A stretch of 64,000 nucleotides of DNA, taken from contig JAKMXF010000066.1 of NCBI GenBank assembly GCA_024704765.1, forward strand, positions 860,050 through 924,049, written 5' to 3'. Of the stretch, positions 1-64,000 are shown piece by piece. Within the stretch, counting starts at the first letter, position 1. Every line of letters starts with the position of its first letter. The notes beneath the pieces are model-generated. The model did not search any database. It worked only from the letters and a program-made list of their open reading frames with translations, and was not told the DNA's origin. The position numbers and the translations under genes were made by a program. Origin of the DNA: Oopsacas minuta (taxonomy: Eukaryota; Animalia; Porifera).

Positions 1-170
1 ATCAGCTGATTAGGTTCATGTATATCTAGACCTTTAGGTGCACGTAGTTCATTATTAGCTCCCCCATTCTTCCCTACAGCTATGACAGGCTGCTTCTTGA
101 GAGAGTAGTCCAGCTCCCATTCTTTCATCCCACCAGACATACGAGCATTCTTTGATTGTTGTTTTCCCAT
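1..170 (-). CDS. NHL-repeat beta-propeller protein, copy A (5' part only; runs off the window edge)
   Basis: Reverse complement of 1-170 translates to [56 protein letters not shown], nearly identical to the N-termini of the NHL ORFs at 15183-16028 and 18270-19121. Not in the ORF track because it is truncated. Confidence 0.9.
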   Translation of the reverse strand, partial: MGKQQSKNARMSGGMKEWELDYSLKKQPVIAVGKNGGANNELRAPKGLDIHEPNQL

Positions 171-277
171 TTGTTTATTGGAGTTTAGTTTGTTAGAAAT
201 AATATTAACTAATACAGATTATATTTATACTTGTGTAACTTGAGAATACCAATTGACGTCAATGGTTGCTATGGTAA
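171..277 (-). promoter_or_regulatory. Conserved upstream module of NHL copy A (CRE TGACGTCA plus RFX X-box-like GTTGCTATGGTAA)
   Basis: About 105 bp homologous to 16029-16140 and to the reverse complement of 18163-18269. TGACGTCA at 254-261. A regulatory role is inferred from position and motifs. Confidence 0.6.
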
Positions 278-737
278 TTAATTGTGTCTGTTACACAATT
301 AGCATATGTAAGCTTACTATCTCAACACCTGAATAAATATGATTAATCACTTGTTTACTACCTTTTTGAGTGAAGTTAATTTCTGTTGAGTATCCTGACT
401 ACTCTGAGCTTGATTTAGTAGAGCAATTACCTAGTGAATAATAATATAAACAACAACAAACACTCAAATTAGAAACAAACCTTGTCAACATCATTAAGTT
501 CAATTTGTTGTTCTGTCATCTCTCAAAATAAACAATACTAACAATAACAATTAGCTTAATATATAAGCATCAATGGTTGCTATAGTCTATCTCATGAAGA
601 TACATAAATATTAATAATATAACACCTTCACTAATTGTATTATAATATCTTAACAGCAAACATGAATAGATAAACACAAACAAGCTATGAATTAAAACAG
701 TCAACATATAGATTCATATCATGAAACTAATTCACAC

Positions 738-3700
738 CTAATCATTCCTCTTCATAAATATCTTACAGAGCGCATCAGCACCAGCTGAAGCAAAATAAGA
801 AAGTGTTGGATGGAATTTGGCGTCGAATATTCCTTGATCGAACTTATTCCAGTGGGTGGAGATCTCTTGTATACAAGATTTGGAGTGATAATCCCATAGA
901 CGGAGCGACCTATCGTGACCTATGATACCAAATAATAATATAAAAGGGTACGAAATTGTCCAATATAGGACTGAATTGGACCAGGAGACAACTATGGGTG
1001 TAATTATAACTATATTACCGCTAGTTAGTACGAATAGTCCTTGAGGATCAATATCCAGACCAGTCACTGCATCTTGATGTGCTATCATTGAATGGATTAC
1101 CTCTCCTAATGATAAACAAATAAACAAACAAACAAACAAACAAACAAACATATATACCCGTTTTGTAATCAAAGAAGTTTATTTGTTTATCTTCGTGTGC
1201 TGTTATGATTACAGGTGAAGTTGGATGGGAGACTACTCTGTTGATTTGAGTACCTTGAGTACCATCTGTATATATATAGAGAGAGGATATATGATTAATC
1301 ATAATTTAACACCTTTTTTGATATCATTAAACAATTAAAATATTTGTAAACTTGAGAATACCAATTGACATCAATGGTTGCTATGGTAATTATCAAGTTA
1401 TGCAATTCGTAATTATATTAATAACACCTTACCGTATGATTCATAGCTCTTAACATCAGTAACAAGCTTCTCAGTATTTATATCAAATACAGCTGTCCTT
1501 GCATTAGCATAGGAAACTGCTAGGAGATTAGTGTCAGTAGAGATTACACAGATTGAAGTGGGTTGGAAGTTTTCTATAAATAGTGAAGGAGATCCCGATT
1601 AATAGAGACACCGGTTGATCGGTCAGTTGTACAGATACAGAACCATACAAAGTGTTAAACTACACCGGTTAATCGGGTCAAATGGCCTCTGGTACAGAGG
1701 TTACTTTCAGTTTTACGAACACCTTAGTCCGGTCCCTGATAGTTTGGATAATCGGGGTTGCAATGTATTGTGTTTATCCTTGTCAGGGTGCCTTAAAAAT
1801 TTTAGACCCGTAAAAAGTGCCACACTAGAAAATGCTAGATGAACCCCTGCTCCCAATGGACCCCTGTCCGGATTATCATACCTCCATTTTCAGCTAGAAC
1901 AAATTCTGCTACATTGAATGGTTTCCATAGCTTGACTACGCCATCAGCTCCCGCAGATATCAAGAGGTCCTGTGTAGGATGTACTACTAGGTCCCATATA
2001 GCATTCTGATGTCCTACTGTTATCTCCTCTAACAGCTGAGGGTCGTATTCATCAAAAGGCGCCAAAGAAGTGTTGAGATTCCATGTACATATATTACCTA
2101 CATATTATATTGGTTACCATGGAGATATTACAAATATGTTACTCTACTAACCGTTAACATCTCCCGTATAGAACTTAGGGGTCAACTTGCTTATAGCTAG
2201 ACTAACTATTGGACATTCATGGGCTCTGAAAGTGTGAACTGGTTCCAGATCTAACACCCCAGGTTTCTTGGAAACATTCAAACCAGTTTTAGTATCAAAA
2301 TTCCATAGTTTCACAGTTGTGTCTTCACTCGCTGTTAAAAGAAAAGATTCTGAAGGATGAAATTCCAAAGTAGTCACAGAATCATAGTGGCTAAAAATAG
2401 AATTAATAAATTACTTAGTTACAAGTTTGGTATTATGGAATTATTCTAAACCTTTGTAAGCTATATCTCTGTTCCCACATCTTACGAGTTACATCTTCAA
2501 ATCCTGCCTATAACAAACAAACACGTGTATAATTATATATCTGTAACATGAATAATTTCTCACCTCCATGTCTAGATCTGCTTTTACTGATATCATTGCT
2601 AGAGGTCCGTATAGATCTTTGTCCTTAGCAGCATCTCCGAGACCTTGGAATGGCTGGAATGCTTCCTGTGAGTCTCTCTCATTACTGGATCCTTTCTCAC
2701 CCTCTGTGATACCAGAGGATATAACTGACTATAATAGTAACAAATTAATTAACAGTGTCAAATAGGTGTCAAGAGATATATATATATATACCCTCCAATC
2801 TGATAGGTTAACACATGTATCACCTTATTAGAGATAATATAATATATTAACACCTGTTGAGTTAATGTATCAGTGTCAAATACTGCTTCATCGTCCTGAA
2901 GCACTGTCTTCATATTATTCATCTCTTCTCTCGATGGTCCTAAAAATAGACCAATATTATAATCCCCTGTCCAATCACAAGGAGGTAGTCCTCCCAAGGT
3001 GTGAGGATAGATTTGACCCCTATACCCTGGGGGTGAGGTACAGGAGATCATTACTAACTATTTTTCTTTTGTTTTCTTGCTTCAGTATTTTTTCTCAGCT
3101 GATCTTTCATAGTTTCAATTTCACCTGGTAGGAGACCTTCACTCCATCTGTTCTCCTACACACACACACACACACATAATCTACTCAGTATACTATCTGT
3201 CCTGTGCTACTAACCTCAGCTGATTTGTCTTTAGTAGTACTCACTAATTAATGTATATTAATTAAGTTAAAAGAGGATAGCAGTCAATTCCTGTTATATC
3301 TAAGCTCAAGGGACTGTGATAATCATCTCGATATAAGCGGGTATTCCGGTATATCCGTGTTAGATATAACAGGAGTTGATTGTATGTAATTAACAGTTCT
3401 TACATTCTGTTTGTTGAGGTTGTGTATCAGGTCCGTAAGTGTTGAGGAAAGATTTCAATTTCTTAGTCTGTTTAGCTCTCTCGAAGGAAGCTTCATCTTC
3501 ATCATCAGCTGAGCTACCGTCATCATCCGAATTGGCGCTTTCCTACACATACCAAACATAAAATCAGGTTACTAGCGGGTGTAGCAAAATACCAACGAGG
3601 TAACCATGGAAACTGGGACATAACACGTCACAGAAGCACGTTAGAGGAGTTCGCGAATATATTCATGCACCATATAAATATATGAATGTATTTCTCACAC

Positions 3701-6454
3701 CTGTGTTGTTAAGAAGCTGAACTCTTCAAATGCTTTTGCTACATCTTGGTCTCCAGCGTGAGGAGGTGCTTCCTTTCCTAACGTATCTTCTGTGTGTCTA
3801 AAAATAGAACAAATATATGTAAATATTATGGTTCAGACACTTCGAATATAAATAATATGATATTTAATACTAAACATATATTGGCTACATACAAATAGAC
3901 TGGATACAGTTATTCATGGTTGTAGTGTGTCTACTACAATTCTCTACCATCTCCGCCACTTTTAACACCTCATAATCCCTTCCCATTCCTCCCACAATCT
4001 GTAATCCTAGAGGCATAGCTCTAGCAGATAGGCCAATTGGTATACTAACAGCTGGGAGTCCTGCTAAGCTGGGCACAACTAGGAACTGATCTAATTGGCT
4101 CGCGGTGACAGGTCCCATTTTATTGATATGGTCCCGTGTTGGTGCCTCTCCTGAAGCAGTGGGTGTGATAATGACATCACAACCTTTAGGATTAGTTTCA
4201 GTTCTGAATAGAGATGATATTTGACGTGACAATAAACCACGCATACGTGTAGCCTGTTCGAATATATGTTTACCTTTTGACGTAGACAAGTGTGTACCAA
4301 GGATTATCCGGTGCTTAACAATAGCCCCCAATGAATAGCTCCGTGTATCGCTTATAAACTCATCAGCTAGGTTATAACTAGAACTATTTACGCTCTTAGT
4401 TCCATAAACAAGTCCATTATATCTTGCCATATTAGATGCTACTTCTACAGCACATAATGTATTGTAGGTTGCTATTGAATATTCTATATGAGGAATCTGT
4501 ATATTATGGTGGATGACGTCATAATTTGATACTAGATCTTCCACCGCTTCCATAAACCGTAATTTCATACATTCTTCTATAGTATCATCGTTGCTAGGGA
4601 GATATATTCCTACACTGAGAGGCGTGTTGCTATGGTTACTCTCAGGAATGTTGATAGAGGTTGGATCGAGAGGATCTATCCCTTTCACAATTCTAAATAC
4701 TTTCGTAATGTCTTGAATATTTCTGGCTAGAATTCCAGGGCAATCCATCGAGCATACCAATGGTACAATTCCGTATCTACTCAGAGCTCCGTAGCTAGGT
4801 TTAAATCCTACTATCCCACAGTAAGCGGCTGGTAATCTCACGGATCCTGATGTGTCAGATCCAAGCGCTGAGTCAGATTGTCCAGTTAGGACTGCTACTG
4901 CTGAACCCCCGGATGACCCCCCTGGTACCCTGGGGTACCTGAGGGGGACATCTGTCTCCCCCTTAACTTCTCCCCAGGGGTTGTAACACGGTCCGAAATG
5001 GGAGTGGATATTAGCAACTCCCATAGCAAACTCATCCATATTACAGTGACCAATCAGATTGCCACCAGCTGCTAGAATACGCGCCACAACTGTAGATGTA
5101 TAAATAGGCTTAAAATCAGAGAGAAAAGCAGACGCGCATGTCATTGGTTGGTTCTTAACAGCGAAATTATCTTTGACTGAGAATACCATATGTTCTAAGG
5201 GTCTATTTATAGATGAGGGGCTGTATTCTGTTATAACGTCACTGGATTTGTATGCCCGTATGAATGCATTGAGATGACGTAATTTGTTTACTTGTAGGAA
5301 ATGTGTCATGTAGCTATTATTAATAAACAACAAATTAAGAGTAAACAACCATAATTATTTATCACCTAGCAACGCAAGGAATGTCATAAATCCATGGTTC
5401 GTATAATTCTACAAATATTTACTCACATAAATTCATTGGAATCATCATCATCTCCATCTAGTCCTGGTCTGCTGGGTCTGGGGGGTATGTCTGACGAATC
5501 ATCGAATGTAGTTACAGGATCCCCCAGGGGTACCTCACTGAGAATCACCTCACTTTCCTGTAAACAACAATAAATACAAAACAAATAAAAATATAAACAA
5601 ATACCTTGAAAGCATCATGTTCATTACTCTGATTTTCTTGAAGGAATACAACTTCTGTCTCCGATAAAGGCTCAGGATAACTTCTCACGTTCTTAACCTT
5701 AGCTCTAGCCTCCAGTACTCCCTCTGTATAACCCAGCTCCCTCAGGTACCTGTTGTGAAATGGAACTATAAGGTGTTTGTATCGATAAGTGTGTCATATA
5801 TAATACACATTCCTATCTCTATTATTGGAACTAACTGTCTAAGTACGTTCCTTCCTTCTGTTAGATTAGTGCTAGATGATATTATATCAGGTTCTAAACG
5901 ATTAAATAAATAGTTAAACGAACATCTAAACTATTAAATTAACAGTAACAACCTGATTCAAACTCTATTTTATTATCTGGGAGAATTAGATCAGTTCCGT
6001 GAACAAGTTTATGATTCTTTGATCTTTAAATATAAACAAAAGGTGTGAAAATATGTAACTTTATAATATGATGACTAACCTTTCTTGTTTCAGTGCAAAC
6101 TCCAGCATTTTAATTCTCCTAATTAGGTCTCTTTTCAAATTTTCATGTCCCTTCCTCTGTCCATTAAGGAATGCAATCTTTGACTAGAATAAACAAACAA
6201 ACAAAAGTAAACAGCCTGGAACTAATTTTTAATTGGAATTAACACTAAATAGTTAATTAGTTCCAATAACATACCTGTAACTCTACTTTCTCTAGCTCCC
6301 AGCTAGATCTCTCCCTCTCGAATCTTACCCATTCAGATTTTAGGAAATGCAGTACTCCAGGAATGTTGTATGAACTCTCTGACCCAGGGGGAGGAGGAGG
6401 AGCCTGTCCATTGAGGGATACCTGTACCCCTGCCATACCAACTGGTATATCCAT
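738..6454 (-). CDS. STRN: Striatin family protein (multi-exon; N-terminal caveolin-binding/coiled-coil region, C-terminal WD40 repeats)
   Basis: Exon 1 YNIPGVLHFLKSEWVRFERERSSWELEKVELQ, exon 2 KIAFLNGQRKGHENLKRDLIRRIKMLEFALKQER, YLRELGYTE, DVAKAFEEFSFL, then WD40 exons (LEFHPSESFLLTASEDTTVKLWN; INRVVSHPTSPVIITAHED; AKFHPTLSYFASAGADALCKIF). GT-AG boundaries checked at 6275/6274 and 6184/6183. Confidence 0.95.
1349..1389. repeat. Solo 41-bp copy of the NHL upstream core inside a striatin intron
   Basis: aacttgagaataccaattgacatcaatggttgctatggtaa matches 237-277 except at the CpG (TGACATCA). A shorter fragment, catcaatggttgctat, lies near 568-583. Confidence 0.85.
3281..3382. mobile_element. MITE-like element, family CAGTCAA(T/C)TCCTGTTA
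   Basis: Terminal inverted repeats cagtcaattcctgttatatctaa ... ttagatataacaggagttgattg, with TA on the right flank. Intronic. Homologous to 16954-17007, 21690-21848 and 27458-27624. Confidence 0.75.
3885..5309 (-). CDS. QRSL1: Glutamyl-tRNA(Gln) amidotransferase subunit A (mitochondrial GatA), single long ORF nested in a striatin intron on the same strand
   Basis: Amidase signature SVKDNF, NMDEFAMG, NPW, GGSSGGSA, LGSDTSGSVRLPAAYCGIVGFKPSYG, SLAGLPAVSIP, PLGLQIVG. First ATG at 5309, preceded by taataatag-ctac. Flanked by striatin exons at about 5430-5559 and 3701-3807. Confidence 0.93.
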   Translation of the reverse strand: MTHFLQVNKLRHLNAFIRAYKSSDVITEYSPSSINRPLEHMVFSVKDNFAVKNQPMTCASAFLSDFKPIYTSTVVARILAAGGNLIGHCNMDEFAMGVANIHSHFGPCYNPWGEVKGETDVPLRYPRVPGGSSGGSAVAVLTGQSDSALGSDTSGSVRLPAAYCGIVGFKPSYGALSRYGIVPLVCSMDCPGILARNIQDITKVFRIVKGIDPLDPTSINIPESNHSNTPLSVGIYLPSNDDTIEECMKLRFMEAVEDLVSNYDVIHHNIQIPHIEYSIATYNTLCAVEVASNMARYNGLVYGTKSVNSSSYNLADEFISDTRSYSLGAIVKHRIILGTHLSTSKGKHIFEQATRMRGLLSRQISSLFRTETNPKGCDVIITPTASGEAPTRDHINKMGPVTASQLDQFLVVPSLAGLPAVSIPIGLSARAMPLGLQIVGGMGRDYEVLKVAEMVENCSRHTTTMNNCIQSICM

Positions 6455-6509
6455 ATAATAGCACTAATTAGTAAATAAATATACAGCTATAGTATACATG
6501 TATAATCCT

Positions 6510-6562
6510 TTACCATGGCAACCATGAAGTATGTTCCTTTGGAATTATGTTACTATGGCAAC
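6510..6562. promoter_or_regulatory. Two RFX X-box-like sites in the divergent striatin / ARM-ATE1 intergenic region
   Basis: ttaccatggcaac at 6510-6522 and gttactatggcaac at 6549-6562 match the GTTnCnATGGnAAC consensus. Confidence 0.55.
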
Positions 6563-6882
6563 GAGTCTCTTTTATAACCAATAGTGTGTGCCTAGTTGAC
6601 TAATTGGTAACTATTCTATACGTAACAACCCTTCTGGACCCTTGGAATGCCCTGGGATTTACTTGATACCTTGGTGGTAATAAATTTATCAACTAAGCTC
6701 ACGGATATGCTCTTACTCAGGACGATTTTTGTATAGAAATTGGGGAAGATAGATATCAAAGAGTAGAACCTACTTGTAATTGGTATTTGTTATCTCTTCT
6801 GGAAGAATTCTTTAATTAAATTAGTTTCTATTATTTATCAAATTTGTTTCTATTCTTTTAATATTTATTATTTGTTATAGCT

Positions 6883-9800
6883 ATGGATGATAGTATAGTT
6901 GATAAGTTGACAATCCTGAACAGGTAATTATTATTTATCTACGAATATAGTACGTGACTAATATCCGGTCGCCTCATTACTTGGAATTTGGTAAATAATG
7001 TCGATTTGTTTATTTTTAGGACTTTGAGTAACTTCGTTATAATTCTATCAAATCAAATTACTGAATATGAAAGATTCTACAAAACTGTTGAATTAATTTT
7101 GAAACAAACTGAATTATTACGTCACGACCCCGCATTCCTCAAGCTAGTATGCGTTACCAAGGAAGAATCTCAGACCCCAGCAACCGAAATCACCCCAAAG
7201 AATTTCATTATTTTTAATTTAGAAATTTTCAAAAAATTACTTGATAATTCCCTTCCTAGCAACGAGGATAATCTCAAGAATGTGGTACATTTGTTGATGT
7301 TTATATTTTCACTTGGTCCACCTCTACCACCAATAGACAGATACTTTGATTCAGGCGCCAAAGCTACCCTCTCTAACTACGATAATCTTATCAAGAATGT
7401 GAATAATCCTGTCCAGCTGTTCCAAACTGATGAATTTCTGAATCAGCTCTGCACTTACGTCACTGTTATTTATGAAAAAGCGGGCAATCCGATTGGAGCA
7501 GATGAATGTATGGATCTGGTTATACAGGTAGTTTAATTATCTCTATATTTTGACACCTAATTATTACTTATACCAGCTGTTCACAACCTTTTTCACCTGT
7601 GGACCCCCTGTTGTCCTCATGCACCCACGAGAGGTCCATATACTCCAGTTTAGAGACCGCTAACTTATACTAACGTCCAATTAATCTCTTTATTATCATC
7701 ATATAGACCTGTAAGCTGTGTAGAGGATATGACCCATTCATGCATAGTTTCGATACTCCTGTTGCTAACCTATTCAAGATACCTATTACATACATATCTA
7801 ACATTCCTATTGACAACTCCAGTAACCTAGAGCTTGTATTAAGACTGATAGCTGCTTGTCCATCCTTGTTTATTGACCTAGATGAAATACCTCAGCCAAA
7901 ACTAACCAAACTAATCAATATACTAAATATATCACATATAAATATACACATATGTTTAGCTGTGATGTCATGTGTTTACAGACTGTTTACTGTATCAGAA
8001 CTGACACTAGATGCTTGTCTGGATGATGACATGATATCTCCGCTAATGATAGAGTTTTCATTCCTGATTAGGCGCCATATTGAGGGCGGGGAAATGGAAG
8101 ATAAATTACTGAGAATGATATTTATGGTTTTAAAGTTAATGACGTCATGTGAAGAGTCTAAGATTATCCTATCCGGACAACAAATTATCGTTTTGGAATG
8201 TGTGAATGTAGTTAAGGAATGCAGAAATCAATCAGTTTTCGCATTAGGAATTCTAAATTCTATCTCGAGATATCTCTCAAGAGAGAATTTAGCATTGATT
8301 CTACGCGCCATCTCAGATTGTTTAAAACATGTTAATATGCAAAATGAATTCAGGAATTATTTCAATTCTGTCATTTTACAGCTGATATTGATACATGGAA
8401 TTTATGAGGATCTTGACAACGGCTTATCCCCAAAGGAATTCGTTGATATTTCATCTTGTGCTATACAGGAGTTGAATGATAAATCTGCTTTGAATCTCGG
8501 TTTGAAGACTTTTGGAATTTTATTTGAATTTCCAAAATTTTGCGAATTAATTTCTGATGATTTTATTGGCGCCTTAATCAAGCTATTTTTAGAATCTGTT
8601 AGACGGGAATCAGAGGATTTGATTGGTCATATTTCTCACTTATTCTGTGATTTAGTTCTTCAGGATTGTAGTAAGGGAGTTGTTCGTATTCTTGAAGTGT
8701 CAAAGTTTGTGCCTCAACTTGTTAAGGTCAGTTGTAACTCATCCATGGTATCTGACATCCTATGGACAGTTTCTGCCCCTTGGTCAGTCAGCTGTTTGTC
8801 CTATACTGTCATGTTTATCAAGTTTATTTATAGCTGATTCTCTCAGAAGAAAGACCAGAGTATTTAATCCATTCTATACGAATATTGAAGTCTGTTAATA
8901 AGAATGCTAGAGGGAGTATGAAATGTGAACAGATACAGTATATTAATCTATTTGATAAGCTATCAAGACTGACATTAACTTTTAAACAGGTACTACTACT
9001 TAACACCTCATAGTTCCAATTCAATTATTGTTACTCACATTCCATTTCACTATTTAGGAGGAGTCAGGGACAGCACACCTATTCGACATCCAATCAAATT
9101 CCATCTATATCCTCTGGTCGTTGAGTTGTGACTCCTCTTACTTTACAGATAAATTCCTACCACCCACTATCATAACTAACGTAATACAGTACTTTCGTAA
9201 TGAGATTAATAACATTGAAAATGCGTTAATGGATTCATATGGTTACAGAGCCTCTGTTCATATTCTCTGTAATATTGCTGTAACAGATAGAGTTAAGATG
9301 GATATTGCAGGTAGGTTAGAATACAGGGGAACTGTTACTTGATCCCCTCCCCATGGAACTGATAATTGTATCCGTTGTGGACACCATTCCTCTTAATATA
9401 CAATAGAACTCGGAGAAGTACGAACTGCCCGCGTTCTACACTCAAAAATTCTAATTATCTTCCATGAATCAGCTGTTATTTATTAACACCTCTCTCCCTA
9501 GCAACGGGTATACACACAGAACTATTAATGGTACTTCTACAGCTGTTAGAGATAGAGGAAGTACCATGGATGTTAATAGATATTACTCTAAGATTAATTG
9601 ATACTATAACAGCTGATGAGGTTTATAAAGCAGAACTAATTGAATTCGGACTTATAGAACCATTAGTTCACATACTTTTATTCCAGCCTAGCAACGAGTT
9701 ATTGTTCAGGGTCTTAGGTATGCTAAACAGCTGTACTGGTATATCAGAAGATTACAGACGTACCATGTGTACAGATCAGTTGCTAGGGATAATTATAGAG

Positions 9801-10271
9801 CTCCTGAAGAGTACCAAGGATGGAGGTGCATTTTGTGTGTGTTGTTGTTTACTAGCGAGTATGGCAGAGTCACAAACAGAAGCCAGGTGACGAATTCTTT
9901 AGAGACATACCCGTTGTTATGTAAATATCCATGATTGAGTTAACTCTCGTTTTATCCAACAAGGACATGTAGAATACCAGCTGATATCGAAGTATTAAAT
10001 TGTACAAATATGCTCTCAAACCTTCAGTACAGGTGTGAATATTTATTTGTTATAGGTTAATATCAAGCTATGACGTAATGACACACTTACTAACAGCTAC
10101 AGAGGATAAGGAACTAGTTAGTTCGTGTAGCCAGGTAGAGAGATGGAGTCTTAATCTTGTTGATAAAGTATTCCTTAATTGTATTAATACTCCTACTGAT
10201 ATGACGTCATTATTCCTTGGACATAGAACAGAGCTTAATCTCCTGAGAGAGGAACACTTCGTAGTTGACAG
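6883..10271 (+). CDS. Uncharacterised alpha-helical (ARM/HEAT-like) protein, about 900-1000 aa; probably the N-terminal part of a fusion with the ATE1-like domain
   Basis: ATG at 6883 with a phase-2 intron 6924-7019 joining ORF 6988-7536. Long Leu/Ile-rich helical ORFs at 7740-8837, 9121-9342, 9528-9890 and 10078-10329 (e.g. ELIEFGLIEPLVHILL, LLFRVLGMLNSC). No family recognised. Confidence 0.7.
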
Positions 10272-10324
10272 GTTGCTATTTATAGCACCAAATATATTTA
10301 ATATTATTGGGATTATTTTCCTAG

Positions 10325-11629
10325 AATGATGGGACTTGTCAGACAGGGCTGTACAGATTGTGAGACCCGCGGTTGTGATAGTTGTACCCAATCTGAATCT
10401 CTGAGCCCCGAGGAGGTGTGTGTCTATTCAGAGAGCTTGTCCCTCTCTCAGTATCAACAGCTGATCAACAGGGGATGGTATAGGAGAGGGGGAGACCGCA
10501 TGTACCGATGGGGTAAGAAATTAAAACTAGAATGTGTGAATTGGGAGACAAGAATTAGAGTTAAGGAATTCAAATTAAATCAGAAAAAGACCTTTTCTAG
10601 GGTTCTTAAGAAAATTCCTAAGAACCTAACCGTTACCACGGTACCATCCAGGTATGTTGTTGTCAAATATGTATTATGCATATTTCATACAGTATCTGGT
10701 TGCTAGGTTCACAGAAGAAGGATACAATCTGTATAATGAATATCAGCTGGTTAAACATTCCAGATCCCGAGTATCTAAGCAGGGTTACATCGATCATGTG
10801 GTTAACACCTGTGTGCCCATTGTGTGCATAGACGGTATAGATTATGGGACATTCCATCAGGAGTATCGTGTTGCTGGGGAGTTAATAGCAATTGGAGTTA
10901 TTGATATTATACTAGAAGGTTTGTCATCCATGGTTCAATAATACGATTTTACTATAGCAACCATTTATTATAATGGAATGTCAATGTATCTCTAGGTATA
11001 GTATCAATCTATTTCTACTACAAGACTACTAAGGAGGTTCTTAAACTGTCTCTTGGGAGATACTCATCTCTTAGAGAAATACAATTTGTACAAGAATTGA
11101 ATTTAGTAAATAATAATATTCAATATTATTATTTACAAGGCTGGAGTAAATATAACAACAAATTAAGTTATAAAGGAGATTATAAACCTGTAGAGTTTCT
11201 GGGAAGATGTGTGTCCTCTATGTGGACAGAGGACCCTATTGAAAGTAAAGGTACAAAGAAATTGGTTCCCTCCTGAATGCTTATTAGTTATTAAACCATT
11301 GATGGTGGATTTAGTTATCTGCTTGTATAATCCATGGTTTAATATCTAATAGTGTTTATTGTTTGTTTGTTTGTTTGTTTGTTTGTTTAGATTCCAACTT
11401 TAACTCGCTAGAAATCGACAGATCAGAATGGTTAACACATTCTATTCCTGTTAGTGTTAATAGCATTCAAGTTTATATCAACGGATTGTTAATAACATTC
11501 CAACAACTCAAACTCGTTGCTAACCTAACTCCTCAACAACGTGACTATATTGGTACTTCTCTTGAACAACTGTGCTATGCTATTGGTCCTGAATTAACTC
11601 AAAAGCTAATTATATATTTTCACACCTAA
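10325..11629 (+). CDS. ATE1: Arginyl-tRNA--protein transferase (ATE1)-like domain, 4 exons (10325-10651, 10707-10918, 10996-11250, 11391-11629)
   Basis: CxxC...YQQLINRGWYRRGG; FTEEGYNLYNEYQLVKH; YGTFHQEYRVAGELIAIGVIDII; IVSIYFYY...LSLGRYSSLREI; YYYLQGW...LSYKGDYKPVEFL; eukaryote-type tail ...LCYAIGPELTQKLIIYF. All three introns are GT-AG and phase-compatible. Confidence 0.88.
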
Positions 11630-11673
11630 ACACACAAATAATTTTTAGATTTGGTTAAAACTGGAGAGATATA

Positions 11674-11725
11674 TTGTTGTTGTTGTTGTTGTTGTTATTG
11701 TTGTTGTTGTTGTTGTTGTTGTTGT
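11674..11725. repeat. (GTT)n microsatellite
   Basis: Direct reading. Similar tracts: (GTT)n at 12212-12250 and (TTTG)n at 11359-11388. Confidence 0.95.
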
Positions 11726-11809
11726 GTGTATCTTTTTAAATATTGATGAACAAATACCTGGCTATTTTGTTTATTGTTTGTTTACTTGTTTGTTTATTTG
11801 TTTACTAGT

Positions 11810-12211
11810 ATGAGTACAGCACAAGAGAGACCTAATCAACCTCTCCAATATCTTAACGGTAGAATTAATCTGCTACAACTCAAAGAGCATTTTAAGGTAT
11901 TTCTATTTATACCTCATAGTTACTTAACTGTGTAATTGGTATGTGTATATCATCTCTACCCTCTCATAGGGTACATTCCTGGACTTGGTGTCCTCACAGA
12001 GTACAGGGTCTAAAGCACTCGTATGGGACAAACAGTTGTTGTCACCTCTTAACTTAATAGTAGAGTACTCATCTCTAAGAGAGAGATCTGTTGATCACAT
12101 GTTCCATCTTGATACTGAATTTGTGGTTAATTCTGACATTCCATGCTACGTGTTTGTTGTTAGGGATGATTATAGTGTTATTGAAATGCTAGCTAGGTAT
12201 GTTGCTATTGT

Positions 12212-12249
<38 letters not shown>

Positions 12250-14267
12250 GCTCTAATTAATATATTTACACATTAGAATAGCCCTGAAGTGTAAATCCTC
12301 ATTGGCTGCAGGCAGTATGACATTCAGTCTGATATTTATCCCTCGTAAAAGCACTGTAGGCCTAAGACTGCTTCAGGATCTGGGAGCTGTGCATCTTTTC
12401 AAGAAGATCGAGTCTCTACATATTGACTTGATCCCCTTAGACTCTGATATCCTATCAATGGAGAGACCTATTGACTTCAGGGAATGTTTTGTAGAAGAAT
12501 TGACAGATCTGTCATATGAAGTATGTTTGTTATTGTTTATTAAGAGGGTATATTCATATGTTTACGAGAGGTTGTTATTTCATGTGAGAGTGAGAGTTAC
12601 TGAATCTTGACTGTATGTGAGTATACATTCCTATGTGTATTTAAGGTATCCAAGTCTTTGATGACTCTACAAGCCCTGTATGGACCTTTCCCCCGCGTAT
12701 TTGCTAAGGGTAGATGGTCTTGTCACGTGTGTGACACTGTTAAGCGTATGATCCGTCTGGTAGACAAGTCGTTCACCTCTCAGCCCTCTCAGATAGATGC
12801 AGTTGTCCTCCTAGACAGGACAGTAGACCTTATAACACCTTTGGTTACCCCCCTGACATATGAGGGATTAGTTGATGAACTATTTGGTATTAATTATACT
12901 GTAACTCAACTACCAGCTGATAGATTCCCTGAAGACGAAGGGAAAGGTAATTCATATGGACCATAAATCTGTATACCTAATTCATTGTTTACTTTATTAG
13001 GAAATAAACAAAAGAAAGTAACACTTAACAGTTCTGATGAACTATTCACAGACCTCAGAGATTTACACTTCGCGTCAGTGGGTGGATATCTAAGCAGGAG
13101 AGCAAAGAACTTGAATGTAGTAATGGATGAGAGACACATTGCTCAGTCTGTGTCACAACTCAGAGTATTTGTAGCTAAAATACCACACATACAGGTAGTT
13201 ACCATGATTACATTGTATGTCATCATGAATTCCTATACACCATTTTGGTATCCAGGTAACAAAGCGTAGTCTAGGACTACATACAACACTAGCAGAACTT
13301 GTGAAGGAGGTTATTGATGACGTAGCATTTTCGGAGTTGAAATCCCAAGAACAGAAGTTCTTAGAAGAAGTGGATCACGATAGGATCAATGACTATATCG
13401 AGAAGTTGATTGGTCGACAGGGTGATATTAAGAGTATTCTGAGACTTATTTGTTTACAGAGCCAGGTAGAGTTCTTTTGTGTCATATGATTAATCATATT
13501 TTCACACCTTTTAAAGGTAGGTAATGGATTAAAGATTAAAGTGTTTGAACACTACAAGCGGGAGATAATACACGCATATGGAGTACAACATATAGTCACA
13601 TTCCATAGATTAGAATCAGCTGGGATGTTGAGGATACAACAACAAGCCTCAAAGACATATTCATCTCTAAGAAGGTAATGAGTTATTGTTTATAAAGAAA
13701 AAGCTGTTCCCAATATTATTCACATCTCTTCATGAGACAAAGTGTGACATCTGTGAATTCCTTCCTATTCCATTAGTATCCATGGTCCTATTATAATGTT
13801 CTATTTATAGAAGCTTGAAGTTGACTAGACAAGTGGACGTAAGGAATGCAGAGGACATAGCTTATACTCACTCAGGGTATGCTCCTCTCTCTGTTAGACT
13901 AATTGAACAGCTGATAGTCAAACCAGGTAATATGAATATAAAAATATTAACACCTTATATTATAACTGTATTGATAGGTGTTGGTCCAATCAGCTGGAAG
14001 AGAGTAGATGATAGTGTAATGCGACTCATCCCTGGTCCACATACAGAATTCTCCCCACGGTCTGAGCAGGAGGGGGTAGATACTACTAATGAGGGTCAGA
14101 AACTTATCTTAGTATATTTCATCGGTGGAGTTAGTTTTGGAGAAATCTCAGCTTTGAGATTTCTTTCACAAACTGAAGATTCTATTGCTAACTTTATTAT
14201 AGCCACTTCTCGTCTTAACAACGGAAATAAGCTAATGGAATCTATGCTATCTACACGTACATCTTAG
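11810..14267 (+). CDS. VPS33A: Vacuolar protein sorting 33 (Sec1/Munc18 family), multi-exon
   Basis: LNGRINLLQLKE, GSKALVWD, IDLIPLDSDILSME, IDAVVLLDRTVDLITPLVTPLTYEGLVDELFGI, LNSSDELFTDLRDLHF, YSGYAPLSVRL-type motif (HSGYAPLSVRLIE), LVYFIGGVSFGEISALRFL. Confidence 0.95.
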
Positions 14268-14429
14268 AGATTGTTTATTGTTTACAGATTGTGTATGTAT
14301 ATAGTTGTTTGTTTATATTCATATGGTTAAGAGTATGTACAATCAATTCTTGATATATCTAACCTCAAAGGTCCACAAATACGACTCAATATTTGTTATT
14401 CTTAAGTCTTCAGTTAGCTAATCAGAGAT

Positions 14430-17400
14430 ATGAGTAATCCTCAGGACGAGTTCGATAAGGCTAGAGCTTATCTACTGACATCAAGTGATGTGTCAAATAT
14501 TAATCTGTAAGTACTTTTGTGTGTTGTTGTTGTTGTTATTATACTCTCCTCCATCTAGATACGATCACCTTAGTACTTGTTTGAAGAAGGTGTTATTAGA
14601 GAGACCCAATAATGCTGTAGATTATATAGAAGATATTAGCAGGAAGATTAAGAGGGAGAAATTGACCGCCAAGACAGATTCTCTAGTGGTTAGTTGTGTA
14701 TTACAATATGGTGTACAGTGTGTAACTTCTCATAAACGGGCCTTTGGAATGTGGAATTTCTGGAAACAGCGAATTCCTAGTCACATACGAATCAACCTCC
14801 ACAGACGGGAAATGGTTCAATTTCCCGTTTTTAGAGGTTACATTGTTTCTGGTATTATGGATAATGGATACTTAACACTAATTTATCTAATTAGAATGAG
14901 CCTGGGGCCAATAGCGAGGCGGTACTAGCAGAGGTACACAGGGGGCTATTCACACCTCCAGCGGGTGATGAACAGGAGAGATTAGGTGAGGACGATGCCT
15001 TGCCCCCCTACCCTAATCTCCTGGAGCTGATCGGGTACTTAGAACAGGGAGGAATAGGTGTCGGAAAGACAGAGGCATTTAGGATATTTTTAGCACTCAA
15101 ACAGCTGACTGAATCTCATAAACTCCAATCTGTTAGATTCTGGGGTTAGTTTCTTTATTTGTTAATTGAAACAAACAAACAACTAAAATGATTGTAAAAT
15201 GGAATTATAACTAAGCACGAATAAAGTTCCTATTTCTGAAATACAGATACCAGTTGGCCTCTCACAACATATTATAGTGTGTGTTAGTTCTCCTGAGGGA
15301 GAGAGTATCCTAATATTTTGACGATAATAATCACTCATAAGAATATTTCCTGCTTGATCCAAGCAGAAGTATAGATGTTCATACTGGCCAAACCACTCAT
15401 GGGTAACACACGAGTTTATTAGGTGTCCACTTCTAGAGAAGAAGTGGACAGAATTTGGACTTATGTCTAGCACTACTATGCTGTTTGGAGTTACTTTAAC
15501 GTCTCTAGGATAGGTCAGCTGATGAGTACCCAAAGAAATTATGAATTTAAGTTCATTAGAGTAAATACAAACTCTGTGATTGTTAGTATCAGCTACAAAC
15601 ACATCTCCGTTATAGTCTGTACAGAGCCCACGTGGATGATATAGCTCTCCCTCTCCGGATCCTCTGGTACCAGTCCTAGCTACATTGAAATCACTGAATT
15701 GGAACAGAGTGCAGCAATCAATATCTGTAACTAAGACGTGATCTTCTATTAATGCTATACCCCAGGAACTCTTGAGTATGTCTTGTCCAAAATTAGTGAC
15801 GAAGTTTCCCTCAAAAGTAACAACTTGTATACGACAGTTACCAGAATCAGCTATGTATATCAGCTGATTAGGTTCATATATAGCTAGACCTCTAGGTCCA
15901 CATAGTTCATTATTGGCTATCCCTTTCTTCCCTACAGTTATGACAGGCTGCTTCTTGAGAGAGTAGTCCAGCTTCCATTCTTTCATCCCAGCAGACGTAC
16001 GAGCATTCTTTGATTGTTGTTTTCCCATTTGTTTATTGGAGTTTAGTTTGTTAGAAATAATATTAACAAATACAGAATAGACTCTATTTATATTTGTGTA
16101 ACTTGAGAATACCAATTGATGTCAATGGTTGCTATGGTAATTGTGTATTCTAATTTTAGTAACTTTATTCAATCTATTCCTTGTATTATCATTCGTTTCT
16201 TCAGGAAAGATATTCGGGACTGTTCGTAACTTTATAATAGCAGAATGTGAGTTTGTAGAGGGAGAGGGTATGGAGGACACCACAGAGGAACAGGCGCCAG
16301 ATACAGGGGACCAAGAAACAGCTGATAAGGATGAGGATGCTACAGAGGATAAGGAGGAAGCTCCCCCTAAGCCTAACTACAAGCCCCCGCCTGTTATACC
16401 CAAAGAGGAATTCGGTACTGGAACTAATAAGAAAGTGTATTTTGTATGTAATGATGGTGAGTATTGCTGTTGTTATTGTTTGTTTCTTTGTTATTATTAT
16501 TATTATTATTATTATTTTGTAGCTGGGAGTGGGTGGACTAGACTACCGCCTATAACACCCACTCAAATTATCGCAGCTAGACAGATTAGGAAATTTTTTA
16601 CAGGAGATCTGGCTGCAAAGGTAATTATTTCTCAGATCAGCTGTTTATTAATGACTGGGTTTATGTACTTACTCAATTATTGTATTTTCACACCTTATAG
16701 GTATTCAGCTATCCACCATTTCCTGGAAACGAGGGGAACTATTTGCGAGCGCAGATCGCTCGAATATCCGCAACCACCCATATATCTCCTAGTAATTTCT
16801 ATCTGTTTGATGCTGACGAGGAAGATGAGATGGATGCAAGAGACACATTTGCTGTTAATGAGGAATTTGAGAATATTCCTGTTAATGAGCTTGTTGATGA
16901 CTCTCTGTCTAGATGGGTACATCATGTACAGTTTATTCTACCACAAGTATGTACAGTCAATTCCTGTTATATCGAACACGGATATATCGAATACCCGCTT
17001 ATAACTGTATATTGTTATAGGGGAGGTGTGTCTGGTTTAATCCCCTTGAGAAGCCAGATGATCAATTCGATGATGAAGATGAGGACGATGATGACAAAGA
17101 TGGAGCAGATGAGCCACAACCAGAGGAAGGTCCTCCTCTCCTCACCCCTCTTTCTGAGGACAAGGGTATCTGTCACTTTTTCTATCCATTATAATACAGT
17201 CAGGTTATCTGAGTGTCCACAGGATGTGTTCGCTGGTAAAATTATTGCGACCGCTATCCTATCTTATTGATTAATTGAGGTCAATGATTTGTTTCATTAA
17301 TTAGATCCTGACTGTATTTAACAAGTTATATATCTCCTTTAGAGGTCGATGGAATGCCCAGCTGGTCACCTTCTCTAAGTAGTAGTCTAATACCCAGCTA

Positions 17401-17957
17401 CTCTATAGCTATTATACAATCTAATCAGTGGCCAGGTGCTTCTGCATTCTGTATAAACAAGTTAGTTATATACACCGCATCAAGTTTACCTGTCTCATTA
17501 ACTATCGGGTGTTTAGTAATGATTTTACCCACACAGACCTCCTTTAACACGCTTAATTAGCATATTCCATGAATTGGACACAATGTATTATGATGACGTC
17601 ATAAATTAATGAGATATGGAATGCTTAAGTGTATATCATAGAGGATAGAGCTGAAACAAGTTTATTAGTGCTACTTTATTAGGAAGTTTGAGAATGTGTA
17701 TATCGGCTGGGGGCAGAAGTACTCGTCCCATCCTATAAATCCTATGCTACCTCCCTCTGTACAAGATGAGTACCCAGAGGGTCCTGATATCCTGGAGGCT
17801 GAGGACCCTACAGTGGAGCAAGAGACACTCCTGAGGTGACAAAATATGATTAATCTGATAAATAGAATTGTTGTTATTTTTGTTTGTGTTTAGAGTTGCA
17901 CAGGAGGGCAAATTGGGAGAGGGAGAAGATGAAGACCCTGAGGATGATGATGATTAA
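14430..17957 (+). CDS. RSPH4A: Radial spoke head protein 4/6 homolog, multi-exon; one intron (about 15146-16203) hosts NHL copy B
   Basis: [42 protein letters not shown]-type motif ([21 protein letters not shown]) / [99 protein letters not shown], acidic C-terminus ending at 17957. Confidence 0.93.
15183..16028 (-). CDS. NHL-repeat beta-propeller protein, copy B (281 aa, intronless, antisense in an RSPH intron)
   Basis: About six NHL blades ([27 protein letters not shown]...[28 protein letters not shown]). True start MGKQQSK at 16028 (myristoylation-type MGxxxSK). Confidence 0.92.
   Translation of the reverse strand: MGKQQSKNARTSAGMKEWKLDYSLKKQPVITVGKKGIANNELCGPRGLAIYEPNQLIYIADSGNCRIQVVTFEGNFVTNFGQDILKSSWGIALIEDHVLVTDIDCCTLFQFSDFNVARTGTRGSGEGELYHPRGLCTDYNGDVFVADTNNHRVCIYSNELKFIISLGTHQLTYPRDVKVTPNSIVVLDISPNSVHFFSRSGHLINSCVTHEWFGQYEHLYFCLDQAGNILMSDYYRQNIRILSPSGELTHTIICCERPTGICISEIGTLFVLSYNSILQSF
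16029..16140 (-). promoter_or_regulatory. Conserved upstream module of NHL copy B
   Basis: Homologous to 171-277. The CRE reads TGATGTCA here (CpG to TpG). Confidence 0.6.
16954..17007. mobile_element. Truncated MITE (same family as 3281-3382) forming most of a 74-bp RSPH intron
   Basis: ta-cagtcaattcctgttatatcgaacacggatatatcgaatacccgcttataactg-ta inside intron 16947-17020. Confidence 0.65.
17197..17314. mobile_element. MITE-like element with TA target duplication
   Basis: ta|cagtcaggttatct ... agatcctgactg|ta; short terminal inverted repeats; intronic. Confidence 0.6.
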
Positions 17958-18162
17958 TATTATTTCCCCAGCAACCCTATCACTAACAACAATGTACACT
18001 AATTATCCGTATATACTATCACATTATATTATGCATTCCTTTGATTATAGCTGGTATCCAGGCTGTGACTCGCTATGGTACGTATTTGATTATGTTCCAG
18101 GCTAAACAAATTTTTGATTTATCAATCATGTGTGGCCTAGTGCAATGCTTTCTTCCACAATG

Positions 18163-18269
18163 CTACCATAGCAACCATTGACGTCAATTGGTATTCTCAA
18201 GTTACACAAATATAAATAGAGTCTGTATTAGTTAATATTATTTCTAACAAACTAAACTCCAATAAACAA
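18163..18269 (+). promoter_or_regulatory. Conserved upstream module of NHL copy C
   Basis: Reverse complement of 171-277 and 16029-16140; intact TGACGTCA at 18179-18186. Confidence 0.6.
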
Positions 18270-19121
18270 ATGGGAAAACAACAATCAAAGAATGCTCGTA
18301 TGTCTGCTGAGATGAAAGAATGGGAGCTGGACTACTCTCTCAAGAGCCAGCCTGTCATAGCTGTAGGGAAGAAAGGGAAAGCTAATAATGAACTACTTTA
18401 TGCTTGCGGTCTAGCTATATATGAACCTAATCAGCTGATATACATAGCTGATTCTGGTAACTGTCGTATACAAGTTGTTACTTTTGAGGGAAACTTCGTC
18501 ACTGATTTTGGAGAAGACATACTCAGGAGGCCCTACGGAGTAGCAGTAACAGAAGATCACGTCTTCGTTACGGACTCTACAATCCATGCTTTGTTCCAAT
18601 TCAGTGATTTCAATGTAGCGGGGACTGATACCAGAGGATCAGGAGAGGGAGAGCTAGATAATCCTACAGGACTCTGTACAGACTACAACGGAGATGTGTA
18701 TGTAGCTGATACTAACAATCACAGAGTTTGTATTTACTCTAATGAACTTAAATTCATAATTTCTTTCGGTACTCATCAGCTGATTACCCCTAGAGACGTT
18801 AAAGTAACTCCAAACAGCATAGTAGTGCTAGACATAAGTCCAAATTCTGTCCACTTCTTCTCTAGAAGTGGACGCCAAATACACTCGTGTGTTACTCAGG
18901 GGCTTCGATGTGTTTTTCACCCATACTTCTTCTGTTTGGATCCAGCAGGAAATATTCTTATTGGCGATCATTCCCATCATAGAATTGTGACATTCTCTCC
19001 CTTAGGAGAGCTAATTCCTATTAGTAGAGGACACAAATTGGGTGAATTCATTTATCCAGTTGGTATTTGTATATCTGCATTAGGTACTATATTTATTACT
19101 TCAGATCCTGGAATTTCCTAA
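18270..19121 (+). CDS. NHL-repeat beta-propeller protein, copy C (283 aa, intronless)
   Basis: MGKQQSK start; NHL blades (RPYGVAV, NPTGLCTD, TPRDVKV, YPVGICI); long stretches identical in DNA to copy B. Confidence 0.92.
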   Translation: MGKQQSKNARMSAEMKEWELDYSLKSQPVIAVGKKGKANNELLYACGLAIYEPNQLIYIADSGNCRIQVVTFEGNFVTDFGEDILRRPYGVAVTEDHVFVTDSTIHALFQFSDFNVAGTDTRGSGEGELDNPTGLCTDYNGDVYVADTNNHRVCIYSNELKFIISFGTHQLITPRDVKVTPNSIVVLDISPNSVHFFSRSGRQIHSCVTQGLRCVFHPYFFCLDPAGNILIGDHSHHRIVTFSPLGELIPISRGHKLGEFIYPVGICISALGTIFITSDPGIS

Positions 19122-19181
19122 TTAGGTGTTTGTAAGTTTGTTCGTATTATAACTATTATTAATATTAATTTTCTTGTTAGA

Positions 19182-20532
19182 ATGAATAGTTTGTGGTTTA
19201 GAATTGTTAATAAGAGACAATTTGTGACGTCATTAAAATTTTCACGTCACTACTATTTGAAACCTAAACGTGTTTCTAACAAGAATTCCCAAGCCCTCAT
19301 CCTAGCAACCGGAGTGGTAACTGGAATCTTTGGTTTTAGTATTTATGTGTTAGGTTAGTTCCATAAGGCTAGGAACCAGCTTGTTGTTATTTATATTTGG
19401 TATGTGATGTAGGTAGACCTGATGAAGACACTGAATATATGAAACAGTTTGAACAACAGAAATATTCAAATTGTATGTTTACTACATGAACTGTAGATGA
19501 TATTTCTATAATTGTTATCACCTAATTTATCATACAGATAATCCTCTGCTAGCGTATCTCTGTAGAGCGAGGGACAAGGCCACAGGACTGTCTAAGGTGG
19601 AATGTTAACACCTCTCTTAATTGCACCCAAGGTGACATATTTACGTTTATTTTCTTTAGTTCATATCAGACCCCTCCTCCCCTGTACTGATACCCTCCAA
19701 ACACCCTCAACATCCGTCCTACACTCTTGTACTGGAGATAAAAGATCTCATAATCCATCCTTCACATGAGGTGCATACCTATGAGTAGTATATGTAACCA
19801 GGGTAAATAAATTATGTTGTGACGTCACTAGGTGCTTAGAGGCTGGAATTTCCAGAAGAGACCAGGAGTACACGCATTCCTTCGGGAACTGTCTCAGGAT
19901 TATGAAATTATTGTCTATTCTAGTGAGGTTCCGCAGGTATACAATATCTGTAAACTATAAGTAAATAACAACAAAACAAACCAATAAACATTATTCCTAG
20001 AACGCAGAGCCAATAATCCAAGGTCTAGATCCCTACGGAATGATTGGCTACCGTCTGTACAGGGGAGACACTAAGTATATGAAAGGACAACATGTTAAGG
20101 TATACATTCCTATATACATTCTTTGTTGCTATGCAATATATTAATGTTTATTTTAGGATCTGGATTGTCTTAACAGAGATCTCTCTAAGTTGGTTATACT
20201 AGACACGAGTAAATCTGCATTCCAGCTCCACCCTAACAACGGTTTGGCTTTAACTCCTTGGAAAGGAGACATCAGAGACAGGACCCTCCTGGATTTAATC
20301 CCCTTTTTAAAAAGTGAGAATTATATTTATTTCAGTTAACACGTATTACATTCCATACTTCCATCTAGGTATCGTAGATATGAAGATTGATGACGTAAGA
20401 ACTGTGATTCCTCAGTACTCAGAATTGGGAGATAATTTTCTTGAAACATTCAAGAAACGGAAAGAAGAATTGGACAAATTAAACCAACCAAAACGACCCA
20501 TAAATTCTAATTTTAGAACTATTTTGAAATAA
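19182..20532 (+). CDS. TIMM50: Mitochondrial import inner membrane translocase subunit TIM50, multi-exon
   Basis: Basic presequence plus TM segment (LILATGVVTGIFGFSIYVL), then FCP1-like domain YTLVLEIKDLIIHP, GWNFQKRPGVHAFL, GMIGYRLYRGDTKYMKGQHVK/DLDCLNRDLSKLVILD, WKGDIRDRTLLDLIPFLK. Confidence 0.92.
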
Positions 20533-20922
20533 ATCACTTAGCTATCATATGATTAATATTAATGCGTATAGATCTACAAGTTACGTCACTTTATATATCT
20601 TCACACGCCCCTGCATTCCTATATCGGGTTGATGTTGCCTAGGCTTGTCATATGCAGAATGGCTTTATTTTAATTCATAAGGTAATCTAAGGAATATAAT
20701 GGATAACTGATTCCTGTCATATGATAGTGGTGAAGAATCTTTGGTTGTGACGTCACGCATGTAATCATGTGCCCCTTATTGAGAGCGCCAGTGTTTGTAT
20801 TTATTAATATTTATCTATGTCTATAATCCATATGAGAACATAAATACACAAGAAGCTAGGTAGGACCTATAGTCCATGATCACACACTAATTCTTATTTC
20901 TATAAATAGCTAAAATAGACTT

Positions 20923-21947
20923 CTAAGTAGATCCTGATTTTGATATGATTTGAGTTTTCAATTCTTTGAAGTCGATTAAATCACCCGCTTCTGTTATATG
21001 GAGATCTACAAAGGAGGCTGGTGTTACTTTCTTCAGAGCATCTTTTGAGCTAGAGTACAGCATCTTGTGCTTTATCTTGCCGTTATCTGGATTGCTAAAA
21101 ACAAACAATAAATAATATAATAAACAAATTTTGAAGCTTTCTCTTCCCTCTTATTAGAAATGTAAGTACAGTAATCTCCCGTTAGTAACGAAGAGATTCT
21201 AAATGAAACCGGTGTTTCGTTATAACTAGAGGTTACTGTAAACGGGGGAAGATAGCACTCTAGAATAACTTACTAATGAAAGAGGATATTCTTGTCAAGA
21301 ACTCTTCCACCCTTATCACACACATAATTGAAGTACATGTATCTGGGCTCACTAGGATTGTCATTTAGTTTCGCGTGGAGTAACTCCAAAGCTTTCTGTG
21401 TCTTCTTCTCTGAATCAACTGGCGATTCCTTGAGATTTACCAATATCTCCTCTTGGCTGTCATCTAGCTTCACTACTTCGATACACTTATTGTCATCTGA
21501 TATTTTGAATATAGCATACCTCTGTTTACGTAGCTTGACATCATTCATTATAGTCTTCGCATCTTCATGAACTTCCACACCGGATGTTGCCTAGATAACA
21601 CTAATAATATTTTGCTACTTCTAATATCAATGGTAAGTGTTATACACCCCTGATGGTACCATGTTCCCCCTGGTATACCGAACTTATTGTTCCCGTTAGA
21701 ACACGGATATATAGAAATACCAGCTTATATCGAGGTGTGAAATTGTACACAAATATGTCATAAACCGTTAAAGTAACATAATTCCATTGGTTATATATCG
21801 GAATAACTATTGAGGTCCTTGGAGTTTAGATATAACGAGAATTGAATGTTAAAATAAGCGTTGGTGGTGGAGGAGGGTGTAATACCTCTACCCATGAGGT
21901 ATCGCCTCCTACACCCTACACCATAGGTTCATGAGATAACTCACCAT
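20923..21947 (-). CDS. Actin-depolymerising factor / cofilin
   Basis: ATG-only first exon (ATG|GTGAGT at 21947-21945, typical of ADF/cofilin genes), then ATSGVEVHEDAKTIMNDVKLRKQRYAIFKISDD, EPRYMYF, PDNGKIKHKMLYSSSKDALKK. Confidence 0.92.
21169..21238. mobile_element. 70-bp MITE-like element with TA target duplication in a cofilin intron
   Basis: ta|cagtaatctcccgttagtaacgaa ... ttcgttataactagaggttactg|ta; imperfect terminal inverted repeats of about 23 bp. Confidence 0.75.
21690..21848. mobile_element. MITE, reverse-orientation relative of 27458-27624, in cofilin intron 1
   Basis: Colinear homology to the reverse complement of 27458-27624 (atagaaatac...tatcgaggtgtgaaattgtac...aaagtaacata...ggttatat...ggtcct). 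Confidence 0.75.
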
Positions 21948-22245
21948 TATTCAAAAATAATCTCAGTTAGTAAATCAACAATAAAAGTGCAAGAATAAAG
22001 CCTAATAGAATTCAATGCATTTATACTACTCATTTGAATCTGTATATTATATTACTTCCTTATATGGTAATACTCTTTATACAGATTTATAGCTTTATTT
22101 GGTCAAATTGTTTTCTTTGCACTTTCAAATTATGTTTGTTTTATTTATGTCCTGTTATGGTGATGTTATTTGCTACATAACAACCGTATAAGCACACAAA
22201 TATGTAGAGTCTTACGATACCAATATTCTAAAATTAGTTACACAT

Positions 22246-23241
22246 ATGGCTGATAATGCGGCTAACCTAGGGGAGGGTCTGAGGATCGGAGAAGTCAGTT
22301 TTACTCCCATACAGTCCTCACCTTATATCGCTCCTTACAGGATGAAGTTTATACAGGTTAGTTATTTGTTTACAAACAAATGTTTACTTATTTGTTTGTT
22401 TGTTTGTTTGTTTGTTGTTTAGAATGATAAGAAGAGAGTATGGGATTGTGTGAAGGCACATGACAGGTAATCTGAGGTGTTAGATTAATCATATTTATGT
22501 AATAAATGGATATCTTTTAGTTTATCAATTCTGTTATTTAATACTTCTACAAAAGAGCTGGTTATAGTCAAGCAATTCAGACCTGGTAAATATTGTCTAT
22601 TTGTTTGTTTATTTGTTAATTATTTGTTTACTTGTTTACAGCTGTTTACGCTCGTAAGCTGTTTGATAAGCTAGAGAAGGAAGGAACCATGGATTTGTCT
22701 AAACTGTCAGAATTAACAGAAATAAAACAGGACTCCCTCTGTAACAGCAGGGAGGGTATCACATATGAAGTCTGTGCTGGTCTGGTTGATAAGAATAAAC
22801 CCTTGGAAGAGATTGCGCAATCAGAAGTGAGCTATCATATTTACAAATATTGTAATTATGTAATAGGAATGTTTGTTGCTATGTAGGCATGGGAGGAATG
22901 TGGGTATAGAGTACCTCTGGAGAATATTAAGAAGTTTAATTCTTACCTTAGTAGTCTAGGACTCAGTGCTACTAAACATGTAAGTAACTAATCAACAAAC
23001 AAACAAACAAATTATCGCCTATTATACTCTACAGACAATGTTCTACGCAGAAGTGACCAATGAGATGCGAGTGGGGACAGGAGGTGGTCTGACTACTGAG
23101 CAAGAGGAGATAGAGGTGCTCCACCTGTCTCTGGGGGCAGCTAGACACCTCCTCTGGGATGAGACCAGGTTTAAATCATGTGGACTATGTCTTGCTATTA
23201 CCTGGTTCCTTACTACACAAGATATGAAGTTATATGATTAA
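22246..23241 (+). CDS. NUDT14: Uridine diphosphate glucose pyrophosphatase (Nudix hydrolase 14), multi-exon
   Basis: SPYIAPYRMKFIQ/NDKKRVWDCVKAHD, LVIVKQFRP/AVY, GITYEVCAGLVDKNKPLEEIAQSE/AWEECGY (Nudix box), MFYAEVTNEMRVGTGGGL...EEIEV. Confidence 0.92.
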
Positions 23242-23387
23242 TAATATGATATATTAATTATAGCAATGAGTACATTCCATTGGTTAGGAGTGTTTAATTA
23301 TTTGTCTAGCATTATAGCTATTGTAATTCAGATTTAAGGTAACACTACTCTTTATAAAGATATATTTATTGTAAGGATATTGGTTTA

Positions 23388-24866
23388 ATGAGTATAGATT
23401 TATTATTGTTATTGTTTACTACTCTGCTACTACTAGTCTGGTATGTGCTATACGGACGCCCCTCTACTGAACCACCTGGACCCTGGGGACTCCCATTAGT
23501 TGGATACCTTCCCTTCCTCGGTAAGAAAATGAACCTCACCATCAATAATCTAGCTAAGCGCTACGGGAATGTATTCCAGCTGAGAATGGGGTCTCGCAAA
23601 GTAGTAGTTATTAGTGGACAGAGGTGTGTTAGAGAAGCGTTGTTAAGGAGGGGATTGGAATTCGCAGGTAGACCCAATTTCTACTCATATACAGCCGTCA
23701 GTAAATTCGGATTCTCAGATATGAATCCATCCTTCAGGATGTATAAGAAGCAGACCATGAAGGCATTTGGGGAGTTCACCAAGACTCGGAGAAATGAACT
23801 ACAGCAGGTCGCGCATAACTCTGTAAACATGTTAATGAAAAAGTTTAAAGAGGCTAACAACATGCCATTTGACCCTAAGCGTGTCCTTGATAGAGTAGTA
23901 TGCACTATAATGGGATATATCTGTTACGGAGAGTTCTTTAACATAGAAGATGAGCTGGTGACGGCCCTGCTAGATAAAGCACAAGATTTTGCTACTTTTA
24001 TTGCCTTCGGTTTGGTCTGTGATTTCCTACCTTGGTCCAAGTTCCTCATACGTCATAAATTAAGGAGACTAGAAGAGCTGTTGTGTGTGTTTAATAAGTA
24101 TGCTGACAAAATAGCTATGGCTCATATTGGTAACTATGATGGAGAGAACATGCGGAGTATGTGTGACATATTCAGGAAAGTGGCAGAGGGTATGAATGAA
24201 GAGGAGAGAAAGGTGTTAAAAGTGGATGATGACATGCTCAAGAACCACTTATCTTCCATATTTGGTGCCGGATTTAGTACGACAGCTGGGACGCTAAAAT
24301 ATGCTATTTTAATAATGGCGATATATCCAGAAGTACAGACTAAAGTTCAACTGGAAATAGACTCAGTTATTGGGGGAGACAGATACCCAGCATTTGATGA
24401 TGAGAGTAGATTAGTGTATACATCAGCTGTTGTAACAGAGATATACAGATATCACTCTCTGGCAGCTCTAGGAGTGACACACTCCACCACTTGTAACACT
24501 ATATTTGAGGGTTATTTCATACGTAAAGATACACCTGTCATATTCAATATGTACTCAGCTCATAGAGATGATACCGTATTCACAGATCCAGAGAGATTCA
24601 TGCCGGAGAGATTCATAAGACTTGATGGGACCTTTAATTGTACCCTCGCCCAGTACGTCTCCCCTTATAGTATAGGGTTCAGGAGGTGTGCGGGGGAGCC
24701 TGTCGCACGGTTAGAGGTGTCAGTTTTCTTTGCTACTATTCTACAACAGTGTCGGATTGAATCAGCTCCTGACCACCCGCTAGACCTTGACAACTATATT
24801 ATGACATTTGGAATTTATCATAAACCATTCAAGGTCATATTCAGGTCTAGATTTGGGGAGTGGTGA
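23388..24866 (+). CDS. Cytochrome P450, clan 2 (CYP1-like), intronless, 492 aa
   Basis: N-terminal TM anchor, PPGPWGLPLVGYL, FAGRP, I-helix FGAGFSTT, ExxR (EIYR), PERF, heme motif PYSIGFRRCAGE. Confidence 0.95.
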   Translation: MSIDLLLLLFTTLLLLVWYVLYGRPSTEPPGPWGLPLVGYLPFLGKKMNLTINNLAKRYGNVFQLRMGSRKVVVISGQRCVREALLRRGLEFAGRPNFYSYTAVSKFGFSDMNPSFRMYKKQTMKAFGEFTKTRRNELQQVAHNSVNMLMKKFKEANNMPFDPKRVLDRVVCTIMGYICYGEFFNIEDELVTALLDKAQDFATFIAFGLVCDFLPWSKFLIRHKLRRLEELLCVFNKYADKIAMAHIGNYDGENMRSMCDIFRKVAEGMNEEERKVLKVDDDMLKNHLSSIFGAGFSTTAGTLKYAILIMAIYPEVQTKVQLEIDSVIGGDRYPAFDDESRLVYTSAVVTEIYRYHSLAALGVTHSTTCNTIFEGYFIRKDTPVIFNMYSAHRDDTVFTDPERFMPERFIRLDGTFNCTLAQYVSPYSIGFRRCAGEPVARLEVSVFFATILQQCRIESAPDHPLDLDNYIMTFGIYHKPFKVIFRSRFGEW

Positions 24867-24967
24867 TTGATTGTTTGTTTGTTGTTGTTTACTTGTTTGT
24901 TTACACATAATTATTGTTTATTTACTCGTAAGATATTTATTAGTATAATAATTAACTGATGTGATCG

Positions 24968-27900
24968 ATGAGCTCAACCAATCCTTTGCAATTCTCATTC
25001 CAGAGAGTCCGCCATACATTGGTCACTGTCTCTAAGATACCACATTCCTCACAGTTACTAGGACAACCATTAAATAATGCTAATATCGCTATTCAGAATT
25101 TACAAAATGAAATTTCACACCTAATCAGTTGTCATGGTTACGAGCTGGAATGTTATCTTCTTAAATCTCTGTTTTGTCACTCCCTGGAGACGGCTAGAGA
25201 CGATAGGAATGTACAGAAACTAGCCAATGAGGATTCGCAGGTACTAATAATACATTTTTTGACACCTTTATATGATTTATTTGTTTGTTTGTTTACAGGT
25301 TTATCTCCTCAAAATTCATCTCATGTCTGTGTACGAAAGACACAATTTTGTATCGCTTATCTCACATTCCTTTCAACAAGCATGTTGTCAAGTATTCAAT
25401 CCCAATTCTACCCTAGCAACGCTTGTGGTGGATAAGAATGCTCTCTCTAATCTTAACAAGGTACATACATATATATCTATTATAATATTTGTTCTTATTT
25501 ACTGTATTTAGGTGTTAAAACAATCTCTCCTCTATTCCTGTATCCTGTCTCTATCCCTACTCTCCTGTGACGTAATCAGCTCACAGGCAGAAGAGGTGTT
25601 ACATTCCTGTCTTCCTCTTATCACTGGGGATCAGTCTAGACAGGATTGGGTACATGAGGTTACCCCTGACGTCTTACAACTGATCCTATCTTATATGGTA
25701 TGTGTATATATCCACACATAATTATATACAGCTGATTATTGTGCTATTTTTAGCTACAAACAGCTGATCTGGATTCCTGTATGACTTCAAAGGAAATAAC
25801 AGAATTTATAATATTCCTTCAGAAAGAGCTCCATAGCAACCAACCTTACTCTCTGGTATTATCTCCATTAATCTACCAACATTCCTTAGATATATCTATA
25901 GCTACGCTTCTAGAACCTGCTATGTCCCGTATATCAGGTGTTAGTGAGCTATGTGATATGATACTAGAGCTGGGATACAGCTGTACCTATTCTAGGGAGG
26001 ATGTTGTAATGTTACTACAACAGCTGTCTATTCTACAGCTATCAGCTGGGTGTATTGCTAAGGTGTTAGGTAAGTGTTTGTTTGTTTATCTTATAGATAT
26101 ATTATTTGTTTATTTATTCTTAGGTTGCATGGCTACTCATCACAGAGACCTGACAGAACATGTCTCCTTATACCCTGGTATAGGACTAGACACAGACAGA
26201 CCCCATAAGGATACAGGAGAGGATCCTCAGTCTTGGGTGCTAGAAACCTTCATATCTGTCCTCAAGGATCTGGTACCGTCTCTCAACTGGAGAGAGGTTG
26301 TCCTTGCTCTAGACTACCCTGGTTTCTATCTACCAGACCCTGACAGTCTGTCTGTTATCATGAGAGCCTACAGACTAGCTACACAGGACCCATTCCCTAT
26401 AGACGCGTTATACAGGTGAGATTATGTAGTATGTACCGGATATAAGTACCATTCTCGTATATTCCTGTATATTTACTAATCTTGTGTGTTAGACCCTGGG
26501 AGAACAGAGAAGGACAGCTGAGTTGGTTACGTCAGGCGCTAAGCGGATATGCAGACTTTTCATTCGCTGATTATCAGTTCCGTAGAGTTACTATAGAACA
26601 GACTAAGTACCCCCCTGAAGATGAGACTAAAAATATTCTTACTTGGACAAGTTTGGACCTTATTGAGACCCTCTTGTCTCTAGCAGAGGGAGGACTATAC
26701 GATCAGGTTAGTATACATGCCAGGCCCGTTGCTATGGTTATGTAATGTTATTTCTAACAGGTGCTACCTCTATTCAGTTCTCCAATGAAACACTGCTCTG
26801 AGATTCTGTTGTTAGGCTTAGTGCAAGCTAAGAGCCAATGGAATGTGATACAGTTGGAGATTCTCTCTGTACTACTCCCTACATTCCTATCTACCCTTCC
26901 TGGTCCTGGATCCCACGCTATACTCAGTAGTGTTTGGCACGATCCTTCCCCTCGTGCTCAGGTAATTACTATAATTACAATAATTATATTAGTATGTTCC
27001 AAACCTGTAGCCCAGTCTATGGGGAGAGGTACACGTTGGTTTATATGATTATATTAACATCTATTGTTATGTAGGGTATTATGATGCACTCCTTGTCAGA
27101 CTGGTACACAAGGTCTGTAGATCCCTTTGATCAGAGCAGATTAACAAGAGTTCTGGAGATAGCACAGGACATGAAGTCACTAGTTAATCTCCTTAACACC
27201 GGATATCCCTTCCATTTTGCTATAGAACTAGCTTGCTTAGCTTGTAGGAGAGATTATCTCAAACTAGACATATGGTTAATGGAGAAGACTAAGATACACA
27301 GAGATATGTTTGTAGCTGCTTGTGTACAGTTCATAAGGAGTAGAGTACCTACACCTCTTATAGCTGACAAGATACCACACCTCAGTCAGGTAAGTATACC
27401 GTAACTATGAGGTGTTAGAATATTATACATTACATCTTTATGATATTTCATATGTAACAGTCAACTCCTGTTACATTGCAGCTAGAGGACCATGATAATT
27501 ACTTCGATATAACCGAAGGAATGTATGTTACTTTACCGGTTTGGGACCATATTTGTACAATTTCACACCTCAATATAATCGGGTATTTCTATATTTTCGT
27601 GTTTGATGTAACAGGAATTGCTTGTTTATAAATTTGTTGTTTAGGATATTGTACTCACAATCCTATCTTCAATAAATTCACATCAAACTACTCTCAGCTC
27701 AGATGTATCAGAAGCTCTACAGCAACTAGTTAGCGTATTCGGACCTCTACCTCCTCGTCCTAGACCACATTCTATATCTTTACCTAAACAGACAGATACT
27801 GGTTTCCCTACAGGACAGCTGGACCTCTCAGGTAATATACATAATATCACCTTAACAACAGGATAACAGCATTGGTATTCATCTAATATCTAATGCATTC

Positions 27901-30209
27901 TAATGCTACATACAGTAACTGAGTTATTTCAATACAGAATTAACTAAAGTTTGTATTTGTTCATTGTCTGAGTGTCTGAGTCCTATTTTCTTCAAACAAA
28001 TCAATCTCTCATCTGTTATATCCCGCATTCCTATCTTACATACCAGCATAATCATGTTGCTAATGTATTCAGCTATCATACATTCCTCTGCACTAGCTTG
28101 GTTGCTAAGACAATCCCAAAGAATGTCATCAACTCCTCTTTGACACATTTCATCTTTCAAACTCGGCAATTCATTGGCTAACACATACAGGGCTAGTAAC
28201 CCCTCATTCTTCATGACGTCATGTTTGGCCTGTATCAGGAATATTAAACTTTTCACACCTCCGTGTGTCCATATGTTACTGAGTCCTTCTGTGTGTCCTG
28301 TAGACCCCTTCACTAGTGTAGCTATAAGTCTACTGCTCTCTGATTGTATGTGTTCTATGCTGTGACATTCCATTTCTATAATTACTGATAGCATATCTAT
28401 ACCTGCTGTAAGGAATACGTGACAGGTACGAGAGGACTTAGTGAGTAGAGATCGTAGAGCTGATAGTACCTAATAGGAATGTGATATTTTATTAACACCT
28501 ATAAGCTAGTTAGTATACCTTAAATACGATAGATTCATTCTTAGAGGATAGATATCGTGACGCCAGAGCTGGTAAGAATTTATCACACAATTCGTCCTTA
28601 TTCTTGTGTGATACAGCTAGATTACGGAGAATAGACCAGCTAACGTATCCTATCTTTATACCCTGAGGATCATCACCTGCCTCTGTCAGGACATTAACTA
28701 GTATGTCTTGTAGCCCCCGGGACATCAGAGAAATACAATTCTCTTCGTTCCTAGCGAAATTAACCGCCAGAAATAGTGCACTACATTTAACACTTATGTC
28801 ATGTGAATCTAACCAATCAAATAACGAGCTAGTAATGACGTCATCTGAGTACAATAGCTTCATACACTCATCCTCTGTAGCTAGCATTCCTACAAGTTAT
28901 TGTTATTTATTTGTTTGCCTATTTGTTTACTTGTTTACTTACCTAACATCTCTAGTGCAGCTTGTCTAGTCTCCTTTACAGTATTCCATTTCCCGATGAG
29001 ACAGAGAGGTCTTCCTATCTTAGCTCTAACCATTTCTGATTTTAATTCATTCAAGTCTTCTGTCTCAATCAATTCTTTCAAGAATTCTAACAATTTGTCG
29101 ATGACTTCTTGCATTCCTACCTCTCCTAGCCTAGCAACCAGTATATCTGGTAGCTTGGCAACCATAAAGTGCTCTTGGCATGCTCTCCCGCACTCTATCA
29201 ACATTCTCAGAGCTCCAATAGCAGCCATTATACTGTCATGATCCTTACTCTCCTTTATAACTGTAGATACCGGAAGTAACACCCCCTCTGTCATTAGATC
29301 TATACCCAAATCATTATGTTCACAGGATATATTAGTTACTACTAAACACATCACACGGATTAAGGTGTTATCAGGCATGTTATTATTGGTATTTACTTCA
29401 TCTGTGAAGTGTTTGACTATACATTTAGCTCCTGAGTGCTGGAGTATCTGATCTTTACTGGGGTTATGATAGAACCCGAGATTACCCACACCTCTCATAA
29501 TCTAATTATGATATCATTAACAGGGGTACAAAATAGACCCATGGGTAACATACCTGCTGGATAACCTCCCTAGTAACCGTATCCTTCTTAAGAATGTTAA
29601 GTAGAGGTTTGATTAGCTGATCTGCTTTCTCCCTGAACGATTCCTTCTTAGCTAAGTCAGCTACCAGCTGTATGTGTGATAGTTCTGGTTCCTGATTAGT
29701 TAGTGATATAATCAGCTGTTCTATCAGCTGTGCTATGTCTCCTTCCTGTAGCTCATAAGCTGGGTCTAGACAGCTGGTAAGAATCTCCATGTAGATATTT
29801 ACAACTAAAGAACTAATAAACAAGCAAACAGAATATCATATGTTTAATTTTTTTATTGTTTGCAGGTCTGGGACTACAAACCCCTGGGAGTCTGTCACAG
29901 AGTCAGATGTTCCCAGGGACCTCTCTCTCCCTCCCTCCGACCCCCTCCTCTCCCCTCAAGCCCCCAGGCATGTACAGGAATGTTATACACGGTAAGTATA
30001 ATAGGTATACCAGCACATGGCAACGGATTGGACCCATGACCTTTGTTACCGAGCTATTTATAGGAATGGGACAGAACCCTTTGATGTTCCCTGGATCAGC
30101 TGTTGGAGAGTCTACCCCTTCCTATGGTGTCATGGGTAGAGGAGGAATAGCTGAGTCTCCGATTCAATCTCTGAACCCCTCTAGGTTCTCCTCCCGACAA
30201 CCTGTAAGC

Positions 30210-30246
<37 letters not shown>

Positions 30247-33200
30247 TACAATTAATCATACAGGAACAATCAGTAATAGAAAATAAAGCCAACCAATATT
30301 TCCAGAAGTTATACGTCACTAGCTTGACAGTAGAGATGTTCCTTTGTAAACTGAAAGGATTTAAGGACTCTACATCATCAGAGGACCGGTCCTTGTTCCA
30401 ATGTATACTCAAGAATATGTTTGATGAGTATCACTACTTCTCTCAATTTCCTTATAAGGAGTTAGAGATTACCGGACAGCTGTTTGGAGGGCTAATCAAT
30501 GAAGGACTGCTAGCTGTCCCGGATTTGGAACAAGCTCTAAAGTTAGTTCTGTTACTATATCAGCTGGTTATTATATATCACACCTCTGTTAATATATTGT
30601 ATTTACAGATGTGTGCTAGATGCCCTCAAGAAGCCGATAGATTCTAAGATGTTCCATTTTGGTATAGCAGCTCTATACAAATTTATTACTCGTATAAAGG
30701 AGAATCCTCAGTATTGCCAGCATATAGCTGCTATACCTCATTTCCATAATTTCCCTGCTCTCATACTCGAGTTTGTACAGTATGGTAAGAACCAAGAGCA
30801 CCCCCCTGCTTACTACCCAACCTTCTCTCCTATTGATGCTATGGGTTTGTTTAATCAGTTATTGTTTACTAGAATTAGTATTTGTTTATTAGAATTATTC
30901 TGTGGACCACCAAGGGGTATGTAACCCAGAAACCCCAGCTCTAAGCGATTAAACTGAAAATGTATAACGCAATATATCATACATAATCTTTGTGTTGTAA
31001 TTATACCACCAAAACATTAGAGTTTATGAATTAGCCTAATAGCTTATTGCTAGTAGTTTGGTTTCATTTTATTTCTACTTTCAACAAAGAATTATTACTG
31101 AAATTCTAGAATTATTTCTAAAAATAGAATAATACATCATTTACTTTTGTATTTTATTAATACTCAACCATTTGTATCTGTTCTAAGATTCGTCTTCTGC
31201 TCTGAGCAGCTATAAATAGAAGTTATATCCTTTTACGAATTTTAGCATTTCTTTAGAATTGAAACAAATAGTATTTTTATACATTCCTATAACGTTATTC
31301 CGTGATTAGGCAGAGATATGCAAACTGGACAGAGAAATACTCCACCCGCGGGACCTCAGTTAGCTGATGCTCCTATACCAGTATCTTCACAGGGGCCTGA
31401 TCTGTCCGCTACACAGACACCACTCCCTCCTCCCAATCAGCCTGTGTGAGTATTTATATTATTAGTAAATAACAATAATAACAATATATTTATATTCCTA
31501 TAGACCAGGTAACCCAGTGGGTAGCAAGAAGGAGCCTAGTCTCAGTAACACCCCAAAGATTGATACCCTTCTGTCTGCAGCGGAACAAGGAGAGGAGAAG
31601 GGATACATGCCTACCCCAGATATACAGGAGAAGGTCCATTTTATCTTCAATAACTTATCAGCTTCTAATCTAACTCAAAAGACTGATGACTTTAGGAAGT
31701 TAGTACAGACCGAGCACTACTCGTGGGCAGCTAGATATCTAGTACTGCAGGTGAGTTATGTGTACAATAGGTACTGATTATAAGAACACCGGATATAAGC
31801 ACTATCCTCTGGGAAACTGTTCTCATATATTCCTACTATATTGTGGTTGTATAGTATAGTCATACACTGGTGTACAACCCTTATGGTATTTATTGTTGTC
31901 TAGAGAGCCTCTACAGAACTAAACCTACACAACCTGTATATGAGCTTTCTAGATGCTTTTCAAGACTCCTGCTTCAATATAGCTGTATTGAGGGAGACTT
32001 ATAGGAATATTAAAGTCATTTTAAGGTCGGATAAGAATCTCAATAATATAGCTGACAGGACTCTGTTAAAATGCCTAGGACATTGGTTAGGTCTACAAAC
32101 CTTAGCTAAGAATAAACCTATACTACACATAGACCTAGCTGTTAAGGAATTGGTACTAGAGGCGTATCATAAAGGAATGCAGGACCTGTTATATGTGGTA
32201 CCATTTGTATCTAAGGTAAGAGAATGGAATGTTATATATCTACACAGGGGAGGTGTTATCTTGTCTCATAGGTGCTAGAGTCCTGTGCAGAGAGTAGAGT
32301 GTTTAAGCCACCTAACCCGTGGGTAATGGGAATAATGAGAGTATTAGCTGAGCTACACGCTATCCCGGATCTGAAACTAAACCTTAAATTTGAGATTGAG
32401 GTTCTCTGTAAGTACCTTTCTCTTGAGATATCTGAGGTTGATCCCTCTCAGCTGTTAGCTGATAAACAGTTGGTGGTTAATTACTGTCAGTTAAGCAAGG
32501 ATGATACAGATGATGTACTTAGATCTACCATAGATACAGGTATGTAGCATTGGTATTTGTGTGTTTATGATGATGTTTCTAATCTTCTTGCTCCTCTTAT
32601 AGAAGTTAAACCAGCTGCTTATGATACAACTACTCAACCAACAGGTATACATTCCATCTTACCATACCTGTAACTATGATATTATTATGTTATTTCTAGA
32701 TTCTAAACCTGCTTACTTCGATACTCCTCTACCTCCTCCAGGTGTGTACTCCTTAATTTGATTAACACCTGTATATAATATCCTCCTTTAGTTCCACAAC
32801 ATCCAGCTCTATATCAGTATCAAGCAATAAGCACTATACTCCCTAACATGAGTACTCTTGTTAATATTAATCCTCGTATAACTCTATTCCAAGCTTATCC
32901 TCAGTTACAATCTAATGTATGGCCAGCTATAGAACAAGCTATAAAGGATCTGATTAGACCTGTAGCAGAGAGGGCTATGAAGATAGCTCTCACTACTGCA
33001 GAGCATATTATTAAAAAGGTGTTACTTATATAACCACTTGTCTATACCGCCCGTTACAGGATAATTTACTGTTTGATTATTTAGGACTTTGCTCTTGATC
33101 CAGATGAGAACAGGATGAGGACAGCTGCTTATCATATGGTTAAACATATGGCAGCTGGTATGGCACTAATCACCTGTAGAGACCCTCTACACATAACGAT

Positions 33201-36200
33201 ATCTAAGCACCTTAGGAATGCTTTTATATCTAGAGGTGTATCTGATGATCATAAGGCGCTAATAGATCAGGCAGCTAATCAAGTTAGTTATAGCTATATG
33301 TTTCAGGGCTCAGTTAACATTCCTATCATGTTGTTAGGTTGCTAACGATAACACAGAGCTAGCCTGTGCATTTATTCAGAAGACAGTAGTAGAGCAGGTC
33401 AGTCAGGAGATTGATAAGAAGCTTGCTGAAGAATATGATCTAAGATCTTCATCTAGACAACAAGGCAGAAGGTGTGAAAATATACATATAATACTAACCC
33501 ATTTATGAAGATGACACTGTTTTAGTTTATAGTTATATATTACAGGTACTGTAACACAGAGGTCCTGACCTATCATGCCCAGAGGATGCCTGAACAGATA
33601 AGTCTTAAGCCCGGTCCTGCTCTCCACCAGCAGATAGCTGTATATGAAGAGTTTGGTAGATGTCTGCCTGGGTTCCACCCCATGGCTCCTCCGCAGAGGA
33701 AGGAGACCATTATGCACTCTAGGTAGCATCCTTAGTTATTTTATTAGAACATAATATTATGATTATTCACATTCCAGACAATCTGAAGCTATAATCAACT
33801 CTCCTGACCTGGTGTTCCTGCTAACTCAGTGTACACAAGAAGTAGATGGTCTGTTACACATAGCTATTCAGTCTCCTTACTCCCCTCTGGTCACCTGCCT
33901 CAAACACCTACTGGAGACCCTCAACAAAGCTCAGCTGGTCAGAAATCAACAGGTCATATTTGTGCTAATTAAGGAGGCGTTAGAAGGACTGTTCAAAGCA
34001 CTAACCTTCCAGATGGAATCAGATATCCTTATAAGATTTAGGTACATTCCTAAGCTCATATCCTGTATCCATGTAGTATACATATATCTTTATCTTTGTA
34101 GAGATGTATATCTATACGTGTTAAGATGCCTACAGGAATGCAAGGCTTTAGGTGTTAACTTTGTAGCATTACACGTTACACTAGCTCTATTAGAACAGAG
34201 ACCTGAACACAGATACTATCTGCCTATAATAGATCTGTTAAGTAGACTACACATGATAGATATGAGAGAGATAGACTCATTCGTAGCTAAAGATATTGAA
34301 AGAATGGATAACTCTGCTATACTATTCGGAACACATGCTGTTAAGGTTATTTATTTATTGTTTGTTTATGTTTGTTTACTTGTTTATCTACAGCACTTCC
34401 TACTCTCCAAACAGAGGGACTCCTTATTCAATGAGGGAGATCTTAACAAGACCCTACAGGCTCTGACAAGATTCGCGTACTCTGCACATCCTCCCCCGGA
34501 GCTGCTGGTTAATATATTAGAAGCTATAAAGCTTAATATGTCTCAGCCTAGCAACAGCTCTGGTATGTAGAATATCCAATCAATTTGTATTGTATTTATT
34601 CTCTATTACTAATAGGAGTACAGCATGGAGGTGATACTATGCTACAATCTAGCAGTATGACTCCTCAGCAGGACATGTATCCCCCTCCTAATAATCTCCC
34701 CCCTCATGTCCTCTCAGAACTGGACCAAGTATCCATGGTACCACAACTACACCCCCCAGCTGATCTGTCTATTCACCCAGCAGCTCTAGGTAGGATGCAG
34801 CCTCACGAAGATCCTCCAGGCTTATCTGAGAAGGTAGAGCTACTCCTCTCTGAATGGGTCAGATCCTACCATCATCCTATGCTAGTTAAAGACATGGATC
34901 AGATATATATCGTATTTGTTAATAAACTACAACAGCAGGGTATTATGAAGAATGATGACCTCATCACCAGATTCTTTAGAATATCTGTAGAGATGTGTGT
35001 TGCTCTGTGCTACAAGTAAGATCTCTCCTATTTATACCTGTAATCTGATTGGTTGTGTTACAGCTGATTATTATTAATTAGATCAATGACAGAGCCTGAG
35101 AATCAGAGACTAGCTAGAGCTAAGTGTTATCACACCATGGATGCATTTGTAAAGTTGGTAGCAGTACTTATGAGGTTTACAGGAGAGCCTACTAACATAC
35201 AACCTAAAGTTAATGTACTACAGAAGGTTATTATGACTGTTACACAGGTATTATATTGTTTGTTTGTGTACTGAGTTAATTGAGGAACTGGTTATAGTCT
35301 ACTGCATGATTATTACCATTATCAAATTGGCGTCATATGGAACTGAACTTTATTATAATGAACAATGAACTTATCCATGTGATTATACTCGTATACTATT
35401 TAAGGTTCTCTTACAAGATCATCAGTCCAGAGGAGCAGATTTCCATCAGCTTCCTTATCAGAGGTTCTTTATCATGTTACTCACAGAGCTTAACGCTAGA
35501 GACCCTGTATTTGAGCTAATGGGACTACATGTATTGAACATATACTCACAGGTATTATTTTATAACAGTCATACTACCATTAATTAACACCTGTTACTTA
35601 GGTATATCATGAACTGAGACCAGCTAAAGCGCCTGGATTTGCATACGCTTGGTTAGAACTTATTTCTCACAGAATATTTATCGAAAAAGTTCTAATACAA
35701 ACACCTCAGCCTAAAGGATGGCAATATTTGCAACAGCTGTTAGTTGATTTATTCACATTCCTGGCTCCTTTCCTTAGAAACGCAGATCTAGAACGTCCCT
35801 TACAGATTCTATATAAAGGTATTCTTATGTGATATTTACATACATTCCTATGTTATATTATCGTATCTAGGGACTCTACGAGTTCTGTTGGTGCTGTTAC
35901 ATGATTTTCCTGAGTTCCTCTGTGATCATCATTTCGTGTTTTGTAATGTTATTCCTCCTAACTGCATACAAATGAGAAATCTTATTCTATCTGCTTTCCC
36001 TCGCAATCTCAGACTACCTGACCCATTCACTCCAGACCTCAAGGTTTGTTTGTTTGTTTGTTTGCTTGTTTATTTGTTTACTTCTTATTTGGTAGTTTGA
36101 GGAGCTCCCAGAGATCGCTCAGTCCCCAAAGATTCTCGGAGAATATTTGACTCTTATTCCTAAGGAATTCAAATCAGAGTTGGATGCATTCCTTCAGGCA

Positions 36201-37222
36201 GATTCGGTTGATAAGATGTTTCCTGTCAATCTTAGAGAGGTGAGTATTCTATGATTAGATATTATTTTGCCTAACAACCGCGAGCTCCAGCTGGTATTTC
36301 TCTTTAGAACTTCCTTCCAAATGCTCGCTATATTCTGACACAAGTTTGAGTTGTATGTACATGTCATGCTTCATAGAATATGTCTACATTCAAGAAATTA
36401 AGATACAACCATAAATATTAATTATACAATTTGTAAGAATTTAATATATAATGCATGTGGTAAGTTAGTAAATTAAAGTATAGTTTCGGACCATGGATAG
36501 TATCAATCATTTATACTCTGCTATTGCTGAATTTACATACCAATTTCCCTATACAGTTGCTACAGACATCAGCTACACATCCAGATACCTATAACATCCC
36601 TCTACTGAATGCTTTAATCCTCTACATAGGACAATCCAGCATATCCTCTCTCCAATCATTTGGTACTCCTATCTCCTCCTCCTCTGTACAGGACTCTCCT
36701 CACTTCTCTCTCCTTAGAGGAATAGTATCAGAGGTAGATACTAAGGGCAGATACCTAATGCTCAATGCGGTAACTAACCAGCTCAGATATCCTAATTCAG
36801 ATACTCACTACTTCTCCATCGTCCTGCTAGCCCTCTTCCTCAGAGCTCAGAATGAGATAGTGCAGGAACAAATCACTCGGGTAAGCTCTGCTATAGACAA
36901 CTGTTAGATATCAGTTCTATAAATAGTATCATTGTATAGGTGTTACTTGAAAGATTAATAGTATACAGACCTCACCCCTGGGGGCTATTGGTCACATTTA
37001 TTGAGCTAATTAAAGGGGAGGAGTACAATTTCTGGGAACACAGGTTAGTTATACACATTCCTAATTTATACCTTGACAACACATTTATAGCTTATTTATG
37101 TAAATAGGTTTGTTCATTGTGCGCCAGAAATTCAGCGATTATTCGAGTCAGTAGCTCAATCGTGTACTCAGCAGAAGCAAGCTCATCAGCAGAACACCAG
37201 AGAAGAATTGGAAACTACTTGA
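24968..37222 (+). CDS. CNOT1: CCR4-NOT transcription complex subunit 1, about 35-40 exons; intron 27832-29865 hosts RAP1GDS1
   Basis: [184 protein letters not shown]. Confidence 0.97.
27458..27624. mobile_element. MITE (CAGTCAACTCCTGTTACAT family) in a CNOT1 intron
   Basis: Terminal inverted repeats cagtcaactcctgttacat ... atgtaacaggaattgcttg; internal homology to 21690-21848. Confidence 0.75.
27924..29790 (-). CDS. RAP1GDS1: Rap1 GTPase-GDP dissociation stimulator 1 (SmgGDS), nested antisense in a CNOT1 intron, about 4 exons
   Basis: ARM repeats with SmgGDS motifs: [79 protein letters not shown] at 29790. Confidence 0.88.
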
Positions 37223-37368
37223 GATATTGCTTATAGAATTGTTGTTGTTGTTGTTGTTGTTGATCTAATAAAGTTATCACACTTAAGTTTTGTAGATTAC
37301 TCGGTTAAATCAGGACTTTAAACATTCCATACTTTATACATAGAGTTTCACACCTTGTTAGAATACCA

Positions 37369-37921
37369 ATGGCTACAGCTGGTAGTCAAGCTAGTATTTC
37401 TCTTATAATAACCAATCAGAAGACAGGAGAGCCTGTGGTATACAAACAGGATGGGAAGAGGTTTACTAGTGACGTCACAATTAAGCTATCTGTCAACACA
37501 GTGTATGTAGTTAGTGTTACTATAAAGCCTGCCTTCTCCAACCTTAAGTTAGTTCCAATATCATATGTACCTTTTGTTCCCATAGTTCCATATTATAGTT
37601 CTTGTTTATAGGGGCCTGGAATTAGGTACTGACATGTTAACACCTGATGATACCATCAGGTCAGAAGGTACAGTTAAACACTCATTTACATGGAGTACTA
37701 CTGGGATACCTCCTTCTGGTTCTGCTAAGAGAAATTCAATACTTGTTACATTACATTTTGATCCTGGAATCTTATCACACCATCTACAGACTAAGTTCTA
37801 TAAATCAGCTGATTTACAGCATGTCAGCTGGGGGACTAGCCTCCATGCTGTAGAGCTCAGCTGTAAGATAGAGCAGGAAGGATCAGCTGTTGGAAAGATA
37901 ACTGATTGCCGTATTAAGTGA
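37369..37921 (+). CDS. CNRIP1: CB1 cannabinoid receptor-interacting protein 1 homolog (2 exons)
   Basis: PVVYKQDGKRFTSDVTIKLSVNTVYVVSVTIKP and TTGIPPSGSAKR...LQTKFY...HVSWGTSLHAVELSC match the CRIP1 family pattern. Confidence 0.85.
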
Positions 37922-37994
37922 TTATATTATTAACTGCCATATTTATATATTTGTGATGTAGTATAATAAACAATATTTATATATTATCACACTT

Positions 37995-40587
37995 TTACTT
38001 ATCGAAATAGAATCTAATCAGCTGTCTGTTATGAGCACAGCATAACAACACCCTTCCCTTACTGTCTACTGATACCCCGTTAGGTCCTGTGACGTCAACA
38101 CCTGTTAGATTACGGCTGTTTAATGTGTAGCTAACTTTACCGTCAGAGAGGGAGAGTACCTTCAGAGTATCAGCCCCGTAGTCACTGACTAGAATTCCTC
38201 CCTCACCATCCGTTGCTATAAAGAAGGGGTTAACTAGGGTCTTGTTTGGTCCCCTGGTACCGTAGTTCCCTACTAGGTTCCCTTTGATGTTGTATATATG
38301 TAGACAGGGGTTTCCCTCATCTAGCACCACCAGCATTTCCTCTGAGGTTATTGACACGTCTCGGGGATACTCTAGCTTCCCTTGTCCAATACTGCTCTTC
38401 CATTCTAGGTCAGGACTCCATACCTATTTGTTGCTTAGTTACCATTAATTGGAATGGAATGTTATGTATAGCATACCTGTAGTCTCTTGTTACCGCTATC
38501 ACACACGTACACCATCTTGCCACAGGATATTCCCATTGGATTGTTAAGCTCTTCCTTACCGTCTCCTAGCAACCCAGCCTTGCTCAGGAATGTACCATCT
38601 AATGAATACTTATTAACAGAATGTTTGACACCATCAGTGACGTATATACTGTCCTCTCTGTATGCTATCCCCCATGGATACCCTATATTCGTTATATCTG
38701 ATATATCACACACCTTGTTGTTACCTCTGTATACTCTAATGCATTTACCGGGACCATCTGCTATCAGTAATCTGTATAGATTTAATTAAGATTGATCATA
38801 TTTTGATACCTATTAATTACCTGTTCATAGAGTCAGTGACTACTCCATAGGGACGACATATCACCTCAGATATGACTAGATCAGGTTTAATACTCGAATA
38901 GTTAAGAGCAGTCACAAGTGTCCCGCTATCCTTTATAGCTCTCTCTGTCATTCCTGTTAGTTTCAGTTTCAATTGATTGTATAGAGGTAGCTCTCTACTG
39001 AGTATTGTAATATAATGCTGTAAGGAACAGGGTTGTATCAGGTGACTGTTATTCTCCTCTAAAGTGCGTACAGAGCACAGCTGTGCTGAGCTAGTTAGAT
39101 AGGTGTTAGCACGTACCAGCTGATTTATCTCTCTGTCTAGCTATTATACAGATATAATATATCTAATACATAGGTGTTATAATATGATTAATCACCTGCT
39201 GTATCTTGATATTAATTTCCCTCTTACTCCTAGAGAAATGACTCCATGTCTTGTGTATTAACTCATCTCTCTTCAATTCTACACGTCTAACTATCTCCTC
39301 ATAAACCTCAGTAATCTCCTGTACTAATTTCACTTCATCACTTATACTCCTGTCTAGCATGTCTCTTAGTGTATCCCTCCTAGTCTGCATGTCTATAGTG
39401 TAAGTGTAAGAACTACGTATGTGTGATAGGAATCTATCCTTTATTTCTGATAGTCTAGTCTCTATTGTGGTTGTTATGTGTTGTCTGTGTTCCTCTACCA
39501 AACACCTAAATATAGTGTATGTCGGTTATAAGAACACCCTTAGGAGTAGCTATACATGTTCTTATAACCGGCATCCCATGTATTCTAGTATTGTCCTTAG
39601 CAACTAACCCGTCACATAGGAATGCATCACATTCCGTACAGAAATGCGCCAGAGCTCTGCTTCCATGTTTCCTACATGCTCCTAGCCTGTGTTGCATATC
39701 AGCCATCAGCTGTTCTATCCTCAAACAGCTGATGTCTTCTAGCCTAAGCACTAGATGATTATACCCATCTCCTCTATATGATAATGATTATTTGTTTGTT
39801 TGTTTGTTTATAATAGAGGTGTTACCTGTTGTGTAAATCAATACAAACATGACATAATAGTCTATCACATTCCATACACAGATGAGTAGCAGCTAATGAT
39901 TGAGAGCTGAAACAATTCTCACACAGATGAGCTTCCTGCTTACTTCCTGTACCTCTCTTCTCTCCTCTCTTAGTTTGCTCAAATATCTTCTTATAATCTC
40001 TTGACAGTAGATTAGCTCTGAATAATCATATGATATTATTGACACCTTATATCATTAATTACTAACCTCAATTCTCCGTACTGTACACTAGCTACCACTA
40101 CACAGCTGTCGTTAGGACACTTATAGTAACCCTCCTCTATCCTCACACACCCCAGACACACACTGTGACAACAGGACAACATGTACAGGTCTGATCTCCT
40201 CACCTCTACACCACATATACAGCATACTAGATGCTCGATAGCTATTGGTTGTACTTGTGGATTGCTATCTCTTCTGTATTTGTGTTTTGAGTATTCTGTT
40301 ACTGGTTTAAGCCTGTGGAATAGTTCCGTAAAGGTTATATTAGTTCCGGTTATTAACACCTACCTAGTCCTCTGTCTCTCTGGTACAGAGGTAGCTAGCA
40401 CCTCTCTCTCACTCTCCCTCTCTATAGCAGGCTCACTCTGATGGAACGTGTTACCCTGGGGTAACTGGTTGTCCTGATCAGCTTCAGGTAGCTCACTCAG
40501 TTTATCCACTGACATACTGTTCTTTTTGGAAAGATTCTTCTTATTTCTTCTGCTCATGGTTATTTCCTTAGATACGATATTGGGCAT
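37995..40587 (-). CDS. TRIM-NHL type E3 ligase (RING, B-box, coiled coil, NHL repeats), multi-exon
   Basis: RING CCICG...LSCCHSVCLGC...YKCP; B-box CRKH...FCTECDAFLCDG/CLVEEHRQH; helical region; NHL blades YPWGIAY, NPMGISC, NPFFIATD, GPNGVSVD. Confidence 0.88.
39521..39572. mobile_element. Short hairpin / MITE relic (GGTTATAAGAACA family) in a TRIM intron
   Basis: gtcggttataagaaca ... tgttcttataaccggc, 15/16 inverted match. acatgttcttataaccggcat (39554-39574) recurs exactly at 63494-63514. Confidence 0.6.
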
Positions 40588-40703
40588 AAGGAATGCTATT
40601 ATAGTGACCTTTGTGACTCAAAGCTTCATAGGCCTATTGTATATCTCATGTTACTCATTCAGGATATGTGATACTATGAATTCTATTATTAGATATAGCT
40701 AAT

Positions 40704-42333
40704 ATGTCTGAGGAAGTAGATAGACATATTCTAGAACATTATGACATCAAGAAGAGGATCGGAAAGGGAGCATACGGTATAGTATGGAAAGCTATTGATA
40801 GAAGAAATGGAGAGATTTGTGCTCTTAAGAAAATATTCGATGCTTTCCGTAACACTACAGATGCCCAGAGAACATACAGAGAGGTATTCTTCCTAACTAA
40901 ATTCTCATCTCATCAGAATATAGTGAGATTACTGAATGTAGTCAGAGCTGATAATCACAGAGATTTATATCTGTTATTTGAGTATATGGACACTGATCTC
41001 CACCAAGCTATTAGAGCTGGGATATTAGCTGAAATACACAGAGCTTATATCATGTATCAGCTGATGAATGTAAGTTATGTTTATGCACATTTTAACATCT
41101 AGTTAAGGTGTGAATATATTATATCTGCAGGCTACTAGCTACCTACATTCTGGCAATGTTATACACAGAGATTACAAACCTAGCAACGTATTACTCAATG
41201 CGGAATGTTTCGTTAAAGTTGCAGACTTTGGACTGGCTCGGTCTCTTATTCAAATTCCACCATCCCAATCTGGTAGTCATGGTAACACGGTAGATACGAA
41301 CAGTGAGCCTCTGATGACTGAGTATGTAGCTACTAGATGGTACAGAGCTCCTGAGATTCTGCTAAGCTCCAATAAGTACACTAAAGGTGTCGATATGTGG
41401 TCATTAGGGTGTATCCTAGCTGAAATGATGACTCATAAGCCTTTGTTCTCAGGTGATAATTATTCGTTGCATAACATATAGGAACATTTACTTATGTATT
41501 TATCAGGTAGCTCTAGTCTTAACATGATATCACTGATAAGCTCTGCGCTACCTCCTCCTACTCCTAGTGACGTCACTAGCTTACAATCTCCTTATGCTCA
41601 GTCCACACTAGAGCACTCACGGTCCAAACAGAAACGTCCTTTATGTGATATGTTACCAGACAGTTGTCCTCCAGCTGTTGATCTGGTGGAACAGCTGATG
41701 AGGTGGTCACCTGATAAGAGGCTATCTGCCCTCCATGCCCTCTCTCACTCCTACTTGTCCCGTTTCTATGACGGCGATGAATTAATAGACATACAGACTG
41801 ATATCCTCCCTGATATAACCGGTATGTTATAGTAACAGCTGTAGAGTTATCAACCAATCAGATTGTATGTAGATGACGTCATTCTATCTGTCAGTGAGTA
41901 CAGAGACAGACTATACTCAGACATTAAACTAGCTAATCAGGATAGAATAGAGAAGAGAGTTAAAACTGAAGAATCCACACATTCCTTACGAGCAACCCCG
42001 CCACTACGCAACTTTACAAATGTACAGGATAAGACTGAAGATCCTCTGTTTGCTATAAAGAGTACTCCTGTCTTACTCAGGGGATCATATAGTCCCAGAA
42101 CTGTAACCAAAGTACCTCCTCCTCCTCCTGCAGGGAAGCCTTCAATTTTCCCGAAACAGCTGCTCTCTCCTGGTGAGTTATGTCTTAATTCTCTACTGAT
42201 TGGTTCATTTGTTCTATTTATAGGTGCTGGGATCAGGCACTCAGACAGTCAGCTGGCTTTACAAGCTAAGAACCAATCATATGGTGTTATATCCCGCACA
42301 GACATGAAACAGCTGTTCAAGAAACCATTTTGA
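40704..42333 (+). CDS. MAPK15: Mitogen-activated protein kinase 15 (ERK7/ERK8)
   Basis: [74 protein letters not shown] activation motif in [14 protein letters not shown]. Confidence 0.96.
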
Positions 42334-42390
42334 ATATTTGTATTTCTGCACTTACCTATGTACACTGATTACTTTAATTATATAATTAGC

Positions 42391-43589
42391 ATGGCATTGA
42401 GAGGTGTTAGGGTGTTAGAAATGGCCGGATTAGCCCCCTCACCGTTTGCTGGTCTCATTCTATCAGACTACGGATGTGACGTAATACGAGTAGACAGATG
42501 TTCACCTGCCAACTTTGACACGATGGTTCGGGGCAAGAGGTCAATAGCTCTAGACCTGAAGAGGAAGGAGGGCTCCTCTCTCCTAATGAAGTTAATTCAA
42601 GCTAGTGACGTCCTTATAGAGCCTTATCGTCCTGGAGTTATGGAGAGGATGGGACTAGGTCCTGATCTCTGTCTTAAACAGAATCCTGAACTGGTGTACG
42701 CCCGTTTAACTGGGTTCGGACAGATGGGACCGCTCAGCAAGAAAGCAGGACATGACATTAACTACCTGGCTATAAGCGGTCTGCTCTCCTGTCTGGGCCC
42801 TAGGTCTCTTCCTCCTAATCCGCCAATCAATTTACTAGCTGATTTTGTTGGAGGTAGTTTATTCTGTGTCCTGGGAATACTAACTGCTCTGATAACAAGA
42901 CAAAGAACAGGGAGAGGGCAAGTAGTAGATGTAAGTATGGTAGATGGAGCTGCTTATCTGTCTACATTCCTATTAACTACTCAGTCGTCAGGGATGTGGG
43001 CTGGGGATAGAGGTAATAATCTATTGGATGGAGGAGCTCATTTCTACTCTGTGTACAGGACCAGGGATGACAAATATTTGGCGGTTGGAGCTATAGAGCC
43101 ACAATTCTACGCTCAGCTGTTAGAAGGACTCAATCTTAGAGGAAATGATTTACCCGCACAAATGGACATAAACAGCTGGCCGGATCTTAAGGAGAGATTC
43201 CAGAAGGTTAGTTTGGTTGCTATGGTAGTGCAAATATTTGACATAATTATTTGTAGATATTCTCTGAAAAGGACAGAGATGATTGGTTGAAAATATTCTC
43301 TAATTTGGACGCATGTGTGACTCCAGTTTTGGATCTACATTCCGGAGAAGCTGCCCTTGACAACGCCAACAAAGATCGGAATGTGTTTGATACTTCTGAA
43401 CAACCTTACATTCCTAAGCCAGCTCCTCGTCTCCAAGGAACACCAGCTGTCTACCGACCCTCTGTCGGTATTTATGTTGGAGAACACACACATTCCATTC
43501 TATCAGAAGTGTTGTCAATGAGTCACGAGAATATTAGGCATTTGTTTGAACAGAAAATAGTTCAATCTTACCCACCAACAAAACTATAG
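42391..43589 (+). CDS. AMACR: Alpha-methylacyl-CoA racemase (CaiB/BaiF family), 2 exons
   Basis: [86 protein letters not shown]; ends TKL (PTS1-like). Confidence 0.96.
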
Positions 43590-43657
43590 CTCTGGAATGT
43601 ATATTTCTATTTCTTAGTTGTTTTATTATCCTTATTTGTGTTCTAAAAATAGCTACT

Positions 43658-45289
43658 ATGGGACTACTGAAGAGCTCCAAGACTAAAGCATACATCAGGA
43701 GGTATCAAGTGAAGTTTAGACGTCGCAGAGAATGTAAGACAGATTATTTCGCGCGTAAACGTCTGATAACTCAAGATAAGAACAAGTATTTGTCTCCTAA
43801 ATACAGACTGGTTGTAAGGTTCTCTAATAAGGATATCACCTGTCAGATTGTGTATGCTAAGATTGTAGGTGATCATGTTATGTGTGCTGCCTATGCTCAC
43901 GAACTACCAAGGTCTTTGTAAAGATAGAATATTACAGAATAATCTCCATATACTCTATCATTATATTACTTGTTGTAGGTACGGGGTAAAGGTAGGTCTA
44001 AGCAACTACTCAGCTGCCTACTGTACAGGTCTACTGCTAGCTAGGAGATTACTGACTAAGCTTAATATGGCAAACAAATTTGAAGGAAAGACAGATCTGA
44101 CAGAAGATGACTCTAGCTTTACACCTGAGCATGCATTCAGGGCTTTCTTAGACGTAGGATTAACCAGAACTAACAAAGGTAACAGAGTATTTGCTGCACT
44201 TAAAGGAGCAGTAGATGGTGGAATAGATGTACCTTTCAAGGACAAGTGTCTAGTAGGGTAAGTGATATATTTATACATATATCATACATTCCTTTGCTCC
44301 TCTTCCGTAGTTACAATAATGCTGCGAAGGAGATGGACGGAGATAAACTACGTAATCAGCTGTTAGGAGGACATGTAGCTGGTTACATGAGGAGACTACA
44401 GGACAAGAATCCTGAGGAGTATCAGGCCCATTTTTCTAGATTCATAAAGGCAGGTCTGGGACCTGATGACCTGGAGAATATGTATAAATCTGCTCATACA
44501 GCTATCAGGAATGATCCAACTATGAAACAGAGAGAAGAGGTTTGTTATGTTATTTGTATTTATGGAAATATACAACTCTTATAATACATTTAAGCCTGTA
44601 TTCTCTCATCCATGGTCCTGTAATTATTTAAGAGATACATTTCGTATTTTTGTCATAAGTTATTCTAGGAAATAATTAGGTTTCTCAGCTGTTAAAGTAA
44701 TTATTATAAATACGAATAATTGTCTGGAAAATCATTCCTTGCGTATTTATTATGTCTGGTCATGCACATAACCCCGCAACAAGTGTGTAGATAGGAATGC
44801 ATGGTCTACATGTCCCTAACAACCACTGCAAAGAAAAGTATTTATAATATTTATCAACACTAACAATTCGGTTAAATAGCAGATTGTATAGTTTCCCTTT
44901 GTTATGCGATCTTAGTTATATAAGCCTTCATTGTTTCGCTCAATTAATTCATATATTGTTATTCATTATTTAGAGATATGTTTCGTCACCTATTTATCGT
45001 AGATTCATATAAATGTATCCAAACATCTGATTAACTTAATTATTTCCTATTAGCGTTAATTCCCTAATCGCGATATCTTTATACCTATAAATGGTCAGGT
45101 CATATCTCCTGAAACCGTGCAATACTAATACAGGTAGTTAATATACTACCATGTGTGTAGGTTAAGAAGCATCACGCAATGAAGCGGAAACGTAAGCTAA
45201 CTTTATCAGAGAAGAAGAACAGAATAAAGCAGAAGAAAGCTTCTGCTCTAAAGAGAGCTGTAGCAGATGTAGAAATGGCTGCAGTGTAG
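43658..45289 (+). CDS. RPL5: 60S ribosomal protein L5 (uL18), 4 exons
   Basis: [93 protein letters not shown]-terminal [15 protein letters not shown]. Confidence 0.97.
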
Positions 45290-45429
45290 ACTGATATATT
45301 CAGTAGGGAATAGAATGAATTGTTTAGTCGATTTAGGAAATAAATATTTAGATATACGCATTCCTTACCGTTGCTAGGTCCTAATGTACACATTCCTAAC
45401 CGTTGCTATGTTGTTATTAATTAGCTTTA

Positions 45430-48400
45430 ATGGCGAAGCATGCTTCGCATCATTTCCTGCGATCAGCTCTCTTCCAATGGGTGAGTTATATTACCAATCA
45501 TATTACATACTCCTGTTATTCTCTGTTTCTATAGATTGTGTCATTCTCTAAACAGACTAGTGTTGATTCTGTGGAGCAGTTGTCTGATGGATTATTATTG
45601 GGAGAAGTATCAATGATTATGTGAGTAATAACAGCTGATATATATATATATATATATATTAACACCTATTATTCATAGACATCCTGAGAGCTTTCCTCAC
45701 TCAGAAATGCATTCTAACTGTAAAGACACAAATTCTAAGCTACACAACCTATCTACTGTTATGAATCACTTAATTTCCTTCAGTCAGGTAAGTTATGATA
45801 CTATTTATAGATTATACCAGCTGTTATAATATGTTCTATACTTAGAACCATCTCAGATGTGTACTAACGTTAGAATTTCCAGACATATCTCTGATAGCTT
45901 CAGAACCCTCCAGCTGTAAGTAACTGTAGTATAGCTCTTAATAGATATATTAATTTCCTTATTTCTGTAGCTAAAGGAATGGATGAATTAGAGAAATTAA
46001 TTCTTATGATACTTGGAATTGGTGTAGAGGTAAAGTTGTTTTATTATTGTTATTATTGTCTTTTATAATGTATATATAGTGTGAAAACAGAGCTCCCCTA
46101 ATAGAAAACATGAAGAACTTATCCTTAGAGAACCAGGAAGGATTAGTTAATTTAATATCTGAAGTTACAAAGAATTGTATGCATCCTCTGGAATTTGATG
46201 ATTCTAAGGACGATTTGAATATTTCTAATTTATTCTCTGCTCTCAGTAAAATATCTGACGAGCGGATACAGTACTATCAGGTAATATATAGTGTGGTTAA
46301 TTAATGCATTCCACTACTCCTGTTTGGTTACCAGCTTCTACAAGATGGCAAACAGCTGGAGCCTTCATTTAAGAGATCACCGGATAGACCCGCTCATCTA
46401 GTGCTGAATAACTCTAACTTAAATTCTGACTACCCAGATACTCCTCCTACCCCTGGGACCCTCTCTGACATACAGTCTGAGAACTCATCTCTCAGACGTA
46501 GAATTAATCAAATACAAGCTACAGCGTGAGTTGTACATAGGTGTTATAATATTATTAATCATATTAATATTTACTGCTTAGAGATGAGAGGTTAGAATTG
46601 TTTGAAGATGTTCAAAAAGAATTACAGACATCTGAGAACTCATTAGCCAAACTAAACTTAGAAGTAAGTTTTGACGAATTGATTGTTTGGATATTTGTTT
46701 ACATATCTGTTGTTGTTTAGAAACGCGAATTGCTTAGAGAGGCTCAGAGTATTTCTACTCTTAAAACAGAACTTGACACTATGCGAGAGAAGGTATATAA
46801 TAATAGTCAGAGGTGTTACTATATTCACATCCCTGTGTTGCTAGGCAATTAAACTAGATAGAATAGAGAGTGAGAATTCTAGAATGAAAGAGAAATTAGA
46901 AGATTTGGATTATTACAAGAAACAAGTAACAGACCTTAAACAGCAGAAACTCTTGCAGGAAGATACAAGAATTAATCTAGAAGAGAGAGTAGCTTCTCTC
47001 ACAGCTAAGCTCAAATCCTTCCGTAATATTATGCATACCAGTTGTGTATATTGGTTAGCAGGGAGTTGATATGCTTAATCTTGTAGAGGAGATGGGATCA
47101 GACTATACTAGACTTAAGGGTCAGCTAGAAGGGTTAAGTCAAGAGAAGGAAATGGATATGACACAAATAAGAGAGCTGTTAGAAAAGAATACACAGCTGG
47201 AGATTGAATACCAGAACCTGTAAGTGGTAACTAAGGTAATCTCTATAATATATTACTATTGTCTGGCAGATTAAGTGAGAGACCTAATGAGCTAGAGAGT
47301 TCCCTGGGAGCTCATCAGTCCTTACATTCAGAGCTCACAGAGACGGAGGCTACCCTCAGAGCCCAGCTATCCCTGAAGGAGAGAGAACTAGGTGAAATCA
47401 GAGGAGCCAAAGAACAGCTGTCTCAAGCACAGTACACCAACAGAGAGCTGGAGAGGACTAATCTTAAACTGACTAATCAGCAGAATACAAGCAGGAAAGA
47501 GAATATGAGATTGAAAGAGGTTAGTTAATAATTCTATTTATAGAAGTGTGATATTATGTACATGTATATATAGGAGGTAGAGCTGCTTAAAGTAAAAGCT
47601 AGCAGGGTAGACAGACTAGAGATTGAGGTGTCAGATGGTAAGGCACGGGCCCAAGAAGCTGAGAGGTATCACCAAAAGGTCAAGGAGTACAGACAGAGGA
47701 CCGATCAGCTGTTAGAGAGTAAAGCTCTGTTAGAAGAGGAGCTAGCCTCTATGAAAAGTAAGATGGATCAGTTAAGTCAACAACAACAGGAAGTATACTC
47801 CCTTAGAGCTCAGCTTGACTCTCTTAACGAGGTTAGTAAGAATAATATACTATTTGTGGATATATCAACTAGTGTATGGTGTATTGATAGGAGAGACAGG
47901 TAGATCTTGATACCGTACAAGATTTAATGAAACAGAACGCTCAGCTAGAATTAGAGAGGCAATCGTATTTAGAACAAATACCTCCTAACTCTCCTAAGGA
48001 GAGACCTAGAACCCCTCTAACACCTATGGAGAGTCCCTTCTCTCCTTGCAGACCCACAGAGGCCGAGATGATCCTTCGAGCTAAGGTGCTCCGTCTGGAG
48101 AGAGAGGCCAGAGAGGGGGAGAAAGCTAGTGAGGGGTTACGTCACGCACAGGCTCAAATTGAGGAGAATGAAAAGTCTAAAAAACGAATGACTTCTCAGA
48201 GCCAAAATGCTAAGTTGGAAATAGCAAGACTGAAAGAGGTACACAGCTAAAACTTGTGTTGTTTGTTTGTTTACTTATTTATTGTCCTAGGAGGTAGAAA
48301 CATATAAACAAAGAACAGATAAGATGGAATCCCTGAGGAGTAAATTAAAGACTTGTGAACAGAAACTCTCAGAAATGGAAAGAATAAAAGCAACAAATCA

Positions 48401-51400
48401 GGAAATTAGAACTGAGAACACACAATTATTCGAAGCTAGAGCTATCCTACAGGTAATATCATCTGGTAGAGGTGTTAGAATATGAATATAGAGATTGGAA
48501 TGTTGTAGGAGGAAGTGAGTGCTCTAGCTATTAAGACTCAGAAGATATCATCTCTACAGAGTGAGAATGCTATGTATAAAGTTAAGCTAGATAGTCTGGA
48601 GCAAGAGAGGCAGGAAGAGCTACATAAAATGCATCAGCTGTTGGAAACTAACTTCAAGATTGATATGGATAGACACCAAATGTTTGTTTGTTTATTTATT
48701 TGTTGTTTATTTGTTATTTATTTCAATATTCTTAGTAAAGATCAGCTGGAATTACTAGAAGATAGCTTCACTCAGCTGGGACATAACTCTCCTATTCCTG
48801 GACAGGTGTCTAGCCCACGATCCCCTGTGCGTACTTTAGAGGAGAGGGAGGATATTAAGAAGGAGAGAGAGAAGAACCAAGCAGCTCTCCTAGAAATGCA
48901 GAATATTACTAAGAAGATGGCAACACAAGCTAACGAGGATAAATCTGTTATACAGAGGTTGAAAGAGGTTAGTTGTTTGTTTATTTGTTTATTTGTTGTA
49001 ATTATCGTATACTCAATAGGATGTAAAGAGAGAACAGATGAAGGTGTTAGAATCTCACTCAGAGCTAGCTGCTACCAGGAATGACTTGGAAGATTTTAAG
49101 CGAGATAAAGAGCTATTAATACAGCAAATAGAGAACACATCTTCTAGAATAACTCCATTAGACATGAGGTAGCTATCTAACAACCATTCTGACTGTATGG
49201 TATTTATTGAAATATACTTATAGATATGAGGAGACATACACTGACACTATCCGACACAAAGAAGAGAGGATCAGGGTGCTAGAGACGAGGCTAGAAGAGG
49301 CCCTCTTCCAAATGAATGCTCTTAAGGAGCAGAATATTTCTCTTAGAAAGGACTTTTCATCTTCTCAGCCTAACCTGAGACTGGCAGAAATGTCCTTCAC
49401 TTCTCTAGCCAATCAGAATACGGACAGGTCTCCCTTACGAGTACCTCAACGCACTCATTCAATATCATCTGCTACATATTACACAAGACTTAAACAGGAG
49501 AGGGATAGAGCTAACAGTGGTAGATACACCCCTAGTCCTGATCAGGAGTGCCCCCAGGATGTAAGGAGAGCTCCAGAAGGACATGACCCCACTATGTATC
49601 AAATCCCCGGTAAGAAACCAGAGGAGGTAGGACGGATGAAAGAACAAATCCGATCCTTGAAGGAGGATAATAAAGCTCTGGTATCTGATCTATTGAATGC
49701 TAACCAGCTGGTATCTGAGATTGAGACTGATCTATCAAGGAATAGAGACAGATCAGAGATGCTGGAGGCTCTGAATAGGACTCTAGACGAGGAGAATAAA
49801 ACTCTGTTAGCTCAGACTAACAGACTCCTTTTACAGGTAATAGCTTTATAGCTTTATCGAAGATTAATCATATTTTGACACCTCTTATATTATGTCTACT
49901 AGAACCAAGATCTTATGATGCGTACCCTGGAATCTAAGGATATAATGATAGAAGAAGAGAGAATATACAACGACAGGTTAGGAGAGCTGGAGGAAGACAA
50001 AAATAAATTAGTACAACAATTAGAAACTCATAAACGAGAAATATTATCTGAACAGATTAGAGCACTCAAAGAAAAGAGGTATGCTGGTTGCTAGGTTGTA
50101 GCAATTGGAATGTTTATATTATATTATTTAGGAAGGGTATAGTTAAGAGAGGAGCTCATGCTATCGGTAAACGTCTTAAGAATATAAAGAAGAGACAGGA
50201 CGAGGAAGATGATAGAGATAAGATATCTACAGACTCATATCTCCCCTCTAGGATAGGATCATATGCTACACAGAGTCCTGCTATACTATCTGAAGACTTC
50301 AGTGAGTTAGTAACTGATATCACACCCGAGAGCTTACAGTCTGAGGGGAGTGGGCAAACAGAGGGAGGCGGTATCAAGAAACAACTCTCTTTCCGTAAAA
50401 GGGTGTGTATATGTTACTTAGTTTGTTTGTTTTGTTTAAATATTTGTGTAATTTGTGTAGAGACGGTCCAGTGGTAAGAGCCACCCCGGAGGATCATCCT
50501 CTAGCCTGGGAGGACTTAACACAACAGCTGGAGGACACAATACTACAGTAGGAGGGGAAATGCTATCTCTGTCAGATTTCCTTCATGAACAACAAAAGAC
50601 TCCAAACAGTAGAAAATCAGATTCAGGGTCTGGGTCTCATAGATCCGATCAACTGACTCCTTCACAGCTTAATACAAACACAAATAACAACAAAATGGTA
50701 CCTGAGCTAGGATATATAAGATCGGAATCTGATCTGATATCTTCTCTTACTCATGAGGCAGACTGTAGAGCTAGTAATTCTACATCTATACTTACTGACA
50801 GATCTCCTCATCAGAGAGGTTAGAATATTGTCGTATAAGAACAGCTGATTAATCTATTAATTCTATTATAGATCCCCGTATGACGTCATCCCCTAACTCT
50901 ACTTATAAGAATAAAAGAAATGCACCTGTCTCAAAACCTCACATACGTCTAGTTATGACGTCACAGCTCAGGAATTCTAAGTACCCCTTCCCGTCAGAAC
51001 ACGCCCTGTCATGTTCCGATCTATTGGAGACTGTGTCACAGGACTCATCAAGGTAAATTCTATCTCTTCTATAATTAGATTTAGTATTATAATAGATTAT
51101 ACAGGTCACATAGTATAGTGTCAGAAACTGGGTCTAGTAATATGCAGGCTCAGAGTCCAGGACATCTAGCATTCTCTAAACGACGCTCCGTTGCTACGGT
51201 ACAGCATACCTCAACTCTTCCACCCCAGGGACCTTACATAACGAGAACATACTCTCTTGGAAACACAGGTATATACCCCAGTCCTCTCAGATATGCTCCT
51301 ACCCTCCCTGAGACAGATATAGATCAGTGCTCTGTCCTCAAATCTGTAGCAGACCTGGCTCCCAGCAATGAAAGCACTGGGTTCCTCTCTGAGATGGGTG

Positions 51401-51577
51401 TTACTCCTCCCTCACAAATTATACAACGGTCAGCTGAGTTAATTTAATTATACGTATAAGGTGTTATTTTTATATTTTATTTCTAGAATCTCATCTCTAA
51501 CACAACAAGCGGATACTCCAATCAGTAATAACTCAGAGAATGACTCATCCATATACTCTGAATTTGGATATATTTAA
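45430..51577 (+). CDS. CCDC88: CCDC88 (Girdin/Daple) family protein: HOOK domain, long coiled coil, GBA-like motif, C-terminal PDZ-binding motif
   Basis: HOOK-type N-terminus (VEQLSDGLLLGEV, ELEKLILMILGIGVE/CENR..LIENMKNLSLENQEGL), coiled-coil exons 46.6-50.1 kb, GEMLSLSDFLHE at 50554-50589, C-terminus IYSEFGYI*. Confidence 0.85.
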
Positions 51578-51708
51578 TTGTGTTTGTTTCCTGTGACATT
51601 AGAATTTTGTATGATTTCGACTAAGCCAGTTGTCTTTCACTAATTGGCGCACTTTTAACCGTTAATTTAATTATACATATTATTCAGTATACTAGCTTAA
51701 CCAATCAG

Positions 51709-52517
51709 ATGGCCGGATTAGAAAGGTCCAGATCTACCAGACCCGGTCTCTTAAACAGATTAGCAACTTTTCTGGGAATTAAGAAGAAGGAAGCTCAAAT
51801 ATTATTTGTAGGATTAGACAATTCAGGTTAATAGCTAATGACGTAATAGATAGGATAATATTGCAGCATTGGGAGTAGCAATACATATTTTTATAACCAG
51901 TATCTAATATTTATCTTTAGGGAAATCTACTCTAATCAACTTCTTAAAACCTGACAGTTACAAGCGTCAGGAAGTAGTCCCTACGATAGGATACTCAGTA
52001 GAACAATTCACAGCTGGGAGGATTAGCTTTACAGTATTTGATATGTCAGGACAAGGCAAGAGCAGACCTTTATGGGAGCATTACTATAGAGATGCTCATG
52101 CAGTAGTATTTGTATTGGATTCTACGGACAGACTTAGGATGGAAGTAGCTAGGGAAGAGCTTAATAATCTGCTACTACATGCTGATGTATCAACTCGTAA
52201 GGTAGTAACTATATAGGGTTAAAGGAATGTACAGTAGATACCTAATAGGTCAATTGGGCTTATCCCATTCCCATTAATTGGCAAGGATTGAGTATTACAT
52301 TCCATTTACTTATACTCGTTGCTAGGTACCTATTCTATTTCTTGCCAATAAGATGGACTGTAAAGACGCGTTAGGACCAATCCAGGTATCAGTAGATATG
52401 TGTCTACATGAAATTAATCTACACAGCTGGCATATATGTGCTACTAATGCTGTGACAGGAGAGGGCGTGGAGGAGGGCATATTATGGCTGACAGAGCAGA
52501 TTAAGCACAGATTATAA
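51709..52517 (+). CDS. ARL6: ADP-ribosylation factor-like protein 6 (BBS3), 3 exons
   Basis: GLLNRLATFLGIKKKEAQILFVGLDNSG/KSTLINFLKP, VPTIGYSVEQF, FTVFDMSGQG, FVLDSTDRLRM, PILFLANKMD, WHICATNAVTGEGVEEG. Confidence 0.95.
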
Positions 52518-52585
52518 AATCTTATTATTACTACTGTTTTAAATCTATTAAACTTATAACCGACAATATTCTTATTAATATTAGT

Positions 52586-53632
52586 ATGCTATCACCTCAC
52601 GATCTGTACATTCCTGAGGGACCAGCTGGCAACCAGGTTGCTCACATGTTATGGACACTAGGATTCAAGACAGTTGCCATGGTTACTCAGGTTAGCCTTC
52701 CTCCTGATGATCCGGAGCATTCGAAACATTCCAGACCTACGATACCGTTACCAGGTAATCCTATAATTTGGAACCATGGATTATCTCCCGGAATGACCCT
52801 CCCGCGGTCTGACAAGCCTCCTCGGGTGTTGTCTCGTCTTCACGTGACAGCTGAGGGTCTGAATCATCTGCACTGTCTGGGAAACCCAGCAGCTAAATCT
52901 TATGACGTCATCAGTGTAGAGCCTAGAACTGAGAAGGTAATCAACCAATGAATTGCTTATAATATTCTGAATCATTGGTATGCAGGTCTGGAATAGTTTA
53001 ACGCAATCTTCACACCTTTCTACAATGTATGACGTCATTTCCTGGGACCTTACACAAAGACTGCCATTTCACCTCAAGAGAAGTGCTGTTAAAGTTCTGG
53101 ATCAGAGAGGTGTTAAGATAGAGGTTGGTAGCCATGCTGGATAAATGGAATGTGTAATTATGTTACGTTATAGATACGATATTCTGGAGGTATGTGCGGA
53201 TCCTCTGGGTTAAGAAACTTCCTGTCATCATCAATGGAACTATCTAAAGTTGTTATAAATTCCAATCAGCTTATCCTGTCGTCAGGAGCACAGAGCCCGC
53301 TAGAATGCAGATCCCCAGCTGATTTATCAAATCTAGCAAAACTGATCGGAATACCCGCCCATAAGTGTAATAGATTGACCAATCAGAATGCAGCCTGTCT
53401 GCTAAGGAAATCAGCTGTAAGGACAGATTCTTATAAAGGTGTCATAAGTGGGACGGAAAAACAGATGATCGAGGAATCTGATGATACAATCAATAAGGCT
53501 GCTCTACAAAGACTTCTGATGCATGAGTCCGTAACTATGGAATCAGAGGAATGCTCAGAAGTGAGACCATCCAATAAGAGAATTTTAGAAGTCACAGAAA
53601 AATCAACCAAGAAACTGAAATCAGAAAATTAA
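52586..53632 (+). CDS. RPP30: Ribonuclease P protein subunit p30, 3 exons
   Basis: HDLYI, TLGFKTVA, VLSRLHVT, YDVISVEPRTEK, YDVISWDLTQRLPFHLKRS, GVKIE/IRYS, ILSSGAQSPLECRSPADLSNL. Confidence 0.88.
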
Positions 53633-53762
53633 ATAAAATTAGGAAATTACAAATATTATTAATTACAAGTTTTGAGTTACAATAATTAAACTTGTCAGCT
53701 GAAGAATTAGAGAAGTGTTTAATAGCTTACAAACACAATTTATATTAAAACATTCCGTTGCG

Positions 53763-53863
53763 TCACTTGGCTAATGGAGACACAGGGAGCTTCTTCTCTA
53801 ACGGACTTCCAGTCTACGAATATAACAGTTTATATAATAAATAATAATTATAATAATAATAAT

Positions 53864-53930
<67 letters not shown>

Positions 53931-55431
53931 CTCACAGAATTGGAATCCTTCGGAGGTGTTTTCATCATTTCATTAATCTTCTCTTCTACATAATCTTGCC
54001 TACAATCATATAACATAAATATTTATAACTGTTATCATACAATATCTCACCTGAGGGGTATCTCATATACAGGGTCCAGAGTTGTTACCAGCTCCTGCAT
54101 AACTACATGCAGCTGAGGCTCTGAGCTATTAGCTTTACACAGACGGATATACTCTATTAATAGTAACAATAATAGTTATAAGGAATGATTCTTCAATAAA
54201 TATCTACCTGATATCTTTTCCTGCATAAGAGGCTTAGCTTCCTCAACTAAATCAATATCCTAAACAGATAGTATTAATATAACGGATATATGTCATTACC
54301 ATATATGGTATTACCTTCTGAGCAGCATCTTGTGAGAACTTAGGAGCTGCGGGCAGTGTAACGAGTATAGCCGTCATATTATCTCTGCTATTCTATAATC
54401 AAATACTCAAACATATTTCTATAATTAAGTTGAATAATAATAAACCTTGTAGAGAGATTTCTCTAAGAGTCCTGCTGTAGTTCTCTCTAAAGATTCTGAT
54501 ACCATTAGTCGAGAACCAATCAAATCCACTACTTCATCATTCTCCATAACATCCCAGACACCGTCACAAGCCAGGAGGAGGAATTGGTCTTCTTGACACC
54601 TCTCCAGTATTTCCACATCCGGTTCAGGGCTCACCAGCTGACAGATAGGTTTCAGTTTGGGCTGAGCTTTGTAATCAAAGTCCCCCAAAGCTCTGGAGAC
54701 CGCTAGACTGCCGTTAACTCTCTGCATGAGTACAGCACCCCCCGCAGCCTCTATTCTCTTTTTCTCTATATCGCAGTAAGGTTTGTGGTCTGAACTCGCA
54801 AAGAACACCTAAATAGAAATAGAAAAGAGTTCTACTTATAGAAGTATAACATATCTACCTTCCCATCTCTAGCTACTAGTCCCCTGGAGTCTCCGCAGTT
54901 AGCAATGAATACATGCTTGTCTGATAGTAGAGCAGCAACAGCAGTAGTCCCGCTCCTGTCATGGATCGGCTTGCTGGTTAGTTCCTTGCGGAGTCTGACG
55001 TCCATCTCCAGGAACGCTTCTCTCAGACTGGTGCTCACATAATTGGGATTATACTCCCCATCAAAGACCTCCAGCCTTGGTAATATACATTCTATCAGCT
55101 GATCGCAGGACGCCTCACTAGCTCGCATCCCTGCGTGTCCGTCAAACACCGCGTAGAAGCTCCAGCCCTTCAGTTTAGGGTCAAGAGCCCCGAGGTCCGG
55201 GATAGCTCGTGCTGAATCCTCCATTTCTGTCCGCCATCCCTGCATACTAACGCTACAGTAGGCAGAGTCACATGGTCCTGATCCTGATTTGAATTCTTTG
55301 TTTATAGCTGGTTTATCTAGAAATACTCCCATCCTTAGTCTTCTAGGTCTAGGTTTTCGTCCGGATTTGATAACAAAGATAAGAGCGATTAGAGTTAAGA
55401 GTCCGAACAGGAGCGAGAGCTCTAGCAACAT
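53763..55431 (-). CDS. Protein phosphatase PPM1A/B-like (PP2C) with an in-frame upstream transmembrane extension
   Basis: MGVFLDKP at 55332, SMQGWRTEMED, YAVFDGHAG, SGTTAV, NCGDSR, NGSLAVSRALGDFDYK, LACDGVWD, SRDNMTAILV; stop at 53763 after a last intron holding an (AAT)n tract. Confidence 0.93.
53834..53927. repeat. (AAT)n microsatellite in the last PPM1 intron
   Basis: About 30 near-perfect AAT units. Confidence 0.97.
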
Positions 55432-55614
55432 TTATCAGCTAGCATCTAATAATGGAAATAATACAAACAAATTCTTCTTAAAATTCTATAAGAATTAATA
55501 ATTGAAAATAATTTTCTTAGTCAATTGTAAAATAGTTGAATTAAGAACAGCTGATCAGGTCAAATACCTAATGCAGTATAAATAGAGCACTACCTGCTGC
55601 TGGTGTTATTCTAT

Positions 55615-57048
55615 ATGAGTCTAGCTCAGCATAATATTCTAGGACAACTAGAGTAAGTAATTGGAATTATTAGATTGTTAGAAATCTGCTTACTTATCAT
55701 ATTTATTCTAAATAGGCCGGTGTTATCTCCAGAGAGTTTACTACAACAGCATCTGGAGGCCTGGGGAGGACTAATTCAGCTCTGGGACTCTGATCCAACT
55801 AATAGTGATTTTGTTCTATCAATCGTGGACAGAGGTAATACCTTGTGGTATAAACTAGCACTCCACGGTGATAACTCCTGTATTATTAACGGAGTGTATT
55901 ATTCTGAATTGGACCATGGACTAACTGCTGTAGCTACAAGACACGGGATTACACGAGTAGAGCCCAACAGGCTCCAGGTAAGCTCAATAATCTAATAGTA
56001 AACAAATTGTTGATATATATAATATAGCAAACAGTAAATAGCCCGGATAAGAAGCGGAAGAAGTCCTCTATGAGGATCTGGAGAAGATTCAGTATAGGAA
56101 CAGTTCTGAAGACAGATAACAATGATAAGAAGAGTCCTGAGAATTCTTCTAAACAGATACGGCGAGCTAATTCTCTAAGATTATTCCATCCAAAAGTCAC
56201 AAGGAAATTCTCTCTTAAAAATGCCCATCATGACACAGCATTCCGTCCTGCCGAAATACCAGAGAGTCATTCTCACTCACAGATAAATCTATCTATACCC
56301 GTCCGTAACTTCGTTATGCCCCCTGAAGTAGAGGGTCCATTTAGTCACGCAACGCTACCAAGAGTCTCCAGGGGTAAGGGATCCCTCCCCCCTTCAGTAT
56401 CCACTGGACAGCTCCCTAAACACACAGATCTAGACTCTGTATTAGCCCATCAGATTACACACAGTGACAAGAGAGTTAGACACAGAAATAAAGTTAAAGA
56501 AACTGAATTATTAGAATTAGAAAATACATTTCATAGAAAACTAACAAGAAGTAACTCAGTAGACAGAGAAATACAGCAGCAGCACTCTCCTACTCGGAGG
56601 TTCGGGTCATGCCCAAAACTCAGCAAATACGCTAGGAGTACAGGAAGGTAAGTTAACAAATAAATAATTAAATTAACGAATAAATAATCTCATCATAGAG
56701 TTGATAATAAATCCCCGGATTTACTCGTGCATACCTCTCCACAATCCGGTGTCAATTGGACAATATCTCTCCCTACAGACCAGAGACCCTCCCGTACTCA
56801 GGACCTGTCCTGTCCTGGTGACAAGCCCCAACCAATCCTCTTGGACAGCCGATCAGCTGTCCGTTACTCAGTATTTCCTATTGAGTCAGCAACCATAAAA
56901 TCAGGTAATAAGATGACGTCACTCAATTAACACGCTATTTTACTGCCTGTTTGTAGGATCAGTGCTGAGCAGTCGAGTAGGAAGAATGCCAGGAGAGGAA
57001 GCAGAAGCTCCCAGACAGATACAGACCTCAGTTAGTATTCATGTGTAA
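55615..57048 (+). CDS. Uncharacterised protein with a divergent SH2-like N-terminal domain and a Ser/Pro/basic low-complexity tail
   Basis: Exons at about 55615-55652, 55716-55977, 56028-56647, 56700-56904 and 56958-57048 join in compatible phases. GLIQLWDS..SDFVLSIV..LWYKL..CIINGVYYSEL resembles SH2 strands B-E. Confidence 0.6.
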
Positions 57049-57259
57049 TTATTGTGACGTCATTATTATAACTGCTGTAATATAACCTGACTACGGGGCG
57101 GTACCAATGGAATTGATAGACTAATTATAATTATCACAGAGAATAATATATAACAATATAGCAGATACATTAGGATACAACTAATCTACTTACACTCAAA
57201 TTTATCAAAATCTATTATTACATCTAATAAACAAACTATGATCCGTTCTATATACGATC

Positions 57260-60200
57260 CTACAAATCTGATGCGCCGTAGAGGGCCGAAGCAAAGTCAG
57301 AGTAATCCAGCGCTCCTTCTGGGGCGCCAGGAGCGGTGTAGGGACTCATATGCTTAAGACAGTACTCCGCCTGAACGTCTGGCAATTCTCTCTTGATCTC
57401 ATCAGGCATAATGAAGGGCTATTAATGCAGTATTAATTAGATTATTCAAGAAATATATTCTTTATCAAGTTACCTTATCTCCTGCTAGAATCTTGAAAGA
57501 CTCTGCTACTTGTTCTGCCGTATCTTTGTCTACGGTCTCTTGTGTCATAAAATCTATAAACGCTTCTAGTGCTATAAACCCGGTCTCATTGGGATCTACT
57601 TTATGCAGCAAGCTGTCCAGCTCAGGGTCCTACAGGATAGAATCATTAATTCTGGTATTTGATTGGTTGGTAGAACTCACCTCCTCGCCCTCAGCACATA
57701 GTTTGTACCCCAGAGACAGGAGACAGGACCGAAACTCAAACTTATCCAACCGACAGGACTTGTCCTACAATACACAGAATATAACTAATTGAATTATTGT
57801 AGCTATTTATAGCTACTTACCTTGTCGAAATATTGAAAAGATTTTCTGAATTCTTCCAATTGTTCCTCGCTCACTCCAGTCTCATCTCTTATTAATATCT
57901 GTAAATAGAATAAGATTAATCTGATATATATTATATGTAATAACACATACACACCTGATTATCAATCTCATTAATACTCCTTCCTATCTGTAGCTGTACA
58001 GCCTCCCAAGATGTACGAATAGTCTACAAATATAACACTTAACACCTGAAAATATCAGCTGATTATTAATAAACACATACTTCGATCTTAAACTCTGTAT
58101 GAGGATTATCAAACACTAGTTTAGTTTGTAAAGTAGCGTTAATATTCTCTAAATCATCTAATGTTACTTTAGAGTCTGCTAGCTCCTGAGAGAAATCAAA
58201 CAGTCTCTGTTTGTGATCTTCCAATGACCCAGTAATGCTCAGACCGAGCTGGGTGAGCTCCAGGCTCTTAGACTCTAACCAGGGTCCGAATCTATACAAA
58301 TTAACAAAAAGCTACATACATAAATTACTATAATAGCTCTTACTTGTTAGCTCCCTCAGAGAACTGAATCCTGAGGGTCTCGTTAGACTGCTGGTTCTCC
58401 ATTTCTTGTCTCAGCCTCTCCTCTCTCTCCTGAAGACCTTCTCCCTGGAGAAGATCGAATCTGGACTTCAGAGACTCATACGTCAGAGAGGTGTAAGGGT
58501 TGGTCTCGTCTGACCCTCTATCCAACCTCCCCTGTATATCCTCTAGCTCCTCCAACTGCTGTCTCTTATCCACTACCTGTTCACAGACTTGCTGATGCTC
58601 TGTCAACAACTCCTACACATAATTACTATATTAATCTGTTCTATTAATAGCACATAATAAGCTATATGTACCTCTACTTCCTGGATGGAGTGAGCCTTAA
58701 TTGAGTCTGTTAAATCTTCCTCTAACTCAATCATCCAAGTGTCAAGAGCCTAGACAACAACAACAATAATATAAACAACATTATTATGTGTAAATAATTG
58801 TTAAACTAACAGAAGCCTTCTTAGCAAACTCTAGTCTCAGCTGATCGAGGTGTTGCTGTTCTTTAATCGCTAATTCTATCGCTTCTTTCCTAACCTGAGC
58901 TAAGTTCTGTAGATTAGTCCAATCGGTTTCTATATTCTGTAATTACAAGCAAAAATAACTAATTGGCAACCATAGTTACTAGCTCAGGAATGTTACTAAC
59001 CTCAGCACGGCGTTTGATACTTTCTGAATTGAAATATTGTTGTTTCCTAAACACCAATGCCACGATAAATGTAAACAACAACAACGCTTAATAAATATAA
59101 TCACTAACTCTAGCTCATTAGCCATCTCATGCAACTTTTGTAGTCTCAATCCGTGTGTGTCTGTATCAGACATGAAAGCTTCGTGCTGTCTCTTAAGACC
59201 CTAAATATAATAGCTAACCACTAAACTCTAATTACACTATTATATAACTTACCGTTACTTCAGCTAGGGATAGACCAATGAATTGATTGTCTATTAACTT
59301 CTCAGGTTTCCCTTGCATCCACTCTTCATGTTTGGAAGCTTTCAACTCAAATCTGCCCGCTATCACCTCTAATCTCTCCAATCTACATTACAATGGTTAA
59401 TTCCTATCACTAGGGTATGTAAGAGTATTACCTTTTGAGTTCTGAGAGTAAGAATTCTTCAAATTCCTTCTCCACGTGTTCCAGCCGTCTCCAGGCTTCG
59501 GCTACATCAGACACAGTCTTACCATCAGTCGGAGTGTAAGCGGGACGAGAGGAAATCCTCAGTTTTGTCTGTAGAGTGTTGTAATGAGTTTCTAGCTGAG
59601 CTTTCTCTGCTGCTTTTGGAGGTTTTTGAGTACGCATATAAGTCCTGAAGTTCTCCAGCTGTTCCTACACATAATCAATACATTACACGGACTATGGATG
59701 GGTTATAAACTGCTTACTGTAGCTCCGGCTAGACTAGACTCTCTAGAATGGTTCTGGAATTCTGGGATTTTTTGATTGATCCACTCAAGCAGCTAAAAAT
59801 ACAAAGAATAAACAATCTTAACAAACAAACAAATGACTAATAATTCTTACGTCAGTGGCTAACGTCTCGTAGTAGTGCATCATCTTTTCGTTCTCCTGAT
59901 TCACTGTCAGAACCTTTCCTATTCGTTTAGCAGCAGTCTCCGCTTGCTGGGTGGAGGAGAATGCGTGATAGTACGAGCTGACATACGTCATCACAGCTTT
60001 CTCATCTGGCTTTATTGAGGACAGCATATCTACTCATAACATGTATACTCATTACTACTACTACTAATAATAATATGAATAATAATAAAATTACCTTCTA
60101 CATCAAGCATACGGGGTATGTCTAGATGGGTAGCAGCTACGTCGAATGCCAGAGCCAAATTCTCCATGTCATTACCCTAAATGCATATATTAAAACCTGA

Positions 60201-61045
60201 AATCTAATTGGTGGAGAAACAAACCTTTTTGAGAGATTCAAAGTCAATTAGGTCAGGTCTGTGTCTGTGGATTAGCGCGCAAAATGCGAGTCCGTCTCTG
60301 AAGCTAAATGACCTCAGAAATAATCACTGCACAATAAAGTAATACTGGTAACTTACCTCATATGGAAATTCTGTACATTCACGTGTTTGTAGCCCTTAGT
60401 TTTCCTCTGACACCAAAGCAACAGACCGTCTTTAGCACTCATTTCTATGTACAGAATAGATCAGAATAGCAACGGAATTGAGCAAAGGAATTTAACATTA
60501 TACTAACCTCCAACCGAAATATCTTTTATTGCAAACCTCAGAATAATTGTCCAAATCATTCCCAAAGTCATTGTGAGATTTCCATCAACAATATCTGCGG
60601 GTAAACACAAATAAATAAAGTTATCAACTGGAAACAAACAGCTTACTTACCTTCTGCATGCATCCCGACGAGTTTCATATCCTTGGATTTGAGAAAGTCG
60701 AGTGCCTTTCTGACATTATTCACTAAATGAATCCTCAGATTTCCTCTCTCTGGGGGACTGATCTTCTCGCCAGAGATTACTTGAAGCAATTTGAGTAGAC
60801 TCCGTCCATCCCTGAAGTCTCTGTCTATTTCTACTATTTGAACTCCCTGCTTCTTCAAATGAATGTTACACCAAGCAGTGAATGTCTATAATTAAAGTAA
60901 TTCATTAGGTGTAGGATAATGCGAATAGTGTACTTACCTTTTTCTGGATTTTCTGCCATAGAGGGTCCTGTTTGCCGTCTGTCTTGTCTAGGGTTGGTGC
61001 ATGGAGACCTGAGTCACCGAGCGCTGATTCATCCGAAATACTCAT
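57260..61045 (-). CDS. ACTN: Alpha-actinin (2 CH domains, 4 spectrin repeats, EF hands), multi-exon
   Basis: [117 protein letters not shown]-terminus [18 protein letters not shown]. Confidence 0.97.
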
Positions 61046-62904
61046 CTAATCAGTAGCTAATTGCTTACAAAATAGTTTACAATGAGTGCGAATAAGACAA
61101 TTACAAAAATCCCGAAAGACCTAATAACCTAAGAGTTAGATTATACTCAGAACTATGAGACATATTCCCTGATAGCATTTAGAATGGCATAGAAATGAAC
61201 CAATCGAATAGAAGAATGAGTAGATAGGCATTAGTATATGTCTGTGGTGGTAATTAGATAATTATAGAGTAACTAATATTGTCCAAAATAGGCACTGAGC
61301 ACTTAGAATAAAATGAAAAGAACCTTAGAAATGTGACGAGCAAGCCACAATAACCAAGAATAAATGACTACAGATGTGATGTGGTATTTGATAATTATCA
61401 ATAAGCTGCCATGAGAATAAAAAGAAGATAAGTCATATGAAATGGGTAGTCATAGCAGAATAGACAATAAAACTGAAAGTATTTGGAGTTTATGAAATCT
61501 TAGGGAGGTTCTTAAAATATAATACAATAAAGGTGTATGAAAATTAATGGAAGATAAGTACACTATTTGGAAAGCAGTGATGGATATTGATTTCAAAAAT
61601 TATGTTTTGAATTGATAGAATATATTTACTCTGTTGTTGTTATGCACTATTTGGATATTAGGCAGGGACAGTGCTTCCTACAAAAATTATGTAAAGCCCT
61701 CATAATTGGCATTTAACTCGCTTCTATAGCACTACAAGTATTAAGTGTTATGCAGCCACAATTTAAAGCAGAATATCTTCTAAGCGAGTCATTTATTACA
61801 ATTTCCAGAGCAACAATACAAATTCTGAGACTATTAATGACGGCATATGATGTAGCCCTCTAAATACAAAGTAGGGATCAATATAATGGCGATGAATTAC
61901 GTCGGGTAAAATCGTTTTGAAAATGTAATGCAATCTGTTCAAATGCTTGTGAGAAATCGCGGAAAAGAGCAAATGTCATAACTTGGACAACAAATGGAAT
62001 CGTATATCTACAAGAGAATATTCTTATAATTATTATAAGGATTTTTCAATATACAAGAAATTGTGTTACAATTTATAGCATCAAATATATGAATAAATAG
62101 ATGGTAGTCCCTCAGCGATGCTGCTTAGTAACCTGGCTGTTAGGAAACACGCTTGAGACACTCCGTAACATTTCCCTCCGTTTCGAGGTTGATGGAATGC
62201 AGCAATTGCCTCGATGAGTCTGAATTAAGTAGAGGAAAATATGAGGAAGGGTATGGAGAAAAAGGGCAGCGAAAAGAGAAAAGAGGAGAAGATTCCATTA
62301 TGTTCAATTCTGATCATATATATACTTGTTGATGAGTTGCAGGTGTCACAACACGTTTAGTATAAACTATAATAGAACCTTAGTTACCACCTGCATCATC
62401 TGAAATGTTTGTAACGCTTGCAACACCTGCAATACTAGTAACAACTACAGCGCCTGCAATAACTGCGCTAGTGAAAAGAGTATAAATATGAGCAATAGTT
62501 TCATTTCTAATATTTCTTCTACTTCTCTCTAAGATGTCTCATCTCTTCACTCTCTTGCGTCCCCAACAGTCGTATTCTCTCTATTTATTACAGTGCTACA
62601 GGCATACTCTCAATTCTTCACTCACCTCTGCTCAATTTTCTGACAGAATACTCCCAATTCGCCAATCACCTCAGACCTTAGATATAAATTCCTAACTAAC
62701 TGAACCTAGAAACATTAGAGATGCTAAAGAAGTTATTGGAACTGCAATTATAACGTATGTTAATTGATTTGTATAATTGTTAAGAGCTTAGAATTATGAT
62801 TTGAATATTTGAAATATTATGGAGCTTAGAATGCATAGAGGTGGTGGAATAGTTATACTACAAAACATTCATAAAACAGATTAAAGAAGTAGTATAGCCA
62901 ATGC

Positions 62905-63567
62905 AGGTTATAAGAACATCGTCAAGAACTGGAAATAATGGCCGTAAAACCAGAATGTCATAGACAAGAAAAGGTTCTTATAACTAGCATATCTTATAAA
63001 CGAACAAGTTCTCATACAATAACATGTACTTATAACCAGCACGTCCAATAAACGAACAAGTTCTTATAGCCAGCATGTCTTAGATAATAACTTGTTCTTA
63101 TAACTAGCATGTCTTATCTGAGAACATGTTCGTATAACCAGCATGTCTTATCTGAGAACATGTTGGTATAACCAGCATGTCTTATCTGAGAACATGTTCG
63201 TATAACTAGCATGTCTTATCTGAGAACATGTTCGTATAACCAGCATGTCTTATCTGAGAACATGTTCGTATAACCAGCATGTCTTATCTGAGAACATGTT
63301 CGTATAACTAGCATGTCTTATCTGAGAACATGTTCGTATAACCAGCATGTCTTGTATAATAACAAGTTGTTATAACAAAAATGTCTTAATAAAGAACATA
63401 TTCTTATAGCCAGTAGGCCATATAAACGAACAAGTTCTTAAAATTAGTATGTCTAATAAAGACATGTTCTTATAACAAACATGTTATATAAGGACATGTT
63501 CTTATAACCGGCATGTTTTATATAAGAACAAATGATTATAACCAGCATGTTATATAAGGACAAGTTC
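62905..63567. repeat. Tandem array: seven near-identical 34-bp units (63099-63336) within degenerate 17/34-bp flanks
   Basis: Unit tataaccagcatgtcttatctgagaacatgttcg; period checked (63121 to 63155). Flanks contain TTATAAGAAC / GTTCTTATAA words. Confidence 0.92.
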
Positions 63568-63578
63568 TAATAGCAACG

Positions 63579-64000
63579 ATAGAGGAGGACTTAAAGGTTA
63601 TTTCAAGTAGATGAATGTAGGCGGATGGCGTTTGATTGGATTCTAGCTGAAAAGGGTGAACCGGGGGGCGTGAGAATTTTTTGGAAAACAAGGAAAGGAG
63701 CGAGAATGTCTTCCCAGTATTCTAGATAACTAGACAATCGATGATGTGTGTTAATGCGTCGAAGTATGAGATACACGAAAGTGTTTCAAATATGGACGAG
63801 CGAGACTTTGATTGGATTCTAGCTGAAAAGGGTGAACCAAGGGGACGGCTGTGTGGATTTCTGTGCTAGTTGACTAGCTGATCGGAGTGTTGACTTGATT
63901 AGTTATGAACTGAACCATAGAGGAGGACTTAAAGGTTATTTCAAGTAGATGAATGTAGGCGGATGGCGTTTGATTGGATTCTAGCTGAAAAGGGTGAACC
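63579..64000. repeat. Direct repeat with a 338-bp period at the window edge (84-bp identical blocks plus an internal 32-bp sub-copy)
   Basis: 63579-63662 is identical to 63917-64000; tttgattggattctagctgaaaagggtgaacc also occurs at 63807-63838. Confidence 0.9.

Follow-up and report, generated by a model that had tools for sequence, protein, structure and literature searches.

Probable cis-spliced fusion of an ARM/HEAT-like solenoid to an ATE1-type arginyltransferase domain in Oopsacas minuta, a glass sponge

Introduction

On the forward strand of the Oopsacas minuta window (the whole stretch of 64,000 nucleotides that was analysed, to which all positions refer), one open reading frame (ORF; 10078-10329) closes with a TGA at 10327-10329 and a second (10326-10706) opens at an ATG at 10326. 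The resulting A-TGA-TG overlap at 10326-10329, described in the original prediction and in agreement with the ORF ends and starts found here, raises the question of whether the locus holds two genes, the second an ATE1 arginyltransferase, or one. Operons of nematodes and tunicates are resolved by spliced-leader trans-splicing, and in SL1-type operons of C. elegans the upstream 3' end coincides with the downstream acceptor. As in spliced-leader operons, a single primary transcript of the sponge locus bears two coding units, and the ATG of the downstream unit is immediately preceded by an acceptor. Our analysis indicates that 6883-11629 (+) is very probably a single 11-exon gene, in which a solenoid of ~860 aa is fused by cis-splicing to an ATE1-type domain of 343 aa.

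Gene structure and transcript evidence

The spliced coding sequence comprises 3612 nt (1203 codons) in 11 exons without an internal stop, so that the product is smaller than the ~1300 aa originally proposed. The features are:

6883..6923, + strand: exon 1, start ATG at 6883; gene model, RNA joint 6923^7020
7020..7527, + strand: exon 2, aa 14-183, N-terminal region of the solenoid protein; RNA joints, kept in relatives
7707..8726, + strand: exon 3, aa 184-523, ARM/HEAT-like alpha-solenoid; AF2 model and structural matches
8834..8989, + strand: exon 4, aa 524-575; RNA joints 8726^8834 and 8989^9058
9058..9310, + strand: exon 5, aa 576-659/660; RNA joints
9502..9886, + strand: exon 6, weak ARM-repeat signal; homologous to the ARM part of a paralogue (L010) and of a demosponge ORF
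10056..10271, + strand: exon 7, last solenoid exon, ending ...HFVVD plus AG in phase 2; gene model, RNA
10272..10324, + strand: domain-junction intron, 53 nt, GT..AG; RNA joint, position kept in seven lineages
10325..10651, + strand: ATE1 exon 1, ATE_N region with CxxC and NRGWYRRGG; ATG 10326 is the first full codon
10707..10918, + strand: ATE1 exon 2, first half of ATE_C, FHQEYR..GELIAIGVIDI; RNA joint 10651^10707
10996..11250, + strand: ATE1 exon 3, second half of ATE_C, YYYLQGW...KLSYKGDYKP; RNA joint 10918^10996
11391..11629, + strand: ATE1 exon 4, C-terminal region of 79 aa, closed by a TAA stop (11627-11629); gene model

The RNA evidence consists of assembled contigs from one run (X4, which behaves as RNA) of one sample; such contigs lose rare forms and give no isoform ratios. 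RNA depth is zero in the intron at 9311-9501, 3' of exon 5, and the intron at 11251-11390 has no reported RNA joint because it lies inside a skipped repeat. At the 5' end, depth climbs from 29 to 204 at ~6874. An acceptor-like sequence (...ttatag) was also observed 2 nt 5' of the start ATG at 6883.

The segment between the solenoid and ATE1 parts (10272-10324) begins GTTGCT and finishes TTTTCCTAG. As predicted, splicing it out produces ...HFVVD-R-MMGLVRQGC... in frame, and retaining it adds the described tail of 18 residues (LLFIAPNIFNIIGIIFLE) followed by the TGA at 10327-10329. A contig of X4 carries the exact joint 10271^10325, skipping the 53 nt, at a depth of 1347, as compared with 1162 and 1292 at the neighbouring joints, and this depth resembles that of the eight other confirmed introns. 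On its shorter side the contig extends 42 nt or more beyond the joint, and the joint was absent from the sample's three DNA runs. The GTTGCT donor, earlier regarded as weak, is not unusually so for this gene, since the RNA-confirmed intron at 10919-10995 begins GTTTGT. Ordinary cis-splicing of a 53-nt intron, located exactly at the domain boundary, very probably joins the solenoid to the ATE1 domain; the ATGA overlap arises incidentally from this short intron and does not point to two genes. Unlike in spliced-leader operons, the acceptor in the window pairs in cis with a donor in the right frame and one protein results; the upstream stop, moreover, lies 3' of the acceptor, and no leader was seen at this acceptor among the loose ends listed. 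Neither AATAAA nor ATTAAA occurs in the junction intron or the next 200 nt at the five loci searched (the window, L001, L002, L003 and L005), which also argues against an upstream cistron that ends before ATE1.

The same acceptor (10323-10324) could nevertheless serve two outputs, with a fusion mRNA made alongside a leader trans-spliced form that encodes a free 343-aa ATE1, and with intron retention giving a solenoid-only protein of 878 aa. Spliced-leader trans-splicing has been reported in glass sponges (PMC10282587, PMC7986045), and an acceptor followed by an ATG is common to the starts of the window gene and the next gene. Set against this, no loose end falls at 10325 among the 24 of 71 that were listed, and the 42 nt on the shorter side of the junction contig appear to reach further than an abundant branch would permit in the k=31 graph of Logan's assembler. 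We consider a dual output unlikely.

Conservation of the junction in related sponges

Seven lineages were compared: the window, L001/L005, L002/L003, L006, L007, L008 and L009. Gene order in the six other assemblies is the same as in the window, and nucleotide identity in ATE1 exon 1 is 65-85%. Nearly all exons are collinear in the relatives, as is the junction, and exon 4 is without a match in some loci. The GACAG|GT donor and the AG|N-ATG acceptor, 1 nt before the ATG, are kept in all seven lineages, each with the spliced frame ...VVD-R-M(M/L)G.... This frame holds across junction introns of 46, 47, 53, 169/179, 181 and 363/471 nt. The tails that would arise from read-through are 0-19 aa long and mutually unrelated, and cross-species protein similarity ends at aa 860. 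Judging from these sites, the junction intron is probably spliced in the six relatives too.

This pattern bears on the possibility that two neighbouring genes yield a conjoined transcript, a read-through chimera without function, and that no fusion protein is under selection. Compact genomes commonly show cis-splicing from one gene to the next, and the evidence from the window itself is at the transcript level. A chimera of this kind is nonetheless very hard to reconcile with frame-preserving sites in seven lineages at 65-85% identity, among which intron length changes are not divisible by 3, or with the homologues below, in which the fusion is fixed within one ORF; we give it very little credence.

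Conservation is less informative as to a free ATE1. A Met is found at the first codon of ATE1 exon 1 in 7/7 lineages, with His-Phe at this point in the L010 paralogue and Val-Tyr in the demosponge homologue, as might be expected if translation began there. This proves little, because the Met lies inside a block of nearly all-invariant residues.

A wider family of fusions

The original prediction suggested looking for the same architecture elsewhere, and two homologues were recovered. The first, L010, is a hexactinellid paralogue. One tblastn HSP (E=1e-29) runs through fusion aa 799-969 without a change of frame, and neither an intron nor a stop interrupts it at the ARM-ATE1 junction; the ATE_N match of L010 reaches 27.0 bits. 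The second, L011 (JAAGOD010026543.1), derives from a tedaniid demosponge metagenome (PMC8518922) and is a single ORF of 1279 aa with ARM_ARMC5 (E=2e-8, below the cut-off), ATE_N and ATE_C (E=7e-26); one HSP (E=1e-69) spans fusion aa 810-1117. Exon 6 alone matches L011 by tblastn (E=7e-16) and hhalign (E=1.3e-4).

Both homologues have the order ARM-like solenoid, ATE_N, ATE_C in common with the window gene, and homology runs from residue ~630 across the junction. They differ in that their junction lies within an exon and lacks a Met, whereas the window gene has an intron and a Met there. No similarity to L011 was detected over the first ~630 residues of the window protein. On the basis of sequence homology, the gene is a member of a family of ARM-ATE1 fusions, of which glass sponges have at least two paralogues and a demosponge holobiont also has a member; the architecture is thus not unique to this gene.

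Database searches used single exons as queries. Word-indexed, length-limited searches with the ATE1 exons returned only orthologues and one paralogue fragment, and a first metagenome scan with ATE_N patterns gave no matches. A literature search for the ARM-ATE1 architecture found no relevant paper.

The alternative included in the original prediction, that only two cistrons exist, with the solenoid ending at TGA 10329 and ATE1 made alone via trans-splicing at 10324, draws on the ATGA overlap, on the acceptor directly before the ATG, and on the stand-alone nature of ATE1 in species studied so far (PMC9351520). It is contradicted by the spliced RNA junction at full depth, by a splice phase that is conserved where the overlap is not, and by homologues that continue in one frame with neither intron, stop nor Met at the junction. 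Taken together, these observations effectively refute it, and we regard it as extremely improbable. The fusion proposed from the sequence is accordingly borne out by the 10271^10325 joint, the phase kept in seven lineages and the uninterrupted frames of L010 and L011.

The ATE1-type domain

Assignment of the downstream part to ATE1 was upheld by profile and PDB matches. ATE_C (PF04377, GNAT-type) scores 35.1 bits at 10708-10917 and 44 bits at 10998-11249, above the Pfam cut-off of 25, and ATE_N (PF04376) reaches 20.9 bits against a cut-off of 27 with ATE1 exon 1 alone. Human ATE1 is the best PDB match for three of the four ATE1 exons. By phmmer, ATE1 exon 1 matches human residues 37-108 (E=6e-4), and it also aligns with positions 34-102 of bacterial arginyltransferase profiles; ATE1 exon 2 aligns with human residues 336-360 and ATE1 exon 3 with residues 365-429 (E=4e-8). 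ATE1 exon 4 is 50-62% conserved in relatives and has no match in Pfam or PDB.

The ATE_N plus ATE_C (GNAT-type) core is shared with canonical ATE1 (human 8TZV/8UAU, yeast 7TIF, K. lactis 7WFX), and the CxxC, FHQ.Y...IA.GVID and YK..Y.P motifs align; in comparison with human and yeast ATE1 the second extends to FHQ.YR..G..IA.GVIDI. The sponge KLSYKGDYKP corresponds to PKMKYKGQYRP in human and PKMNYKANY in yeast ATE1, the Lys of its YK..Y motif matching Lys304 of klAte1, a conserved active-site lysine (PMC9351520). Like ATE1, the ATE domain would take Arg from Arg-tRNA and attach it to N-termini that are acidic or oxidised (Asp, Glu or oxidised Cys).

Several differences from the canonical enzyme were found. 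Canonical ATE1 stands alone and has ~500-520 aa, whereas in the sponge protein ~860 further residues precede the ATE1 part, the long insertion present in human ATE1 between residues ~109 and ~290 is missing, and the C-terminal region has only ~80 aa. In Ate1, the CxxC and a vicinal Cys-Cys provide four metal-binding cysteines described as strictly conserved (PMC9351520). The CxxC (C9, C12) is invariant in all seven lineages, but the vicinal pair is E-C or G-C throughout this orthologue group, whereas the demosponge homologue retains Cys-Cys (as E-C-C); the Cys-Pro HRM2 motif is also missing. Metal binding or activity may thus differ, although other invariant cysteines (C20, C32) could perhaps substitute.

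The three core exons are also collinear over almost the whole ~240-aa profile of bacterial arginyltransferase/Bpt-type proteins (NCBIfam PRK01305), without large inserts. Their scores are far under the equivalog cut-offs, human ATE1 is the better structural-sequence match, and the sponge gene differs from the bacterial type in its introns, its animal genome and its solenoid fusion.

The solenoid region

The ARM/HEAT-like description of the N-terminal part stood at the level of fold class, from AF2 and structure search, and did not stand with sequence repeat models, which gave only sub-threshold matches in exon 6. The AF2 model of exon 3 (aa 184-523) is all helical, with a pLDDT of 71.7 and a pTM of 0.74; that of exon 2 is of low confidence (pLDDT 42). 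Using Foldseek, the exon 3 model matched Ric-8A, p120 catenin and designed ARM proteins at a TM of ~0.5, none at E<=0.001. VIA gave Z scores of 13-17.5 over ~300 residues and a flat list of ARM/HEAT proteins, and structural matches overall comprised Ric-8A, p120, SmgGDS, karyopherins and designed ARM proteins. In Pfam, the sub-threshold matches of exon 6 were Arm (14.9 bits, cut-off 20.6), KAP, ZER1-like_2nd and ARM_PUB, and no other exon matched an ARM/HEAT repeat model.

Relatives of the first ~630 residues outside the orthologue group were not found. A phmmer search with exon 3 against 1.84 billion representatives yielded only three matches, all fragments of orthologous ORFs, and hhalign of exon 3 with the N-domain of the demosponge homologue gave no match (probability 0.2%). 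When exon 3, ATE1 exon 1 and the ORF of L011 were searched against the ESM Atlas, the only matches were to generic ARM clusters or short bacterial clusters of ATE_N, and otherwise there was none. The modelled N-terminal part is therefore best described as a putative generic ARM/HEAT solenoid, at the level of fold class only, from which no specific family stands out.

A link to the ZER1/ZYG11 N-degron receptors was considered and rejected, the ZER1-like_2nd match (E=0.083) and the position of ZYG11B at VIA rank 42 being indistinguishable from generic ARM similarity.

Implications

ATE1 is known as a stand-alone enzyme that relies on separate partners, and to our knowledge its choice of substrates is still poorly understood. 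In the fusion, the solenoid would give the enzyme a docking platform of its own, on which substrates or partners are selected or positioned. The natural, conserved joining of the catalytic core to a large ARM-type docking domain, in at least two sponge classes and in paralogues, suggests that tethering can set the specificity of arginylation. The locus also shows that calling operons from sequence alone needs care: the genome uses spliced leaders, and an acceptor-before-ATG layout that resembles an operon boundary is here an ordinary cis intron.

More speculatively, and in our estimation improbably, the junction intron might act as a cis/trans switch between tethered and free ATE1 and, in a broader version, siliceous sponges might depend mainly or wholly on ARM-ATE1 proteins as arginyltransferases. 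If the switch were true, competition between cis- and trans-splicing of one sponge gene would decide how much arginylation is targeted relative to untargeted; if the broader version were true, differing solenoids would confer differing substrate ranges.

Gene model and transcript evidence

The original prediction was of a large helical-repeat protein fused to an ATE1 arginyltransferase domain, and its coordinates and junction were exact. The open reading frame at 10078-10329 (+) stops at TGA 10327-10329 and the one at 10326-10706 starts at ATG 10326, giving the A-TGA-TG overlap. Removal of the 53-nt segment 10272-10324 (GTTGCT...TTTTCCTAG) lets the frame continue as ...HFVVD-R-MMGLVRQGC... without an internal stop; if the segment is kept in the mRNA, an 878-aa upstream protein and a 343-aa ATE1-like protein result. 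The fused product is 1203 aa, smaller than the ∼1300 aa proposed. The gene model, built from GT..AG boundaries, comprises seven upstream exons and four ATE1 exons.

Exons of the GT..AG gene model
6883-6923 (+), upstream exon 1
7020-7527 (+), upstream exon 2
7707-8726 (+), upstream exon 3
8834-8989 (+), upstream exon 4
9058-9310 (+), upstream exon 5
9502-9886 (+), upstream exon 6
10056-10271 (+), upstream exon 7
10325/10326-10651 (+), ATE1 exon 1
10707-10918 (+), ATE1 exon 2
10996-11250 (+), ATE1 exon 3
11391-11629 (+), ATE1 exon 4

A striatin-like first exon, 6257-6454 (-), lies head-to-head 428 nt from ATG 6883, a layout that suggests a separate, divergent promoter region for the ARM-ATE1 gene. 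Short dispersed-repeat pieces lie within two introns (7581-7615 and 9980-10012), where DNA depth rises 2-4 fold and contigs continue into other sequence. Microsatellites (GTTT)n and (TTG)n at 11350-11395 and 11665-11806 occupy the last intron and the 181-nt spacer to the next gene, which is Sec1-like with its ATG (11811) directly after ...ctag/t.

Four runs, all from one sample, were compared as assembled contigs across 6700-11900. Three were DNA-like, with unbroken contigs and zero joints. The fourth (X4) was RNA-like, with depth zero across intron 9311-9501 and GT..AG joints at 9 of the 10 model introns, the tenth lying inside a repeat skipped in the comparison. The predicted joint 10271^10325 is present in X4 with 53 nt skipped, at depth 1347 between flanking joints of depths 1162 and 1292; these depths derive from contigs, in which rare forms are lost, and give no isoform ratios. 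The shorter side of the contig carrying the joint is at least 42 nt, and the joint is not a retrocopy, since the DNA runs are without it. The GTTGCT donor, earlier regarded as weak, is unexceptional here, as RNA-confirmed intron 10919-10995 begins GTTTGT. A single gene thus gives rise to one spliced mRNA whose reading frame is 1203 codons long.

The alternative, in which trans-splicing at an acceptor separates two cistrons, was a fair one on the published background, because spliced-leader trans-splicing has been published for glass sponges (PMC10282587); operons were unreported in glass sponges in a 2021 review (PMC7986045), and the genome paper of O. minuta is silent on both trans-splicing and operons (PMC10280926). 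No loose end at 10325 was found among those listed for X4.

Two base differences were also seen. At 9548 the X4 contig has G and the assembly and same-sample DNA contigs have A (synonymous, TTA to TTG), which could be RNA editing or an allele missing from the DNA contigs. At 7749, T>C (Phe to Leu) relative to the assembly is shared by the RNA run and two of the DNA runs and is probably a polymorphism or assembly difference.

Conservation among orthologous loci

A phmmer search of 1.84 billion representatives with the largest solenoid exon (340 aa) returned three ORF fragments only; these, with matches to the ATE1 exons, led to long contigs from six other assemblies. Where flanks reach, the contigs share the window's gene order: amidase, striatin, NHL, ARM-ATE1 gene, Sec1 and radial spoke. 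The NHL-repeat gene is immediately upstream of the ARM-ATE1 gene in most relatives with flank (L001, L005, L002, L003, L006 and L007).

Seven lineages, the window included, were compared, with DNA identity of 65-85% in ATE1 exon 1. In all seven the last solenoid exon ends GACAG/GT, an AG lies exactly 1 nt upstream of the ATG, and the spliced product reads ...VVD-R-M(M/L)G... Junction segments measure 46, 47, 53, 169/179, 181 and 363/471 nt, with all three residues modulo 3 represented. A frame-aware search for the similarity-maximising GT..AG intron likewise picked out this junction intron in L001, L002, L003 and L005; several other introns and most of L006 were not recovered by it. When the segment is read through, similarity between orthologous proteins ends at residue 860, the tails (0 to 19 residues) are mutually unrelated, and in three lineages the stop is a TGA within a GTGAGG donor. 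The ATGA overlap is therefore peculiar to the short intron of O. minuta, and sequence comparison indicates that the conserved feature is the splice phase rather than the overlap.

Leader trans-splicing at the junction acceptor may also yield an extra, free ATE1 isoform. The first complete codon in ATE1 exon 1 encodes Met in all seven lineages, and not in the homologues L010 or L011 (described below), but this weighs little because the surrounding block is almost invariant.

Other features of these loci were noted. The junction introns of L001 (15613-16083) and L005 (14775-15137), from one sample, hold a tandem array of ∼36-39-nt units (unit length by eye) that differs in length, 471 vs 363 nt. 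Their exon 5-6 introns are 4.7 kb in L001 (9883-14609), with a 937-aa ORF lacking a Pfam match, and 1.6 kb in L005. On a third contig (L004:10001-12100; sample ERZ25072730) the gene reaches only ∼residue 302, followed by a 363-aa opposite-strand ORF, and may represent a broken copy or allele. At its 3' end (9360-9380) the 47-nt L006 junction intron reads GTCGATAG/G, which resembles the exon end GTTGACAG/G, both reading V-D-R in frame; this may be chance or the trace of an intron-creating duplication.

Homologues with an uninterrupted join

A search for further cases of the two-domain architecture gave one paralogue from a hexactinellid and one homologue from a demosponge. An ATE_N fragment with 54% identity led to the paralogue (L010), which occupies another locus of the assembly that contains L006. 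A single tblastn HSP (E=1e-29) spans fusion residues 799-969 in one frame (...ENFIVHRHFGVTRHSCSNC...), and the junction itself contains neither an intron nor a stop nor a Met; the ARM-like exon upstream of the junction exon is matched as well (E=2e-6). Between ARM-like exons of this paralogue sits a full-length MFS sugar-transporter ORF (7451-8890, 479 aa, same strand).

The second homologue (L011, JAAGOD010026543.1), found by a metagenome scan with an ATE_C alignment, comes from the metagenome of a tedaniid demosponge (PMC8518922). Its one ORF of 1279 aa has Pfam matches to ARM_ARMC5 (E=2e-8, below cut-off), ARM_PUB, ATE_N and ATE_C (E=7e-26); its ATE part matches human ATE1 (1e-32) and its N-terminal part designed armadillo proteins and importin-alpha. 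HSPs cover fusion residues 810-1117 (E=1e-69) and 629-835 (E=7e-16). As the join is uninterrupted in both homologues, the fusion is older than the gene at 6883-11629, and the junction intron is just an intron within an already fused gene.

Solenoid and ATE1 parts

The ARM/HEAT-like label for the N-terminal part held for fold class, by AF2 modelling and structure search, whereas ARM matches in sequence are sub-threshold and confined to exon 6. Residues 184-523, modelled with pLDDT 71.7, form a superhelix composed entirely of helices and matching Ric-8A, p120 catenin, SmgGDS, karyopherins, beta-catenin and designed ARM proteins (TM ∼0.5; Z 13-17.5), in a flat list with no single family prominent. 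Exon 2 gave no usable structure (pLDDT 42). Similarity to the demosponge protein was seen across residues ∼630-860, and none was detected for residues 1 to ∼630.

ATE_C scores above the Pfam cut-off on two exons and ATE_N below it. The ATE1 exons are collinear with ∼240-aa arginyltransferase profiles and also map to human ATE1 residues 37-108, 336-360 and 365-429. Like klAte1, the sponge protein has a Lys aligned with active-site Lys304, and a CxxC is invariant in all seven lineages. Unlike Ate1 generally, where a vicinal Cys-Cys has been called strictly conserved (PMC9351520), that site is E-C or G-C in all seven, and the Cys-Pro motif is absent from the ATE1 part. The C-terminal 79 residues show conservation across the relatives and matched nothing known.

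No description of ATE1 fused to an ARM-type domain was found in the papers searched. The fusion reading is borne out by the spliced RNA joint and by a join that is conserved in orthologues and hard-wired, without interruption, in homologues, confirming that ARM-ATE1 fusions form a family. We infer arginyltransferase activity for the protein, whose solenoid would dock substrates or partners.
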